Of a stretch of 64,000 bases of DNA, positions 1 to 64,000 are shown one piece after another. Position 1 is the first letter of the stretch. Each line of letters opens with the position of its first letter. The DNA is taken from positions 12,951 to 76,950 of the forward strand of contig JBJMWI010000143.1 of the NCBI GenBank assembly GCA_045810225.1, in the 5' to 3' direction. The position numbers were made by a program, and so were the translations under genes. The notes beneath the pieces are model-generated. The model had not been told where the DNA came from and ran no database searches. It saw only the letters and a list, made by a program, of their open reading frames with translations. Source of the DNA: Burkholderiales bacterium (GTDB lineage: Bacteria > Pseudomonadota > Gammaproteobacteria > Burkholderiales > JACQAP01).

Positions 1-179
1 GCCGAGCTGCGCAGGAGTGTGGCGTCAAGAATCTGGAAGTGCGCATCAAAGGCCCGGGTCCGGGGCGCGAATCCGCTGTGCGTGCTCTGAACGGAGTTGG
101 GTTCAAGATCACCAGCATCTCGGACGTGACCCCGGTGCCGCACAACGGATGCCGTCCGCCGAAGAAGCGCCGTATCTGA
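1..179 (+). CDS. rpsK: 30S ribosomal protein S11 (3' part, truncated by window edge)
   Basis: Frame from nt 3 reads ...[23 protein letters not shown]...[18 protein letters not shown], the S11 C-terminus; lies directly upstream of rpsD. Confidence 0.97.
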
Positions 180-194
180 ACCAAGGAGATTGCT

Positions 195-821
195 GTGGCA
201 AGGAATCTAGACCCGAAGTGCCGTCAATGCCGCCGAGAAGGCGAAAAGCTTTTTCTAAAAGGCGAAAAATGTTTCGGCGACAAGTGTTCCATCGAGCGCC
301 GCTCATATGCGCCTGGCCAGCATGGACAGAAGAATCTGCGCCGTTCTGACTACGGTACACAGCTGCGCGAAAAGCAGAAGATCCGCCGTATTTACGGAAT
401 GCTGGAGCGCCAGTTCCGCAATACCTACAAGCTTGCGGCGCGCGCGAAGGAAGTGACAGGCGAGGCGCTGCTGCAAATGCTGGAAAGCCGGCTGGATACC
501 GTGGCCTATCGGATGGGATTCGGTTCTTCGCGTACCGAGGCTCGGCAAGTGGTGCGCCATAACGGCATTTTGGTCAATGGCAAACGGGTCAACATCCCGT
601 CATACCAGGTGCGTCCAGGAGACGCTGTAGAAGTGGTCGAAGGTGCGAAATCGCAGTTGCGCATCAAGGGCGCCGTGGCAGCGGCAGAAGGCCGTGGCTT
701 TCCGGAGTGGATCGAGGTGGACACCAAGGCCCTCAAAGGGACTTTCAAGGCCAAGCCACAACGCTCTGAGCTGCCTTCCACCATAAATGAATCGCTGGTG
801 GTGGAACTGTATTCGAAGTAA
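195..821 (+). CDS. rpsD: 30S ribosomal protein S4 (Cys-containing, zinc-ribbon type)
   Basis: [23 protein letters not shown]...PGQHG...LESRLD...VVELYSK; RBS AAGGAG before the GTG start; alpha-operon order. Confidence 0.98.
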
Positions 822-919
822 TGCAACACGGTGATGCGGCCGGCCGCTGTCTTCCGGGACCGGCTGGGCCGCGTGTTTTTATTACGGACGTCCCGAATTC
901 AATCTAGAGGGTCACGTTT

Positions 920-1894
920 ATGCAAAGCAGCTTTCTGAAGCCGCGAATCATTGATGTACAAACCATCTCCGCCTTCCATGCGAAGGTTACGATGGAGCCG
1001 TTCGAACGCGGTTATGGCCATACCCTCGGTAATGCCCTGCGCCGGGTGCTGCTGTCGTCAATGCCCGGCTTCGCGCCTACCGAAGTCAAGATCAACGGCG
1101 TACTGCACGAGTATTCCACCATTGACGGTGTGCAGGAGGATGTCGTTGATATCCTGCTCAATCTGAAGGGTATCGTGCTGAAATTGCACAATCGCGATGA
1201 AGTCGTTCTTAATCTCAAGAAGCAGGGAGAGAACGTAGTTACCGCGGGTGACATTGAAGGGTCGCACGACGTGGAAATCATCAATCCGGAACATGTCATT
1301 GCGCATCTTGCCCCCGGCGGCAAGCTCGACATGCAGATCAAAGTGGAAGGCGGCCGCGGCTACGTCCCCGCTACGACGCGTGCATTGGTGAAGGAAGGCC
1401 GGACCATCGGTAACATTATGGTGGACGCTTCATTCAGCCCGGTGAAGCGGGTCAGCTATGCGGTTGAATCGGCGCGCGTGGAACAGCGCACCGACCTCGA
1501 TAAATTAATCATGGATATTGAAACCAACGGTGTGGTCGAGCCTGAGGAAGCCATTCGCTACGCCGCTCGCATACTGGTGGATCAATTGTCACTGTTTGCA
1601 GATTTAAAGGGAACGCCAGCGCCGATCGAGCAACCAAAAGCTCCGCAGGTCGATCCAATTCTGCTGCGTCCGGTGGACGATCTGGAGCTTACGGTGCGTT
1701 CGGCAAACTGCCTCAAGGCGGAAAATATTTATTACATTGGCGATCTGATACAACGCACCGAAACGGAGTTGCTGAAGACGCCGAACCTGGGCCGCAAATC
1801 GCTAAATGAGATCAAGGAAGTTCTTGCTTCGCGCGGGCTGACGCTCGGTATGAAACTCGAAAACTGGCCGCCGGTCGGACTCGAAAAGGTTTAA
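920..1894 (+). CDS. rpoA: DNA-directed RNA polymerase subunit alpha
   Basis: [32 protein letters not shown], alpha-[17 protein letters not shown]...[11 protein letters not shown]. Confidence 0.99.
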
Positions 1895-1905
1895 GGGGAT
1901 AGGAA

Positions 1906-2298
1906 ATGCGTCACCAACTCGGATTGCGAAAGCTAAACCGCACCAGCAGCCATCGGCTCGCCATGCTGCGCAACATGACGAATTCATTGTTGAGGCACGA
2001 GGTCATTAAAACCACGCTGCCGAAGGCGAAGGAACTTCGCCGCGTGGCCGAGCCTATCATCACGCTTGCCAAAAAACCTTCGCTGGCCAACCGGCGTTTG
2101 GCTTTTTCGCGCCTGCGCGACCGCGAAATGGTGCTCAAGCTGTTCAACGAACTCGGGCCTCGCTTCGCAAACCGCAGCGGGGGTTACCTGCGCATCCTTA
2201 AATTCGGTTTTCGGCAGGGCGATAACGCTCCAATGGCGCTGATCGAATTGCTCGACCGTCCGGAAATTACGGAAGAACCCAAGGCCGCGAAGAGCTGA
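1906..2298 (+). CDS. rplQ: 50S ribosomal protein L17
   Basis: [24 protein letters not shown]...[12 protein letters not shown]...GGYLRILK. Confidence 0.98.
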
Positions 2299-2320
2299 TC
2301 AAGACGCACACTGATCTATT

Positions 2321-2349
2321 AAAAAGCCGGGCTCACCCGGCTTTTTTTT
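2321..2349. terminator. Bidirectional rho-independent terminator between convergent rplQ and uvrA
   Basis: AAAAAGCCGGG-CTCA-CCCGGCTTTTTTTT hairpin with an A-tract before and a T-tract after. Confidence 0.9.
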
Positions 2350-2354
2350 GCCGG

Positions 2355-5204
2355 CTAGCCGGCGGCAAGCCGCTTAGGTACGGGCTTGTGGCCAATCACC
2401 TGGCTCAGATAGCGGCCGGTATACGAAGAGGCATCATTTGCGATGGTTTCCGGTGTCCCCTGCGCAATGACGCATCCGCCTCCATCGCCGCCCTCCGGCC
2501 CGAGATCGATAACCCAATCGGCCGTCTTCACGACATCCAGATTGTGCTCGATCACCACGACGGTGTTGCCGCGGTCGCGAAGCCGGTGCAGCACCGCAAG
2601 CAACAAATCGATGTCGTGAAAATGCAATCCCGTGGTGGGCTCGTCAAGGATGTACAACGTACGCCCGGTGTCGCGCTTCGATAGTTCCAATGCAAGTTTT
2701 ACGCGCTGCGCCTCACCGCCCGACAAGGTCGTCGCACTTTGTCCGAGGCGGATGTAGCCCAATCCGACGTCCAGCAGCGTCTCCAGCTTGCGCGCGAGGA
2801 CGGGAACAGCGTTTAGAAAATCTCGCGCCTGCTCAACCGTCATATCGAGTACCTCGTAAATGTTCCGGGCCTTATACTGGACCTCCAAGGTCTCACGGTT
2901 GTAGCGTTTGCCGTGACACACGTCGCACGTTACATAGATGTCCGGCAAGAAGTGCATCTCCACTTTAAGCACGCCGTCACCCTGGCACGCCTCGCACCGC
3001 CCACCTTTGACGTTGAAGGAAAAACGACCCGCTCCGTAGCCGCGTTCGCGCGCCATTGGCACGCCTGCGAACAAATCGCGGATCGGTGTGAACAAGCCGG
3101 TGTAGGTCGCGGGATTGGAACGCGGCGTGCGTCCGATCGGACTTTGATCCACGTTGACGACCTTGTCGAAAAATTCCAGTCCCTGTATTTCGTCGTGCGC
3201 CGCCGATTCTGCAGTGCTGCCGTACAAATGCTGGGCCACGGCGTTGTACAGAGTGTCGTTGATGAGTGTCGATTTGCCGGACCCGGAGACGCCTGTTATA
3301 CACACCAGCAATCCCACCGGCAGTTCAAGATTCACATTTTTCAGATTATTGCCACGCGCCCCCAGCAGCCGCAGCACCTGGTTGGGTTGCGGAGTGTGTC
3401 GCAAGGACGGCATTGCAATACGTCTAGTACCGGATAAATATTGTCCGGTAAGGGATTCCGAACTTGCGGCGATATGAGCTGGCGTTCCTTCAGCGACGAT
3501 GCGTCCGCCGTGCACGCCGGCACCGGGGCCCATGTCGACAACAAAGTCCGCACTCCGAATGGCATCCGCATCATGTTCCACCACTATGACCGAGTTGCCG
3601 AGATCTCGAAGATCCTGCAAAGTCTTCAGCAAACGATCGTTGTCCCGCTGGTGCAGGCCAATCGACGGTTCGTCGAGCACGTACATTACGCCCGTCAATC
3701 CTGAGCCAATTTGCGAAGCCAGCCGGATACGTTGTGATTCGCCGCCAGAAAGCGTGTCCGCTGCGCGATCAAGGGCAAGGTAATCCAGGCCGACGTTGAC
3801 TAAAAACTGCAACCGCTTGCTAATTTCCTGCACGATCCTTTCCGATATCGCAAGCTTTGCTCCGGATAACCTCATCTGCTGAAAAAACTGCTGTGCCAGC
3901 TTCAGCGGCAATGCGCTGATTTCGAAGATCGCCTTGCCGGCAACGAACACATTGCGTGCTTCGCGCCGCAGCCGCGTGCCGTTGCAGTCAGGACATGGCT
4001 GACTGGCGACATATTTGGTCAGCTCTTCACGTACGGCCGCCGAATCTGTTTCCCTGTAACGCCTTTCCAGGGTTGGCAAAATACCTTCGAATGGATGTTC
4101 GCGCTGGTACTTATTGCCGCGCTCACCGACGTAGACGAACCGCACCTTTTCGCGGCCGGTGCCATACAGAATCAATTTGCGCACGTCTTCGGGAAGTTGT
4201 TCGAATGGTGCGTCAATGTCGAAACCGTACTGCCGGGCAAGGCTGCCAATCATTTCAAAATAGAATTGATTGCGTTTGTCCCAACCTTTTATCGCGCCGG
4301 CAGCCAACGACATGTGCGGAAATGCAACAACGCGTTTTGGGTCGAAAAAAATTATCTGTCCCAAACCGTCGCAGCGCGGACATGCCCCCATCGGGTTGTT
4401 GAACGAGAATAGCCTTGGCTCCAGTTCGGCCAGCGAATAACTGCAGATCGGGCAGGCGAACCTGGACGAAAACAGATGTTCCTTCCCGTTATCCATTTCC
4501 ACCGCCAGCGCACGCCCATCGGCGTGGCGCAGCGCAGTTTCGAACGATTCGGCGAGGCGCTGTTGCAAGTCTGCGCGCACTTTGAGGCGATCGATAACGA
4601 TTTCGATTGTGTGCTTCCTGGTCTTGGAAAGTTTTGGGACACTATCGATATCAGAGACTTTTCCATCGACGCGCACGCGCACAAAGCCCTGTGCACGCAA
4701 CTCGTCGAACAAATCCAGATTTTCGCCTTTGCGCTCGGCAACCAGCGGCGCAAGAATCATGAGGCGCGAGTCTTCCGGGAATTGCAGGACGTGGTCCACC
4801 ATTTGAGAGATGCTTTGCGCCGACAACGGCTCGCCGTGGTCAGGGCAATGCGGTTCCCCCACACGGGCATACAGCAGCCGAAGATAATCGTGGATCTCCG
4901 TGACCGTGCCAACGGTTGAACGAGGATTATGGCTGGTTGCTTTCTGTTCAATGGAAATGGCCGGTGACAAACCTTCAATCAAATCCACGTCCGGTTTTTC
5001 CATCAACTGCAGAAATTGTCTTGCGTAAGCCGACAATGATTCGACATAGCGGCGTTGGCCTTCGGCGTACAGCGTATCGAAAGCAAGCGACGACTTGCCC
5101 GACCCCGACAAGCCGGTAATCACGATCAAGCGGTTGCGCGGCAGATCGAGATTGATGTTTTTGAGGTTGTGTGTGCGTGCGCCGCGCACGCGAATGAAAT
5201 CCAT
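2355..5204 (-). CDS. uvrA: Excinuclease ABC subunit A
   Basis: [10 protein letters not shown], two Walker A motifs ([18 protein letters not shown]), LSGGE signatures, Zn fingers CPRC/CEAC. Confidence 0.99.
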
Positions 5205-5285
5205 TCGATGAATGAGTGTTTGGTCAACCTGTTAATATACTGCACTTCAAAAGCGTTTCCCAACCGCTGTTCAGCACAGTCCAGA

Positions 5286-6653
5286 ATGCCGCCATCAGAC
5301 CGCATGACGCACCGCGAGTTGCGCGCCAGCTTTGGACTGGCCGGCATTTTTGGATTGCGCATGCTGGGCATGTTTATCATCCTGCCCGTGTTTGCGCTGT
5401 ACGCGGCGAAACTGCCTGGCGGGAGCAGCCATACCATGGTTGGAATCGCGCTGGGCGCCTATGGGCTCACGCAAGCGACTTTGCAGGTGCCGTTCGGCTG
5501 GTTGTCGGACCACTGGGGACGCAAGCGTACGATTTACCTCGGTTTGGTGATTTTCGCGGCAGGAAGCTTTATCGCCGCGCTGGCGCAAAACATACAACTG
5601 ATCATCTTGGGTCGGATAATCCAGGGCGCTGGAGCTATTTCCGCAGCGGTGATTGCACTGGCCGCCGATTTGACACGCGAAGACCAACGTACCAAGGCCA
5701 TGGCGATCATCGGCATGACGATCGGGGCTGCGTTCGTGCTGTCCATGGCTGCAGGGCCCGTACTCGATCGCTTCATCGGTGTCTCGGGCATATTCGCATT
5801 GACCGGATTCCTGGCCATTGGAGCGCTGTTCGTCACGCGCATGGTGGTACCGGAGCCTGACCAAACCGGTGCGATAAAAATACCGGCCCAGCAGGCCTCG
5901 TTGCAGTCTGTGTTACGCGACACGCAACTGCTGCGGCTCAACTACGGCATATTCGCGCTGCACGGAACTCTGATGGCTCTGTTCGTGGTGGTGCCATTCG
6001 CGCTGCAGGCCCATTTGCCATCCAGCAGTCATTGGCACGTTTATCTGCCTGTCATGATGGGCTCCATCGTGATCATGTTTCCCGCCATGCTTCTCGCAGA
6101 ACGCAAATCACTGCAAAAGCCGGTATTCATCTGCTCGCTGGCGGTATTGATAAGCGCACTTGGTTTACTAATGTTTTCCGGTCGAGCATTGTTCCCGCTG
6201 GTGACCGGTCTGCTGTTTTTCTTTGCGGCATTCAATCTGCTGGAGGCAACGCTGCCGTCGATGATCTCCAAGCTGGCTCCAGCCGGCGCGAGAGGCACGG
6301 CCATAGGCGTTTACAGCTCGGTGCAATTTATCGGCACGTTTGTGGGTGCAGCATGCGGCGGCTGGTTGTCGCAGCATTTCGGTGCCTCGGCCGTATTCGG
6401 CTTTTGCGGCACACTGGCTATTATCTGGTTGCTGCTGGCCTTCGGTATGCGAGTGCCGCGTAATTTCGAGACACGCTGGTATCAGTTGCCACGTGCAGAC
6501 ACGAGAATGCTTTCCGGACTGGTGCACGGCCTGTCGGCATTGCCCGGGGTAGCGGAAGTCAACCTTGGCGGCGACGGAGTAGCGTACCTTAAAGTGGACA
6601 GCAACAGCTTCGACGAACAAAATGTCATCAAACTACTGGCTGGGGAGACTTGA
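5286..6653 (+). CDS. MFS transporter, YajR-like, with C-terminal soluble (YAM-like) domain
   Basis: LRMLGMFIILPV, motif A GWLSDHWGRK, ~12 hydrophobic segments, C-terminal AYLKVD domain; uvrA-MFS-ssb synteny; start moved to ATG 5286 (5304 is an alternative). Confidence 0.88.
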   Translation: MPPSDRMTHRELRASFGLAGIFGLRMLGMFIILPVFALYAAKLPGGSSHTMVGIALGAYGLTQATLQVPFGWLSDHWGRKRTIYLGLVIFAAGSFIAALAQNIQLIILGRIIQGAGAISAAVIALAADLTREDQRTKAMAIIGMTIGAAFVLSMAAGPVLDRFIGVSGIFALTGFLAIGALFVTRMVVPEPDQTGAIKIPAQQASLQSVLRDTQLLRLNYGIFALHGTLMALFVVVPFALQAHLPSSSHWHVYLPVMMGSIVIMFPAMLLAERKSLQKPVFICSLAVLISALGLLMFSGRALFPLVTGLLFFFAAFNLLEATLPSMISKLAPAGARGTAIGVYSSVQFIGTFVGAACGGWLSQHFGASAVFGFCGTLAIIWLLLAFGMRVPRNFETRWYQLPRADTRMLSGLVHGLSALPGVAEVNLGGDGVAYLKVDSNSFDEQNVIKLLAGET

Positions 6654-6656
6654 GCA

Positions 6657-7127
6657 ATGGCTTCGGTAAATAAAGTGATCCTGATCGGCAACCTTGGGCG
6701 CGATCCAGAGGTGCGTTACATGCCTAGCGGCGACGCGGTGGCCAATATCACTATCGCTACCACTGAAACGTGGAAAGACAAGGGTGGTGAGAAACAGGAA
6801 CAGACCGAATGGCACCGGGTGGCCATGTTTGGCAAAACCGCCGAAATTGCGGGCGAATACTTGAAAAAGGGCTCGCAAGTCTATATTGAAGGCAAGCTGC
6901 AGACGCGTAAATGGACCGACAAGGAAGGCCAGGAACGCTATACGACGGAGATCCGTGCCGATCGCATGCAAATGCTCGGTTCACGTTCGGGTGGATCGGA
7001 AAGAATGCCACCCGTCGAGGAAGAAGCGCCTTCCCGTTCGTCGACCGCTCCTGCAAAGAAAGCCCCTACCGCCGCAGCGGGCAAGGGAAGTGGGTTTGAT
7101 GACCTGGAAGACGACATCCCGTTCTAG
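6657..7127 (+). CDS. ssb: Single-stranded DNA-binding protein
   Basis: [21 protein letters not shown]...[10 protein letters not shown]...acidic tail DDIPF. Confidence 0.99.
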
Positions 7128-7310
7128 ATGCTGCGTGCCGGTTGGCAGTCGCTGTTGGAAGGAATTTTGGTGCGAGGGGTGACACTAAAGATCTCAAGTC
7201 GTCGAGCGCCGCGGAAATTCACCGGCGTTTCACGGAAGCGAGACTATGAAAAAGATTTTTCGGCTGCAACTTGAATGCAGTAATTTGGAACCCTGCAAGA
7301 GAATACTGCC

Positions 7311-10300
7311 ATGACTTTGGCCAGCGTCACGCTTGACGACAAATACATTCTGCAATCGGGACGTGTGTTCCTGACTGGCACGCAGGCGTTGGTGCGCCTG
7401 CCGATCATGCAGCACTTGCGCGACCGCGCGGCTGGCATTACTTCGGGGTGCTACATCTCGGGATATCGCGGTTCACCGCTCGGCGGATTGGACCAGCAGC
7501 TCTGGGCGGCGGGCAAGCACCTTGCCGCGCACAACATTGTCTTCCAGCCAGGCGTCAATGAAGACTTGGCGGCCACCGCGTGTTGGGGCACGCAACAGGC
7601 CCACCTCGACGGGGACAACAAGTATGACGGCGTATATGCCATGTGGTACGGCAAGGGGCCGGGTGTGGACAGGACCGGAGATGCGTTCCGCCATGGCAAC
7701 CTGGCCGGCTCGGCAGCCCTTGGCGGTGTGGTTTGCCTGATGGGTGACGACCACACCTGCGAGTCTTCGACCACGGCACACCAAAGCGAATTTGCCATGG
7801 TGGATGCCATGATGCCGATTCTGAATCCGGCCGGCGTGCAGGAACTGCTTGATTACGGTCTTTATGGCTGGGCGCTGTCGCGCTATTCAGGTTGTTGGGT
7901 AGGCCTTAAATGCATGAAAGACACGATTGATGCGAGCGCTTCAGTCAATGTCGATCCCGCACGCGTACGCATTGCCGTTCCTACCGATTTCAAGATGCCG
8001 GAAGGCGGACTTAATATCCGCTGGCCGGATGCGCCCCTCGAGCAGGAAGCGCGGCTGCACACGTATAAGCTCGAAGCGGCAAAGGCGTTTGCCCTAAGCA
8101 ATGGGCTGGATCAGATCATAATGGATTCGCCGAATGCCAGGCTTGGCATCGCAACCTGCGGCAAATCCTACATGGATGTGCGCCAGGCCTTGCAATACCT
8201 TGGCATTGACGAGGGTGAAGCGGCCCGCTTGGGCCTGCGCGTGTACAAGATTGGCATGCCGTGGCCGCTCGAGCCAAGCAAGGCAGCGCAATTCGCACAA
8301 GGCCTGGAAAAAATAATTGTCGTAGAAGAAAAGCGCGGATTGGTTGAGCCGCAACTGAAAGAGGTTCTGTACGGGAAGCCGGACGCGCCGCAGATAGTCG
8401 GCAAGCATGATGAAGCTGGCAAGATCCTGTTCCGGTCCAACGCAGCACTTGACCCTAACGAGATTGCGGTTGCCATCGGACGCCGGTTGCTGGTGCGGGT
8501 GAGCGATGCGCAGCTTGCCGCTTGCGTCGCCGAACAGGAACGGTTGCAAGCGCGCGTGCTGGAAAAACCGGCAATGGATCGCACGCCGTATTTTTGTTCT
8601 GGTTGCCCGCACAGCACGGGTACGCGGGTGCCGGAAGGTTCGCGCGCTCTGGCGGGAATCGGTTGTCATTTCATGGCGCAGTTCATGGACCGCAGTACCG
8701 CCGGCTATACCCAGATGGGCGGAGAAGGTGCGAGCTGGGTTGGTGAAGCACCGTTCGTCAAGACGGCGCACATGTTCCAGAACATCGGTGATGGAACCTA
8801 CTACCACTCCGGACTTCTTGCAGTGCGCGCTGCTGCCGCTTCGGGCGTGAATGTCACATTCAAGATCCTCTACAACGATGCGGTTGCAATGACCGGCGGG
8901 CAACATGTCGATGGGCCACTCACGGTGCCGCAGATCACGCTGCAGGTACATGGGGAAGGCGCCAAGAAAATTGCAGTAGTGACCGACGAGCCGGAAAAAT
9001 ATTCCTCCAGCGCTGAATGGGCGCCAGGAGTGACCATTCACCATCGCGACGACTACGATCAGGTACAGCGCGAATTCCGCGAAATTCCGGGTTTGTCAGT
9101 CATTATCTATGATCAGACTTGTGCCGCCGAAAAACGTCGGCGTCGCAAGCGCAATCAGTATCCGGATCCGGCCAAGCGCGCGTTCATCAATGATCTGGTA
9201 TGCGAAGGTTGCGGAGACTGCGGGGTCAAATCAAATTGCGTATCGGTACTGCCTCTGGAGACCGAATTCGGTCGCAAGCGCATGATCGACCAGTCATCCT
9301 GCAACAAGGATTTCTCGTGCGTGAAAGGATTCTGCCCGAGCTTTGTCACGGTGCATGGCGGGGGTGTGCGCAAGGGCCAAAGCGCGCCGGCCGGGCAGAA
9401 CGTCGAAGCGTTGTTCGCGGCGGTTCCGGAACCGGATCTGCCAAAGCTGGAGCAGCCGTACGGCATCATGGTGACCGGCGTTGGTGGCACCGGTGTGGTG
9501 ACGATCGGCGCAATCGTTGGCATGGCGGCGCATCTCGAGAACAAGGGATTCGGCGCGCTAGACATGGCCGGGCTTGCGCAGAAGGGCGGCGCGGTCTGGA
9601 GTCATCTACAAATCGCATCACGCCCGGAAGACATCAAGACGGTGCGTCTGGGGTCCGGTGGAGCAAAACTGGTGCTCGGCTGTGATTTCGTTGTTTCAGC
9701 AAGCCAGAAAACCATGGATACCACGCGTGCCGGCACGCGCATGGTCGTGAACACACATCAGCAGATGACTGGAGAGTTTACGCGCAACGCGAACATGCTT
9801 TTTCCCGGGCAGTCGCTGAGGCGGACCATCACCAAAGGCGTGGGCGACCAGAATGCCGAATTCGTGGACGCAACGCGAATTGCGACCGCATTGTTGGGGG
9901 ATTCCATTGCCACCAATCTGTTGATGCTCGGCTTCGCGTTCCAGCGCGGATTGGTCCCGGTCTCTGCGCAAGCGATCAACAAGGCCATCGAACTGAATGG
10001 CGCAGCAGTCAAAATGAACCAGGCCGCCTTCATGTGGGGCCGCCGTGCAGCGGTCGATCTCCCTGCTGTAGAGCGACTCATCGCCCCGAAGACTCAGGTC
10101 TCGACAACCACGCGCATTTCGCAGACGCTTGATGAACTAATTGCCCGGCGCGTTGCGTTCCTGACCAGTTATCAAGATGCGCAGTACGCCGATAAGTACC
10201 GCAAACTGGTCGACAAGGTGCGGCATGCAGAATTGGCGCGCACCAAGGGCCTTAGCGGACTTGCTGAAGCGGTTGCGCGTTATTACTTCAAGCTGCTCGC

Positions 10301-10781
10301 CTATAAAGACGAGTACGAAGTGGCACGCTTGTACGCTGATCCCGCATTCATGCAGAACATCAAATCGCAGTTCGAAGGCGACTACAAACTGCATTTTCAT
10401 CTAGCGCCGCCGCTGGTTGCGAAACGCGATCCAGTTACCGGCGAGTTGCGCAAGGCAGAATACGGAAACTGGGTCTTCCTGGTATTCAAACTGCTTTCCA
10501 GATTGCGCGGGTTGCGCGGCACCCCGTTTGATATTTTTGGCTATACCCAAGAGCGCCGCATGGAACGCCGGCTGATAGGCGAGTACGAGGCCACGATAGG
10601 GCGACTGATAGACACATTGAGCAATAGCAATCATGCCCTAGCTGTAAAAATCGCATCGATCCCGGAGGACATCCGGGGTTATGGGCACATCAAGGAAAAC
10701 AGCCGCAAGATCGCTGCGGCGAAGCAGGCCGAGCTGATGACTCAATTTGAGTCGCAACAAGCGGTACGCTCTGCGGCATAG
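7311..10781 (+). CDS. Indolepyruvate:ferredoxin oxidoreductase family protein, fused alpha-beta single-chain type
   Basis: ISGYRGSPLGG, WYGKGPGVDR, FCSGCPH, TPP motif GDGTYYHSG...N, 4Fe-4S CEGCGDC and CNKDFSCVKGFCP, GVGGTGVVT gamma-like domain, C-terminal AYKDEYEVARL. Confidence 0.93.
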   Translation: MTLASVTLDDKYILQSGRVFLTGTQALVRLPIMQHLRDRAAGITSGCYISGYRGSPLGGLDQQLWAAGKHLAAHNIVFQPGVNEDLAATACWGTQQAHLDGDNKYDGVYAMWYGKGPGVDRTGDAFRHGNLAGSAALGGVVCLMGDDHTCESSTTAHQSEFAMVDAMMPILNPAGVQELLDYGLYGWALSRYSGCWVGLKCMKDTIDASASVNVDPARVRIAVPTDFKMPEGGLNIRWPDAPLEQEARLHTYKLEAAKAFALSNGLDQIIMDSPNARLGIATCGKSYMDVRQALQYLGIDEGEAARLGLRVYKIGMPWPLEPSKAAQFAQGLEKIIVVEEKRGLVEPQLKEVLYGKPDAPQIVGKHDEAGKILFRSNAALDPNEIAVAIGRRLLVRVSDAQLAACVAEQERLQARVLEKPAMDRTPYFCSGCPHSTGTRVPEGSRALAGIGCHFMAQFMDRSTAGYTQMGGEGASWVGEAPFVKTAHMFQNIGDGTYYHSGLLAVRAAAASGVNVTFKILYNDAVAMTGGQHVDGPLTVPQITLQVHGEGAKKIAVVTDEPEKYSSSAEWAPGVTIHHRDDYDQVQREFREIPGLSVIIYDQTCAAEKRRRRKRNQYPDPAKRAFINDLVCEGCGDCGVKSNCVSVLPLETEFGRKRMIDQSSCNKDFSCVKGFCPSFVTVHGGGVRKGQSAPAGQNVEALFAAVPEPDLPKLEQPYGIMVTGVGGTGVVTIGAIVGMAAHLENKGFGALDMAGLAQKGGAVWSHLQIASRPEDIKTVRLGSGGAKLVLGCDFVVSASQKTMDTTRAGTRMVVNTHQQMTGEFTRNANMLFPGQSLRRTITKGVGDQNAEFVDATRIATALLGDSIATNLLMLGFAFQRGLVPVSAQAINKAIELNGAAVKMNQAAFMWGRRAAVDLPAVERLIAPKTQVSTTTRISQTLDELIARRVAFLTSYQDAQYADKYRKLVDKVRHAELARTKGLSGLAEAVARYYFKLLAYKDEYEVARLYADPAFMQNIKSQFEGDYKLHFHLAPPLVAKRDPVTGELRKAEYGNWVFLVFKLLSRLRGLRGTPFDIFGYTQERRMERRLIGEYEATIGRLIDTLSNSNHALAVKIASIPEDIRGYGHIKENSRKIAAAKQAELMTQFESQQAVRSAA

Positions 10782-10824
10782 CGGCCGAACAGCGCAGTCC
10801 GCGACCAAAGCGCACGACCCGAGA

Positions 10825-11577
10825 TCAGGCAAACCCGGGCGGAATAATATCCAACTGGTCCGTAACTAGCGCATCTACGCCGCATTCCAGCAAATCGACT
10901 GCCGTCTCCGAATCATTGACCGTATAGGTCAGCACACCCCGACCTGATTCGTGGACGGCTCTTACTAGATGCGTGCTCACATGCTCATAGCTGACATGCA
11001 GCGCAACGCACTGCAGCCGTTCAAGTTGCGCAAGCCAGTTTTGCGGTGGTTCGACCACCAAAAGGGCTCGAGGCAGATCGGGTGATTCCACCGCCGCGGC
11101 TTCCAGCGCAAGGGGCGAAAACGAGGACAGCAGGGGGGGCGGATGTGCGCCGCTCCACAGCAGCTTTGCCATGCGAGAGACCACTTCCCCTGTCTGCCGT
11201 TCGAAACCGGGGCTGGGCTTGATTTCGATGTTGGCCCAGATGCCGTTTTGCCGGCAGAGGGCAGACGCGGCTGCGAAACTGGGAACGGGTTCGCCGCTGA
11301 ATTCGTTGCCGAACCAGCCGCCCGCGTCAAGCTTGGCGATATCCTGATAACCCGACTCTTCCACTAGTCCCAGTCCATTCGTAGTGCGCTCAAAGGTGTC
11401 ATCGTGCATTAGTAACGCAACCCCATCCGCGCTCAACTTGACATCGATTTCGATCCCGCTGTAGCCGAAATTGCGCGCCATTCGGATCCCCGCCAAGGTA
11501 TTTTCCGGCGCAAGGACACCCCCTGCGCGATGGGCAATGATGCGTGGATATGGCCAGAACGGTCGCTGACTGCTCAT
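10825..11577 (-). CDS. ugpQ: Glycerophosphodiester phosphodiesterase
   Basis: IIAHRAGG..APENTL, EIDVKLS.DG..LMHD, NIEIK, YTVN, LVTD. Confidence 0.9.
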   Translation of the reverse strand: MSSQRPFWPYPRIIAHRAGGVLAPENTLAGIRMARNFGYSGIEIDVKLSADGVALLMHDDTFERTTNGLGLVEESGYQDIAKLDAGGWFGNEFSGEPVPSFAAASALCRQNGIWANIEIKPSPGFERQTGEVVSRMAKLLWSGAHPPPLLSSFSPLALEAAAVESPDLPRALLVVEPPQNWLAQLERLQCVALHVSYEHVSTHLVRAVHESGRGVLTYTVNDSETAVDLLECGVDALVTDQLDIIPPGFA

Positions 11578-11718
11578 GTTTCAAAACCAGAATGGGATGC
11601 CCGATTATAGCCATCCAATCTATCGCTAAACGGCGGAACCGAAATTCCAACCTCTCATCCAGGGGCGTCGTTGCTGGTCTGATACGGTATAATTTCCGTT
11701 GTTTTTGTGAGAGATAAC

Positions 11719-12087
11719 ATGCCTATTTACGAATACAAGTGCACCCATTGCGGACATAAGAAGGAAGTCCTGCAAAAACTGTCTGACCCGCCGTTGCGCG
11801 AGTGTCCCGCATGTGGGGAGGCCAAGTTAAGCAAATTAATCAGTGCTGCGGGATTTCAGCTGAAGGGCAGCGGCTGGTACGCAACCGACTTCAAGGGCGG
11901 AGGTGCCAAGGCCGGTAAGGAGAAGGAAAATCCGGAAGGCAAAACCGCGGACGCAGAGAAGAAACCGGATTCCGGTAAAGCCGCCGGCGGGGAAACGGCG
12001 AAGGAAGAGAGGAAAGAAAGCAAAGAAAGCAAAGAAAGCAAACCGGATAAGGCTTCTGACAGCGCAACAGCAAGCACTACTCAGTAA
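11719..12087 (+). CDS. FmdB family zinc-ribbon protein
   Basis: MPIYEYKCTHCG...CPACG...FQLKGSGWYATDF, then a low-complexity K/E/S tail; typical position upstream of DUF502-aspS. Confidence 0.9.
   Translation: MPIYEYKCTHCGHKKEVLQKLSDPPLRECPACGEAKLSKLISAAGFQLKGSGWYATDFKGGGAKAGKEKENPEGKTADAEKKPDSGKAAGGETAKEERKESKESKESKPDKASDSATASTTQ
12013..12042 (+). repeat. In-frame 9-bp tandem repeat (AAAGAAAGC)x3 encoding KES-KES-KES
   Basis: Three exact copies read directly at 12013-12039, plus a partial AAA. Confidence 0.85.
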
Positions 12088-12137
12088 ATATATTTCCTTG
12101 CTTCAAGTGTAATGAAAATGCATACGGTTCGCCTCAA

Positions 12138-12770
12138 ATGCCGTCTCGACCATCTTTGAAGAAATATCTGATCACAGGTCTATTGATCTGGGTGCCGCTG
12201 GTCATCACAGTGTGGGTACTAAGCGTGCTGGTGGGCACACTCGACCAGAGCCTGCTCCTGCTGCCTGACAACTGGCAGCCGCGGGAATGGCTCGGCTTTA
12301 ATATTCCAGGACTGGGTGTACTGTTGACGCTGGCTGTCGTCATCCTGACCGGCATGCTGGGCGCTAACATCATCGGCCAGCGCCTGGTAAAGATCTGGGA
12401 ATCGCTCCTAAGCAGGATCCCGGTCGTCAAATCGCTGTATTCAAGCGTCAAGCAGGTTTCCGATACATTGTTCTCGTCGTCGGGTCTGGCATTTCGCAAG
12501 GCGTTGCTGGTTCAATATCCTCGGCAGGGTTCCTGGACTATCGCTTTTTTGACAGGACAACCGGGCGGTGATGTGGCGAATTATCTGACGGGGGACTATG
12601 TGAGTATCTATGTACCCACTACGCCTAATCCCACGTCTGGATTTTTTCTCATGATGCCGAAGGCGGACGTGATCGAACTTGACATGAATGTGGACGAGGC
12701 ATTGAAGTACATCATCTCTATGGGTGTAGTGGCTCCGGAGAGTCGAGCAGCCAACGTTCGCCGGCCGTAA
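12138..12770 (+). CDS. DUF502 family membrane protein
   Basis: KKYLITGLLIWVPLVIT, RIPVVKSLYSSVKQ, YVPTTPNPTSGF, ALKYIISMG. Confidence 0.9.
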   Translation: MPSRPSLKKYLITGLLIWVPLVITVWVLSVLVGTLDQSLLLLPDNWQPREWLGFNIPGLGVLLTLAVVILTGMLGANIIGQRLVKIWESLLSRIPVVKSLYSSVKQVSDTLFSSSGLAFRKALLVQYPRQGSWTIAFLTGQPGGDVANYLTGDYVSIYVPTTPNPTSGFFLMMPKADVIELDMNVDEALKYIISMGVVAPESRAANVRRP

Positions 12771-12824
12771 TCGGCCCCTTCAGCTGCATCTTGCAAAACG
12801 AACGTTATTCTTCGAACAACAATT

Positions 12825-14609
12825 ATGCGTACTGAATATAGTGGGCTCGTCTGCTCCGCCCATCTCGGTCAGACGGTCACTCTTTATGGGTGGGTCCACC
12901 GCCGGCGCGATCATGGAGGAGTGATATTCATTGACCTTCGCGACCGCGAAGGCTTGGTGCAGATCGTGTGTGACCCGGATAACGCCAAAACTTTTGCCAC
13001 TGCCGAGAAGATTCGCAACGAATTTGTCGTTGAAGTAACCGGACTGGTACGAGACCGCCCGGCGGGGACAGTTAATCCCAATTTGATTTCTGGAGAAGTC
13101 GAGGTACTTGCTCGATCGATTGACATCCTCAACACGTCGGCAACTCCGCCATTCCAGATGGATGATGAAAACCTTTCGGAAATGGTGCGGCTTGAATATC
13201 GTTACCTCGATCTGCGCAGACCGCAGATGCAGAAAAATCTGCGCTTGCGTTACAAAGTCGCAATGGCGGTGCGGCGTTTTCTAGACGCGCACGGTTTCAT
13301 TGACATCGAGACGCCGATGCTGACCAAGTCCACGCCGGAGGGCGCGCGCGATTACCTGGTGCCGAGCAGGGTGCACGCGGGAGAGTTCTTCGCGTTGCCG
13401 CAGTCACCGCAGCTGTTCAAACAGTTGCTGATGGTAGCTGGCTTCGACCGCTATTATCAGATCACGAAATGTTTCCGCGACGAGGATCTGCGCGCCGACC
13501 GCCAACCGGAGTTCACGCAGATCGATATCGAGACTTCATTCCTCGGGGTGGCGGAAATCACGGCGCTGATGGAGGCGTTGATCCGCAGCATCTTCAAAGG
13601 AGTCTTGCAAGTGGACCTGCCGGACCCCTTTCCGCGTATTACCTTTGCTGAAGCGATGCTCAGGTTCGGCTCGGACAAACCCGACTTGCGCGTGCCGCTT
13701 GAATTAACCGAGCTTACCGATGCAATGAAAACGGTCGATTTCAAAGTGTTTTCGGCTGCCGCAAATGCGCCGAACGGCCGGGTCGCGGGGCTGCTCATCC
13801 CGGGTGGGGGTGCACTAACGCGCGGCGAAATCGACAGCTATACCGAGTTTGTGGCGATCTATGGCGCCAAAGGGCTGGCCTACATCAAGATCAACGAAGC
13901 AGCCAAAGGACGCGAGGGTCTTCAGTCACCGATCGTCAAGAACCTCTCCGATGAAGCACTGAGGATCACCATAGAGCGTTCCGGTGCCAAGGACGGCGAC
14001 TTGATTTTCTTTGGCGCGGACAAAGCCAAGGTGGTTAACGATGCGCTCGGTGCACTGCGTGCGAAGATCGGACACGAGAAGGGCTATGCGGCAAAAACGT
14101 GGTGTCCGTTGTGGGTGATCGACTTTCCCATGTTCGATTGGAACGAAGAGGAAAAACGCTGGGACGCTTTGCATCATCCGTTCACCAGTCCCATGGAAGG
14201 GCACGAAAGCCTGCTCGACAGCGAGCCAGGCAAGGCACTGGCAAAAGCTTATGACCTGGTGCTCAACGGCTGGGAAATCGGCGGCGGCTCAGTGCGTATT
14301 CATCGACAGGAAATCCAGTCAAAGGTGTTCAGTGCCCTGAATATCAGGCCGGACGAGGCTAAACAGAAATTCGGATTTCTGCTCGATGCGCTGCAATTCG
14401 GCGCGCCACCGCATGGCGGATTGGCCTTTGGTCTCGACCGCATTGTGACCATGATGGCCGGGGCCGATTCAATTCGCGATGTGATCGCGTTTCCGAAAAC
14501 CCAACGCGCACAGGACCTGATGTGCAAGGCGCCGAGCGCCGTGGACGAGAAGCAACTGCGTGAATTGCATATCCGGCTGCGACAGACCGACGCGCCGAAG
14601 GCGGTCTAG
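12825..14609 (+). CDS. aspS: Aspartate--tRNA(Asp/Asn) ligase, probably non-discriminating
   Basis: [65 protein letters not shown]. Confidence 0.98.
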
Positions 14610-14644
14610 CGAGGACAAAGCAACGTCGGCCAAAAGCGAACAAT

Positions 14645-15094
14645 GTGAAATACAAGATTCCGGTTTCTGTGCTCGTAATCATCTACACGCCTGACTTGCA
14701 GGTGTTGCTGATTGAGCGCGCTGACCGGCCGGGCTTCTGGCAGTCGGTGACTGGTAGTCAGGACGACGGAGAGAGCCTCCGGGAGACTGCGACACGGGAG
14801 GTTCTCGAAGAGACGGGGCTGGACGTGAACGACGGTGTGCTATCCGATTGGAGCTTGACCAATACATTTGAAATCTATCCGGAATGGCGCTGGCGCTACG
14901 CACCGGGCATTGTGACCAATACGGAGCATGTGTTCGGGTTGCGCCTGCCTGAGGCCAGGCCGGTAACGCTGTCACCACGAGAACACGTCCGCTTCGCCTG
15001 GATGCCTTATGACCGGGCGGCCGAGAAGGTTTTTTCATGGAGCAATGCCAAGGTGCTGCGAGCGCTTCCCGAATTGGCGCGCAATACCGTCTGA
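14645..15094 (+). CDS. nudB: Dihydroneopterin triphosphate diphosphatase (Nudix)
   Basis: KIPVSVLVII, FWQSVTGS, Nudix box REVLEETG, RYAPG..NTEHVF; follows aspS. Confidence 0.92.
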   Translation: MKYKIPVSVLVIIYTPDLQVLLIERADRPGFWQSVTGSQDDGESLRETATREVLEETGLDVNDGVLSDWSLTNTFEIYPEWRWRYAPGIVTNTEHVFGLRLPEARPVTLSPREHVRFAWMPYDRAAEKVFSWSNAKVLRALPELARNTV

Positions 15095-15172
15095 TGCAAC
15101 GTTTTGCGTCGATTCTTGTCTCATTGTGGTATGGTTTTCTAGTGAATTTTGACAACGGAAAGAACGTTCGAT

Positions 15173-16270
15173 ATGCCCGCTGCCGCAATTGATTTCAACC
15201 GCTACAGCCAACTGGAGGATGACGACTGCGAGGCGCGCGTTGTCGCGGCCAAAAAAGCGCTCGGCAGCCGGGTAGTGATTCTCGGACATCATTACCAGCG
15301 AGCTGACGTTTACAAGCATGCCGATCTGACCGGCGATTCGCTGCGTTTGTCCAAGCTGTCCGGAAATACCGATGCAGAATACGTCGTGTTCTGCGGCGTG
15401 CATTTCATGGCCGAAGTCGCCGATATTCTCGGGAGGGAAGGTCAGACCGTCGTGCTGCCTGACATGGCGGCCGGTTGTTCCATGGCTGATATGGCGAGTT
15501 TGCCCAAAGTAGAGCGGGCATGGCGCGAATTGTCCGATGTGGTCGATCCGGAGCAGTTTGTTACACCGGTGACATACATCAATTCGGCGGCCGATCTCAA
15601 AGCGTTCTGTGGTGAGCACGCCGGCATCGTTTGCACTTCATCAAACGCCGGGAAAGTTCTCGAATGGTCTTTCAAGCGGCGCGAGAAGGTGCTGTTCTTT
15701 CCTGATCAACACCTGGGCCGATGGAGTGGGCACCAGATGGGTATTCCACTGGAGCGCATGCCGGTATGGGACCCCGATGAGCCGATGGGCGGGCTCACAA
15801 TCGAACAGATCAGAGAGGCTAAAATTTTGCTGTGGAAGGGGCATTGTTCGGTGCACCAGATGTTCCAGCCGCAGCACATCCTGAGATTCCGCAACCTGCA
15901 TCCGGACGGGATCGTCATTTCGCACCCCGAATGCAAATTTGAAGTCTGCAAGCTGTCAGATTACGTTGGTTCGACAGAGACCATCATTAAAACCATAGCT
16001 GCGGCTCCCGCCAATACCCGTTGGTTGGTCGGCACAGAACTAAATCTGGTCAATCGCATCGCCGAAGAATTCAAGCCGCAAGGCAAGCAAATTCAGTTCA
16101 TGGCGCCTCTAGTCTGTATGTGCTCGACCATGGCGCGTATCGATCCACAGCATCTCGCCTGGACGCTGGAGAATCTGGCACAAGGAAAGGTCGTCAACCA
16201 GATCAAGGTGCCGGGGCACGATGCGAAGCTCGCGCGCATTGCGCTGGAACGGATGCTCTCGGTGTCTTGA
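15173..16270 (+). CDS. nadA: Quinolinate synthase
   Basis: ILGHHYQR, GDSL, FCGVHFMAE, AGCSMAD, TYINS, CTSSNA, CSVH, SHPEC, CMCSTM. Confidence 0.96.
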   Translation: MPAAAIDFNRYSQLEDDDCEARVVAAKKALGSRVVILGHHYQRADVYKHADLTGDSLRLSKLSGNTDAEYVVFCGVHFMAEVADILGREGQTVVLPDMAAGCSMADMASLPKVERAWRELSDVVDPEQFVTPVTYINSAADLKAFCGEHAGIVCTSSNAGKVLEWSFKRREKVLFFPDQHLGRWSGHQMGIPLERMPVWDPDEPMGGLTIEQIREAKILLWKGHCSVHQMFQPQHILRFRNLHPDGIVISHPECKFEVCKLSDYVGSTETIIKTIAAAPANTRWLVGTELNLVNRIAEEFKPQGKQIQFMAPLVCMCSTMARIDPQHLAWTLENLAQGKVVNQIKVPGHDAKLARIALERMLSVS

Positions 16271-16326
16271 CCGGCAAAATTGCCCATGTTGGTGTGCCGT
16301 CGGGCGTTCACGGCCGGGGCCCGCTA

Positions 16327-16878
16327 GTGTGCGTCGTTTCATTGTGGTTCTGCGCGTCGTCAGCGCTCGGTATGGCTGCAGAAGTTCACGTCAACGCGAG
16401 CCGCCATGGCGACAGCTTTGAAGTAGACGCAACGGCACTGATCCAGGTCGATGTGGCGGACGCGTGGAAAGTGGTTACCGACTACGACCACCTCACCGAA
16501 TTCATACCGGGGCTGCAGGAAAGCAAAGTTGTATCCCGAAAGGGCTTCAACGTTGTAGTGGATCAGATTGGCGAGGCGCGCATGCTGTTTTTTAAATTCC
16601 CGATGCGTGTACGATTAGCCATTACAGAATTTCCCAATGGTCGCATTGTCGCCGACGCAATAGCGGGAAACTTCAAGCAGATGCACGGCATTTATCGTTT
16701 CGAAGCCCGGGAAAAGGGTATGCAATTGCGTTACGAGGGCAGTTTCACGCCGGATTTTGAGTTCCCGCCCTTTATTGGCACACTGGTGGTGCGCAGGAAT
16801 TTGGAAAAGCGCTTCGTCGCGATGGTCCGTGAAATCGAAAAAAGACGGAATGGTGAATCGCTGCCAGGCAAGAAATAA
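16327..16878 (+). CDS. SRPBCC/START (polyketide cyclase-like) family protein, possibly exported
   Basis: AWKVVTDYDHLTEFIPG..ESKV, GNFKQMHGIY; start uncertain (GTG 16294/16327 or ATG 16372). Confidence 0.72.
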   Translation: MCVVSLWFCASSALGMAAEVHVNASRHGDSFEVDATALIQVDVADAWKVVTDYDHLTEFIPGLQESKVVSRKGFNVVVDQIGEARMLFFKFPMRVRLAITEFPNGRIVADAIAGNFKQMHGIYRFEAREKGMQLRYEGSFTPDFEFPPFIGTLVVRRNLEKRFVAMVREIEKRRNGESLPGKK

Positions 16879-16916
16879 TGGTTGCTTGATTCACCTCCGG
16901 ACAAAAAGAACTAAAA

Positions 16917-17669
16917 ATGGAAAAACTCCAGGTCGTTACTTACAACATTCACAAAGGGTTTTCTCAATTCAAACGGCGCATGTCCGTGCACGACCTTCGC
17001 GACAGGCTACGCGGCATCGGCGCAGACGTTGTATTCCTGCAGGAGGTGCAAGGCGCCCACGAAACCAATTCCACGCGCCACAGCAACTGGCCCTCCGCGC
17101 CGCAACACGAATTTCTTGCCGATTCGATCTGGAAGGATTTTGCTTATGGCAAGAACGCGGTGTACGACCATGGTCACCATGGCAACGCCATACTCAGCAA
17201 GTATCCGATATCGCGTTGGGACAACATCGACATTTCCATGCACGACAGTGAAAGTCGCGGCCTTCTGCACTGCGAAATAACAGTACCGGGGTGGCGGCAT
17301 GCATTACATTGCGTCAACGTGCATCTTGGCCTGCTTGGTCATTGGCGCAAAAAACAGATTACGCTTATCAAAAACCGCATTGAGCAACTTGTGCCGGCGG
17401 ACGCGCCCCTCGTCATCGCGGGTGATTTCAATGATTGGCGCCGCTATGCGAGTGATGCTTTGGTGAAATCGCTGGAAGTCATGGAGGTCTTTGAGACCAC
17501 GTCCGGACGACCCGCCCGAAGTTACCCCGCAATACTTCCCATGCTGCATCTCGACCGTATTTATGTCCGCGGATTTTCGATCGAGCTTGCACAAGCGCAT
17601 CATGGTCATTCCTGGTCAAAGGTATCCGACCATATTGCGTTGTCTTGCCGGCTTGTTCGGAAGATCTGA
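16917..17669 (+). CDS. Endonuclease/exonuclease/phosphatase family protein (YbhP-like)
   Basis: TYNIHKG, VFLQEV, GNAILSKYP, NVHLGL, AGDFNDW, LDRIY, SDH. Confidence 0.9.
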   Translation: MEKLQVVTYNIHKGFSQFKRRMSVHDLRDRLRGIGADVVFLQEVQGAHETNSTRHSNWPSAPQHEFLADSIWKDFAYGKNAVYDHGHHGNAILSKYPISRWDNIDISMHDSESRGLLHCEITVPGWRHALHCVNVHLGLLGHWRKKQITLIKNRIEQLVPADAPLVIAGDFNDWRRYASDALVKSLEVMEVFETTSGRPARSYPAILPMLHLDRIYVRGFSIELAQAHHGHSWSKVSDHIALSCRLVRKI

Positions 17670-17708
17670 GACTCGTTGCGCCGGCGCGTAACCGGCCAAT
17701 CACACCGC

Positions 17709-17736
17709 AAAAAAAGCCGTCCTGCCTCCGCACGGC
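17709..17736 (-). terminator. Probable rho-independent terminator for the 17771-18208 gene
   Basis: Minus strand reads GCCGT-(11 nt)-ACGGC-TTTTTTT. Confidence 0.6.
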
Positions 17737-17770
17737 ACCACTGCACTCGAGCTCACCGGTGATCGCGAAA

Positions 17771-18208
17771 TTACTGCTTGGAAGGTGCAACAGCTGGGGG
17801 ATTCGGCGGCGCAACTTGTGAGGGTGCAGGAGCCAGTTGAGCCGGATCATCGATGACTTTGACCGCGGTAATAAAGTGTCCTGTCTCTCCGAAGCAGCTG
17901 GACGGCAATCCGACGTGTTCCTCATAGGTGAGCGAAACGCGACGACCCAAAGAACGATTGATCTCATTCGCCATGCCATCATCGCGTACGCTGAAATAGA
18001 ATTTTTCCCCGACCGTACCCGGCATGGTAATCAGGGCCAGTTCCCCTTCCCAGGTTTTGCAAATCCATCCCTTCTTTGACAGTTTCTGCACGTATCCCGC
18101 GCGCTCGCCCGCAGAATAACTCCAGTGCAATACCGTCCAGGTGTATGCAGCCAGCAGCAGCCCCGCCACAATAAGCAAACCGAGGAACCATCGAACAAAG
18201 GAGCCCAT
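17771..18208 (-). CDS. Conserved hypothetical membrane-anchored protein
   Basis: N-terminal TM helix, then YSAGERAGYVQKLSKKGWICKTWEGEL...V.LTYEEH...CFGET; Pro-rich tail. Confidence 0.75.
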   Translation of the reverse strand: MGSFVRWFLGLLIVAGLLLAAYTWTVLHWSYSAGERAGYVQKLSKKGWICKTWEGELALITMPGTVGEKFYFSVRDDGMANEINRSLGRRVSLTYEEHVGLPSSCFGETGHFITAVKVIDDPAQLAPAPSQVAPPNPPAVAPSKQ

Positions 18209-18419
18209 ATCGAATCCAATCAGCGTGGAAAATCATTGGGCCGACTTAAGCAAAATTTTAGCTCGGCGCCGCGACAGCGCGACAATATAACAGCATTGGC
18301 AGCGCGTTGACGGAACCGACCCCTATCCGCAAGTACGCTACCTAGCGACACCCCGACGGATTTCAGCCGTCGCAGACCTGCTAGACCGATTACACTTCTA
18401 CATTAATCTATATTTGTAA

Positions 18420-20255
18420 GTGGCTTTGACGACACCTTCTTCCCTCGCGCGCTCACCCGACACGGTGGCATGGCGCCGTAACGACTGGCGAACCATCCGC
18501 ACGCTATTGCCCTACTTGCTGGAATACAAAGGACGGGTTGCAACGGCGCTGCTTTGCTTGACGGCAGCTAAACTGGCAAACGTCGGTGTGCCGCTAGTCA
18601 TGAAGGAAATCATCGACTCGCTGGATGCGAAACAGGCGGTGCTGGCGCTGCCATTTGCGCTGCTGGCCATCTACGGCTTGCTGCGGCTATCGACAACCCT
18701 GTTCGCAGAACTCCGGGACATCGTGTTTGTGCGAGTTGCGAAGCGCGCGATCCGTCGGGTCGCGCTGCAGGTGTTTCGGCATTTGCACAGTCTCAGTTTG
18801 CGCTTTCATCTGGATCGCCAGACGGGTGGTGTATCGCGGGACATTGAGCGCGGTACTCGCGGCATCTCAACGCTGCTAAGTTACATGTTGTTCTCGATCA
18901 TTCCGGTGGTCATCGAATTCACTCTGGTCGCGTTCGTGCTGCTGGCCAAATTCGACTGGCGTTTCATGGCGATTACCATGGGCGCAGTCGTCGTATATCT
19001 GGGATTCACCATTGTCGTGACCGAGTGGCGCATGGACATCCGCCGTCGCGCTAATGAACTGGACGCAAAGGCCAATACGCGCGCTATAGACAGCCTGCTG
19101 AACTACGAGACCGTGAAGTACTTCAACAACGAAGAATTCGAAGCCAGGCGCTATGACGAAAGTCTTCAGAAATACGAGTCGGCTGATGTCAAGAACGAGG
19201 CCTCGCTCGGAGCGCTGAATATCGGCCAGAGTCTGGTCATTGCAGTAGCGGTGACGGCTCTGATGATCCTGGCGGCTCAGGGCGTGGTGACCCAGAAACT
19301 GACGCTCGGGGATCTCGTGTTGGTTAACGGCCTGCTAATCCAGTTATACATACCACTGAATTTTCTTGGCATGGTGTACCGCGAAATCAAGCAATCCCTG
19401 GTCGACATGGACAAAATGTTTCGTTTACTCTCGGAGAATCGCGAGGTGCAGGATTCACCAGACGCGATCGATCTTGTGAATGGCCTGCCAGCGGTGAAGT
19501 TCGAAAAAGTAAACTTCAGCTATGAAGAGCGCCGAACCATTTTGCACGATGTCAGCTTTGAGATTCCTGCCGGACAAACAGTCGCTGTGGTCGGAGCGAG
19601 CGGTTCTGGCAAATCCACGTTGGCGAGACTGCTGTTCCGGTTTTACGATGTTACCGGGGGAAGGATTACGATCAACGGTGTAGACATCAGGAAGCTCAAG
19701 CAGACGAGCCTGCGCGCGGCAATTGGCATCGTTCCGCAAGATACAGTCCTATTCAACGACACTATCTACTACAACATTGCGTATGGCGATACCCACGCCA
19801 CACGGGAGCAAGTCGTTGAAGCAGCCCGTTCAGCACATATCCACGAGCTGATCAGCTCCTTGCCAGACGGATACGAAACCATGGTCGGTGAGCGCGGCCT
19901 CAAGCTCTCCGGCGGTGAAAAGCAGCGGGTTGCGATTGCGCGAGCCTTACTCAAGAATCCAAAAATCCTGATCTTCGATGAAGCGACATCGGCGCTCGAT
20001 TCCAAGTCTGAAAAAGCAATCCAGACCGAGCTTCGCCGCATTGCGATCAGCCGTACTACCTTGACGATCGCCCACCGACTTTCGACCATCGTGGACGCCG
20101 ATCAAATTTTGGTGATGGAGTCCGGACGCATTGTGGAACGCGGGACCCACAGAGAGCTGCTTGCGAGGGCAGGGACCTACGAGCATATGTGGACGCTACA
20201 ACAACAGCAGGAACGGGTCGGCGAACTACAGGCCCTCGAGAATGCATCGCCGTAA
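18420..20255 (+). CDS. ABCB/ATM1-like half ABC transporter (fused permease + ATPase)
   Basis: [67 protein letters not shown]. Confidence 0.93.
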
Positions 20256-20493
20256 GAAGTCGGTAGTTCGACCGGTTGGCTCGGTGTTTGCATGGGAAGT
20301 TAGCGAAATACGAACATAATGAGCATTCATGGCGACAAAGCTCAACGGGTCGTTTAAATTCTTTCCTTAACCTTTGATTTTTGGTATGTTGCATAACGGC
20401 CTCGAAAGCCGGGCAAAGATTGATTGAAGAGGCCTGCAAAGCACGGCGGCCGACTTGGGATTAAATAAAAAACAAATACTTTCAGGCGCTTAA

Positions 20494-21378
20494 ATGAGAT
20501 CAATCCTTTCTTTCCTCGGTGTTGCCTTCGCTCTAATCGGCTTTCAGGCTTTTGCAATAGATGAATCCGTCGAGCCTGGAGTTCGCCACGTACATTTTGC
20601 GGCCAAACCCGCCGCGTTGCGGCTTCGTTCCGGCTCGGTTCTCGTGCTTGCTCAGGACACGGGCTTACCGCTGTTCGCCAAAAACGTCGATCAGATTATG
20701 CCAATCGCGTCGATCACTAAATTGATGACGGCGATGGTCGTACTGGACGCAGGCTTGCCGCTGTTGGAGTCGATTGACATAGACCGGAGTGATGTCGACC
20801 GCCGAAAGGGTTCACGATCCAAGCTGAAAGTCGGCACGAGCTTGATGCGAGCAGAAATGCTCAAACTGGCGTTGATGGCGTCCGAAAACCGTGCTGCAGC
20901 CGCGTTAGCGCGCAATTTTCCAGGCGGCACAGAGGCTTTCGTGGCCGCGATGAATCAGAAGGCAGTGGAAATCGGAATGGTCAATACCCATTTCGAGGAT
21001 CCTACCGGGCTTACTCCCGACAACGTTTCGACGGCCGAGGATCTTGCGAAGATGGTTGCGGCCGCGCATGGTTATCCGCTGATTCGCGAATACACAACTT
21101 CCGATTCGTTCAAGATTGAATCAGAAGACAGGCGCCGGCACCGCTTGCTGTCGTATGTGAACTCAAACCGGCTGGTCAAGAACCGTCAATGGGACATCGG
21201 ACTGTCAAAGACCGGCTACATCAGCGAAGCGGGGCGGTGTCTGGTCATGCAAGCCATGATCGCAGACAGGCCCGTGATCATCGTACTGCTCGACTCCTGG
21301 GGCAAACTTTCCCGGACTGCTGATGCCAATCGCATCAAACGCTGGATAGAGGCAGACCTGCTTCGCATATCCGGCTGA
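20494..21378 (+). CDS. pbpG: D-alanyl-D-alanine endopeptidase (PBP7, peptidase S11)
   Basis: Signal peptide, SxxK (ASITK), SxN (SEN), KTG (SKTGYISEAGRCLVM), LLDSWGK..R.ADA.RI. Confidence 0.88.
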   Translation: MRSILSFLGVAFALIGFQAFAIDESVEPGVRHVHFAAKPAALRLRSGSVLVLAQDTGLPLFAKNVDQIMPIASITKLMTAMVVLDAGLPLLESIDIDRSDVDRRKGSRSKLKVGTSLMRAEMLKLALMASENRAAAALARNFPGGTEAFVAAMNQKAVEIGMVNTHFEDPTGLTPDNVSTAEDLAKMVAAAHGYPLIREYTTSDSFKIESEDRRRHRLLSYVNSNRLVKNRQWDIGLSKTGYISEAGRCLVMQAMIADRPVIIVLLDSWGKLSRTADANRIKRWIEADLLRISG

Positions 21379-21413
21379 AAGTCTACAGGCCAGCTAAGCA
21401 GTCCCCGACCCGT

Positions 21414-22193
21414 TCACGCTGCTTTCGCTCCAGGCAGATGTCCGAGCGCCCGTGAGATTTCATCCGCCACCTGCTTGATCTTCGCAAACCACGCTTTTTC
21501 CATCCGTTTGGAAGGAGCAGAAAGCGACAATCCGGCAACCAAGCGTCCTTCGTCGTCGTAAATGCCGGCGCCGATACACGAAACGCCGCTTTCGGCTTCC
21601 TCGGTGTCAAGCGCATAGCCCACCTTTCGGACACGTTCCAGTTCTCTAGTCAGTGAAGCAAGGTCACGGATCGTATTCTTGGTGAAGACTTCCAATCCGG
21701 TTCTGTGCGCATATTCGCGGCATTTGTCAGGACCGTCTTCAAGCAGGAAGATTTTGCCCGCTGCCGTTACGTGAAGAGGCGCGCGCGCGCCGATCAAGTG
21801 CACTACGCGCATGGCTGTGCGGTCGGAAAGCAGTCGCTCGACATACACCATCTCGTCGCCCTGACGCACGGACAAATTGACTGTCTCGTGCAGTTCCTGA
21901 TGCAACAGACGCATGAATGGAAGCGCCTCTTGCCGCAAATTGATGCGCGACTTCACAAGATTACCCAGTTCAAGCAACCTTATCCCGAGCCGGTAGGTTC
22001 CCGGCTCAATCCGGTCTACCATCCGAGACTCCACCATCATGTTGAGGATACGGTGCGCGGTGGAAGGGTGCAGGCTCGTGGAGTTCGCAAGACGTTTAAG
22101 GTTCACTGGTTCTTCATTGCGGGCCAGCGCGTCCAGCAGGTCCATCATGCGCTCGATGACCTGTATCGATGTTTTGCCATTGGGTTCAGCCAC
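21414..22193 (-). CDS. IclR family transcriptional regulator
   Basis: SIQVIER...LHPSTAHRIL HTH, LGIRLLELG, HETVNLS, GARAPLHVTAAGK, EEAESGVSCIGA. Confidence 0.93.
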   Translation of the reverse strand: MAEPNGKTSIQVIERMMDLLDALARNEEPVNLKRLANSTSLHPSTAHRILNMMVESRMVDRIEPGTYRLGIRLLELGNLVKSRINLRQEALPFMRLLHQELHETVNLSVRQGDEMVYVERLLSDRTAMRVVHLIGARAPLHVTAAGKIFLLEDGPDKCREYAHRTGLEVFTKNTIRDLASLTRELERVRKVGYALDTEEAESGVSCIGAGIYDDEGRLVAGLSLSAPSKRMEKAWFAKIKQVADEISRALGHLPGAKAA

Positions 22194-22363
22194 GTCTTCC
22201 GGTCCATATGGTGCAATGCGACAATTTTACATCCCGGCATAGCGAGCGACAACCGGACCGGGCGGAAAAGTACCCCGTGCTATGATCCGCGGCTTTCTTC
22301 GCGGCACTTCCGCGCCCCCAAACGGCTCTGACTAAACGTCGGGCCCCGACCCTCGGGAATTCA

Positions 22364-23122
22364 ATGAAAGTTGGTTTATTCGTGACTTGCCTAGTCGACC
22401 TAATGCGGCCGAGCATCGGGTTTGCTTCATTGAAGTTGCTGGAGTCCGCCGGCTACGAGGTCATTGTGCCCACAGGCCAGACATGCTGCGGGCAGCCTGG
22501 TTACAACTCTGGTGACCGCCTTGCGGCGCAAGCGCTGGCAAAAAAACTGATCGATGAGTTTGCGACTTGTGATTACATCGTGGTGCCGTCCGGATCCTGC
22601 GGCGGCATGATCCGCGCACACTATCCCGAATTGTTAGCGGAGTTCCCCGAATTTAGCGACGCTGTGCAATCGATTGCGCAAAAGACGTACGAATTGACCG
22701 ATTTTCTGGTGAACGTAGCGCACATAGCGAACGTGCCGGGCCGGTTTCAAGGGTCCGTGACTTATCACGATTCCTGTTCCGGGCTGCGTGAAATGAATGT
22801 AAAGGCGCAGCCACGCATCTTGCTTTCCAAGGTGGACGGCCTGAGCTTGCGCGAGATGCACCAACCGGAACAATGCTGCGGATTTGGTGGCACTTTCGCG
22901 GTGAAATACGGAGACATCTCCTCTCGCATAGCCGACTTAAAATGCGAAGACGTGCAGTCGGTGGGCGCTGATGCCCTGGTGCTCGGCGATCTCGGCTGCA
23001 TGCTGAATATTGAAGGCCGGTTGCGTCGACGAGGCGACGGGGATACGCGCGTATTACACATCGCAGAAGTTCTTGCCGGCATGACAGAAGATCTGCGTGC
23101 GAGCTCAGGCGCCAAGGCTTAA
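22364..23122 (+). CDS. lutA: Lactate utilization protein A (LutA/LldE/YkgE-like, CCG Fe-S domains)
   Basis: LFVTCLVD, QTCCGQP, PSGSC, YHDSCSGLRE, QCCGFGGTF, DLGCMLNI. Confidence 0.88.
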   Translation: MKVGLFVTCLVDLMRPSIGFASLKLLESAGYEVIVPTGQTCCGQPGYNSGDRLAAQALAKKLIDEFATCDYIVVPSGSCGGMIRAHYPELLAEFPEFSDAVQSIAQKTYELTDFLVNVAHIANVPGRFQGSVTYHDSCSGLREMNVKAQPRILLSKVDGLSLREMHQPEQCCGFGGTFAVKYGDISSRIADLKCEDVQSVGADALVLGDLGCMLNIEGRLRRRGDGDTRVLHIAEVLAGMTEDLRASSGAKA

Positions 23123-23127
23123 CGGGC

Positions 23128-24543
23128 ATGCAAGTTTCATCGAATCTCTTCAAGCAAAACGCCCGCGCGCAACTTGCCAATGAGCGCGTGCAAAAAGCGT
23201 TGCGCAATGCCAAAGGCAAGCTTGTGGTTGCGCGTGCCCGTTCCATTCTTGAACTGGATAATTTTGAAGAGATCCGGGATGCGGCGGCCCGCATTCGAGA
23301 CTTCGCCCTTCAGCACATGGATGTGTTGCTGGAAGAATGGGAAAAAAGAGCCGAAGCAGCCGGAACAATCGTGCACTGGGCGCGGACGCCACAGGAGGTC
23401 AACGAACTGGTGCTTGAAATTGCCCGCAAGCACGGCGTGCGAAAAATAATCAAGTCCAAGTCCATGCTGGGTGAAGAGACCAATCTCAACCACGCGCTGG
23501 AGGACGCGGGTCTGGACGTACGCGAGACCGACCTTGGGGAGTACATCATCCAGCAGTTTGGCGAGACGCCATCACACATCATTGCCCCCGCAGTCCACAA
23601 ATCGAAGGACGACATTGCCGACCTGTTTGCCACAAAACACAAGCGACCCCGGCTCAACGATATAACGGCGCTGACCCATGAAGCCAGGGAAATATTGCGC
23701 CCGCACTTCCTTGATGCGGACATGGGCATCAGCGGAGCGAATTTTCTGGTGGCCGAGACCGGTTCCACGATGATCGTTACGAACGAAGGCAACGGCCGCA
23801 TGACGACGACCCTGCCACGGGTCCACGTAGCGATCACCGGGATTGAAAAAGTCGTGCCGACGCTGGAGGATACTGCTCTGCTTCTGCGATTGCTGACCCG
23901 CTCGGCTACCGGTCAATCCATCAGCAATTACCTTTCGTTCACGACCGGACCAAAACGCCCGCGCGATACGGAAGGTCCAACGGAATTTCATGTGATCATC
24001 GTTGACGCCGGACGCACCAAGGTGCTCGCCTCCGAGATCCGCGAGGCATTGCGCTGTATCCGCTGTGGCGCTTGTATGAACCACTGTCCGGTTTATCAGA
24101 ACATCGGCGGTCATGCTTATGGCTGGGTATATCCCGGGCCCATTGGATCAATACTTACGCCGGCCTATGTCGGCATCGAAAATGCGATAGACCTGCCGAA
24201 TGCGTCCACGCTATGCAATCAGTGTGGCGTGGTGTGTCCAGTAAAAATTCCCTTGCCTGATCTGATGCGCAAGTTACGCGAACAGCAGGTAAACAAAAAG
24301 TTGCGACCCTGGTCCGAGCGAGCCGGCTTAAGACTATGGACGTGGGCAGCCACGCGACCGCTGGCGTACGCCATGCTCGCGCGCATGGCGGCGCGCATGG
24401 GCAAATGGCTTGGCGGGCGTCATGGATTGTTGCGAAGGCTCCCCGGATCTGGCTCGGAATGGACCTCCGGCCGCGATCTTCCTGCTCCACAAGGCAAGAC
24501 ATTCCGCGATCTGTACGCACGCCAGAAACGGAGCGCTCGATGA
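23128..24543 (+). CDS. lutB: Lactate utilization protein B (LutB/LldF/YkgF-like)
   Basis: KSKSM..EE, ETDLGEYI, PSHIIAPAVH, TNEGNGR, CIRCGACMNHCPVY, YPGPIG, CPVKIPL. Confidence 0.92.
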   Translation: MQVSSNLFKQNARAQLANERVQKALRNAKGKLVVARARSILELDNFEEIRDAAARIRDFALQHMDVLLEEWEKRAEAAGTIVHWARTPQEVNELVLEIARKHGVRKIIKSKSMLGEETNLNHALEDAGLDVRETDLGEYIIQQFGETPSHIIAPAVHKSKDDIADLFATKHKRPRLNDITALTHEAREILRPHFLDADMGISGANFLVAETGSTMIVTNEGNGRMTTTLPRVHVAITGIEKVVPTLEDTALLLRLLTRSATGQSISNYLSFTTGPKRPRDTEGPTEFHVIIVDAGRTKVLASEIREALRCIRCGACMNHCPVYQNIGGHAYGWVYPGPIGSILTPAYVGIENAIDLPNASTLCNQCGVVCPVKIPLPDLMRKLREQQVNKKLRPWSERAGLRLWTWAATRPLAYAMLARMAARMGKWLGGRHGLLRRLPGSGSEWTSGRDLPAPQGKTFRDLYARQKRSAR

Positions 24544-25193
24544 ACGCGCGGGAAGAAATTTTGAGTCGGATTCGTGCAGCCAATGGTCGCGAAGCCGGAT
24601 CCATGACAGAGCGGCAAAGAGTCGCCATCCTCGAAAAACTCGCTGATCGCAGCCGGGGGCCATTGCCCACAATGGATTGGGAACCGGTCCAGCATTTCAA
24701 GGAGCGCTGCATCGCAATGATGTCGACTGTCAGCGAAGTCGAATCGCTTGATGGCGTGCCCCACGCGCTGGCGGCGTATCTGAACGGCAGCCAATTGCCC
24801 GCAACAGGTGCTTGCTGGCCGGAATTCGCAGGTCTGGACTGGACTGGCGCGGGACTTACGGTAGAAGCGCGTCCAGTGCGCGCTGACGACAAACTAGGCA
24901 TAACCGGCGTGTTTTGCGCGCTCGCTGAAAACGGTACGTTAATGTTTCTGTCCGGTGAAGACACGGCTGGGTCCATGAGTCTGTTGCCTGAGACACATGT
25001 GGCGATCGTCCCGGTGTCTCGTATCGTCCGCATAATGGAGGACGGTTGGGACTTGTTGCGCCGTGAGCGAGATGCCTTGCCGCGCCAGGTAAATTTCGTA
25101 TCGGGTCCATCGCGCACTGCTGATATCGAAATGACGCTGGTACTTGGAGCGCACGGACCGTTCCGTGTCCACGTGATCCTGGTTGGCCGGTAG
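24540..25193 (+). CDS. lutC: Lactate utilization protein C (LutC/LldG/YkgG-like)
   Basis: MNAREEILSRIRA, AENGTL, SLLPETHVA, SGPSRTADIE..L.LGAHGP; ATGA overlap with lutB. Confidence 0.88.
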   Translation: MNAREEILSRIRAANGREAGSMTERQRVAILEKLADRSRGPLPTMDWEPVQHFKERCIAMMSTVSEVESLDGVPHALAAYLNGSQLPATGACWPEFAGLDWTGAGLTVEARPVRADDKLGITGVFCALAENGTLMFLSGEDTAGSMSLLPETHVAIVPVSRIVRIMEDGWDLLRRERDALPRQVNFVSGPSRTADIEMTLVLGAHGPFRVHVILVGR

Positions 25194-25314
25194 ATCAAAA
25201 AAATAGCGGCCGCACCGCACTATGCGCACCGCCGAAGGCAATTTTGCATGCAGTTATCGGGGGCCGATCGCGTCACTAAATGCTGTTCCGCTGAGTGACC
25301 GTTCCGCATAACCC

Positions 25315-26508
25315 ATGATGATTAGTATTCCGTTCGAATTTTTCTTATTTACGGCAACACTGCTGGGCGTTGCGGTATTTCACCGCCATACGGTTAACGT
25401 AGCAGTAGCGGGTCTGGTGGCGATCATCGCCTACAAGCTGATGTTCACCGGGTTCGCGAACGGCGCGGGGCTGGGAGGCTTGGCCGCACACTTGCGCCAT
25501 GAATGGGTGATCCTCGCCAATTTGTTTGCATTGCTGGTGGGATTCGCGTTGCTCGCAGGCCATTTCAACGACAGTCGCGCCCCGGACATTTTGCCGCGTT
25601 ACTTGCCCGACGACTGGAAGGGCGGCTTCATTTTGCTGCTCATGGTCTTCGTCTTATCGAGCTTCCTCGACAACATCGCAGCTGCTGTTATAGGAGGCAC
25701 AATTGCTTCCGCGGTATTCCGCGGCAAGGTTCATATTGGTTATCTTGCGGCGATCGTAGCGGCATCCAATGCTGGCGGTTCAGGTAGCGTGATCGGCGAT
25801 ACCACGACGACCATGATGTGGATCGCGGGCGTTAGCCCAGCTTCCGTTTTGCATGCCTATGTTGCGGCGGTAGTCGCCGTGTTGTTCTTTGGCGTCATCG
25901 CAGCGCACCAGCAACAACGTTACGCGCCGATCCTTCCGGACCCCGCGAAAGGCATTCGGTTGGATTTTATCCGCCTCGGCATCGTGGTTTTTATGCTGGT
26001 GGCTGCAATCGCAACCAACATCGCGATGAATGTCGGTTTTCCACAATGGGCAGATCGATTTCCGTTCATCGGAGCGGCCATCTGGCTGGCTTTGGTTGTT
26101 ACCATACCCCTGCGCGCCCCGGCGTGGAGCAAGGTGCCGGACGCGGTGCGGGGAAGCGTATTTCTGCTTTCGCTAGTGCTAAGCGCTTCCCTGATGCCGG
26201 TGGAAGCATTGCCTGCGGCATCCTGGCAAACGGCATTGGGACTGGGCTATATCTCGGCGGTATTCGATAACATCCCATTGACTGCGCTGGCGCTGCATCA
26301 GGGCGGACATGATTGGGGCGTACTGGCCTATGCAGTTGGCTTTGGAGGATCGATGATATGGTTCGGTTCTTCGGCCGGAGTGGCGCTGTCGAATATGTTC
26401 GTAGAGTCCAAATCGGTCGGCGCCTGGCTGAGATACGGCTGGCACGTGGCCGTAGCCTATCCATTGGGATTTTTTGCCTTATTGTGGCTGGTCGGGTGGC
26501 ACCCTTGA
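25315..26508 (+). CDS. IT-superfamily transporter (citrate/NhaD-like)
   Basis: Highly hydrophobic; SSFLDNIAAA, ASNAGGSGSVIGDTTTTMMW, SAVFDNIPL, GGSMIWFGSSAGVA. Confidence 0.8.
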   Translation: MMISIPFEFFLFTATLLGVAVFHRHTVNVAVAGLVAIIAYKLMFTGFANGAGLGGLAAHLRHEWVILANLFALLVGFALLAGHFNDSRAPDILPRYLPDDWKGGFILLLMVFVLSSFLDNIAAAVIGGTIASAVFRGKVHIGYLAAIVAASNAGGSGSVIGDTTTTMMWIAGVSPASVLHAYVAAVVAVLFFGVIAAHQQQRYAPILPDPAKGIRLDFIRLGIVVFMLVAAIATNIAMNVGFPQWADRFPFIGAAIWLALVVTIPLRAPAWSKVPDAVRGSVFLLSLVLSASLMPVEALPAASWQTALGLGYISAVFDNIPLTALALHQGGHDWGVLAYAVGFGGSMIWFGSSAGVALSNMFVESKSVGAWLRYGWHVAVAYPLGFFALLWLVGWHP

Positions 26509-26634
26509 GCTTCGACCCGGCCGGGCGCTGCAGTACAGAGAGCCGCCCGATAACCCGAATTCTTGCCCATACAGGGGCTTCACGCTAACCTTCGCGTGCA
26601 TTTGGCATAAAGAAGAACGATTCTGCAAAATAAA

Positions 26635-27630
26635 ATGAAGCAAAAGATTCTTGTCACCCGTGAAGTGTTTGACGAAACCATCGAATTTTTAAGTGGGCAT
26701 TTCGAAGTCGAAACCAACCAGGCCGACCGTCTTTATTCGAGCGATGAACTGGCGGCAAAGCTTCAAGGCAAGAACGGCGTGCAGACCCAATCCAGCGATC
26801 GGATCGACGCGCAGTTGCTGGACCAGTGTCCAGGCCTGAAGGCCATCTGCAATACTGCTGTCGGGTACAACAATATCGACATCGACGCGTGTACCCGGCA
26901 TGGTGTCATGGTGACCAACACGCCCGGTGTATTGACCGACAGCGTTGCTGACTATTCAATGGGGATGATTATCGCGACTTGCAGGCGTATGACCGAGGGT
27001 GAGGCCTATTTGCGCAAAGGCGAATGGAAGGGCACTTTTTTAAAGCAAATGCTGGGTCAGGACGTGCACGGCGCCACCTTGGGCATATTTGGCTTTGGGC
27101 GGATTGGCCAGGCAATCGCGCGGCGGGCGCGCGGGTTCGACATGAAAATTCTTTACCACAGCCGCACCCGGGCCGCGCTCGAAGATGAAACAGAAGCAGG
27201 CGCTGTCTATACCAGCAAAGACGCGTTACTGCAGCAAGCCGACGTAGTGTTGCTGATTTTGCCGTTCACGCCGGAAACGCAGCACTTCATCTCTGCACGG
27301 GAATTAGCGCTGATGAAACCGTCCGCGGTACTGATCAATATGGCGCGGGGCGGAATTGTTGACGATGCGGCACTGATCGACGCGCTTAAAAAAAAGGTGA
27401 TCTGGGCGGCAGGACTTGATGTCTATGAAAACGAGCCCAAACTGAATCCTGGATTTCTACAGCTGCACAATGTCGTCCTGTCACCGCATATCGCCAGCGC
27501 GTCGGAACCCACGCGCAAGGCCATGGCGATGACTGCCGCCAGAAATCTGGTGGCGGCGTTATCCGGCAAAACGCCGCCAAATTTGTTAAATCCGGACTAC
27601 AAAAAATTTCATCCAGGCGTAAATACCTAG
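26635..27630 (+). CDS. D-2-hydroxyacid dehydrogenase (glyoxylate/hydroxypyruvate reductase-like)
   Basis: AVGYNNID, TNTPGVL, GFGRIG, catalytic residues in NMARG (R), DVYENEP (E) and PHIAS (H). Confidence 0.9.
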   Translation: MKQKILVTREVFDETIEFLSGHFEVETNQADRLYSSDELAAKLQGKNGVQTQSSDRIDAQLLDQCPGLKAICNTAVGYNNIDIDACTRHGVMVTNTPGVLTDSVADYSMGMIIATCRRMTEGEAYLRKGEWKGTFLKQMLGQDVHGATLGIFGFGRIGQAIARRARGFDMKILYHSRTRAALEDETEAGAVYTSKDALLQQADVVLLILPFTPETQHFISARELALMKPSAVLINMARGGIVDDAALIDALKKKVIWAAGLDVYENEPKLNPGFLQLHNVVLSPHIASASEPTRKAMAMTAARNLVAALSGKTPPNLLNPDYKKFHPGVNT

Positions 27631-27663
27631 CAATGCCGCGTTGCCGGCGTTCGGAACTCCATC

Positions 27664-28980
27664 ATGACGGAACTTTACAGACTGGGATTGCGTGAAGCCG
27701 CGCTGCGCATTCGCGCCGGAAAGCTCACGAGCTTGCAATACACGCGCGAGCTGATTGCGCGGATCGACCTGATGGAAGAGCAGGTGCAGGCATGGCAATG
27801 GCTCGATCGCTCCCGCGCACTGGAGTTGGCTGCGAAAGCGGATAGAGCTGACAGCGCGCTGCGCGTCGCGCACCCGTTGCATGGCATTCCAATCGGCGTC
27901 AAGGATCTGTTTTATACAGCCGGTATCCCGACCGAGATGGGCTGTCGCGCGTATGCCGGCTACGTTCCCGAAGTAACGGCCGATGTGGTAGTGCGCCTTG
28001 AGTCGGCAGGTGGAATCATGTTTGGCAAAACCGTGACGACCGAGGCGGCCTTCATGGTGCCGTCCAAAACCCGTAATCCCTGGAATATCGAGCACACACC
28101 CGGGGGTTCCTCCAGCGGTTCGGCGGCAGCCGTTGCAGCGGGTTTCGTACCTGGTGCACTCGGGACGCAAACTAACGGTTCCGTCATCCGACCGGCCGCG
28201 TTTTGCGGTGTCGTCGGCTACAAACCCAGCTTCGGTCAAATTTCGGCGCGAGGCGCGCTGCCATTTGCGCCAAGCCTGGACCAGCCAGGCGTGTTCGCCC
28301 GATCCGTTGCCGATGCAGCGTTTCTTGCATCGAATCTTACCGCGCAACGTACAGTCATTACTCCGGACGTGCGGCCTTTGCGCAGCGCGCCGAAATTAGC
28401 CGCGGTGCGCTCTCCGGTCTGGTATCTGGCGCAACCAGATCAGCGATTGCAGTTCGAAGCGGACATTGGCCGGTTACGCGACGCCGGCGCGTCGGTTGAT
28501 GTGCTTGAAATCGGCGGCGAGTTTGATGGGGCGCAAAAAATCCATCGTACGATCATGCTGTACGAAGCTGCCCGGATGGCGAAAAAGGCACGCGAGATCT
28601 GGCGCGAGGGGTTTTCTGACTACCTGAATGTCGCGCTTGATGAAGGTGAGAATATCCGTGAAGTGGACTACCGCGACGCTTTGAAAATGCGCACGCAATT
28701 GCAGCAGAGCCTCGCAGAATTCTTCGATCGCGGCTATTCGGCCATCATGACGCCCCCGGCTGCGGGAGAAGCGCCTCCCACACGCGAAAATACCGGCGAC
28801 CCGCGTTTTTGCACGATCTGGACATTGGTCGGACTTCCGGCCATTACTATTCCGACGGGCAAGGGGCCTTACGATCTGCCGCTCGGGCTGCAACTGGTCG
28901 GCGCCGCCGAAGAAGAAAACTACCTGCTTGCAACGGCAGCGTGGTGCGAGCGCTATTCACCGTTCAACGGGCTGGTCTAG
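27664..28980 (+). CDS. Amidase signature family protein
   Basis: LHGIPIGVKD, TPGGSSSGSAAAVA, GTQTNGSVIRPAAFCGVVGYKPS. Confidence 0.9.
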   Translation: MTELYRLGLREAALRIRAGKLTSLQYTRELIARIDLMEEQVQAWQWLDRSRALELAAKADRADSALRVAHPLHGIPIGVKDLFYTAGIPTEMGCRAYAGYVPEVTADVVVRLESAGGIMFGKTVTTEAAFMVPSKTRNPWNIEHTPGGSSSGSAAAVAAGFVPGALGTQTNGSVIRPAAFCGVVGYKPSFGQISARGALPFAPSLDQPGVFARSVADAAFLASNLTAQRTVITPDVRPLRSAPKLAAVRSPVWYLAQPDQRLQFEADIGRLRDAGASVDVLEIGGEFDGAQKIHRTIMLYEAARMAKKAREIWREGFSDYLNVALDEGENIREVDYRDALKMRTQLQQSLAEFFDRGYSAIMTPPAAGEAPPTRENTGDPRFCTIWTLVGLPAITIPTGKGPYDLPLGLQLVGAAEEENYLLATAAWCERYSPFNGLV

Positions 28981-29171
28981 GAAAGCCGGCTTTGCAATGC
29001 GGCGGGTGAGGAGTGGCTTGCCCGCTTGAAAGGTGTACTGAGGGTATCGCCAGTTGTGCCGGAAACCTTGGTCTGTCCAGCGGATCGAACCTGTAAGCCC
29101 CGGTATCAAGGCATGACTCCATGATCATTTCCGCCCATTCCGGGTTTATTGTCTGTTGCTCGCTTCCCTGA

Positions 29172-32100
29172 ATGAATATCCATCCGGTCTCGCCTGAATT
29201 TTCTTCCGCCATGGTGGATTGGCGGGCTCTACGTGCATGCGTCGAGCGCGGCATGCTGCGCGAGCGCGCTGCCTTGCGTAACCGCATCAAACGTCTGGAA
29301 GAACTTTCGCGCCGGGGCACGGACGTATCGGCGGATCTCCAAAAGCTGCTGGCCGATGCAAAACAGTCCGAGGCGCAAGCGCGTGACCGCCAGGCGAAGT
29401 TTCCCCGGGTGACGTATCCGGAAGAATTGCCGATCAGCGCCAAGCGTGAAGACATTGCGAATGCGGTGAAGTCTCACCAAGTCGTAATCGTATGCGGTGA
29501 AACCGGGTCGGGTAAAACCACGCAATTGCCGAAAATCTGCCTCGAGCTGGGTCGCGGGGTGCAAGGCATGATCGGCCATACGCAGCCGCGTCGGATTGCG
29601 GCGAGGTCGGTGGCCGCACGGATCGCAGCGGAGTTGCGTACTCCCCTGGGGGAAGCAGTTGGATTTCAGGTCCGTTTCACCGACAAGAGCAGCGCCGGTA
29701 ACTACATCAAAGTCATGACTGACGGCATCCTGCTCGCGCAGACGCAGGCCGACCGCTGGCTGTCACAGTACGACACGTTGATTATCGATGAAGCGCACGA
29801 GCGCAGTCTGAACATCGACTTCCTGCTCGGCTATATCAGGCAACTCTTGCCGCGCCGTCCGGAGTTAAAGCTGATCATCACGTCTGCGACCATTGACGCA
29901 GAGCGTTTCTCTGCACACTTTAGCAAGGCGCCGATCATTGAAGTTTCCGGCCGCCTGTATCCGGTGGATATTTGGTATCGGCCGTTCGATGAAGACGATG
30001 AGGATGAGCACGAGATTGATCTCCCCGAAGCCATCGTCCAAGCCGTCGATGAGGTGACGGCTAGGACCGCTTCCGGAGATGTGCTGGTATTTTTGCCTGG
30101 CGAGCGGGAAATTCGCGATGCTGCCGAAGCGTTGCGCAAGCATCATCCGCAGGGCATGGACATCCTGCCGCTGTTTGCCAGGTTGTCCGCGCAGGACCAG
30201 GAACGTATTTTCGCCCCTGGCAGTGCTGCACGGCGCATCGTGCTTGCCACTAACGTGGCGGAGACTTCACTAACCGTGCCCGGCATCCGTTTCGTGGTCG
30301 ACTCGGGACTCGCGCGCATCAATCGCTACAGCTACCGCAACAAGGTCGAATTGCTGCAGATAGAAAAGATCTCGCGGGCCTCGGCCAACCAGCGTGCCGG
30401 GCGCTGCGGCCGCGTCATGAACGGCATTTGCGTGCGCCTGTACGGCGAAGAAGATTTCGGCGCGCGCGCCGAGTTTACTGATCCGGAAATCCTGCGCTCG
30501 TCACTGGCTTCCGTCATCTTGCGCATGGGTGCCCTTAGGCTAGGCGACATCGAGGATTTCCCGTTCGTCGATGCGCCGGCTTCACGCATGATCGCTGACG
30601 GTTATCAGTTGTTGGGCGAACTTGGCGCCGTCAATGAGGCGCGAGCATTGACGCCGGTGGGGCAGCAGCTGGCGAAACTGCCGATCGACCCGCGGGTTGC
30701 TCGCATGCTGGTGGCAGCGAAGCAGGAAGGCTGTTTGAAGGAAGTATTGATTATTGCAGCGGCGCTGTCCGTGCAAGACCCACGCGAGCGGCCGATGGAC
30801 AAGCAGGAAGCGGTTACCCAGGCGCATGCCGAATTCGTCGATGACCGCTCGGATTTTTTGGGCTATCTGAGCATCTGGAAATGGTTCGAGGATGCACTGG
30901 TCCACAAAAAATCCAATCGCAAGCTGGTGCAGGAATGTCACGAACGCTTTCTTTCCTACCTGCGCATGCGCGAGTGGCGGGAACTGCACGGCCAGCTGCA
31001 CGCGCTGATTGCGGAGATGGGGTGGCGGCTGAACGAAAAAGATGCCCGCTATGAGGAAATTCATCGGGCGTTGCTGGCAGGGCTGCTCGGTAATATTGGT
31101 TTCAAGTCCGAAGAGGCCGGCATTTATTTGGGCGCGCGCCAGATCAAGTTCGTGCTGAGCCAGGGTTCCGGTCTGAAGAAGAAGGGGCCCAAGTGGGTCA
31201 TGGCGGCTGAACTGACGGAGACCACGCGGCTGTTCGCGCGATGCGTAGCAGCGATCGAACCGGAGTGGATAGAGCGGCTCGGTGGACATCTCGCCAAGCG
31301 CAGCTACCGCGAGCCGCATTGGTCCAAGGACAGCGGCTCGGTGATAGCTTACGAGCAAGTCAGCGTTTATGGCTTGGTGGTAGTGCCAAAGCGGCGTGTG
31401 CAATATGGGCCCATCGATCCAACGCTAGCGCGTGAGTTATTTATTCGCGGTGCCCTGGTCGCGGGCCACTACCCCGGCCAGCCGGATTTTCTGCTGCGCA
31501 ATCGCGCGCTCATTGAGGATGTGCAGCAACTGGAGCATAAATCCCGGCGGCACGACGTGCTGGTCGATGATGAAGCGATATTCGCTTTTTACGCCGAACG
31601 TATTCCCGATGGCATTTACAGCATCGTGGATTTTGAAAAGTGGCGGGGTACGGCGGAAAGAGGCGATCCAAAACTTCTTTTCCTGAGCCGGGATGATCTG
31701 ATGCGTCACGGCGCCGAGCAGATCACAGAAGAGCTATTCCCGGATGCGCTTACGGTCGGCATGCAAACATTCGATTTGTCCTATCGCTTCGACCCCGGGC
31801 ACCCGCTGGACGGTGTGACCATGACCGTGCCGCTGCATTTGCTCAATCAGCTGGACGAGCGGCGTTGCGAATGGTTGGTACCGGGCTTGCTGCGCGACAA
31901 GCTCACGTACCTGGTGAAGGGTTTGCCGAAGGGCTTGCGCAAGCATTTTGTGCCGGTGCCGCAAGTGGTAACTGCGTGCATGGACATTCTGGAGCCCGAC
32001 AGCGTGTCGCTGACCACAGCCTTGTCGCAGGCCTTATTCAAAAAGACCGGCGTCGAAGTGCCCGCGGAAGCCTGGGACATCGCAGATTTGCCACCTCACC

Positions 32101-33122
32101 TGCTGATGAATTTTCGCGTGGTCGATGAAGAACAACAGGAAATCGCAGGCGGCCGGGATTTGGCGGCGCTGCGCAATCAGCTCGGCGTGAAAGCGCGCCG
32201 CACATTCAGCGAGACCGCCAGTTCCGCGTTCGAACGCAAAGGTTTGACCACTTGGGATTTCGACGAACTGCCCGAACAAGTAGAAATCAACGGCGGTAAA
32301 GGCAAGCTCATTGGGTATCCGGCCATCGTGGACGAGGGCAAGACCGTGCGCCTGACTTTGCTGGATACGGAAGCGGAGGCTAATGCCGCAACGCGACGCG
32401 GATTGCGCCGGTTGTTCCAGCTGGCTTTGCCAGAGCATATGAAATCCCTTGCGCGCAGCTTGCCCGGCTTCAACGAGATGCAGCTGCGTTATGCATTGCT
32501 CGATGAACAAGCCGGCAGACCGGACAAGTCTGCGCTGGCCGACCGGTTGCGTGACGAACTGGTAACAGGGATTTGCGACCGAGCTTTTTTTGTCGAGAAC
32601 GATCCAGTGCGCAACCGCAAGCAGTTCGAGGTGCGCGTCGCCAAGGCCAAGATGCGCCTGATGGACGTCGCACAGGAAATTTGCCGCATCGCCGGAGAAA
32701 TTTTGGCTGAGTATCAGGGCCTGCGCGCGAAAATTAATCAGCCGCAGTATTCCGCGTGGCCGCGCGCACTGGCTGACATCCGTACGCAACTGCGCGAGCT
32801 CCTGACCCCGGGGTTTCTGGCCAGCGTGCCATTCGACAGGCTGAAGCATTATCCGCGTTATTTGCGCGCAGTCGCGATGCGATTGGACAAGATTGCATCC
32901 AATCCGGAACGCGACGCCAGCTGGCAGCAGCAACTTGCGCGCTACTGGCAAACATATCAGGCACATTTGCTGGACGATCGCGCGCGCGGCGTGCGCAATC
33001 CCAAACTGGAAGACCTGCGCTGGATGCTGGAAGAGCTGCGCGTCTCGCTTTGGGCACAACAACTAAAGACGCCCTATCCGGTGTCTTTCAAACGCGTGGA
33101 GAAATACTTTAGCGAGCTTTGA
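29172..33122 (+). CDS. hrpA: ATP-dependent RNA helicase HrpA
   Basis: GETGSGKTTQLPK, TQPRRIAAR, DEAHERS, SAT, ATNVAETSLT, QRAGRCGR, C-terminal EELRVSLWAQQL; start may be 29211. Confidence 0.97.
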   Translation: MNIHPVSPEFSSAMVDWRALRACVERGMLRERAALRNRIKRLEELSRRGTDVSADLQKLLADAKQSEAQARDRQAKFPRVTYPEELPISAKREDIANAVKSHQVVIVCGETGSGKTTQLPKICLELGRGVQGMIGHTQPRRIAARSVAARIAAELRTPLGEAVGFQVRFTDKSSAGNYIKVMTDGILLAQTQADRWLSQYDTLIIDEAHERSLNIDFLLGYIRQLLPRRPELKLIITSATIDAERFSAHFSKAPIIEVSGRLYPVDIWYRPFDEDDEDEHEIDLPEAIVQAVDEVTARTASGDVLVFLPGEREIRDAAEALRKHHPQGMDILPLFARLSAQDQERIFAPGSAARRIVLATNVAETSLTVPGIRFVVDSGLARINRYSYRNKVELLQIEKISRASANQRAGRCGRVMNGICVRLYGEEDFGARAEFTDPEILRSSLASVILRMGALRLGDIEDFPFVDAPASRMIADGYQLLGELGAVNEARALTPVGQQLAKLPIDPRVARMLVAAKQEGCLKEVLIIAAALSVQDPRERPMDKQEAVTQAHAEFVDDRSDFLGYLSIWKWFEDALVHKKSNRKLVQECHERFLSYLRMREWRELHGQLHALIAEMGWRLNEKDARYEEIHRALLAGLLGNIGFKSEEAGIYLGARQIKFVLSQGSGLKKKGPKWVMAAELTETTRLFARCVAAIEPEWIERLGGHLAKRSYREPHWSKDSGSVIAYEQVSVYGLVVVPKRRVQYGPIDPTLARELFIRGALVAGHYPGQPDFLLRNRALIEDVQQLEHKSRRHDVLVDDEAIFAFYAERIPDGIYSIVDFEKWRGTAERGDPKLLFLSRDDLMRHGAEQITEELFPDALTVGMQTFDLSYRFDPGHPLDGVTMTVPLHLLNQLDERRCEWLVPGLLRDKLTYLVKGLPKGLRKHFVPVPQVVTACMDILEPDSVSLTTALSQALFKKTGVEVPAEAWDIADLPPHLLMNFRVVDEEQQEIAGGRDLAALRNQLGVKARRTFSETASSAFERKGLTTWDFDELPEQVEINGGKGKLIGYPAIVDEGKTVRLTLLDTEAEANAATRRGLRRLFQLALPEHMKSLARSLPGFNEMQLRYALLDEQAGRPDKSALADRLRDELVTGICDRAFFVENDPVRNRKQFEVRVAKAKMRLMDVAQEICRIAGEILAEYQGLRAKINQPQYSAWPRALADIRTQLRELLTPGFLASVPFDRLKHYPRYLRAVAMRLDKIASNPERDASWQQQLARYWQTYQAHLLDDRARGVRNPKLEDLRWMLEELRVSLWAQQLKTPYPVSFKRVEKYFSEL

Positions 33123-33159
33123 CCCGGGCTGCTAGCATCTGACGACCAGTTATCGAGCT

Positions 33160-35313
33160 ATGGAAAAGTCATTCAAGAAAGAGATCGGGCTACTGAGCCT
33201 TGGCGCGGGACAGACCTTCCACGGCGAAGGCATTCTTGCGATCACCAAGGCCTTGCTGCAATCTGGCGTGGCCTATGTAGGTGGCTATCAGGGTGCGCCG
33301 GTGTCCCACCTGATTGATGTCATGGTGCAGGCGCGGGACTATCTCGATACGCTGGGCGTGCATGTCGAAGCATGTTCCAATGAGGCGTCCGCCGCCGCCA
33401 TGCTCGGCGCGTCGATCCATTACCCGTTGCGTGGTGCCGTGACCTGGAAGTCGATCGTGGGTACCAATGTCGCCGCCGATGCCTTGTCCAACTTGTCTTC
33501 GCCCGGCGTCATCGGCGGCGCGCTAATTGTGGTTGGCGAAGATTATGGAGAGGGTGCCAGCGTAATACAGGAGCGGACACACGCCTACGCGCTGAAGTCC
33601 TCGATGCTGATGCTGGACCCGCGCCCCGAATTATCCAACATGGTGCGCATGGTCGAACACGGATTCCGGCTTTCGGAGTGTTCCAACATGCCGGCACTGA
33701 TGGAGCTGCGCATCCGAGCCTGTCACGTGCGCGGCAGTTTCGTATGCAAGGACAATATCGCCCCGGCCATCTCGACACGTCATCTCATGGAGCAGCCGGC
33801 GGCATTTGACTATGCGCGGCTCGCCCACCCGCCTGTAACATTCCGCCATGAGAAGCTGAAGGTCGATGAGCGTATTCCGGCCGCGCGCTGGTACATCGCT
33901 GAAAAGCAGCTGAACGAACTCATGCCCGGCGAACACGGCGAAGTCGGCCTTATCGTGCAAGGCGGGCTCTATAACTCGCTGATCCGTGCGCTGCAGCAGT
34001 TCGGCCTTGCCGACGCTTTCGGTGTCTCTGCCATTCCCATTCTGGTGCTGAACGTTACTTTTCCCCTCGTACCGGAAGAAATTTCCCGGTTCTGTATGGG
34101 AAAGCGCGCCGTGTTAATTATGGAAGAAGGCACTCCCGAATATATCGAACAAGAAATAGCAGTATCGCTGCGCCGGCTTGAGGTCAGGACCCCGGTGCAC
34201 GGCAAGGACATGTTGACGGCCGCCGGCGAGTACACGATCGAAGTCATTGCGCAGGGTATCGAGAAATTCGTCGATGCCTATCTGCCTGAAGCTGCTGATC
34301 AAGGCGGTAAACAATGGTTGCGTGGCAATGCGAGCCGTCGGGCCGACATTGCGCGCCAAATTTCGGCGCCATTGCCAGCGCGTCCGCCGCAATTCTGCGT
34401 CGGCTGCCCCGAGCGGCCGGTATTCGCCGCGTTGAAACTGTCTCAGCGCGATGTGGGCCCAACGCACATTGCGGGCGACATCGGCTGCCATTCTTTCGCG
34501 ACATTCGAGCCGTTCTCGTTTGGCCATTCCATTTTGGGCTACGGCATGAGCCTCGCCAGTCGTGCAGGAGTCTCACCCATGATGAAGCGGCGCGTGCTTT
34601 CGGTCATGGGCGATGGGGGCTTCTGGCACAACGGTCTGTTAACCGGAGTGCAGTCTGCGTTGTTCAATGGCGATGACGCCGTGCTGGTCATCTTCAAGAA
34701 CGGCTATACCTCCGCGACCGGCACGCAGGAATTGATTTCCACGCCGGACGCAGAAGACAAGGTCGCTGCGGCTGACAAACAACAGAGCCTCGTCCATCAC
34801 AATCTTACGATTGAAAAGACGCTGACAGGAATGGGTGTGAAGTGGATGCGCACCGTGCATACCTATCATGTCGAAAAAATGCGCAAGACGTTCGATGAAG
34901 CCTTTACGACCGACTTCAACGGACTCAAGATCATCATTGCCGAGGGCGAATGCCAGCTCGAACGCCAGCGGCGTATCCGGCCCTGGATCGCGGGGTTGCT
35001 AAAGGCGGGCAAACGCGTGGTGCGGGTGAAGTACGGCGTCGACGAGGATGTGTGTACCGGTGACCACGCCTGCATCCGCCTGTCGGGATGTCCCACACTG
35101 ACGCTGAAAGACAGCAGTGATCCGCTCAGGGTCGATCCCGTTGCGACGGTCATCGACGGTTGCGTGGGTTGCGGGCTGTGCGGCGAAAACGCGCATGCTG
35201 CGACCTTATGTCCGTCCTTCTACCGCGCTGAAATCATCCGCAATCCACGCGTGCATGAGCGTGTGGTAGCGGGCTTGCGCAACGCCGTGCTGCGGTGGGT
35301 ACAGCCGGCATGA
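33160..35313 (+). CDS. iorA: Indolepyruvate:ferredoxin oxidoreductase alpha subunit (split type)
   Basis: GEGILAITKALLQSGV..GGYQGAP, NEASAA, FCVGCPERP, GDIGCH, GDGGFWHNG, CTGDHACIRLSGCP, CVGCGLC. Confidence 0.88.
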   Translation: MEKSFKKEIGLLSLGAGQTFHGEGILAITKALLQSGVAYVGGYQGAPVSHLIDVMVQARDYLDTLGVHVEACSNEASAAAMLGASIHYPLRGAVTWKSIVGTNVAADALSNLSSPGVIGGALIVVGEDYGEGASVIQERTHAYALKSSMLMLDPRPELSNMVRMVEHGFRLSECSNMPALMELRIRACHVRGSFVCKDNIAPAISTRHLMEQPAAFDYARLAHPPVTFRHEKLKVDERIPAARWYIAEKQLNELMPGEHGEVGLIVQGGLYNSLIRALQQFGLADAFGVSAIPILVLNVTFPLVPEEISRFCMGKRAVLIMEEGTPEYIEQEIAVSLRRLEVRTPVHGKDMLTAAGEYTIEVIAQGIEKFVDAYLPEAADQGGKQWLRGNASRRADIARQISAPLPARPPQFCVGCPERPVFAALKLSQRDVGPTHIAGDIGCHSFATFEPFSFGHSILGYGMSLASRAGVSPMMKRRVLSVMGDGGFWHNGLLTGVQSALFNGDDAVLVIFKNGYTSATGTQELISTPDAEDKVAAADKQQSLVHHNLTIEKTLTGMGVKWMRTVHTYHVEKMRKTFDEAFTTDFNGLKIIIAEGECQLERQRRIRPWIAGLLKAGKRVVRVKYGVDEDVCTGDHACIRLSGCPTLTLKDSSDPLRVDPVATVIDGCVGCGLCGENAHAATLCPSFYRAEIIRNPRVHERVVAGLRNAVLRWVQPA

Positions 35314-36884
35314 AACAGGAACAACAGCGGCCAATCAGTTTGCTGATCTGCGCGCTTGGGGGAGAAGGTGGCGGGGTGCTGGCCGAGTGGCTGGTCGATA
35401 CCGCCACGAAGAGCGGCTATAGCGCGCAGAGCACATCAATACCCGGTGTCGCGCAACGCACCGGTTCGACGACGTATTACTTCGAAGTTTTTCCGGTCCC
35501 GATCGCGCAACTGGGCGGCCGCTTACCCGTGTTTAGCCTGTATCCGGTTCCTGGAGCCCTCGATGTACTGGTTTCTTCTGAGCTGCTGGAAACGGCGCGC
35601 CACGTCAGCAGCGGCATGGTTTCGCCGGAGCGCACACTGGTGGTCAGTTCCAGTTCGCGCACATTGACCACTGCAGAAAAACTGCAGCCAGGCGATGGAC
35701 GCGCATCCTCGGACGAATTGCTTAAAATTGTGCAGCAGTACAGCAAAAGGGCGCACGTATTTGACATGTCTTCGGTGGCCCAGAATGCGGGGACGGTATT
35801 GAGCGCAGTGCTGTTCGGTGCGATCGCCGGCAGCGGTGTGCTGCCTTTCTCTCGTGAAGCGTTCGAGCACACCATCCGGAGATCCAATACGGGCGTGGAA
35901 GCCAGCTTGCGCGGTTTCGCACGCGCATTTGAAATGGTCGAACAAAGCGGGAGCGCAAAGTCCGCGGTATCTTCGTTCGTTACCGCCGCCGCCGATTTGC
36001 CATTACACGTTGCACACGGCTTTCCAGTCCAGACGCACGCCATGCTGCGCACTGGTTATGCGCGTGTGCGTGATTATCAGGATGAGTCTTATGCAAGACT
36101 TTATGTTCAGCGACTGACGCGCATCCTGGAGGCAGAACGGGCGGGCGATCCGTCCGGCGAACGTCAATTCGCAATCACCAGCGAGACGGCTCGTTATCTG
36201 GCGCTATGGATGGCCTTCGACGACATCGTGCGGGTCGCCGAGCTGAAATGCCGGGCAAGCCGTTTTGCGAGGGTTCGCGCGGAGGTTAAGGCGGCGGACG
36301 GCGATCTGGTGCGTATCTACGATCATTTCAAGCCTGGAATTCCCGAGTTCGCGGCGCTTTTGCCTGCGCGTTTGGCGCGTGCGCTGAGCGCATGGGACAG
36401 AGGCCGGCAACAACGCGGCAAGACGCCTTTGGCTTTGCCACTGAAAGTTGGAGTGCATACAGTTTTCGGTTTCCTTTCGTTACGTCTACTGGCAAGTCTG
36501 AAAGGCATGCGCACGCGTGGCAGCCGGTTCGCACAGGAGCAGGCCATGATGGAACAATGGCTCGGCGCTGTGGAACGCCGGGCCCGTTCGCACTGGGAAT
36601 TGGGAAATGAGATTGCCCTGTGCGGTCGCTTAATCAAGGGTTATGGCAGCACCAACGAACGGGGCAAGGAAAATCTGTTGCATGTGCTCGAGAAGCTTGC
36701 GCCGGCTGGCAATGCGGACGGCCCCGCGCCGCGCCCGGAAGCGATCCGTGCTGCACGCTTGGCGGCATTGGCCGATGACGCGGGGCGCGAGCTGGACAAG
36801 ACGTTGATCGAGCAGGGCGTCGCGCCCAGGCCGGTGAAGGCGCAGCCGATCATGTGGGTACGGAAGCGGCGCGACACGGTCTGA
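35310..36884 (+). CDS. iorB: Indolepyruvate oxidoreductase beta subunit family protein
   Basis: ALGGEGGGVL, TSIPGVAQRTGST, LWMAFDDIVRVAELK, LIKGYGSTNERG; ATGA overlap with iorA. Confidence 0.85.
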   Translation: MKQEQQRPISLLICALGGEGGGVLAEWLVDTATKSGYSAQSTSIPGVAQRTGSTTYYFEVFPVPIAQLGGRLPVFSLYPVPGALDVLVSSELLETARHVSSGMVSPERTLVVSSSSRTLTTAEKLQPGDGRASSDELLKIVQQYSKRAHVFDMSSVAQNAGTVLSAVLFGAIAGSGVLPFSREAFEHTIRRSNTGVEASLRGFARAFEMVEQSGSAKSAVSSFVTAAADLPLHVAHGFPVQTHAMLRTGYARVRDYQDESYARLYVQRLTRILEAERAGDPSGERQFAITSETARYLALWMAFDDIVRVAELKCRASRFARVRAEVKAADGDLVRIYDHFKPGIPEFAALLPARLARALSAWDRGRQQRGKTPLALPLKVGVHTVFGFLSLRLLASLKGMRTRGSRFAQEQAMMEQWLGAVERRARSHWELGNEIALCGRLIKGYGSTNERGKENLLHVLEKLAPAGNADGPAPRPEAIRAARLAALADDAGRELDKTLIEQGVAPRPVKAQPIMWVRKRRDTV

Positions 36885-36985
36885 GGTCCTCTTGCGCACC
36901 CTCACATTGGCTACTATGCTGCGAGTGTAATCGGGTAGTTCAAAAAAGCCACCCTTACCATCAGGACTGTTTCGCGAGGAAAACA

Positions 36986-37414
36986 ATGAAAACAGTTCAG
37001 CAACTGCTGGAATCGAAGCGCCATAGTGTTATATCGGTTGCGCCGTCAAGTTCTGTACTGGATGCGCTGAAAGTAATGGCCGAAAAGGAAATCGGCGCGG
37101 TGGTCGTTGTCGACGGCGGACATCTGGTGGGCATATTTTCAGAACGTGATTACGCGCGCAAAGTGATTCTGCAGGGTAAGGCTTCGAAGGACACCTTGGT
37201 AAGGGAAATCATGACGGAAAAGGTGGTGTGCGTGCGTCCGGAACAGACCATCGAAGATTGCATGGGACTGATGACTGACAAGCGTATTCGTCACCTTCCC
37301 GTGCTCGAACACAAAAAAATTATCGGCGTCGTTTCGATCGGCGATGTAGTGAAGGAAATGCTGTACGAAAAAGAATTTGTCATCAAGCAGCTCGAAAGTT
37401 CCATTCATAATTAG
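36986..37414 (+). CDS. CBS domain-containing protein
   Basis: MKTVQQLL, GIFSERDYARKV, VREIMT, RIRHLPV, SIGDVVK; RBS GAGGA. Confidence 0.92.
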   Translation: MKTVQQLLESKRHSVISVAPSSSVLDALKVMAEKEIGAVVVVDGGHLVGIFSERDYARKVILQGKASKDTLVREIMTEKVVCVRPEQTIEDCMGLMTDKRIRHLPVLEHKKIIGVVSIGDVVKEMLYEKEFVIKQLESSIHN

Positions 37415-37466
37415 TCAACGCGGCTGCATCCAGACGTGGTTCTACCCTGAAGATCAGGGCATTCCT

Positions 37467-37721
37467 TTGGCGAACTTCCTCATCGGCGTCCTGATCGCAG
37501 CCATGCTCGCTCTGTCGGGCTGCAAGACGCAGGGCGCCTTGACTGCCGATTCGACCCACTGCCGCACGATGGACGTCGACGTGATCAAGAGTCGTTATTC
37601 GCGCGAAGGGTCCACCACGGTGTGGTGCGCAAAATGCAAGGATAAGCTGTACTTGTGTGTTTCCAACCCGCCGCGCGATCGCGTGGAATGTAAAGAAGCC
37701 GCGCCGGACGCCTGCTCTTGA
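37467..37721 (+). CDS. Small cysteine-rich putative lipoprotein (hypothetical)
   Basis: TTG start; hydrophobic h-region followed by lipobox LSGC; six further Cys in ~65 aa. Confidence 0.6.
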   Translation: MANFLIGVLIAAMLALSGCKTQGALTADSTHCRTMDVDVIKSRYSREGSTTVWCAKCKDKLYLCVSNPPRDRVECKEAAPDACS

Positions 37722-37734
37722 GCCGTTCCTGAAA

Positions 37735-37770
37735 ATGAACAGGGGCAGCTTCTTGGCTGCCCCTGTTCAT
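37735..37770. terminator. Perfect 15-bp inverted repeat between convergent genes (terminator-like or RNA-stabilising hairpin)
   Basis: ATGAACAGGGGCAGC-TTCTTG-GCTGCCCCTGTTCAT; no strong poly-T directly adjacent on the + strand. Confidence 0.65.
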
Positions 37771-37788
37771 CATCATGTTTGAATACGC

Positions 37789-38355
37789 TCAATCCTTGAC
37801 GGCCTCGATTTCAATGGTGATTTTGACCTCATCTCCCACTGCCGGTACATAGGTGCTAAGGCCGAAATCGCTGCGTTTAATGGTTGTCGTGGCGTTCGCA
37901 CCGCACATCGGTTTCTTGTTCATCGGATGCGGTCCGCAGTTGAACGCAGTTACCGCGAGGCTCGCAGGCTTCGTTACGCCCAGCATGGTCAGTTCCCCGT
38001 CTGCACCGCTCAATTTGTCGCCGTTGAACTTCAGTTTGGTGGCCTTGTAGGTCAGCGTCGGAAACTTGGCGACATTGAAGAACTCCTCGCTTTTCAGGTG
38101 CGTATCGCGCTTGGCATGGCCAGTATCGATGGAGCTTGCATCGATGGTGATGTCGATGCTGCCGCTCTTGGCCGCCTGATCGAGCATGACTTTGCCGCTG
38201 GTTGCGCCAAATCGGCCATGCATTGTTGAAAATCCAAGGTGGTTGATCTCAAAATTTGGGTAAGTATGAGCCGGGTCGACGGAGTACGAGTCAGCCGCCG
38301 CCGCAGGCAGCGCAAAAGCGCCGATTAAAAACCATGCTGCAGATTGCGTCTTCAA
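37789..38355 (-). CDS. YceI family periplasmic lipocalin-like protein
   Basis: Signal peptide, YSVDPAHT, HLGFSTMHGRF, SIDTG..KRDTHLKS..FF, IKRSDFG; TTG start after RBS GGAGA. Confidence 0.9.
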   Translation of the reverse strand: MKTQSAAWFLIGAFALPAAAADSYSVDPAHTYPNFEINHLGFSTMHGRFGATSGKVMLDQAAKSGSIDITIDASSIDTGHAKRDTHLKSEEFFNVAKFPTLTYKATKLKFNGDKLSGADGELTMLGVTKPASLAVTAFNCGPHPMNKKPMCGANATTTIKRSDFGLSTYVPAVGDEVKITIEIEAVKD

Positions 38356-38432
38356 ATCTTTTCTCCCAGGTTTGGTTGAACAAGGTGCTGCGATAAAACG
38401 TGCGCGATGGCTGCGCACGATCGTGCGTGACG

Positions 38433-38987
38433 CTATTTGTTGCCCGTGGTCACGATACGAAAATTCACTTGTACGTCGTCTGCCACGGTATCGGTGTCCG
38501 ACCACACCCCCTCACCGATCTTGAACTGCAGGCGTTTCAGGTTAAAGCGGCCTTCATACGTGATTGCGTTCCCGGCGCGTTTTACCGTGAAGGGCGCCAT
38601 GACATCCTGCCCGATGCCTTTGATAGAAAGTTTTCCGCGTGCCTCGTATTTATCCGGCCCGGTCTGCGATACCGCGCTGGACACGAATTTGGCCGTCGGG
38701 AACGCACTGGTGTTGAACCAGCCTTTCTTGCTGACTTCCGCGTCCGCTTCAGGACTGCCGGTATCGATACTGCCAAGATCGACGTCGATCTGCGCCTTGG
38801 CAGCGGCCAACTTCTTGGGATCGAAGTCTACTTTTGCAGTGAATTTCTTGAAACTGCCCTGCACCGGTACATTCATTTGTTTAGACACGAATGTGATCTG
38901 GCTCCTGGTGTAGTCCACCTCGGCGCCCTGCGCCGGGGCAGTGGCTGCAATCACTGCAAGCGAAAACAGAACAACGCGAAATTTCAT
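38433..38987 (-). CDS. YceI family protein (second paralog)
   Basis: Signal peptide, SQITFVSKQMNVPVQGSF, SIDTG, WFN...FPTAKF, KRLQFKIGEG.W. Confidence 0.9.
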   Translation of the reverse strand: MKFRVVLFSLAVIAATAPAQGAEVDYTRSQITFVSKQMNVPVQGSFKKFTAKVDFDPKKLAAAKAQIDVDLGSIDTGSPEADAEVSKKGWFNTSAFPTAKFVSSAVSQTGPDKYEARGKLSIKGIGQDVMAPFTVKRAGNAITYEGRFNLKRLQFKIGEGVWSDTDTVADDVQVNFRIVTTGNK

Positions 38988-38988
38988 C

Positions 38989-39543
38989 TCAAGTGCTCCG
39001 TTTCTTCAGAAAAGGCAGCATGCGCTGCAAGACTTCGTCACGATCCACCATATGGTGTTTGAGGGCCGCGGCGACGTGCAATATGACGACGCCGAGCATG
39101 ACCCAATTCAATGTCTCGTGCACTTGCTTGAGTTGCTCCGCCAGTTGCTTGTTCTTGGCCACCAGGTCTGGAAGCGGAAAATGTCCTAGGTAAACCACCT
39201 GGAAGCCGGACGCAGAGCTCATCAGCCATCCCGAGATTGGAATGGTCAGTGTTAGAACATACAGAAGGAAATGAGCTGTTGTTGCAGCCGTATGCTGCCA
39301 CGCCGGCATCGCTGCGGGCGGAGCGGGCGGCCGGTGGGACAGGCGCCAGACCATTCGGAACAGCACCAACAGAAAAATCGTGACTCCAATCCACTTGTGA
39401 TACGAGTACAGCTTCAGCTTGACCGGAGAAAGCTGGAGTTGCGTCATGTACTGACCCAGCAGGAAGGTGCTGAAGATGGCCGCCGCGATCAACCAGTGCA
39501 AAATGATCGCGACCCGGGTATACGTGGGCGAAGTCATTTGCAT
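38989..39543 (-). CDS. Cytochrome b561 (YceJ/CybB-like)
   Basis: Heme-ligand His residues in LHWLIA, YHKWIG, VHE and LHVAAALKHH; PISGW; LQRMLP. Confidence 0.9.
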   Translation of the reverse strand: MQMTSPTYTRVAIILHWLIAAAIFSTFLLGQYMTQLQLSPVKLKLYSYHKWIGVTIFLLVLFRMVWRLSHRPPAPPAAMPAWQHTAATTAHFLLYVLTLTIPISGWLMSSASGFQVVYLGHFPLPDLVAKNKQLAEQLKQVHETLNWVMLGVVILHVAAALKHHMVDRDEVLQRMLPFLKKRST

Positions 39544-39544
39544 G

Positions 39545-39997
39545 TCAGGCAGTGTTTGGTGCCGCCCGCGCATCCCGTAATGCATCTCGCAGCTTGTGCA
39601 AAAGCTTTGCCGTCTGCTCCAGCTCTCGCGGGGATAACGCGCAGAACGCTGATTTGAGGTGATCAGCGTGTGCCGGGAATGCGCGCTCGAATGTACGTAC
39701 CCCTTGCGGCGTAAGCATCACGAATACTTGCCTGCGATCGGCGTCGGTTGCGCGGCGCCGGATCAGCCCGCGGGCTTCCAGCCGGTCGAGCACGCCGGTC
39801 AGCGTGCCTTTGGTGATGAGCGTATTGGCGCCCAGCTCCTTGCATGTCATGCCAGGAGTATTGCCTAGCGTGGCAACGATATCGAATTGAGAGCCTGTCA
39901 GGCCAAGCTTGCGGACGTGCGTGCCAGAATATGATTCGAATGCCTGATAGCACTCGGCCAATGAACGCAAGGTTTTAAAGAACTGCTCCTTAGGCAT
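39545..39997 (-). CDS. MarR family transcriptional regulator
   Basis: GLTGSQFDIVATLGN, ITKGTLTGVLDRLEARGLIRR...DRR..FV.LT..G. Confidence 0.92.
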   Translation of the reverse strand: MPKEQFFKTLRSLAECYQAFESYSGTHVRKLGLTGSQFDIVATLGNTPGMTCKELGANTLITKGTLTGVLDRLEARGLIRRRATDADRRQVFVMLTPQGVRTFERAFPAHADHLKSAFCALSPRELEQTAKLLHKLRDALRDARAAPNTA

Positions 39998-40017
39998 ATC
40001 GCCGCTGTCCACCAATT

Positions 40018-40035
40018 TAGTTCTAATGCGAACTA
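40018..40035. promoter_or_regulatory. Putative MarR operator palindrome
   Basis: TAGTTC-TAATGC-GAACTA, 20 bp upstream of the marR ATG. Confidence 0.6.
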
Positions 40036-40149
40036 TTCTTGCGGTTGGCGCATGCGAAGTCAACGCCTTTCCTCCGGGCAGCCCGCTTGACGTGACTTCC
40101 CAACTCACCGCAAACTCGTCGCACGCTACGTTCCAACAGGAGTTGGCAA

Positions 40150-40890
40150 TTGTTCGGAGCCCTTATCATCGGCGATGAAATTTTGTCCGGCAAAAGACAG
40201 GACAAGCATTTCCCCAAGATCGTCGCGCTGCTGAAGGCGCGCGGACTCGGTCTATCATGGAGTATGAATCTACCCGATGATCCCGAAATCCTGACGCAAG
40301 TGCTGAGCAGCACGCTGGCGCGCGAGGATATCGTGTTTAGTTTCGGAGGCATTGGCGCCACGCCGGACGATCACACGCGTCAATGCGCCGCGAAAGCGGC
40401 AGGAGTCGAACTGCAACTGCATCCCGATGCCAAACGTGAGATAGAAGCGCGGTTTGGCGCCGAAGCGTATCCCAAACGCATACAGATGGGAGTATTTCCC
40501 GCGGGCAGCCGTATCATTCCGAATCCCTACAACCGTGTGCCGGGATTCAGCTATGCAAAGCACCACTTTTTGCCGGGCTTTCCGGAAATGGCATGGCCGA
40601 TGATGGAATGGGTGCTCGATACCGAGTATCCCCACCTGCATAGCGCCCAGCCGCCCGTGGATATGGCGATCATCGTCAAAGACGCAGGCGAGAGCCAGCT
40701 GATCGATCTGATGAACGACTGTATCGCGAGGTATCCCGAGCTGAAGCTGTTCAGCCTGCCGAGTTTTACCCCAGCGGGCCGACGCATCGAACTCGGCATC
40801 AAAGGCGAGGAAAAGCTGGCCGCTGAGGCGCTGGAGTTTATCAAGCAGGGTGTTGCTGCGCTGGGATTTGCCTGGGATTCCAGAAAATAA
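40150..40890 (+). CDS. CinA-like/COG1058 molybdopterin-binding-fold protein (probable pyrophosphatase)
   Basis: IIGDEILSGKRQD, FGGIGATPDDHT, FLPGFPEMA; no PncC domain. Confidence 0.85.
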   Translation: MFGALIIGDEILSGKRQDKHFPKIVALLKARGLGLSWSMNLPDDPEILTQVLSSTLAREDIVFSFGGIGATPDDHTRQCAAKAAGVELQLHPDAKREIEARFGAEAYPKRIQMGVFPAGSRIIPNPYNRVPGFSYAKHHFLPGFPEMAWPMMEWVLDTEYPHLHSAQPPVDMAIIVKDAGESQLIDLMNDCIARYPELKLFSLPSFTPAGRRIELGIKGEEKLAAEALEFIKQGVAALGFAWDSRK

Positions 40891-40922
40891 CGCCGTACCT
40901 GGCGGGTGATTTTGCTATTGTT

Positions 40923-40952
40923 TAACCCCATTTGATCGTGACGCGCGTTTAT
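40923..40952 (+). promoter_or_regulatory. Putative ECF-sigma-dependent promoter (TAACCCC-N16-CGTTTAT)
   Basis: The motif precedes RBS AAGGGG and GTG 40983; it resembles the SbrI-type consensus TAACCCG-N16-CGTCTCA as I recall it. Confidence 0.5.
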
Positions 40953-40982
40953 AACGGTGTTCTCATTGACAAGGGGCATGCC

Positions 40983-41723
40983 GTGAAACATCTTCCGCAA
41001 GTTCTGTTTTTGTTATTGCTGTTCAGTGGTCCCGCGATGCCAGCCGGCCGTCTGGCCGAGGTCGAAATCCAGTACCGCAGTGGCGCAGAAACGTTGCCGG
41101 TCTACGAAAGCAGCGGGCATTGGTTTGTGCCCGGCCGTCCTGGACATGAATACCAGGTCAACATCCGCAACTGCGGAACCGATGACTTGCTTGCCGTGGT
41201 ATCGGTCGACGGCATCAATGTTGTGACCGGGGAAACAGCGGCAGCCGGGCAAAGTGGTTACGTCATCCAAGCTGGAACTGCGCTATCCATCGCCGGTTGG
41301 CGCAAACGCCTGCAAAAAACCGCGGCCTTTTATTTCACCGATTTTGGCGATTCCTATGCCAGCCGGACCGGGCGTCCAGACAATGTCGGCGTCATTGGTG
41401 TCGCGCTATTCCGGCGGCGCGCACAACCGCTTGTCCATTTGCAACCACCCGAGGCGCGTGCCGAAGCCGGAGCTTCCAACGACAACGCGGCTCGACCGGC
41501 GCGCGCGCCGGAGAAAAAAATAGGAACGGGCCACGGCCGCAGCCAAGATGCTCCGGCGCGTTACGTTGAGTTCGAACGCGCATCAGATGTTCCGGCAGAA
41601 ATTATCGCCATCCATTACGACACTCACGCCAATCTGGTCGCGCGCGGCATAATCCGGGAAGACGGCAAATTGCCGTTGCCATTTCCCGGGAAATTTGTAG
41701 CCGATCCGCCGCCGAGGGGCTAA
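40983..41723 (+). CDS. Conserved hypothetical exported protein upstream of the ECF sigma factor
   Basis: Signal peptide; AVVSVDGINV.TG, GWRK, SYA.RTGRPDNVGVIGVA.F, IGTGHG, I.YD...L.ARGII. Confidence 0.75.
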   Translation: MKHLPQVLFLLLLFSGPAMPAGRLAEVEIQYRSGAETLPVYESSGHWFVPGRPGHEYQVNIRNCGTDDLLAVVSVDGINVVTGETAAAGQSGYVIQAGTALSIAGWRKRLQKTAAFYFTDFGDSYASRTGRPDNVGVIGVALFRRRAQPLVHLQPPEARAEAGASNDNAARPARAPEKKIGTGHGRSQDAPARYVEFERASDVPAEIIAIHYDTHANLVARGIIREDGKLPLPFPGKFVADPPPRG

Positions 41724-41766
41724 TGCCGTGCCAGGGAACCGAAGCGCATTCGGGGTGTCATGAACG

Positions 41767-42366
41767 ATGCTTCCCGCTAGACTGGCGGCCGTGAGCGGCG
41801 AAAACGTCTCCGACGAGCAGCTGATGTTGCGCTACCGCGATGGCGATGCCGAGGCGTTCGAGGCGTTATACGGTCGCCATCGCGCTCAGGTGTTTCGCTA
41901 CGTGTTGCGACAGGTCGGACTGCGCTCGGCCGCCGAAGAAGTATTCCAGGAAACCTGGATGAACATCATTGCTGCACGGTCGCGCTACCGGGTGCAGGCG
42001 CGCTTTGCGACTTTTCTGTACCACATCGCGCACAATTGCGTGGTCGATCACTTTCGTCGCAAAACGCCATTGCATCTGATTTCGCTCGACGACAATGCCG
42101 AAGAGGCGATCCAGGTCGCGGCCTCCGAGCGTGATCAGCCGGAACGCGCGGTAGCATCGCGGCAATTGTCGGCGAAACTACTGAATGCGCTTTCACTGCT
42201 GCCCCCGGAACAGCGTGAAGCGTTTTTATTGCATCAAGAAGGTGGTTTGACGCTGGAGGAAATCGCGACGATCACGAGTACTGGAAGGGAAACAGTCAAA
42301 AGTCGCTTGCGTTATGCGCTGGCGAAACTGCGCGAAGGAGTCGAGCATGAAGCCGACGTCGCCTGA
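41767..42366 (+). CDS. ECF RNA polymerase sigma factor (SbrI/PA2896-like)
   Basis: SDEQLMLRYRDGDAEAFEALY, AEEVFQETW, region 4 LPPEQREAFLL...LEEIA...ETVKSRLRYALAKLR; GTG 41791 is an alternative start. Confidence 0.92.
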   Translation: MLPARLAAVSGENVSDEQLMLRYRDGDAEAFEALYGRHRAQVFRYVLRQVGLRSAAEEVFQETWMNIIAARSRYRVQARFATFLYHIAHNCVVDHFRRKTPLHLISLDDNAEEAIQVAASERDQPERAVASRQLSAKLLNALSLLPPEQREAFLLHQEGGLTLEEIATITSTGRETVKSRLRYALAKLREGVEHEADVA

Positions 42367-43114
42367 AGAACAGGAACTGGAGAAAAGCAGTGCGGAGGTT
42401 ACAGAACACTACCGTGCTGCCGTTCAAGACGAGCCGTCGGCGCGCGTTGATGCCGCAATCCTTGAAGCCGCGCGTAGCGAGGTAAAGCCGCCGGCACGCC
42501 GTCCGCGCGATTGGCAACTCCCAGCATCGGTTGCCGCGATGGTCATCATTGGGATAGCCATGGCGCTGCTTGTACGGGAAAACCAGGCGCCGCCGCCATC
42601 GCTCGATACGGCCAATGAAACGAAGCTTGCAAGGCAAGCCCCGCCGCACATGGCGATGAAGGTACAACCTAAGGCAAGCACCGACTCGATCCGCGAAAGG
42701 CCGTCCCGCGAACGCAGCCCGCGCCCTGATCGTGCGCTGTCCCCGCAACAGCAACCGTCCCCTGCTGCCCGGGACAGCAGCGCAGCGTCGGATAACGTAG
42801 CAGGTACGGCATCTGCCCCGGCTGCCGCGCCGGCAAACAGCGCGGAACCGGCAGGCAATGCCGCAGTGGAAAGCAAAAAAGCGGGATCCATGTCCGACGA
42901 AAGTGCAAAACCTCGAAGCAGCGACCAGGCGTTGTTGAAGCAAAAAGCCGATAACGCAATGCCTCAGCCAGACGACTGGCTGCGCAGGATCGATGACTTG
43001 CTGCGCGAGGGCAAGAGTGCCGACGCCCGAGAGCAGGTGCAGGCGTTCCACAAGGCGTATCCAAACTTTGCGTTGCCGCAGCGCTTTCAGGCATTGCTTC
43101 CCGGGCAACCTTGA
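42347..43114 (+). CDS. Putative single-pass membrane anti-sigma factor (SbrR-like)
   Basis: Overlaps the sigma 3' end; EPSARVDAAILEAAR...W..PASVAA TM helix, Ala/Pro/Ser linker, C-terminal helical domain WLRRIDDLLREG...F..AYP. Confidence 0.75.
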   Translation: MKPTSPEEQELEKSSAEVTEHYRAAVQDEPSARVDAAILEAARSEVKPPARRPRDWQLPASVAAMVIIGIAMALLVRENQAPPPSLDTANETKLARQAPPHMAMKVQPKASTDSIRERPSRERSPRPDRALSPQQQPSPAARDSSAASDNVAGTASAPAAAPANSAEPAGNAAVESKKAGSMSDESAKPRSSDQALLKQKADNAMPQPDDWLRRIDDLLREGKSADAREQVQAFHKAYPNFALPQRFQALLPGQP

Positions 43115-43137
43115 TCTGCCCGCATCGGCACGGTGCC

Positions 43138-43800
43138 TTACAACTTCAGCGCCAGCGTGAGGCCGTCGCCAATCGGCAATAACGAAATCTGCACGCGTGA
43201 ATCCAACCGGAGCTTTTCATTTAATCGCCGTATGGCTTGGGTGTCTTCGCTTTGCGACGCCATGTCCACGACTTGACCGCCCCACAGCGTATTGTCGATT
43301 GCAATCAGTCCGCCCGTACGGGCCAACATCAGCGCCCGCTCGTAATAATTGATGTAATTCACTTTGTCGGCATCGATAAACACGAAATCGAAACGACTGG
43401 TCTGTCCGCTTGCAATGAGCTGGTCGAGGGTTTCCAGCGCGGGTGCGAGGTGCAGTTTAATTTTGTGATCGACGCCTGCTTCCTTCCAGTACTTGCGCGC
43501 GATGGCAGTCCACTTTTCTGAGACGTCGCAAGCGGCGATGCGACCGTCCATCGGCAGCGCAAGCGCAATGGCAAGACTGCTGTAACCCGTGAACACGCCG
43601 ATTTCAAGGCATTGTCTGGCGTCCATGAGTCTGACCAGCAGTTGCATGAACTGACCTTGTTCCGGACTGATCTGCATCATCGACATGCTGTCTTGCGCCG
43701 TTTCTGCGCGCAGACGGCGAAGAACTTCGGGCTCCCGGACGGAATGCTCAACCAGATACGCGTGCAGTGCGTCCGAAAGCGAAAGCGTTCTATTAGCCAT
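43138..43800 (-). CDS. Class I SAM-dependent O-methyltransferase (caffeoyl-CoA OMT-like)
   Basis: MQISPEQGQF, LEIGVFTGYS, FIDADK..Y..YYE, DNTLWGG, PIGDGLT. Confidence 0.9.
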   Translation of the reverse strand: MANRTLSLSDALHAYLVEHSVREPEVLRRLRAETAQDSMSMMQISPEQGQFMQLLVRLMDARQCLEIGVFTGYSSLAIALALPMDGRIAACDVSEKWTAIARKYWKEAGVDHKIKLHLAPALETLDQLIASGQTSRFDFVFIDADKVNYINYYERALMLARTGGLIAIDNTLWGGQVVDMASQSEDTQAIRRLNEKLRLDSRVQISLLPIGDGLTLALKL

Positions 43801-43868
43801 TGCCTATGATAACCGCGCCGCCATTACGAAATGCACATTGCATTTCAATACGGCATAGCGCAGACGCT

Positions 43869-44756
43869 TTAAGTTCCCGCGTAACGTGCACCCGCGATGA
43901 CGGGAAGCCGCTTACGGTCCCAGTGCTCGATCCCCCAACGCAACAGCGCCAGTACGCCTTCCGCGCCTACTTCATCAGGCGGCGGATGCTGAAGAAACCG
44001 CAGCACATCGGCCAGCACGTGAGCCGCCCGTGCGGCAGAAATGGCAGCGGCGAGGGTTTGCTTGGAAAGTTTTTCACCGGCCGCGTTCAGCGCTACTGGC
44101 AAATGCAGGTAGTCCGGGGTCGCCAGACCCATGAGTCTTTGCAGATAAATCTGGCGCGGCGTTGACTCCATCAGATCCGCGCCCCGCACAACATGGGTAA
44201 TGCCTTGTGCGTTATCGTCCACGGCGCAGGCGAGATGATAGGCGAACACGTGATCGGCGCGATAAAGCACGAAATCGCCGACCTCGCGTTCGAGGTTCTG
44301 GGTGATCCGGCCTTGCAACAAGTCTTGGAAGGTTATTTCGGTAGGGCCGGTGCGTATTCGCCACGCGCGCACCTGACGTCCCGCAATGCCATGGCGGCAA
44401 GTCCCCGGATAGGCTGCGCCGCCGGAAAGCGCTTCACCGATTTCTTTTCGACTGCAACCACACGCGTAGACCAGTCCACTGCCGCGCAATTGCTGCAACG
44501 CTGCCTGGTATGCCTCTGTGCGTTTGCTTTGATAAATAATGTCGCCATCCCAGTGCAGTCCGAATTGTTCCAGGCAGCGAAGGATCGAATCAGCTGCGCC
44601 GGGCGCCACCCGGGGCGGGTCAAGATCATCAATGCGCACAGCCCACATGCCACCGTGGGCCTTGGCATCCAGATAACTACCGACGGCCGCGACCATCGAT
44701 CCAAAGTGCAAGGGTCCGGAAGGCGTCGGGGCGAATCTTCCGCGATAGATGTTCAA
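43869..44756 (-). CDS. gluQ: Glutamyl-Q tRNA(Asp) synthetase
   Basis: YRGRFAPTPSGPLHFGS, RIDDLD.PR, CGCSRKE..YPGTC, VVRGADL, KLSKQ; no anticodon domain; TTG start (44756/44759). Confidence 0.9.
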   Translation of the reverse strand: MNIYRGRFAPTPSGPLHFGSMVAAVGSYLDAKAHGGMWAVRIDDLDPPRVAPGAADSILRCLEQFGLHWDGDIIYQSKRTEAYQAALQQLRGSGLVYACGCSRKEIGEALSGGAAYPGTCRHGIAGRQVRAWRIRTGPTEITFQDLLQGRITQNLEREVGDFVLYRADHVFAYHLACAVDDNAQGITHVVRGADLMESTPRQIYLQRLMGLATPDYLHLPVALNAAGEKLSKQTLAAAISAARAAHVLADVLRFLQHPPPDEVGAEGVLALLRWGIEHWDRKRLPVIAGARYAGT

Positions 44757-44761
44757 CAACC

Positions 44762-45106
44762 TTATACCGGTAACGAACGGGCCAGGCGTGTGTACCCGAT
44801 CGCCGCGACGAAGAACACAAGCGACAATGCGATTTCCGCAAGCGCCAATGCCCGCCCGATTCCGTGCTCGCTCCACGCACGCACCACGCCTTCTATGAAG
44901 TAGGCCAATATCAGCATCGAAGACCACTGATAGGTGTAAGACTTGCCGCGCAGCACGCCGAACAGTGGCAGTAATAACACGAGCCCTTTGAGGACGAGCG
45001 CAGAACCACCGCTGCGCACCGGCGCCAACCACAGCTCCCAGGTGATACACAGCAGGATCAGGGCGACAAGGCTTGCGCTCGCCGCAATATGGGCAACGCG
45101 GATCAC
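44762..45106 (-). CDS. DUF2069 family membrane protein
   Basis: WELWLAP...LK...LLLPL.G...G..YTYQWSSMLIL.YF.EG. Confidence 0.82.
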   Translation of the reverse strand: MIRVAHIAASASLVALILLCITWELWLAPVRSGGSALVLKGLVLLLPLFGVLRGKSYTYQWSSMLILAYFIEGVVRAWSEHGIGRALALAEIALSLVFFVAAIGYTRLARSLPV

Positions 45107-45795
45107 GCGCGGCTGGCCTGCGCGAGTTTCACAAGTTCGCTGCGCGCCTCGCCTGCGTTCTTGACTTCCCCGGAGAATTCAAAGCGCAGAACTTCGCCGT
45201 CTGCCAGGACATCGAAGCCATCGCAATCGATGCCAATCATCGTCGCAGTCGCAGGCTTTTTGTCGTGCACATGGCGGCAATATTCCAGGACAGTGTGCGG
45301 GTGATCGTTGTTCATATGTTCGATCACTTCGCTCTCAGCTTGCGCGATCGGATAATCCGGCGCCAGATAACTTTCGGCGCTGATGGTATGAATGCTGCCG
45401 AATCCGGCGATGTAGCGCAGCGAGCGCGGCTCAATGCGGAAAAAACGAAAACCGCCAATTTGCAGGTATTGCCGCGCTTCCGGAAAAAAGCGCGCATAAC
45501 GGGCGGCAATCGCGGCATCGTCCACGGGCGCGATATCTCCAATCATGCTCACGCGCGCCTGTTCCTGCAGGTCGCGACCCAATGGAGAGACCAGAAAGGC
45601 GGTCCGAACATCGTGCTCTGCATTTTGCGTATGTTCCGCAAGATGGCTGATCAGCACGACGACCCTGCCACGTTGATCCGCGCAGAATGGCAAGGAAGAA
45701 GCGTACGGGTAGCCGGGGAATTTCGCCGATTGTGTTGCAAGCATGCCGGCCGTATACCTGCGTACCAGCTTGCGTGCATCCGATCCGCGGCTCAC
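45103..45795 (-). CDS. HugZ/pyridoxamine 5'-phosphate oxidase-like split-barrel protein with C-terminal DUF2470-like domain
   Basis: GMLATQS...GYPYAS, LISHLAEHTQN, YIAGFGSI, IEHMNNDH, GIDCDGFD; GTG start 45795. Confidence 0.85.
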   Translation of the reverse strand: MSRGSDARKLVRRYTAGMLATQSAKFPGYPYASSLPFCADQRGRVVVLISHLAEHTQNAEHDVRTAFLVSPLGRDLQEQARVSMIGDIAPVDDAAIAARYARFFPEARQYLQIGGFRFFRIEPRSLRYIAGFGSIHTISAESYLAPDYPIAQAESEVIEHMNNDHPHTVLEYCRHVHDKKPATATMIGIDCDGFDVLADGEVLRFEFSGEVKNAGEARSELVKLAQASRA

Positions 45796-45808
45796 GTCAA
45801 ATGCCGTT

Positions 45809-46453
<645 letters not shown>

Positions 46454-46460
46454 TCATAAC

Positions 46461-47723
46461 ATGAAACCTTACCTGAATTCAGTCAAAGAACTTGGACGCC
46501 AGTTCCGACTGCTCGGCAACTTTGTCGTGCTGGTTTACCGCCGTTTCAAGGAAGAGCGCTGTTTTCAGCTGTGCGGCAGTTTGACTTTCACCACCATGCT
46601 GGCTTTGGTGCCGTTGATCACCATCATGGCCACGGTCATGACTGCATTTCCAGTCTTCGATAACGTCGTTGAGACCCTGAGGAGTTACGTGGCTGGCAAC
46701 CTGGTGCCCGAAGGATCGTCAAAGCTGGTGACCACGTACATGCAGCAGTTCGCCGACAACGCCGCGCGCCTTACCGCACTTGGCATCGTGCTGCTTGGCG
46801 TGTCAGCCATCATGCTGATGCTTACCATCGACAGGGCCTTCAATACCATCTGGCGTGTGAAACGGCCGCGTTCACTGATTCAGCGAGTGCTGATCTACTG
46901 GTCGGTGCTGACCATCGGCCCGATACTGATTGGCGGCAGTCTGTCGCTGACTTCGTGGCTGGTATCGCAGTCGCTGGGCCTGGGCAAGCAGGCGCCCGAA
47001 CTTGTGGTCGCGTTCCTGAGATTAGGACCGATGGTCATGACATCCATCGCATTTGGATTTTTATACCGGACAGTACCGAACCGGCAGGTCACCGTACTCG
47101 ACGCCGCCGTCGGCGGCATCATTGCTTCTTTTGCATTCGAGGCCATGAAAATCGTCTTCGGGCATTTCATTGCGAATTTCGCCAGCTACAAACTTGTCTA
47201 TGGCACATTCGCCAGCCTGCCGATACTGCTGGTGTGGATTTATTTGTCCTGGGTGGTGATCGTTTTTGCGTCAGTCATCACGGCAGTGCTGCCGTATTGG
47301 CGCAGCGGCGGCGTGCTCTTGAAACAGGCGCCCGGTTCGCAATTCGTCGCGGCTATGGAATTCCTTAAGATGCTCTACCGTGCGTACCTGGACGGCGAAG
47401 TATTGAATCTGCAGCAATTGCGCATGGCCTTGAAGTTGTCCTGGGAAGAAGCCGAAGCCATCCTGGAAAAACTGGTCAACGCCGGATGGGTGGCAAAACT
47501 CCAGGGCAATGGCTGGGTCATTGCTCGTGATGCATCCAATATTCCAGTCAAGGAGATCTTCCGATTGTTTGTTTTCGGGCGGGATGCCGCGGAAGTCAGC
47601 GAGGAGTCCGCCATCCGCAAGCTCGTTGCGAGCGTTTCCTCGACGGTGGACGGCGAACTGAGTTTCAGTCTGAAGGATTTGTTTGCAACAGGAAGCAGTG
47701 CGCGCGCCGCGCGCGTAGCCTGA
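46461..47723 (+). CDS. YihY/BrkB (UPF0761) inner-membrane protein with C-terminal winged-helix extension
   Basis: SLTFTTMLALVP, FNTIW, YWSVLT.GP, YKLVYGTFA..PI.LVWIY.SW; C-terminal LEKLVNAGWV...W.IARD. Confidence 0.88.
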   Translation: MKPYLNSVKELGRQFRLLGNFVVLVYRRFKEERCFQLCGSLTFTTMLALVPLITIMATVMTAFPVFDNVVETLRSYVAGNLVPEGSSKLVTTYMQQFADNAARLTALGIVLLGVSAIMLMLTIDRAFNTIWRVKRPRSLIQRVLIYWSVLTIGPILIGGSLSLTSWLVSQSLGLGKQAPELVVAFLRLGPMVMTSIAFGFLYRTVPNRQVTVLDAAVGGIIASFAFEAMKIVFGHFIANFASYKLVYGTFASLPILLVWIYLSWVVIVFASVITAVLPYWRSGGVLLKQAPGSQFVAAMEFLKMLYRAYLDGEVLNLQQLRMALKLSWEEAEAILEKLVNAGWVAKLQGNGWVIARDASNIPVKEIFRLFVFGRDAAEVSEESAIRKLVASVSSTVDGELSFSLKDLFATGSSARAARVA

Positions 47724-47731
47724 GCGCCATC

Positions 47732-48199
47732 ATGCGAAAATGGCATGCATTATTATTGGCGCTGCTGCTGTTCTGGACAGCAGCGGCAGGATCTGCGGCT
47801 GAGGATTTCAGTGTTACGGATACGCAGGGCAAAACCCACAAGCTGTCCGCGTATCGAGGGAATTGGGTCATCGTGAATTTCTGGGCAACCTGGTGTCCGC
47901 CGTGCCTCGAAGAGATTCCGGACTTGGTCGCAATAAAGGAATCGCGCAAAGATTTGCAAATTATCGGCATCGCGATGGAATTTCAGGATGCCAGGCAGGT
48001 CGCCCAATTTGCGGAGGGCATGTTTGTCAACTACCCGATAGTCCTCGGCGACCGCAAGATCTCCGAAAGCGTCGGGCGCGTCGACGGCCTGCCGACCACG
48101 TTCATCTATGATCCGCGCGGCAAATTGGCTGAGCGCCATGTCGGCAAAATCACACGCAAACAAATCGAGCAGCTGATTGCCGGCAAGAAGGCCGGGTAA
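47732..48199 (+). CDS. TlpA family thiol:disulfide oxidoreductase
   Basis: Signal peptide, VNFWATWCPPCLEEIP, GLPTTF. Confidence 0.92.
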   Translation: MRKWHALLLALLLFWTAAAGSAAEDFSVTDTQGKTHKLSAYRGNWVIVNFWATWCPPCLEEIPDLVAIKESRKDLQIIGIAMEFQDARQVAQFAEGMFVNYPIVLGDRKISESVGRVDGLPTTFIYDPRGKLAERHVGKITRKQIEQLIAGKKAG

Positions 48200-48204
48200 A
48201 AAAA

Positions 48205-48870
48205 TCAGCCGCCTCCGCCAACGTAGCGCGTTGGCCCAATGATGATGCTCGGTTTGCCGCGCCCGTAATCCCAGTTGCCAGACCAGGCGCGCAGCACGTT
48301 GTCGGAGTAGCGTGACTGCCCGATTGAGCCGTTGTAGCGTGCCAGCGCGCGCGCCATGTCGCCATGTTCGATGGCCAAGTAATGGCGCAAGATCGTGCAG
48401 CCATAGCGCAAGTTGGTACGCAGATTAAACAAGTTCTGCTGGCCATCCCCGATAAGCTTTACCCAGAACGGCATGACTTGCATATATCCGCGTGCACCGG
48501 CTTTCGAGACGGCGTATTTGCGGAATCTGCTCTCGACCTGAATCACGCCGAGCACGAGTTGCGGATCGAGGCCGGCCCGCGAAGCCTCATACTGCACGGT
48601 AACCAGAAAGTCGTGGCGGGTGGTTTGCTCGGGAATATGGTTCTCGAGCCGCTTTGACATGTCGGCAAGCCATACCGCTGCATCGGTTTGCGACTCAAAC
48701 GTAAGCCGGGGACTGGCGCGGTCCGCCACTGAACGATGCAGCATGGCCTGCATACTGGCGGACAGCGCTTCATACTGCTGTTCGCCCGCAACGCCGACCG
48801 TCGCGACGTGCGCGCAGAAGAAAAAAAGCGCGCATTGCACTGCCTTGGGCATAGCTGCGCGCATGCTCAC
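48205..48870 (-). CDS. Lytic transglycosylase (SLT domain)
   Basis: [39 protein letters not shown]; start near the proS stop (48870/48864). Confidence 0.9.
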
Positions 48871-50576
48871 TTGCACAGCGACACCAGACGATCTGAAGCG
48901 TCTTGCAAATCGATCGTTGAGGCGGATTGATCCGTCCGGCCCTGATATTCGAGCTTGCGGTCTTTGAGACCGCGTTCACCTATGGTGACCCGGTGCGGCA
49001 CGCCGATCAATTCCAGGTCCGCGAACATCACGCCAGGGCGTTCATCGCGATCATCGAGCAGCACATCAATGCCAGCCGCCTGCAACGCGTCGTGCAACTG
49101 GTCTGCGACCTCTTTTACTTGCGCGTTCTTGCGATAGCCAATAGGCGCAATGGCGACCTGGAACGGCGCCATGGGTGACGGCCAGATAATGCCTTTCGCG
49201 TCGTTTCCCTGCTCGATGGCGGCGGCGACGATACGCGATACGCCGATGCCATAGCACCCCATCTCCAGTACTTTGGATTTACCCTCTTCGTCCAGAAATG
49301 TCGCTTTCATCGCTTCAGCATATTTAGTGCGCAGCTGGAAAATGTGGCCTACTTCGATGCCGCGGCATATTTCGAGCACGCCCTGGCCATCTGGTGCCGG
49401 ATCGCCCGCTACCACATTGCGAATATCGGCCACCATTGCGGGCTCCGGTAAATCGCGACCAAAATTTACGCCAGTCAGGTGAAATCCCGCTTCATTGGCG
49501 CCGCACACGAAATCGCTCATGGCGGCAACCGAACGATCCGCGATAACGCGCAGGTCGGCAGGCACGCCGACCGGGCCGATGTAGCCGGGCCGGCAACCGA
49601 TGATGGCTTCAATTTCCTTTTCCGTGGCAAAGCGAAAAGGGGCAAGTCCGGGCAGTTTTGATGTTTTGACTTCGTTGAGCTGATGGTCACCGCGTACCAG
49701 CAGCATGGTCATGCGCTCTTCAGCCATGACGGCAAGTGCTTTGACCGACTGTGACAGCGGCACACCCAGCAACGCGGTCACGTCTTCACACGTGGTCTTT
49801 CCCGGTGTCGGTACTTTCTGCATGGTCTTGCCCGAAGGCGCACGATGCTTCACGGTTGGCACGGCTTCGGCAAGTTCGATGTTGGCGGCGAAATCCGAGG
49901 CCGTCGCATAAGCGATGGCATCTTCGCCTGAATCGGCCAGCACATGAAATTCATGCGACCCGGTCCCGCCGATAGCACCGGTATCTGCCGCGACAGCACG
50001 AAATTTGAGGCCAAGCCGCCCGAAGATTCTGGTGTAGGTTTCGTACATGTTGCGAGATTCGCGTTCAAGATCCTCGTAGTCCGTATGAAAGGAATACGCG
50101 TCTTTCATCAGGAACTCGCGCGCCCGCATGATACCGAAACGCGGCCTGATCTCATCGCGGAATTTGGTCTGGATCTGATAGAAATTCAGCGGCAACTGAC
50201 GGTATGAGCGGATCTCCTTGCGCGCGATGTCGGTGATCACTTCTTCGTGTGTCGGCCCAAAACAAAAATCACGCTCATGGCGATCCTTGATCTTCAGCAT
50301 CTGGGGACCGAACAAATCCCAACGTCCGGTTTCCTGCCAGAGCTCGGCTGGTTGCACGGCCGGCATCAGCAGCTCCACCGCTCCGGCACGATTCATTTCC
50401 TCGCGCACGATGGCTTCCACCTTGCGCAGCACAAGTAACCCAAGCGGCATCCATGTATATAGACCACTGCCAAGTTTCCTGATCAGCCCGGCGCGCAACA
50501 TGAGCTTGTGGCTGATCAGCTCCGCTTCGCTAGGCGCCTCCTTGAGAGTGGAAATAAAAAATTGCGATGTGCGCAT
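48867..50576 (-). CDS. proS: Proline--tRNA ligase
   Basis: [39 protein letters not shown], editing domain [24 protein letters not shown]. Confidence 0.99.
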
Positions 50577-50642
50577 GCTTCTGATTGTTGTTGAAAAGCG
50601 GCTATTCTACAGGCCGGTATCTGAATCAGCGAAGAGGACAAC

Positions 50643-51422
50643 TTGCTCGGAAAGTGGAGAATCAATCGCAGCGTTAAGCGCGATGTTACCGTGGAGGTCA
50701 GCGAGAAAGACGGCATTCGGTCCTTGCATCTAGGCAGCGATACGGTGCAAAGCTCGATGAAGGTGGACGATCCTTACGAGCTGGTGCTGTCCTATACCCG
50801 GGCGATGATGGCATTCCTGTTGTTCCGACCGCGGCCGCGACACGTGGTCATGGTCGGTCTTGGCGGGGGCTCAATGCCGAAGTTTGTCCACCGCAATCTC
50901 AGTACCACGCGAACCACCGTGATTGAAATCGAACCCAAAGTCATTGGCATTGCCAGTCAGTATTTTCATTTGCCGCCGGAAGACGAGCGCCTGCAGGTTG
51001 TCGCAGCCGAGGGCGGCGAGTGGGTGGCGTCTCATCCGGATTGCTGCGACGTACTTATGGTTGACGGCTACGACAGCCGGGAACAAGTTCCGCAACTGTG
51101 TTCCGAGGATTTTTATGCGAATGCGCGTGCTGCATTAGCGGCCGACGGCGTGCTGGTGGTGAACCTGTGGAGTTCGGATAGCCGCTATGACGCGTACCTG
51201 CAGCGCATGGAAAACGTATTTGATGCACTGGTCTGTGTCCCCGCTGAAAGGCGCGGAAATGTTGCAGTTCTTGCCTTTCGGCAGACCCCGGGAAAGCCGC
51301 GGTGGGACGAGTTGCGTGCTTCGGCGCGCGCTCTGCAAGCACTATACGGCCTTGAATTTCTTAATTTTGTCGAAGGAATCCGCGAGCTGAATCCACGTTC
51401 CGCGACCCGCCTGTTGGTCTGA
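50643..51422 (+). CDS. Spermidine synthase-like SAM/dcSAM-dependent transferase
   Basis: RSLHLGS..VQSSM, LSYTRAMM, VGLGGGS, IEIEP.V, MVDGYD, GVLVVNLW. Confidence 0.8.
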   Translation: MLGKWRINRSVKRDVTVEVSEKDGIRSLHLGSDTVQSSMKVDDPYELVLSYTRAMMAFLLFRPRPRHVVMVGLGGGSMPKFVHRNLSTTRTTVIEIEPKVIGIASQYFHLPPEDERLQVVAAEGGEWVASHPDCCDVLMVDGYDSREQVPQLCSEDFYANARAALAADGVLVVNLWSSDSRYDAYLQRMENVFDALVCVPAERRGNVAVLAFRQTPGKPRWDELRASARALQALYGLEFLNFVEGIRELNPRSATRLLV

Positions 51423-51497
51423 TGCCGGATTGCGAAACTTTGTTTATGACGACATTTGTGGAAAAATCCGTTCATTGAATCGTTTTGGGTGGCTCAC

Positions 51498-52025
51498 ATG
51501 ATTGATCGTGATGGCTATCGCCCGAATGTAGGAATCATTCTTTGCAATGGCAGAAACGAGGTTTTCTGGGGTAAGCGGATAAAGGAACATGCTTGGCAAT
51601 TCCCGCAGGGCGGGATCAAGGGCGGTGAAACGCCCGAGCAAGCGATGTACCGCGAACTCAAGGAGGAGATTGGCCTCGATCCATGCCATGTGAAGATACT
51701 CGGGCGCACACGCGAATGGTTGCGCTACGACGTGCCGCAGAACTGGGTGCGGCGTGAAACCCGTACCCAGTATCGCGGGCAGAAACAGATCTGGTTTTTG
51801 CTCAGGCTGGTGGGCAGGGACTGCGACGTTTGCTTGCGGCAGTCAGAGCATCCCGAGTTTGATGCCTGGCGTTGGCATGATTACTGGATTCCGTTGGAAA
51901 ACGTCATCGAATTCAAGCGGGACGTTTACCAGCGTGCGTTGCAGGAACTGGTGCGATATCTGAATGGCCCGCGTATGAAGCGCGACGCCGGCGCACGGGG
52001 GCCGCTCACGCCGTTGGAGGGATGA
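51498..52025 (+). CDS. rppH: RNA pyrophosphohydrolase
   Basis: [22 protein letters not shown], Nudix box [29 protein letters not shown]. Confidence 0.97.
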
Positions 52026-52455
52026 TTTCCACCAGTTCCGGCGCCAGAGCCGGCGTTTCCAGTTCTGCGATCACGCTCAGGACTTTGCCTTTCTCTTTCG
52101 AATAATCAGCCGCATCCTGCAGTGCGGCCAGTGCCGCGGCGAATTCCTCTGGTTCCGTTCTGGCAAAATTCGATGCCTCGCGCAGTAACAACAGCGTGCC
52201 GCCTTCCCCAGGCTCAAGCTCGATCAGGCAGTCGTAGAAAGCATCCCAGTTGTGGCCAAAATAGTCCGGGAAACGCAGCGCCTGCGCGACGGCGTTCAGG
52301 AACGCCTTTTTGTCTCGGACTGCCGCAAGGCGCACGGGGATAACGGTCTTGCCACGTTGCACCGCCAACTCCAGCGCGCGGTCTGGTATGGCGCCGTGGC
52401 AGCGGAACACCCCGGTCACCTGCGATGTAATGACATCGCTGAACTGTTTTTTCAT
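52006..52455 (-). CDS. Barstar family ribonuclease inhibitor
   Basis: [26 protein letters not shown]; ATGA overlap with the RNase gene. Confidence 0.88.
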
Positions 52456-52856
52456 TCGACGATCCGCCTGAAGCTGCCGTAGTGGTCTTCGCTGTACCAG
52501 AATTGGCCGGTACTGGAAGCAACGATACGTCTGCCACCTCTGTCATGTCTTCCCGGTGTCTTTACGGTGTATTCCCGATAAGTGCCGCGCGGCGCAATCG
52601 GCAAGAGGCGCTCGCGATTGGAGAAGACAGTACCGTCCTGCGCATATGGAAACGGGCCTCCTTGCTTGATCAACGCCAGCGTCTCGCGCGCCTGTTCGGG
52701 CAATTCGCTTACCTGCACGATGCCACTGTCGCTCGAGAGTGTTCGTGCCCAGACGCTGTTGCCGGGTGCAAGCAGGCCAAGTCCCAGAAACAAGGCTACG
52801 CCAAACAATCGAACCGATCGGCGCCATGCTTCGTGTGCTTTCAACCAATCGATCAA
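52452..52856 (-). CDS. Secreted guanyl-specific ribonuclease (RNase Sa/N1/barnase family)
   Basis: Hydrophobic N-terminus; LPEQARETL.LI..GGPFPY..DG.VF.NRE..LP, YREYTV.TPG..DRG.RRIV, YSEDHY.SF; TTG start after AAAGGT. Confidence 0.9.
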   Translation of the reverse strand: MIDWLKAHEAWRRSVRLFGVALFLGLGLLAPGNSVWARTLSSDSGIVQVSELPEQARETLALIKQGGPFPYAQDGTVFSNRERLLPIAPRGTYREYTVKTPGRHDRGGRRIVASSTGQFWYSEDHYGSFRRIVE

Positions 52857-53032
52857 TGCATTACCTTTTAGCGGCAGCGGCTTGCCGTGATCATCGTGGA
52901 GAACGTTATTAAGCTGCCGTTTTGCTTTAGCAGCTCGTCCAAAACGAAATTTCGGCTTGAAAACAAGACTAACGGGAGGGTACCATGGGCTCCATGTGCC
53001 AACTGGCTGAACGGGCACGAGGAAATTGATCC

Positions 53033-53974
53033 ATGCCACGTCGCAACGAATACGATGTAACAGACAGGATCAATACCACCGATCCAGCCTCGGTCAATGG
53101 GGAAGTCAATCGCATCTTCCTCGAGCTGTATCCAAATGCATCAACGCATCTACTGAACCGCGTGTTTCGGGATTTGGCGCGTTTGCTCTCCGGAGACTAT
53201 CCCGGCTATCACGCTTGCGACACCAGCTACCATAACCTGCAGCATTCGCTCGACGTCACACTGGCCATGTCGCGCCTCATGGACGGCTACGAGCGTACAC
53301 GGGAACGCCGCCCGGAACTAGGTGCGCGGCTGTTCCGATTCGGCATCGTGACCGCGCTGTTTCACGACATAGGTTATCTGCGCAAAGTAAACGATACCCG
53401 GCATAAGAACGGCGCGGAATACACGTTCAAGCACGTTTCGCGCGGTGCGAAATTTTTGGAAGATTACATGAACCGCATCGGCATGGCGGAACTCGCACCG
53501 ATTGCCTCGCGCATCATCCATTTCACCGGTTACGAAAAAGCCATCGAAAAAATTGATGTGCCGAACATTTCGTTTCGGCTGATTGGAAGCATGCTTGGCA
53601 CGGCCGATATCATTGCGCAGATGGCCGATCGCTGTTATCTGGAAAAGTGCCGGGACCGCCTGTATCCGGAGTTTGTGGAGGGCGGTCTGGCAGCGCGTGA
53701 TGACCAGGATCACCGTGCCAGCGTGATGTTCAGGTCTGTGGAAGAATTGATGTCGTCGACTCCGCGCTTCTACAGGACCGCGCGGGCGCGCCTGAATGAG
53801 CAACTTGGCGGCGCCCATGGCTACGCGGGCAAGCATTTTGGCGGTCAGAACCTTTACCTCGACGAAATCGACAAGAACATGCAATACGCGTCATCCGTGG
53901 CGGGTCAGCGTGACTTGTCCCTGTTCCGTCGCGAGCCGCCAAAACTAGGCGAAGAGGCGTTGGCGATCGTTTAG
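53033..53974 (+). CDS. HD-domain metal-dependent phosphohydrolase
   Basis: YHNLQHSLDV, ALFHDIGY, HVSRG, TADII, LYPEF. Confidence 0.82.
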   Translation: MPRRNEYDVTDRINTTDPASVNGEVNRIFLELYPNASTHLLNRVFRDLARLLSGDYPGYHACDTSYHNLQHSLDVTLAMSRLMDGYERTRERRPELGARLFRFGIVTALFHDIGYLRKVNDTRHKNGAEYTFKHVSRGAKFLEDYMNRIGMAELAPIASRIIHFTGYEKAIEKIDVPNISFRLIGSMLGTADIIAQMADRCYLEKCRDRLYPEFVEGGLAARDDQDHRASVMFRSVEELMSSTPRFYRTARARLNEQLGGAHGYAGKHFGGQNLYLDEIDKNMQYASSVAGQRDLSLFRREPPKLGEEALAIV

Positions 53975-54984
53975 CGCTCCTGCCTGGCATCAAGCACGAT
54001 TTTTCCCACATGTTCGCTCGATTCCATCAGCGCATGCGCGGCCGCTGCCTGATCCAATGCGAAGGTCCGGTAAATCACCGGTCGAATTTTTCCCGCCTCG
54101 ATCAGAGGCCATACCTTTTGCCGCAGTGCCTGCGCGATGCCTGCTTTGACCTCAACCGGGCGCGCACGCAATGTCGATCCCGTTATGGTTAGCCGCCGGC
54201 GAAGTATGTCCGTCATGTCGAGCGTCGTCTTGCTGCCGCCCAGGAAAGCGATTAAAGAAAGCCGCCCGTCATCGGCAAGACAGTTCAGCTCGCGCGGCAC
54301 GTAGTCGCCGCCGACCATGTCGAGGATGACATCGGCACCGCGTCCGTCAGTGAGCTGCTTGATAACCGCGACGAAATCTTCGGTGCGATAGTTGATCGCG
54401 CGGGTCGCACCCAGCTTCTCGCATTCCGCACATTTGTCTGCTGTCCCAGCGGTCACGAAAACGCGGTGTCCGAAAGCGCGCGCCATTTGGATTGCCGTGA
54501 CTCCAATACCGCTTGAGCCGCCTTGTACGAGCAAGGTCTCGTCGTTTTTCAAGGCCGCGCGCTGAAACACGTTGACCCATACGGTGAAAAACGTCTCGGG
54601 CAAGCTGGCGGCCTGTTCCAATGTCAGCCCCGCCGGAACCGGCAGGCATTGCACCGCTGGAGCGGCGACATATTCTGCGTAGCCACCACCGGTGACCAGC
54701 GCAGAAACTTGATCGCCGATTTTCCAGTCCTTCACCAGTGTGCCCAGCGCCACAACGGTGCCTGCGACTTCCAATCCCGGGATATCTGAGGCGCCGGGCG
54801 GCGGCGGGTAGCCGCCTTTGCGCTGCAGCACGTCCGGGCGGTTGACTCCCGCAGCCCGAACTTCAATCAATACCTCGTTTGCTGCCGGTGAAGGCACGGG
54901 GCGGAGTGCGGGACGCAAGACATCCGGGCCACCGGGGGTTGATATCTCAATTGCGCGCATCTGCTGGGCCAAGGGTTTTGACAT
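53971..54984 (-). CDS. NAD(P)H-quinone oxidoreductase (PIG3/Qor MDR family)
   Basis: AAGVNRPDVLQRKG.YPPP.GAS..PGLE, GGGYAEY, PETFFTVW, GGSSGIG, ILDMVGG, GSTLR. Confidence 0.92.
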   Translation of the reverse strand: MSKPLAQQMRAIEISTPGGPDVLRPALRPVPSPAANEVLIEVRAAGVNRPDVLQRKGGYPPPPGASDIPGLEVAGTVVALGTLVKDWKIGDQVSALVTGGGYAEYVAAPAVQCLPVPAGLTLEQAASLPETFFTVWVNVFQRAALKNDETLLVQGGSSGIGVTAIQMARAFGHRVFVTAGTADKCAECEKLGATRAINYRTEDFVAVIKQLTDGRGADVILDMVGGDYVPRELNCLADDGRLSLIAFLGGSKTTLDMTDILRRRLTITGSTLRARPVEVKAGIAQALRQKVWPLIEAGKIRPVIYRTFALDQAAAAHALMESSEHVGKIVLDARQER

Positions 54985-55107
54985 AAGTAGCCTTTGTTTT
55001 GGAACGCTGTTTATATCACTTGTGACGCTAAGTTTGCGGGGTTTGCGACTTGCGCGGGCTTGCGGCATGATTCCGCGCTCTTCAAGAAAATATGCGGGGA
55101 GGATGTC

Positions 55108-56118
55108 ATGGAATATCGCAAGCTCGGGAGCAGCGGACTGAAAGTTTCTTCGTTGTGCCTGGGCGTCATGATGTTCGGCGATCGCACCGATGAAAAAGAA
55201 GCGGGCCGCATCGTCGGTTCGGCGTTTGACGCCGGCGTAAATTTTATCGATACCGCAGACCAGTACGCGAAGGGCGAGTCCGAACGCATCACTGGCAGAC
55301 TGATTGCGTCGAACCGGGACTACTGGGTTCTGGCCACGAAAATGGGCAATCCCCTGGGCACCGGTCCGAACCAGGTTGGCTTAGGGCGCAAGTGGATGAT
55401 GCAGGCCATCGACGGCAGCCTGAAACGGCTCGGCACCGAATTCGTGGATATCTATTATCTGCACCGCGATTTCGATGACGCTTCGCTGGAGGAAGCGGTC
55501 GTCGCCATGGGAGACATCATTCGCGCGGGTAAGGTCCGCTACTTCGGATTGTCGAACTTCCGCGGCTGGCGCATTGCTGAAATCGTCCGCTTGTGCCGCG
55601 CACTCAATGTGCCGCAGCCGATTGTCTGCCAGCCTTATTACAACGCCATGAACCGGCAACCGGAAGTTGAAATCCTGCCGGCCTGCCGCCATTACGGGAT
55701 TGGCGTCGTGCCGTACAGCCCGCTTGCGCGCGGGGTGCTAACTGGAAAATACAAACCCAACGAAGCGCCGCCGGAAGGAACGCGCGCCGGACGTGCCGAC
55801 AAGCGCATGATGGAGACCGAATTCCGCAAGGAATCTTTGGCGATCGCGCAGAAGATCAGGGCTTTCGCCGAAAAGAAGGGCATGAGCGCCGGACACTTCG
55901 CAGTGAATTGGGTGCTGAACAATGCGATCGTCACCAGCGTTATTGCAGGACCGCGCACGCTAGAGCAATGGCAGGATTATCTCAAGGCGCTGGAATTCAA
56001 GTTCGAGGCGAAAGGAGAGGCCTTGGTTGATTCGCTGGTGTCCATAGGCCACCCCTCGACGCCCGGGTACAACGATCCACAATATCCTTTGACCGGGCGT
56101 GTACCGGTCATTCACTGA
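55108..56118 (+). CDS. Aldo/keto reductase
   Basis: LGSSGLKVS.LCLG.MMFG, FIDTADQY, LATK, DIYYLH, GLSN, PYSPLARG. Confidence 0.93.
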   Translation: MEYRKLGSSGLKVSSLCLGVMMFGDRTDEKEAGRIVGSAFDAGVNFIDTADQYAKGESERITGRLIASNRDYWVLATKMGNPLGTGPNQVGLGRKWMMQAIDGSLKRLGTEFVDIYYLHRDFDDASLEEAVVAMGDIIRAGKVRYFGLSNFRGWRIAEIVRLCRALNVPQPIVCQPYYNAMNRQPEVEILPACRHYGIGVVPYSPLARGVLTGKYKPNEAPPEGTRAGRADKRMMETEFRKESLAIAQKIRAFAEKKGMSAGHFAVNWVLNNAIVTSVIAGPRTLEQWQDYLKALEFKFEAKGEALVDSLVSIGHPSTPGYNDPQYPLTGRVPVIH

Positions 56119-56124
56119 GCCATC

Positions 56125-56883
56125 ATGGAAAACAACAAGGTTGCTTTGGTTACGGGTGGTTCACGCGGCATCGGCCGCGCCATCGTCGAATTGTTGGCTG
56201 AGCGCGGTTTCCGCGTTATGTTTACCTATGCAAGCCGCGTAGCTGATGCCACTGAAGTAGAGGCTGCAATTAACAAGACTGGCGCACAAGCCAGCTGCAT
56301 TCGCGCCGATGTCGCCGAAGCCCGATCCGCGAAGAACGTTGTGCAGGCCACGCTGGCCAAGTTTGGCCGCATCGACGTTCTGGTCAATAACGCCGGCACG
56401 CATTTGCCTGATGTCGCCATCGCCGATACGTCGGCCGAGGAATGGGATCGCGTGCTGCAGACCAATCTGTATGGCCCGTTTCACATGGTGCAGGCTGTAC
56501 TGCCGCACATGCGCGCGCGCAAGAACGGCAACATCGTCAATCTTTCTTCCAACATTACCAATCGCTTTCCGCCGCGTAATGCTGCTTACACGGTGTCCAA
56601 AGTCGGCTTAGAGGCGTTCACGCGTATTCTGTCAAAAGAAGAAGGCCGTAACGGCATTCGCGTGAATGCGGTGGGCCCCGGACCCATTCGCACCGACATG
56701 CTCGAAGAAACCATGGTGAAAATTGGTCCCGAGCGGGCCGATGCATTCATCAAGTCAGTTCCACTCGGACGCAAAGGTGAGCCCAGGGAAATCGCCGAGG
56801 CCGTAGCGTTCCTGGTGTCGGATGCGGCGAGCTACATGACCGGACAAATCGTCTTTGTTAACGGCGGTGGACCGGGCGGTTAG
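56125..56883 (+). CDS. Short-chain dehydrogenase/reductase (FabG-like)
   Basis: TGGSRGIG, DVLVNNAG, NLSS, YTVSK, VNAVGPG.I.TDM. Confidence 0.92.
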   Translation: MENNKVALVTGGSRGIGRAIVELLAERGFRVMFTYASRVADATEVEAAINKTGAQASCIRADVAEARSAKNVVQATLAKFGRIDVLVNNAGTHLPDVAIADTSAEEWDRVLQTNLYGPFHMVQAVLPHMRARKNGNIVNLSSNITNRFPPRNAAYTVSKVGLEAFTRILSKEEGRNGIRVNAVGPGPIRTDMLEETMVKIGPERADAFIKSVPLGRKGEPREIAEAVAFLVSDAASYMTGQIVFVNGGGPGG

Positions 56884-56902
56884 CTGATACGAGTGGGTGC
56901 GA

Positions 56903-57343
56903 TTACATTCGGTTCAGAAGCTTTTCCAGACTCAGGCGCATGCCGGAGGGCACGGCGACTGGGTTGCGTGAGGCGCGGTCCACGTACACGTGCACGAAAT
57001 AACCCTGCGCCGCAGCCGTTTGTTCGTCATTCCTGAATAGTCCAACTTCATAGCGCACGCTGCTATTGCCAATTTTTGCGACACGCAGTCCGGCGTGAAC
57101 GATGTCCGGAAAAGTTAACGGCGCAAAGTATTCGCATTGCGTTTCCACCACCAGGCCGATAACCGTGCTGGTCGGCACATCCAGAACACCTTGCTCAATC
57201 AGGTATTGATTCACCACCGTGTCGAAATAGCTGTAGTAGACGACATTGTTTACGTGGCCATACACGTCATTGTCGGCCCAGCGCGTGGGAATGGCCTGGA
57301 AATGCCGGTAGGCATGATGGAGTTCCGGTTTTGGTCGAGGCAT
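56903..57343 (-). CDS. Acyl-CoA thioesterase (4HBT/YbgC-FadM hotdog family)
   Basis: TRWADNDVYGHVNNVVYYSYFD, GLVVET.C.Y, GNSSVRYE, FVHVYVDR. Confidence 0.88.
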   Translation of the reverse strand: MPRPKPELHHAYRHFQAIPTRWADNDVYGHVNNVVYYSYFDTVVNQYLIEQGVLDVPTSTVIGLVVETQCEYFAPLTFPDIVHAGLRVAKIGNSSVRYEVGLFRNDEQTAAAQGYFVHVYVDRASRNPVAVPSGMRLSLEKLLNRM

Positions 57344-57359
57344 TTGTTTTTTTCCGTTA

Positions 57360-58271
57360 TCAGTGGGTGCCGGCCTGGTCGGACGTGTCACTCAGGCGGC
57401 GCATGTGCTTCCAGTTCACCGCGAGCAGTCCGGCCGCCACGACGACGACCATGCCGAAGAGCGTCATTGGCTCCGGAAAATCGCCGAATGCAAGATAAGC
57501 CAGAAGCGTGGACCAGATCAATTGAGAATAAACGAAAGGCGCCAGTGTAGACGGGGACGTGTGCTCCATGGCGCGGATCAGCAGTAAATGGCCCAAGCCG
57601 CCGAGCAAGCCAATGCACACGACAAAGCCAGCCTGAACCAGAGTAGGCGTAACCCAATGCAACGGCACCGCAATGCTGGTGATGACTGCGCCCACAACCG
57701 CGGTATAGAAAAGCGTTGTATACGGATGTTCGCGTCCGGAAAGTCTGCGGGTAACGATCTGATATACGCTGAACAGGACAGCAGTTGCCAGTGGAAAGAC
57801 GGCGGCGAGTGAAACTACTCCACCGCCTGGCCGCATGATGATTAACACGCCGGTAAACCCAAGCAAGACGGCGAACCATTGTCGCCGGCTGACCTTGTCG
57901 CCGAGCATCGGGCCGGACAGCAACGCAGTCAGCACCGGACCCACAAAACTAATGGCTGCTGCTTCCGCGAGCGGCAGATAGCGAAGCGCGAAATAGAAAA
58001 AGATAGTGCTGGCCAGCAGCAGCACGCCGCGCAACATCTGCAGCCAAAGATGTGACGTCCGCAACAGCCTTGTGCCCATGCGCGGGCCCAGAAGGACGGC
58101 CATCACGACGATATGGACCATGTAGCGCGCCCACATCAACGCGGACATCGGGTAAGACTTCAGCATGTGCTTGGCGAGCGTATCCATCGCCGAAAACATG
58201 AATACCGCAGCCATGATCAATGCGATGCCGCGCAGTGTGCGGCGGTGATGCTGCGCTTCGGTTACCGTCAT
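57360..58271 (-). CDS. DMT/EamA family transporter
   Basis: ~10 TM segments; MDTLAK, LPLAEA.AI.F..P, GFTGVLII.RPG, LAPF.Y.QLIW. Confidence 0.9.
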   Translation of the reverse strand: MTVTEAQHHRRTLRGIALIMAAVFMFSAMDTLAKHMLKSYPMSALMWARYMVHIVVMAVLLGPRMGTRLLRTSHLWLQMLRGVLLLASTIFFYFALRYLPLAEAAAISFVGPVLTALLSGPMLGDKVSRRQWFAVLLGFTGVLIIMRPGGGVVSLAAVFPLATAVLFSVYQIVTRRLSGREHPYTTLFYTAVVGAVITSIAVPLHWVTPTLVQAGFVVCIGLLGGLGHLLLIRAMEHTSPSTLAPFVYSQLIWSTLLAYLAFGDFPEPMTLFGMVVVVAAGLLAVNWKHMRRLSDTSDQAGTH

Positions 58272-58375
58272 TTGCGAAAACGTGTTATCGCGGATCCGGT
58301 GACTGTCGCGTGCAACGTGATGGAACGGACAAGCTCATTTTTTCGCTACTCAATAGTCTGCTGACATTTAGGTAT

Positions 58376-59656
58376 TTACGGCTTGTGTCGCAGCACCTCG
58401 CGGCCGGCGAAAGTGGTTTTGCCGCCGAGCGCTTCCTCGATGCGTAGCGCTTCATTCCATTTCGCCATGCGTTCGGATCGCGCGAATGCGCCGACTTTTA
58501 GTTGTCCGGCGTCCCATCCTGCCGCCAAATGTACGATGGTAACGTCCTCAGTTTCACCAGAACGGGCCGAGACAATGGTGCCCCAGCCGGCGCGCTTCCC
58601 TGCATCCAGCGCCGCCTTTGTTTCGGTGACCGTGCCGGCCTGATTCGGCTTGATTAGCACGGCATTGCAAGCACCTGCGTCCGCTGCAGCCTTCACTCGC
58701 GTGGCGTTGGTCACCAGAAAATCGTCTCCAATGATTTGGACTCTGTGCCCGGCCTCAGCCGTGAATTTTTTCATGCCTTCGGCGTCATCTTCGGCTAATG
58801 GGTCCTCGATCGATACAATAGGGTAGCGGTCAAGCCAGCCGAGCAGCATTTCGCAAAAGCCATCGCTGTCCAGGTCGCGGCCTTCGAAACGATAGCGGCC
58901 GTCCCGCCCGAATTCCGAGGCCGCGATATCGAGCGATATGCCGACATCCTTGCCCGGGCGGTAGCCGGCCCGCTCGATCGCACGCATAAGCATGGTAAGG
59001 GCGGCTTCGTTGGAATCGAATGCCGGCCAGAAACCACCTTCGTCCGCGACACCTTGCAACTTGCCCGCCTCTTGCATCAACTGGCCTGCAGCCCGATAGA
59101 CTTCCGCCGTAACGGCGGCGGCTTCGCTGAAGCTGTGTGCCGCCAGCGCAATGACCATGAAGTCCTGGATATCCACACGGCGTCCTGCATGCGCGCCCCC
59201 GCCAAAGATCTGTATCTCCGGCAAAGGCATGCGCACGCTCTTGCCCTGCGCGAGATACGCGTACAGCGGCACGCGGTGCGCGCCGGCCACGGCATGCAGC
59301 ACCGCCATCGAAGTCGCAATCATGGCGTTGCCGCCAAGCCTGGATTTGTTCGGCGTGCCGTCCCAGGCGATCAGTTCATCATCGATTTCAGCTTGGCGCA
59401 GCGCATTGCGTCCAAGCAGCAAGCGGGATATTTCGTTGTTGACGTGTGCGACTGCTTTGGTCACGCCCTTGCCGCCGAACGTTTCGCCACCATCGCGCAG
59501 GTCGACTGCTTCATGCGATCCACGTGATGCTCCGGCTGGCGCGATAGCGCGTCCGACTGCGCCTCCTGCGACATGCACTTCAACTTCAACCGTAGGCTGT
59601 CCGCGCGAATCCCAGACTTGCCGGCCATGGACTTTCGTGATGGTGGTGTCGGTCAT
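58376..59656 (-). CDS. Enolase paralog with divergent active-site residues
   Basis: DSRGQPTVEVEV, PAGASRG, DEGG, LDIAASE, SIEDP, GDD, IKPNQ.GT, RSGETED, QLK.G..RSER; QEF->QDF and SHRSG->SARSG; start ATG 59656. Confidence 0.9.
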   Translation of the reverse strand: MTDTTITKVHGRQVWDSRGQPTVEVEVHVAGGAVGRAIAPAGASRGSHEAVDLRDGGETFGGKGVTKAVAHVNNEISRLLLGRNALRQAEIDDELIAWDGTPNKSRLGGNAMIATSMAVLHAVAGAHRVPLYAYLAQGKSVRMPLPEIQIFGGGAHAGRRVDIQDFMVIALAAHSFSEAAAVTAEVYRAAGQLMQEAGKLQGVADEGGFWPAFDSNEAALTMLMRAIERAGYRPGKDVGISLDIAASEFGRDGRYRFEGRDLDSDGFCEMLLGWLDRYPIVSIEDPLAEDDAEGMKKFTAEAGHRVQIIGDDFLVTNATRVKAAADAGACNAVLIKPNQAGTVTETKAALDAGKRAGWGTIVSARSGETEDVTIVHLAAGWDAGQLKVGAFARSERMAKWNEALRIEEALGGKTTFAGREVLRHKP

Positions 59657-59687
59657 CAATAGGTTCGCTCTCGTAACGAGAAGGTTG

Positions 59688-60683
59688 TCACACGAGCTGG
59701 CGTTGCCACGCCATCCGTACGCCGGCAAGGCTGTCAACCGGCCGCAGCAGCAGCCCGCGTGCTGCGCGGCGAACGCGTTCACGCTCTGCATCGGTCGTGA
59801 TGTATTCCACTGGCGATCTGCCGTCGATGCGACCGAGCAACAGACCTGGCAGCAGGTGTGCGGCACGTTCCTCGATATCGTCGCGTGCTTCCCAGGTGAC
59901 CTTGTCAAGGTAGCTTGCCGCGAGCACGTCGAAAGTTTCCAGGTAACGCGGTTGCCACTGCGGCTTCCAGAGGCACTTCAGCAGCAGATGATTAAGACAG
60001 AACGCAAGATCGAAAGCCGGATCACCATACCAAGCGCACTCCGCGTCCAGGAATACCGCTCCGTGCGGGCCGGTCAGAATATTTTTTGGGCTCACATCGC
60101 CATGCACGAGTGCTTTCTTGGTGGCACCGGTGATCCGGACCAGACTTTCCAGCCGGTCAGCGCAATCTGGATGTTTTTTCGCGGTAGCCGAAAGATAAGG
60201 CTCGAGCCGGATGGGGAAAAAGATGTGATCGGTGGGAAATTTTTGCGCGACATCGATTTGACCTGCGGTGTGCGCGTGAATCGAACAAATACGCTCACCG
60301 ACCTCGCGGGCGGTGTGGTCCACGATTACGCCGTCACGCAACTGATTTTTCCAGACGGGATAATGCGCCTCGTCCAGGAATTCCATGGCGAACATGCCGG
60401 TTTCGCGATCTTCACCGAGCACTTTTGGTACAGCGAGCGGTTCAATGCCAGCTGCGGTACGCATCCATTCGATCTCATAGCGGTTGCGTTCGACCGGCGC
60501 TTGCCAATCCATCTGTACGCGAAGCTTGGCAAGAGCCCGCTTGATACAGATCGGTCCACTTTTGAGATCGACGCGCGAAATGTCCGAGGATACGCCCCCG
60601 GTTAACGGCGTAATGGCGGGCACTTCACCGGGCTGAAGCAACTTCATGCGCCCCAGCGCAGCAAGGTAGGAGTCGTTGCTCAT
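59688..60683 (-). CDS. APH/choline-kinase-like phosphotransferase (methylthioribose kinase-like)
   Basis: LTGGVSSD loop, IKRAL.KLRV..DW.AP.ER, MEFL hinge, HGDVSPKNIL, FLDAECAWYGDPAFD. Confidence 0.85.
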   Translation of the reverse strand: MSNDSYLAALGRMKLLQPGEVPAITPLTGGVSSDISRVDLKSGPICIKRALAKLRVQMDWQAPVERNRYEIEWMRTAAGIEPLAVPKVLGEDRETGMFAMEFLDEAHYPVWKNQLRDGVIVDHTAREVGERICSIHAHTAGQIDVAQKFPTDHIFFPIRLEPYLSATAKKHPDCADRLESLVRITGATKKALVHGDVSPKNILTGPHGAVFLDAECAWYGDPAFDLAFCLNHLLLKCLWKPQWQPRYLETFDVLAASYLDKVTWEARDDIEERAAHLLPGLLLGRIDGRSPVEYITTDAERERVRRAARGLLLRPVDSLAGVRMAWQRQLV

Positions 60684-60923
60684 TACTATTCGGGAAAGAT
60701 TGCGGCTTCGCTAAACGGCACCCTCGCGGCGCAGGCGATTAAAAGGCGCGTCACTCGGGCGCTTCAGCGGGACAGGACTTTATCACACCTTGCCGGTTGC
60801 CTTGCTGTCCAGACGAGCACAATCTGTTTTGGCCAGCCTGCGCAATGGGTCATGGAAAAGCGTCCTTCGTGCAGCGTGCGCGCCGTCGAATGTCGTTGGC
60901 AAATCAAGAAAACTGAAAGTTCA

Positions 60924-60953
60924 TTGACAAGCAAATGAATCAATCAGTATTGT
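60924..60953 (+). promoter_or_regulatory. Putative sigma70 promoter for parA-like gene
   Basis: TTGACA-N18-TATTGT preceded by an A-rich UP-like tract, ~45 bp upstream of ATG 60997. Confidence 0.6.
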
Positions 60954-60996
60954 GATTTCTTTACACTACCGTGGGTAATTCGCGGCGACGGTCTGC

Positions 60997-61821
60997 ATGG
61001 CCAAGATCGCGGTTTTCAACCAGAAGGGCGGAGTCGGCAAGACGACGACTTCACTGAACCTCACGGCTGCCCTTGCCCGGCGGGGGTACAACCCCCTGTC
61101 GATTGACCTTGATCCTCAAGCCCATTTGTCATACGTCTGCGGCAGCACCGTAAACAATGCGGACGATTCAATCTTTGGCTTCTATCAGAGCATCAAACCG
61201 CTGACCCAGCTGATACGTCCTGCAACTGGCGGTTGGCTTGTGATTCCCGCACACGTCGAACTATCCAAGGTGGACACCCAATTTGGTAAAGGGCCCAACA
61301 TTCTCAACCGGTTGAACACCGGTATCGTCAAAGAAAACCTCAATACCGGCCGGCCAATCGTGCTTGACTGTTGCCCGGTGCTTGGCGTGCTCAGTTTGAG
61401 TGCCATTTTTGCTTCCGATCGCGTGCTGATCCCGGTTTCCACGGATTATCTGGCAGTGCACAGCGTATTCCAGGTTGAGAAGACCTTGAGGGCGCTTGAG
61501 CACGTGCTTAAAAAGCGCGTGATGCGGCGTTACGTCATGACGCGGTTCGACAGCCGGCGCAAGATGTCGCATCAGATTTACGACGAGCTCAAGGAAAGGC
61601 TCAGCGACGAAGTTTGCGAAACGCGCATCACCGAGAATGTCAGCATTGCGGAAAGCCCGGCCTCGAAAAAAGACGTTTTCGCCCACTCACCCGAAAGTCG
61701 TGGCGCGCTGGACTACGAGGCATTGCTGGAGGAATTAGTGCAGGTAGGTTTTATCGAAAAGCGCGAGCGCGAAGTCGTCACGGAATCGCCGGTCAAGGAT
61801 TTTCTTCGTTCGCCTGTCTAG
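60997..61821 (+). CDS. ParA/Soj family ATPase (orphan)
   Basis: Deviant Walker A NQKGGVGKTT, IDLDPQAHL, LDCCP.LG, LIPV..D.LA, RITEN..IAESP. Confidence 0.9.
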   Translation: MAKIAVFNQKGGVGKTTTSLNLTAALARRGYNPLSIDLDPQAHLSYVCGSTVNNADDSIFGFYQSIKPLTQLIRPATGGWLVIPAHVELSKVDTQFGKGPNILNRLNTGIVKENLNTGRPIVLDCCPVLGVLSLSAIFASDRVLIPVSTDYLAVHSVFQVEKTLRALEHVLKKRVMRRYVMTRFDSRRKMSHQIYDELKERLSDEVCETRITENVSIAESPASKKDVFAHSPESRGALDYEALLEELVQVGFIEKREREVVTESPVKDFLRSPV

Positions 61822-62053
61822 AGATCAGCGAAATAATGCCCTCGAGGTCGGCTGCTTCTTCCCGGCCCGGTGAAACGATCTCCTTGCATTCGATAATCTC
61901 GCAGTGCTGATACATTTGTGAGATCTTGCGTTGCGCTTCGGCCTGGTCGCGCGCATGAACCACCAGATTTTCCACCGCCAACCCGCCGCGCGTGCGAATC
62001 CTGAACCCGAATTTCAGCATCGGCTGCGGCGCGGCAGGTATCGGTGCGGACAC
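61793..62053 (-). CDS. Small conserved-looking hypothetical protein
   Basis: KFGFRIRTRGG..VENL.V.ARD..EA.RK..QMY..CEI.EC; starts 2 nt after the gamma-CA stop codon. Confidence 0.65.
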   Translation of the reverse strand: MSAPIPAAPQPMLKFGFRIRTRGGLAVENLVVHARDQAEAQRKISQMYQHCEIIECKEIVSPGREEAADLEGIISLISRQANEENP

Positions 62054-62055
62054 AA

Positions 62056-62580
62056 TTATCCCGGTTGAACTGCAAGATCCAGCCGATAGCGCTGGAAATT
62101 AGTCACGTAGTGCAGCGCATTCTCCAGGAGCCTCTCTATTTCCTGGTCGGTGAGTTGCCGCACGACTTTCCCGGGCGACCCGACCACCAATGAGCGATCC
62201 GGGATCTCCTTGCCTTCGGTGATCAGCGTGTGTGCGCCGATGAGGCAATGCTTGCCGATCTTGACATGGTTCAGAATCGTCGATTTGATGCCGATAAGGC
62301 TGCCTTCTCCTACGGTGCAGCCGTGTAGCATGACTTGATGGCCGACGGTTACATTCCTGCCAAGCGTGAGACGAATGCCCGCGTCGGTGTGCAGAACGCA
62401 GCTGTCCTGAATGTTCGAGCCGTCTCCGATGGTGATGAGGTCATTGTCTCCCCGCACCACGCTGTTGAACCAGACGCTCGCATTGTGCTCCAACACCACT
62501 GATCCGATGACCGTAGCGTTATCCGCAACCCAATAATCACCGCGAGTAATGACTTTTCTGTCGCCGAGGGAATAAATCAT
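62056..62580 (-). CDS. Gamma carbonic anhydrase family protein (YrdA/PaaY-like)
   Basis: Hexapeptide repeats, VRGDND, SNIQD..VLH, TVGH..MLHGC, GSPGKV.R. Confidence 0.92.
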   Translation of the reverse strand: MIYSLGDRKVITRGDYWVADNATVIGSVVLEHNASVWFNSVVRGDNDLITIGDGSNIQDSCVLHTDAGIRLTLGRNVTVGHQVMLHGCTVGEGSLIGIKSTILNHVKIGKHCLIGAHTLITEGKEIPDRSLVVGSPGKVVRQLTDQEIERLLENALHYVTNFQRYRLDLAVQPG

Positions 62581-62694
62581 GCAGTTAGGGTGGCGGGACT
62601 AGATGGATCATTATAAAGGACGCTTAACGCCAGCACCCCGCTGGAAGATAATACCGCCGAGATAAATACTGTCCATTGTTCAGGAGAACCGATT

Positions 62695-63789
62695 ATGTCC
62701 GCCGTTACAGCCGTCAAAACCAGTGGAGAAACCGATATCCTCAAGCTGCTTGGTCCCGATGCCGATAAGCTGCTGAGTCACGTTTGCAAGGGAATTCCGA
62801 AGGAATCACTGCACTTGCCGGGGCCCGATTTTGTCGAGCGTGTGTTTGCGCCGTCGGACCGCACGCCGCCGGTGATTCGCAGCTTGCAGCAGATGTTCGA
62901 CCACGGCCGGCTCAGCGGAACCGGTTACCTCTCGATCCTGCCAGTCGACCAGGGCATCGAGCATTCGGCCGGTGCATCGTTTGCCAAGAATCCGGCTTAT
63001 TTCGATCCCGAAAACATCGTTCGGCTCGCCATCGAGGGTGGCTGCAACGCAGTCGCCTCAACCTTGGGCGTGCTCGGCTCGTGCTCGCGGAAATACGCGC
63101 ACCGGATTCCTTTTTTGCTGAAGGTCAACCACAACGAATTTTTGACCTACCCCAATAAATACGACCAGATCTTGTTCGGCAGCATCAAGCAGGCGCGCGA
63201 CATGGGTGCGGTCGCCGTTGGCGCGACAATTTACTTCGGCTCTCCGGAATCCGCTCGGCAGATCGTGGAAGTTGCCAAGGCATTTGAAATGGCGCACGAG
63301 CGCGGGATGGCCACGGTGCTATGGTGCTACCTGCGTAATCCCGCATTCAAAACCGATAAGGACTATCACGTCTCGGCGGATTTGACCGGTCAGGCAAACC
63401 ATCTCGGCGTCACCATCCAGGCCGATATCATCAAACAGAAATTGCCCGAGAATAATGGCGGCTACAACGCCATCAGCAGCAAAGAAAATCCGTACGGTAA
63501 AGTCGACAAGCGCATGTACAGTGAGCTCGCAACCGATCATCCGATCGATCTGACACGCTACCAGGTGGCAAATTGCTACATGGGCCGTGCGGGACTGATC
63601 AATTCCGGCGGCGCATCCGGCGAAAATGATATGGCTGAAGCCGTGCGGACTGCCGTAATCAACAAGCGCGCTGGCGGCATGGGGCTTATCTCGGGGCGCA
63701 AGGCGTTCCAGCGCCCGCTGAAGGAAGGCATCGCCATTTTGAATGCAATCCAGGATGTCTATCTCTCGCGGCAAGTGACGATCGCCTGA
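62695..63789 (+). CDS. fbaB: Class I fructose-bisphosphate aldolase (DhnA/FbaB type)
   Basis: [30 protein letters not shown], Schiff-base Lys in [17 protein letters not shown]. Confidence 0.93.
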
Positions 63790-63808
63790 AAAAGCATAAT
63801 CGTCGCTA

Positions 63809-63836
63809 GAAAAGGCGGCCTTGCGGCCGCTTTTTC
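63809..63836 (+). terminator. Rho-independent terminator after fbaB
   Basis: GAAAAG-GCGGCC-TTGC-GGCCGC-TTTTTC. Confidence 0.85.
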
Positions 63837-64000
63837 GTTAGCGCTGCAGTGCAAAAGAGGGACGTCCTCTCGCGCCGGTAAACGCCGAACGCCCACATGC
63901 TTTTCGCATCGTGAAACATGCTCGGGCGAATTAAAAAAAACGAAAAAACACACGCGCGCGCCGCGACCGTCGCGATTGCATGATGCATTGCGGAAATTTA

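Follow-up and report, generated by a model that had tools for sequence, protein, structure and literature searches.

The 64,000-nucleotide stretch of a Burkholderiales bacterium genome analyzed here (hereafter the window) carries the genes for an APH-fold kinase and a variant enolase, a gene pair that is tightly linked, widespread and uncharacterized in the literature searched. By sequence comparison, the pair may constitute a self-contained module that would first phosphorylate a glycerate-like acid and then carry out an elimination on it, giving phosphoenolpyruvate (PEP) or an analog, and we assign this reading a probability of about one half. Phosphorylation followed by elimination is the natural reading of several observations taken together: the enolase is a paralog, its link to the kinase is conserved and extends to natural fusions, its leaving-group side carries a family-wide signature, and no published pathway was found. 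To this extent the original prediction, made from the window alone, stands, but the sulfolactate variant of the module that it had put forward finds no support in gene context. Its statement that no characterized pathway is known to contain this gene pair agrees with the literature searched, which yielded no paper on a variant enolase coupled to a kinase, on a glycerate kinase of the APH type or one specific for L-glycerate, or on a phosphosulfolactate lyase of the enolase type.

The kinase, P0002, is an MtnK-like small-molecule kinase of 331 aa encoded by the first gene of the pair (59688..60683, minus strand), and a spacer of 31 nt (59657..59687, minus strand), read directly from the sequence, separates its stop codon from the ATG of the enolase gene on the same strand (58376..59656), in keeping with the predicted arrangement. 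The enolase, P0001, is 426 aa long with the ATG at 59656 as its start, and is distinguished by D165, A364, G152 and A41; the listed 510-aa open reading frame, which starts at an upstream TTG, overlaps the kinase gene. Two accessory genes of local distribution follow on the minus strand, an EamA/DMT transporter downstream of the pair (57360..58271; Pfam EamA match) and a 4HBT hotdog thioesterase (56903..57391; Pfam 4HBT_2 and 4HBT matches, with a weak match to the YbgC/FadM family), the latter overlapping the end of the former. Among 96 loci compared, 11 have an EamA gene on the strand of the pair and no more than 1 kb away, eight of them being near relatives of the window, and 12 have a thioesterase gene no more than 4 kb away, of which 11 are near relatives. 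GlpK, ParA, AKR, SDR and Zn-ADH genes beside the window's pair also represent local synteny, restricted to near relatives. A promoter and terminator scan of positions 56500-61100 returned a site count not above that of shuffled sequence. In four soil metatranscriptome runs, five short contigs (198-260 nt) match the locus with 0-1 mismatches, three in the kinase gene, one in the enolase gene and one in the thioesterase gene; these contigs document the presence of the locus in RNA libraries, are no proof that it is transcribed or that it forms one transcript, and are uninformative for the stretches that they leave uncovered.

P0002 belongs to the Pfam APH family (PF01636), scoring 58.3 bits against a gathering score of 23.2. 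The HGDxxxxN and D-x-E motifs described as intact in the original prediction are present as HGDVSPKN at residues 194-201 and D-A-E at 213-215, together with K48 in an IKRAL segment, and all are invariant in the 11 relatives aligned. The protein falls outside the MTR kinase family proper, with 56.1 bits and partial model coverage on TIGR01767 against a cut-off of 275. In the PDB its sequence matches only a corramycin phosphotransferase and two MTR kinases (2pyw and 2olc), and its AF2 model (pLDDT 92.1) finds its top structural matches in the MTR kinases 2pyw, 2pun and 2olc (TMq 0.78-0.85, identity 16-18%), with LxmK among the nearer structural relatives in model comparison. A protein-atlas search with P0002 returned only generic "phosphotransferase family" clusters. 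The many Arg and Lys residues that are invariant in the kinase alignment would fit an acidic substrate. The nearest solved kinases act on the anomeric hydroxyl of a sugar, not on a 2-hydroxy acid.

P0001 matches both enolase domains (Enolase_N, PF03952, 168.3 bits; Enolase_C, PF00113, 299.5 bits) and passes the TIGR01060 cut-off of 300 with 491.8 bits, 188 bits under the housekeeping copy of the same genome (679.9 bits). Its AF2 model (pLDDT 89.5) superimposes on the solved canonical enolases of E. coli, M. tuberculosis and Chloroflexus with TM values of 0.95-0.97 and rmsd of 1.4-1.7 Å. Residues are given here in yeast enolase numbering, and the matching P0001 positions were taken from alignments. 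Q167 is kept, as are H159, E211, D246, E295, D320, K345, R374, S375 and K396 (P0001 equivalents H156, E206, D243, E284, D311, K336, R365, S366 and K387), and the metal ligands, K345, E211, K396, R374/S375 and H159 are retained in all 36 kinase-linked enolases tabulated. The changes relative to yeast comprise S39 to A41, T41 to R45, N155 to G152, E168 to D165 and H373 to A364, accompanied by conversion of N-x-x-N-G-G to Q-x-x-G-G-G and of the Gly preceding DEGG to Ala. The combination of preserved catalytic residues and altered near-invariant positions on which the original prediction was built is thus evident in the alignments.

The Q-D and S-A-R-S-G signature, whose co-occurrence with the kinase the original prediction had set as a check, is found in each of the 36 tabulated kinase-linked enolases and can hence not be attributed to chance. 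Across the broader alignment, the variant and canonical groups differ consistently at three positions only: E168 is replaced by D (53/53), H373 by A (48/53) or G (5/53), and the G before DEGG by A (44/51), whereas all 78 canonical rows have E at 168 and H at 373. The position of N155 is occupied by G or S in the variant enolases, S39, a second-metal ligand, is retained in part of the variant clan, and 52 positions carry the same residue in both groups with a conservation of at least 90%. As located by alignment, all three consistent switches map to the active site's leaving-group side, and the predicted alteration of the C3 leaving-group side is therefore a family-wide feature, seen over the 53 variant rows. 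In the enolase tree, a branch with support 99* splits 78/78 canonical rows from 52/53 variant rows, and the AU test does not reject a single clan when the signature columns are removed (p 0.774). The aligned variant enolases are hence placed as one deep clan beside the canonical ones, with P0001 in its G-D-A subclade, and the variant branch makes up about one third of the 150 nearest 50%-identity enolase clusters. Archaeal hits, from Haladaptatus, are also counted with the variant clusters.

The association between kinase and variant enolase extends well beyond the source genome. Of 301 genomes of the order, 60 encode relatives of the kinase, and two or more TIGR01060 matches are found in 60/60 kinase-positive versus 24/241 kinase-negative genomes, counts that overstate independence because the carrier genomes are related to one another (the tallies of kinase, TIGR01060 and MOFRL over the 301 genomes include the unpublished genomes G205, G294 and G026). 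Matches to the kinase at species level number at least 591, and cultured carriers include Sinorhizobium chiapasense S24, Rhodococcus opacus PD630, Azospirillum brasilense Sp7, Cupriavidus necator C39 and Inquilinus ginsengisoli. An enolase adjoins the kinase in 29/29 and 20/20 loci sampled within the order. Of 80 loci sampled in other orders and phyla, 76 have the enolase, and in the other four the contig ends just past the kinase. The fetched loci that could be tested all have an enolase nearby (96/96), on the same strand in 95 and adjacent in 92; the kinase precedes the enolase in 91, follows it in four and lies on the opposite strand in one. The gap between alignments in the 95 same-strand loci has a median of 23 nt and is at most 60 nt in 69 of them, and on plasmids the variant enolase lies within 7 kb of the kinase in 6/6 loci examined. 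Natural fusions are also frequent: about 100 of the 120 long kinase relatives listed combine Enolase_N, Enolase_C and APH domains, with an N-terminal kinase, a C-terminal enolase and, in some, low-complexity linkers. Examples are proteins from Vibrio halioticoli, Marinomonas and Polaribacter staleyi (P0240, P0236 and P0232). Other fusions join the kinase to UxuA, SGL lactonase, a ketopantoate-reductase-family reductase or FAH. The adjacency observed in the window, which the original prediction had made a touchstone of its reading, is therefore conserved across phyla.

The source genome contains a second, canonical eno on another contig, 46.9% identical to P0001, which lies between kdsA and ftsB after the end of pyrG. 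The variant gene is thus outside the pyrG-kdsA-eno-ftsB context, as had been noted, with that context holding the genome's other eno, and the check for a separate canonical gene that accompanied the prediction identifies the variant as a paralog and not as the sole enolase. A MOFRL (PF05161, class-II) glycerate 2-kinase gene is located elsewhere in the genome, on contig C22, and no GlxK-type kinase (PF02595) was matched in this 94.7% complete assembly. Across the order, MOFRL glycerate 2-kinase genes are found in 54/60 kinase-positive versus 122/241 kinase-negative genomes. The idea that the pair is the only glycerate route of its genome is ruled out by the MOFRL enzyme here and in those 54 carriers. 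Since carriers usually hold the standard enzymes too, the pair is best regarded as an addition to them and not as a substitute.

A single gene family recurs next to the pair. A D-2-hydroxyacid dehydrogenase (2-Hacid_dh), nearest to glycerate dehydrogenase/glyoxylate reductase and to phosphoglycerate dehydrogenases, is found up to 4 kb from the pair at 20 of 96 loci, 13 of which have it on the pair's strand and no more than 1 kb away; it is absent near the pair in the other 76 and in the window itself. In Sinorhizobium, Rhodococcus, Cupriavidus and Inquilinus the flanking genes encode FAH, SDR, lactonase, UxuA-like and IlvD-like enzymes, and some loci have carboxylate transporters of the TctC or TRAP type nearby. 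A plasmid of Rhizobium sp. CIAT894 shows the order ppc, dehydrogenase, kinase, and is the only one of the plasmid loci examined with ppc beside the pair, with none among the other 100 loci. In one family of loci (L040, L052 and L053) a 268-aa gene with a membrane-protein-like product and no Pfam or NCBIfam match lies between dehydrogenase and kinase. The neighbor proteins scanned include no methionine-salvage gene (mtnA etc.). Taken as gene context, these neighbors point to hydroxypyruvate/glycerate-type chemistry at the end of sugar-acid catabolism, and they would suit plain D-glycerate equally well as any analog.

In the proposed module, the MtnK-like kinase would phosphorylate the 2-hydroxyl of a glycerate-like 2,3-dihydroxy acid, or of a 3-substituted 2-hydroxy acid, after which the two-metal site of the variant enolase, with Lys345 and Glu211, would abstract the proton at C2 and eliminate the group at C3. 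The product, PEP or a close enol-phosphate analog, would then enter central metabolism. The acid itself might arise at the end of non-phosphorylative sugar-acid catabolism, or from a hydroxypyruvate-like 2-oxo acid reduced by the neighboring D-2-hydroxyacid dehydrogenase. The intermediate is probably not ordinary 2-phospho-D-glycerate, because carriers are nearly always equipped with a housekeeping enolase and a standard glycerate 2-kinase, and because the leaving-group side is remodeled in every member of the clan. Candidate acids would be the L-isomer of glycerate or a four-carbon homolog. With L-glycerate as the mirror-image substrate, Lys345 would serve as the acid and Glu211 as the base; among four-carbon 2,3-dihydroxy acids, L-threonate, D-erythronate or 4-deoxy forms could be considered. 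It is tentatively suggested that the variant clan might be the first example, within the enolase family proper, of a branch with a divergent function, with its kinase handling an acid closed to the standard D-glycerate 2-kinase and enolase.

The principal alternative is an ordinary D-glycerate route, in which an APH-fold D-glycerate 2-kinase and a variant enolase acting on 2-phospho-D-glycerate form a catabolic duplicate of GckA/TtuD and Eno. Because the neighbors indicate hydroxypyruvate/glycerate-type chemistry, plain D-glycerate is a possible substrate, and P0001, which scores above the TIGR01060 cut-off, keeps every residue for 2-phosphoglycerate dehydration save E168 and H373. Yeast enolase mutants at H373 and E168 retain proton-exchange ability or some activity, and the residue changes need hence not mean a new substrate. 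The relationship of the commonest neighbor dehydrogenase to glycerate and phosphoglycerate dehydrogenases, the membership of FAH, SDR, lactonase and dehydratase neighbors in routes with C3 hydroxy acids among their end products, and the Rhizobium order of ppc, dehydrogenase and kinase, which mirrors the serine-cycle series HprA, GckA, Eno and Ppc, all agree with this explanation. Nonetheless, a dedicated second enolase would be redundant in carriers that already hold a MOFRL kinase (the source genome and 54/60) and a canonical eno (60/60), D168 and A/G373 are fixed throughout a deep clan, and the frequency of fusion suggests an intermediate outside glycolysis; on balance, the D-glycerate route is considered unlikely, though with an appreciable chance of being right.

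Other explanations carry far less weight. The sulfolactate route of the original prediction, in which the kinase makes 2-phospho-3-sulfolactate and the enolase eliminates sulfite to yield PEP, would place the changed residues where they are needed, on the leaving-group side, and could draw on the D-type dehydrogenase to reduce sulfopyruvate and on the TctC-type and TRAP transporters by some loci. Among the ~180 neighbor proteins scanned, however, no sulfolactate, sulfoacetaldehyde or sulfite-handling family was found, a lone TPP enzyme scoring 205 bits against the 620-bit cut-off for sulfoacetaldehyde acetyltransferase; the recurrent neighbors are sugar-acid enzymes and the literature offered nothing relevant on phosphosulfolactate and enolase, leaving this the least probable of the explanations weighed. 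Hardly more probable is a resistance pair, with an APH-type kinase inactivating a natural enolase inhibitor and an insensitive enolase copy replacing the target. Antibiotic kinases typically have the APH fold, one of the few sequence matches in the PDB is the corramycin phosphotransferase, and the changed residues are presumably the contacts to the C3-OH-mimicking part of natural enolase inhibitors. A resistance function nevertheless fits poorly with the number of species-level kinase matches and an enolase at every testable locus fetched, with loci that are often sugar-acid operons with dehydrogenases and transporters and show no recurring biosynthetic-cluster or efflux theme, and with the frequent fusions, as resistance kinases are not usually fused to a paralog of their target. 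Equally improbable is that the two proteins do not act consecutively, the kinase working on a sugar (compare MTR/5-deoxyribose kinases) or a protein and the enolase being structural, regulatory or moonlighting. MTR kinases are indeed the nearest structures, and canonical enolases do partner in complexes, RNase E among them, but the entire enolase catalytic apparatus has been conserved under long divergence, consecutive enzymes typically show such fusion and operon order, and the neighbors scanned lack methionine-salvage genes.

The phosphorylate-then-eliminate reading bears on how enolases are annotated. To our knowledge, enolase proper has been treated as a one-function family, and all variants seen are annotated as phosphopyruvate hydratase, both in source names and in RefSeq products. 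The existence of a deep, widespread branch with a fixed leaving-group change and an obligatory kinase partner implies that this assumption probably fails, and that the label "enolase" may stand for the wrong reaction in many database entries. If the variant clan is a functionally divergent branch, thousands of phosphopyruvate hydratase annotations would misname the reaction, and the sugar-acid routes served by lactonase, dehydratase, SDR and FAH-hydrolase would close onto PEP with the ATP phosphate kept. The identity of the substrate would supply a missing last step for the non-phosphorylative catabolism of sugar acids by bacteria of soil and rhizosphere, among them Rhizobium, Sinorhizobium, Azospirillum, Cupriavidus and Rhodococcus, and the pair would offer a natural example of the retuning of an enolase active site.

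Compared with known systems, the variant enolase shares with canonical enolase (EC 4.2.1.11) the two-domain fold, the metal ligands, K345, E211, K396, R374 and S375, but P0001 departs from it in D168, A373, G155, A39 and the Ala before DEGG, and the variant, always linked or fused to the kinase, forms a separate deep clan. P0002 likewise has its best sequence and structure match in MtnK, with which it shares the APH/protein-kinase-like fold, the HGDxxxxN catalytic loop and the DxE metal motif, yet it is ~60 residues shorter, only 16-18% identical, and partnered by an enolase instead of methionine-salvage genes. A functional parallel may be found in the lower serine cycle and the glyoxylate, tartrate, glucarate and non-phosphorylative Entner-Doudoroff routes, which employ hydroxypyruvate reductase, a glycerate 2-kinase (MOFRL GckA/TtuD or GlxK/GarK) and enolase (and Ppc). 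The shared logic would be that a D-2-hydroxy acid, formed from a 2-oxo acid by reduction, is phosphorylated at C2 and dehydrated to PEP, with the differences that the APH fold of P0002 is unrelated to that of the MOFRL (PF05161) or GlxK (PF02595) kinases and that the enolase of the pair is a dedicated variant. The order of chemistry also recalls LxmK/LxmY of class V lanthipeptides (PDB 9dk1-9dk3), in which a kinase of the APH fold takes the first step and elimination by another enzyme follows. In LxmK/LxmY the substrate is a peptide and the phosphate itself is the leaving group; the variant enolase, in contrast, keeps the phosphate-binding Arg374/Ser375 of enolases, so that, judging from these residues, the phosphate most likely stays on its product.

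In the window, the kinase gene (P0002; 59688-60683, minus strand; 331 aa) ends 31 nt ahead of the enolase gene (P0001; 58376-59656, minus strand; 426 aa), and two further genes follow on the same minus strand, one for an EamA transporter (57360-58271) and one for a 4HBT thioesterase (56903-57391). With 58.3 bits on Pfam APH, P0002 belongs to the APH-fold phosphotransferases; its similarity to the MTR-kinase model TIGR01767 is weak, at 56 bits where the cut-off is 275. Its predicted structure (pLDDT 92.1) most resembles those of MTR kinases (TMq 0.78-0.85 at 16-18% identity), followed by PsiK, LxmK and a corramycin phosphotransferase, and a sequence-profile search of the PDB retrieves the corramycin enzyme and MTR kinases only. 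P0001 is an enolase of full length, with 168 bits for Enolase_N, 299.5 bits for Enolase_C and 491.8 bits for TIGR01060 (cut-off 300), and its model (pLDDT 89.5, lowest in the three active-site loops) superposes on canonical enolases with a TM of 0.95-0.97. A 484-aa ORF antisense to both genes (59151-60605, plus strand) is a shadow frame of the pair and was rejected as a gene. A ParA-like ATPase gene lies divergently upstream of the kinase, which it abuts both in the window (60684-61821) and in the related locus L034; glpK is absent there, and is found divergent between the two genes in 14 related loci (e.g., L035 and L036).

P0001 is a paralogue and not the sole enolase of this genome (94.7% complete). 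A second copy on another contig (679.9 bits against TIGR01060; 46.9% identity to P0001) is preceded by kdsA and the end of pyrG and followed by ftsB, the housekeeping context that the original prediction had expected for eno. The residue assignments of that prediction are likewise borne out by alignments to solved enolases, to 150 representatives of the nearest 50%-identity clusters and, for the kinase, to 11 relatives, across which HGDVSPKN, D-A-E and the Lys of IKRAL are invariant. In yeast enolase numbering, P0001 retains H159, Q167, E211, D246, E295, D320, K345, R374, S375 and K396, and carries the substitutions S39A, T41R, N155G, E168D and H373A. At positions 168 and 373, the 150 representatives read E and H in 82 cases, D and A in 39, and D with G in several more. 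Of the positions conserved to at least 85% among canonical enolases, only three differ consistently in the variant group: E168 has become D, H373 is A or G, and the G preceding DEGG is A. N155 is replaced by G or S, and 52 positions are unchanged between the groups. The change is thus restricted to that part of the pocket which, by the established enolase mechanism, accommodates the C3 hydroxyl.

In a FastTree phylogeny of 154 rows that kept the signature columns, a branch with starred support (99*) splits 78 of 78 enolases with N, E and H at positions 155, 168 and 373 from 52 of 53 variant rows, which include a G-D-A subclade (the window and marine fusions) and an S-D-A subclade (loci with the enolase preceding the kinase). 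P0311, an enolase with the S-D-A signature, is placed among the canonical enolases (support 90, unstarred), and forcing it into the variant clan is not rejected by the AU test. When the five signature columns were dropped, an IQ-TREE quick tree of 32 variant and 28 canonical rows required two label changes, and the AU test did not reject one clan, the constrained tree being 19.9 log-likelihood units better (p 0.774). On these trees the variant enolases form a single old clan, and their signature is a compact one.

The predicted linkage of the two genes holds well beyond the window. The kinase occurs in 60 of 301 sampled Burkholderiales genomes (53 of 269 high-quality ones), and the enolase adjoins it in all loci fetched from the order (29/29 and 20/20). 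By our own reading, at least two TIGR01060 matches are present in 60/60 kinase-positive versus 24/241 kinase-negative genomes. The unpublished genomes G205, G294 and G026 are counted in the figures for the kinase and for TIGR01060, as they are in the MOFRL figures below. The 24 exceptions fall mostly in two families (f35 and f41), and their extra matches may be other unlinked paralogues, split genes or contamination. A scan with one genome per species returned at least 591 kinase matches, the best 80 of which cover, among others, Alphaproteobacteria, Acidobacteriota, Dehalococcoidia, Binatia and a Salibacteraceae MAG; the enolase is present in 76 of these 80 loci, and the remaining four are cut by a contig edge directly after the kinase. 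Over 96 loci with both genes, the kinase precedes the enolase in 91, follows it in four and lies on the opposite strand in one, with a median gap of 23 nt. A variant enolase also lies within 7 kb of the kinase in 6/6 plasmid or chromid records of cultured strains. Three haloarchaeal (Haladaptatus) plasmid records match the kinase at E <=1e-30. The stretch is present in soil metagenomes of 12 studies, and four soil metatranscriptome runs yielded five short contigs, nearly identical in sequence, that map to the kinase, enolase and thioesterase, which is compatible with transcription but is not proof of it.

Gene fusions tie the two enzymes together further. Among proteins longer than the kinase that match it at E <=1e-20 (n = 129), about 100 of the 120 listed carry Enolase_N and Enolase_C together with APH, with the kinase N-terminal, the enolase C-terminal and, in some, long low-complexity linkers; fusions in Polaribacter staleyi, Marinomonas sp. 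and Vibrio halioticoli retain Q-D-F and S-A-R-S-G. Seven kinase relatives (P0196, P0203, P0217, P0219, P0220, P0223 and P0224) have another fusion partner in place of the enolase: UxuA, an SGL lactonase, an FAH hydrolase or a reductase of the ketopantoate-reductase family. These partners link the kinase family with the chemistry of sugar acids.

Within 4 kb of the pair, the only family recurring widely is a D-isomer 2-hydroxyacid dehydrogenase (20/96 loci; 13 on the same strand within 1 kb), whose closest relatives of known structure are glycerate dehydrogenase/glyoxylate reductase and the phosphoglycerate dehydrogenases. Other neighbours at this distance are FAH and SDR (7/96 each), TctC (5/96), VOC (4/96), PNPOx (3/96) and, mostly in near relatives, 4HBT (12/96) and EamA (11/96). 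Several operons are informative: Sinorhizobium chiapasense (ABC transporter, UxuA-like dehydratase, SGL lactonase, unknown gene, kinase, enolase, FAH, SDR), Rhodococcus opacus PD630 (FAH, dehydrogenase, enolase, kinase, FAH), Cupriavidus necator C39 (LacI, MFS, FAH, dehydrogenase, kinase; enolase 5.7 kb off), Inquilinus ginsengisoli (pentonate dehydratase, XylB-like SDR, AraD1-type FAH, SDR, kinase, enolase; 2-oxoglutarate-semialdehyde dehydrogenase further on) and Rhizobium sp. CIAT894 (LysR, ppc, dehydrogenase, kinase). The operon neighbours and fusion partners belong to those non-phosphorylative sugar-acid routes where an FAH hydrolase yields pyruvate and a short hydroxy acid. In three loci (L048, L090 and L116), the gene immediately upstream of the kinase, on its strand, encodes a pyridoxamine-5'-phosphate oxidase. 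Elsewhere in the window (52006-53039, minus strand), genes for a barstar-like protein (149 aa) and a barnase-type ribonuclease (195 aa) overlap; they resemble a pair of secreted RNase and immunity protein, and both are partly conserved in the relatives L036 and L038. A 313-aa ORF without a Pfam match (53033-53974, plus strand) has homologues of 57-82% identity beside Zn-ADH in L034, L036 and L038.

Given how the two genes are fused and ordered in operons, and with the catalytic machinery intact, two consecutive steps are the best reading of the pair: the kinase would form a 2-phospho acid, and elimination of its C3 group by the variant enolase would then yield PEP or an analogue. This much of the original prediction stands; sulfolactate, one of its candidate substrates, finds no support in gene context. 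Glycerate is the simplest candidate. Against plain D-glycerate, nearly all carriers of the order also have the standard enzymes, with a MOFRL class-II glycerate 2-kinase in 54/60 (hand count; 122/241 non-carriers) and canonical eno in 60/60, and kinase and glycerate 2-kinase show no anticorrelation in these genomes; the window's own genome also encodes MOFRL, with no match to the PF02595 glycerate kinase in its 94.7%-complete assembly. Furthermore, the leaving-group side is remodelled in every variant member, and the fusion suggests an intermediate held separate from glycolysis. We therefore favour an acid closely related to D-glycerate, namely its L-isomer or a 2,3-dihydroxy acid with four carbons.

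A literature search, at the level of search results, returned nothing on the kinase and variant enolase together. The pair is a real, conserved enzyme couple assembled from known families, and its phosphorylate-then-eliminate mechanism is plausible in outline. According to PMC4192683, KEGG lists a phospho-erythronate as a further substrate of canonical enolase, and this offers some precedent for C4 substrates.
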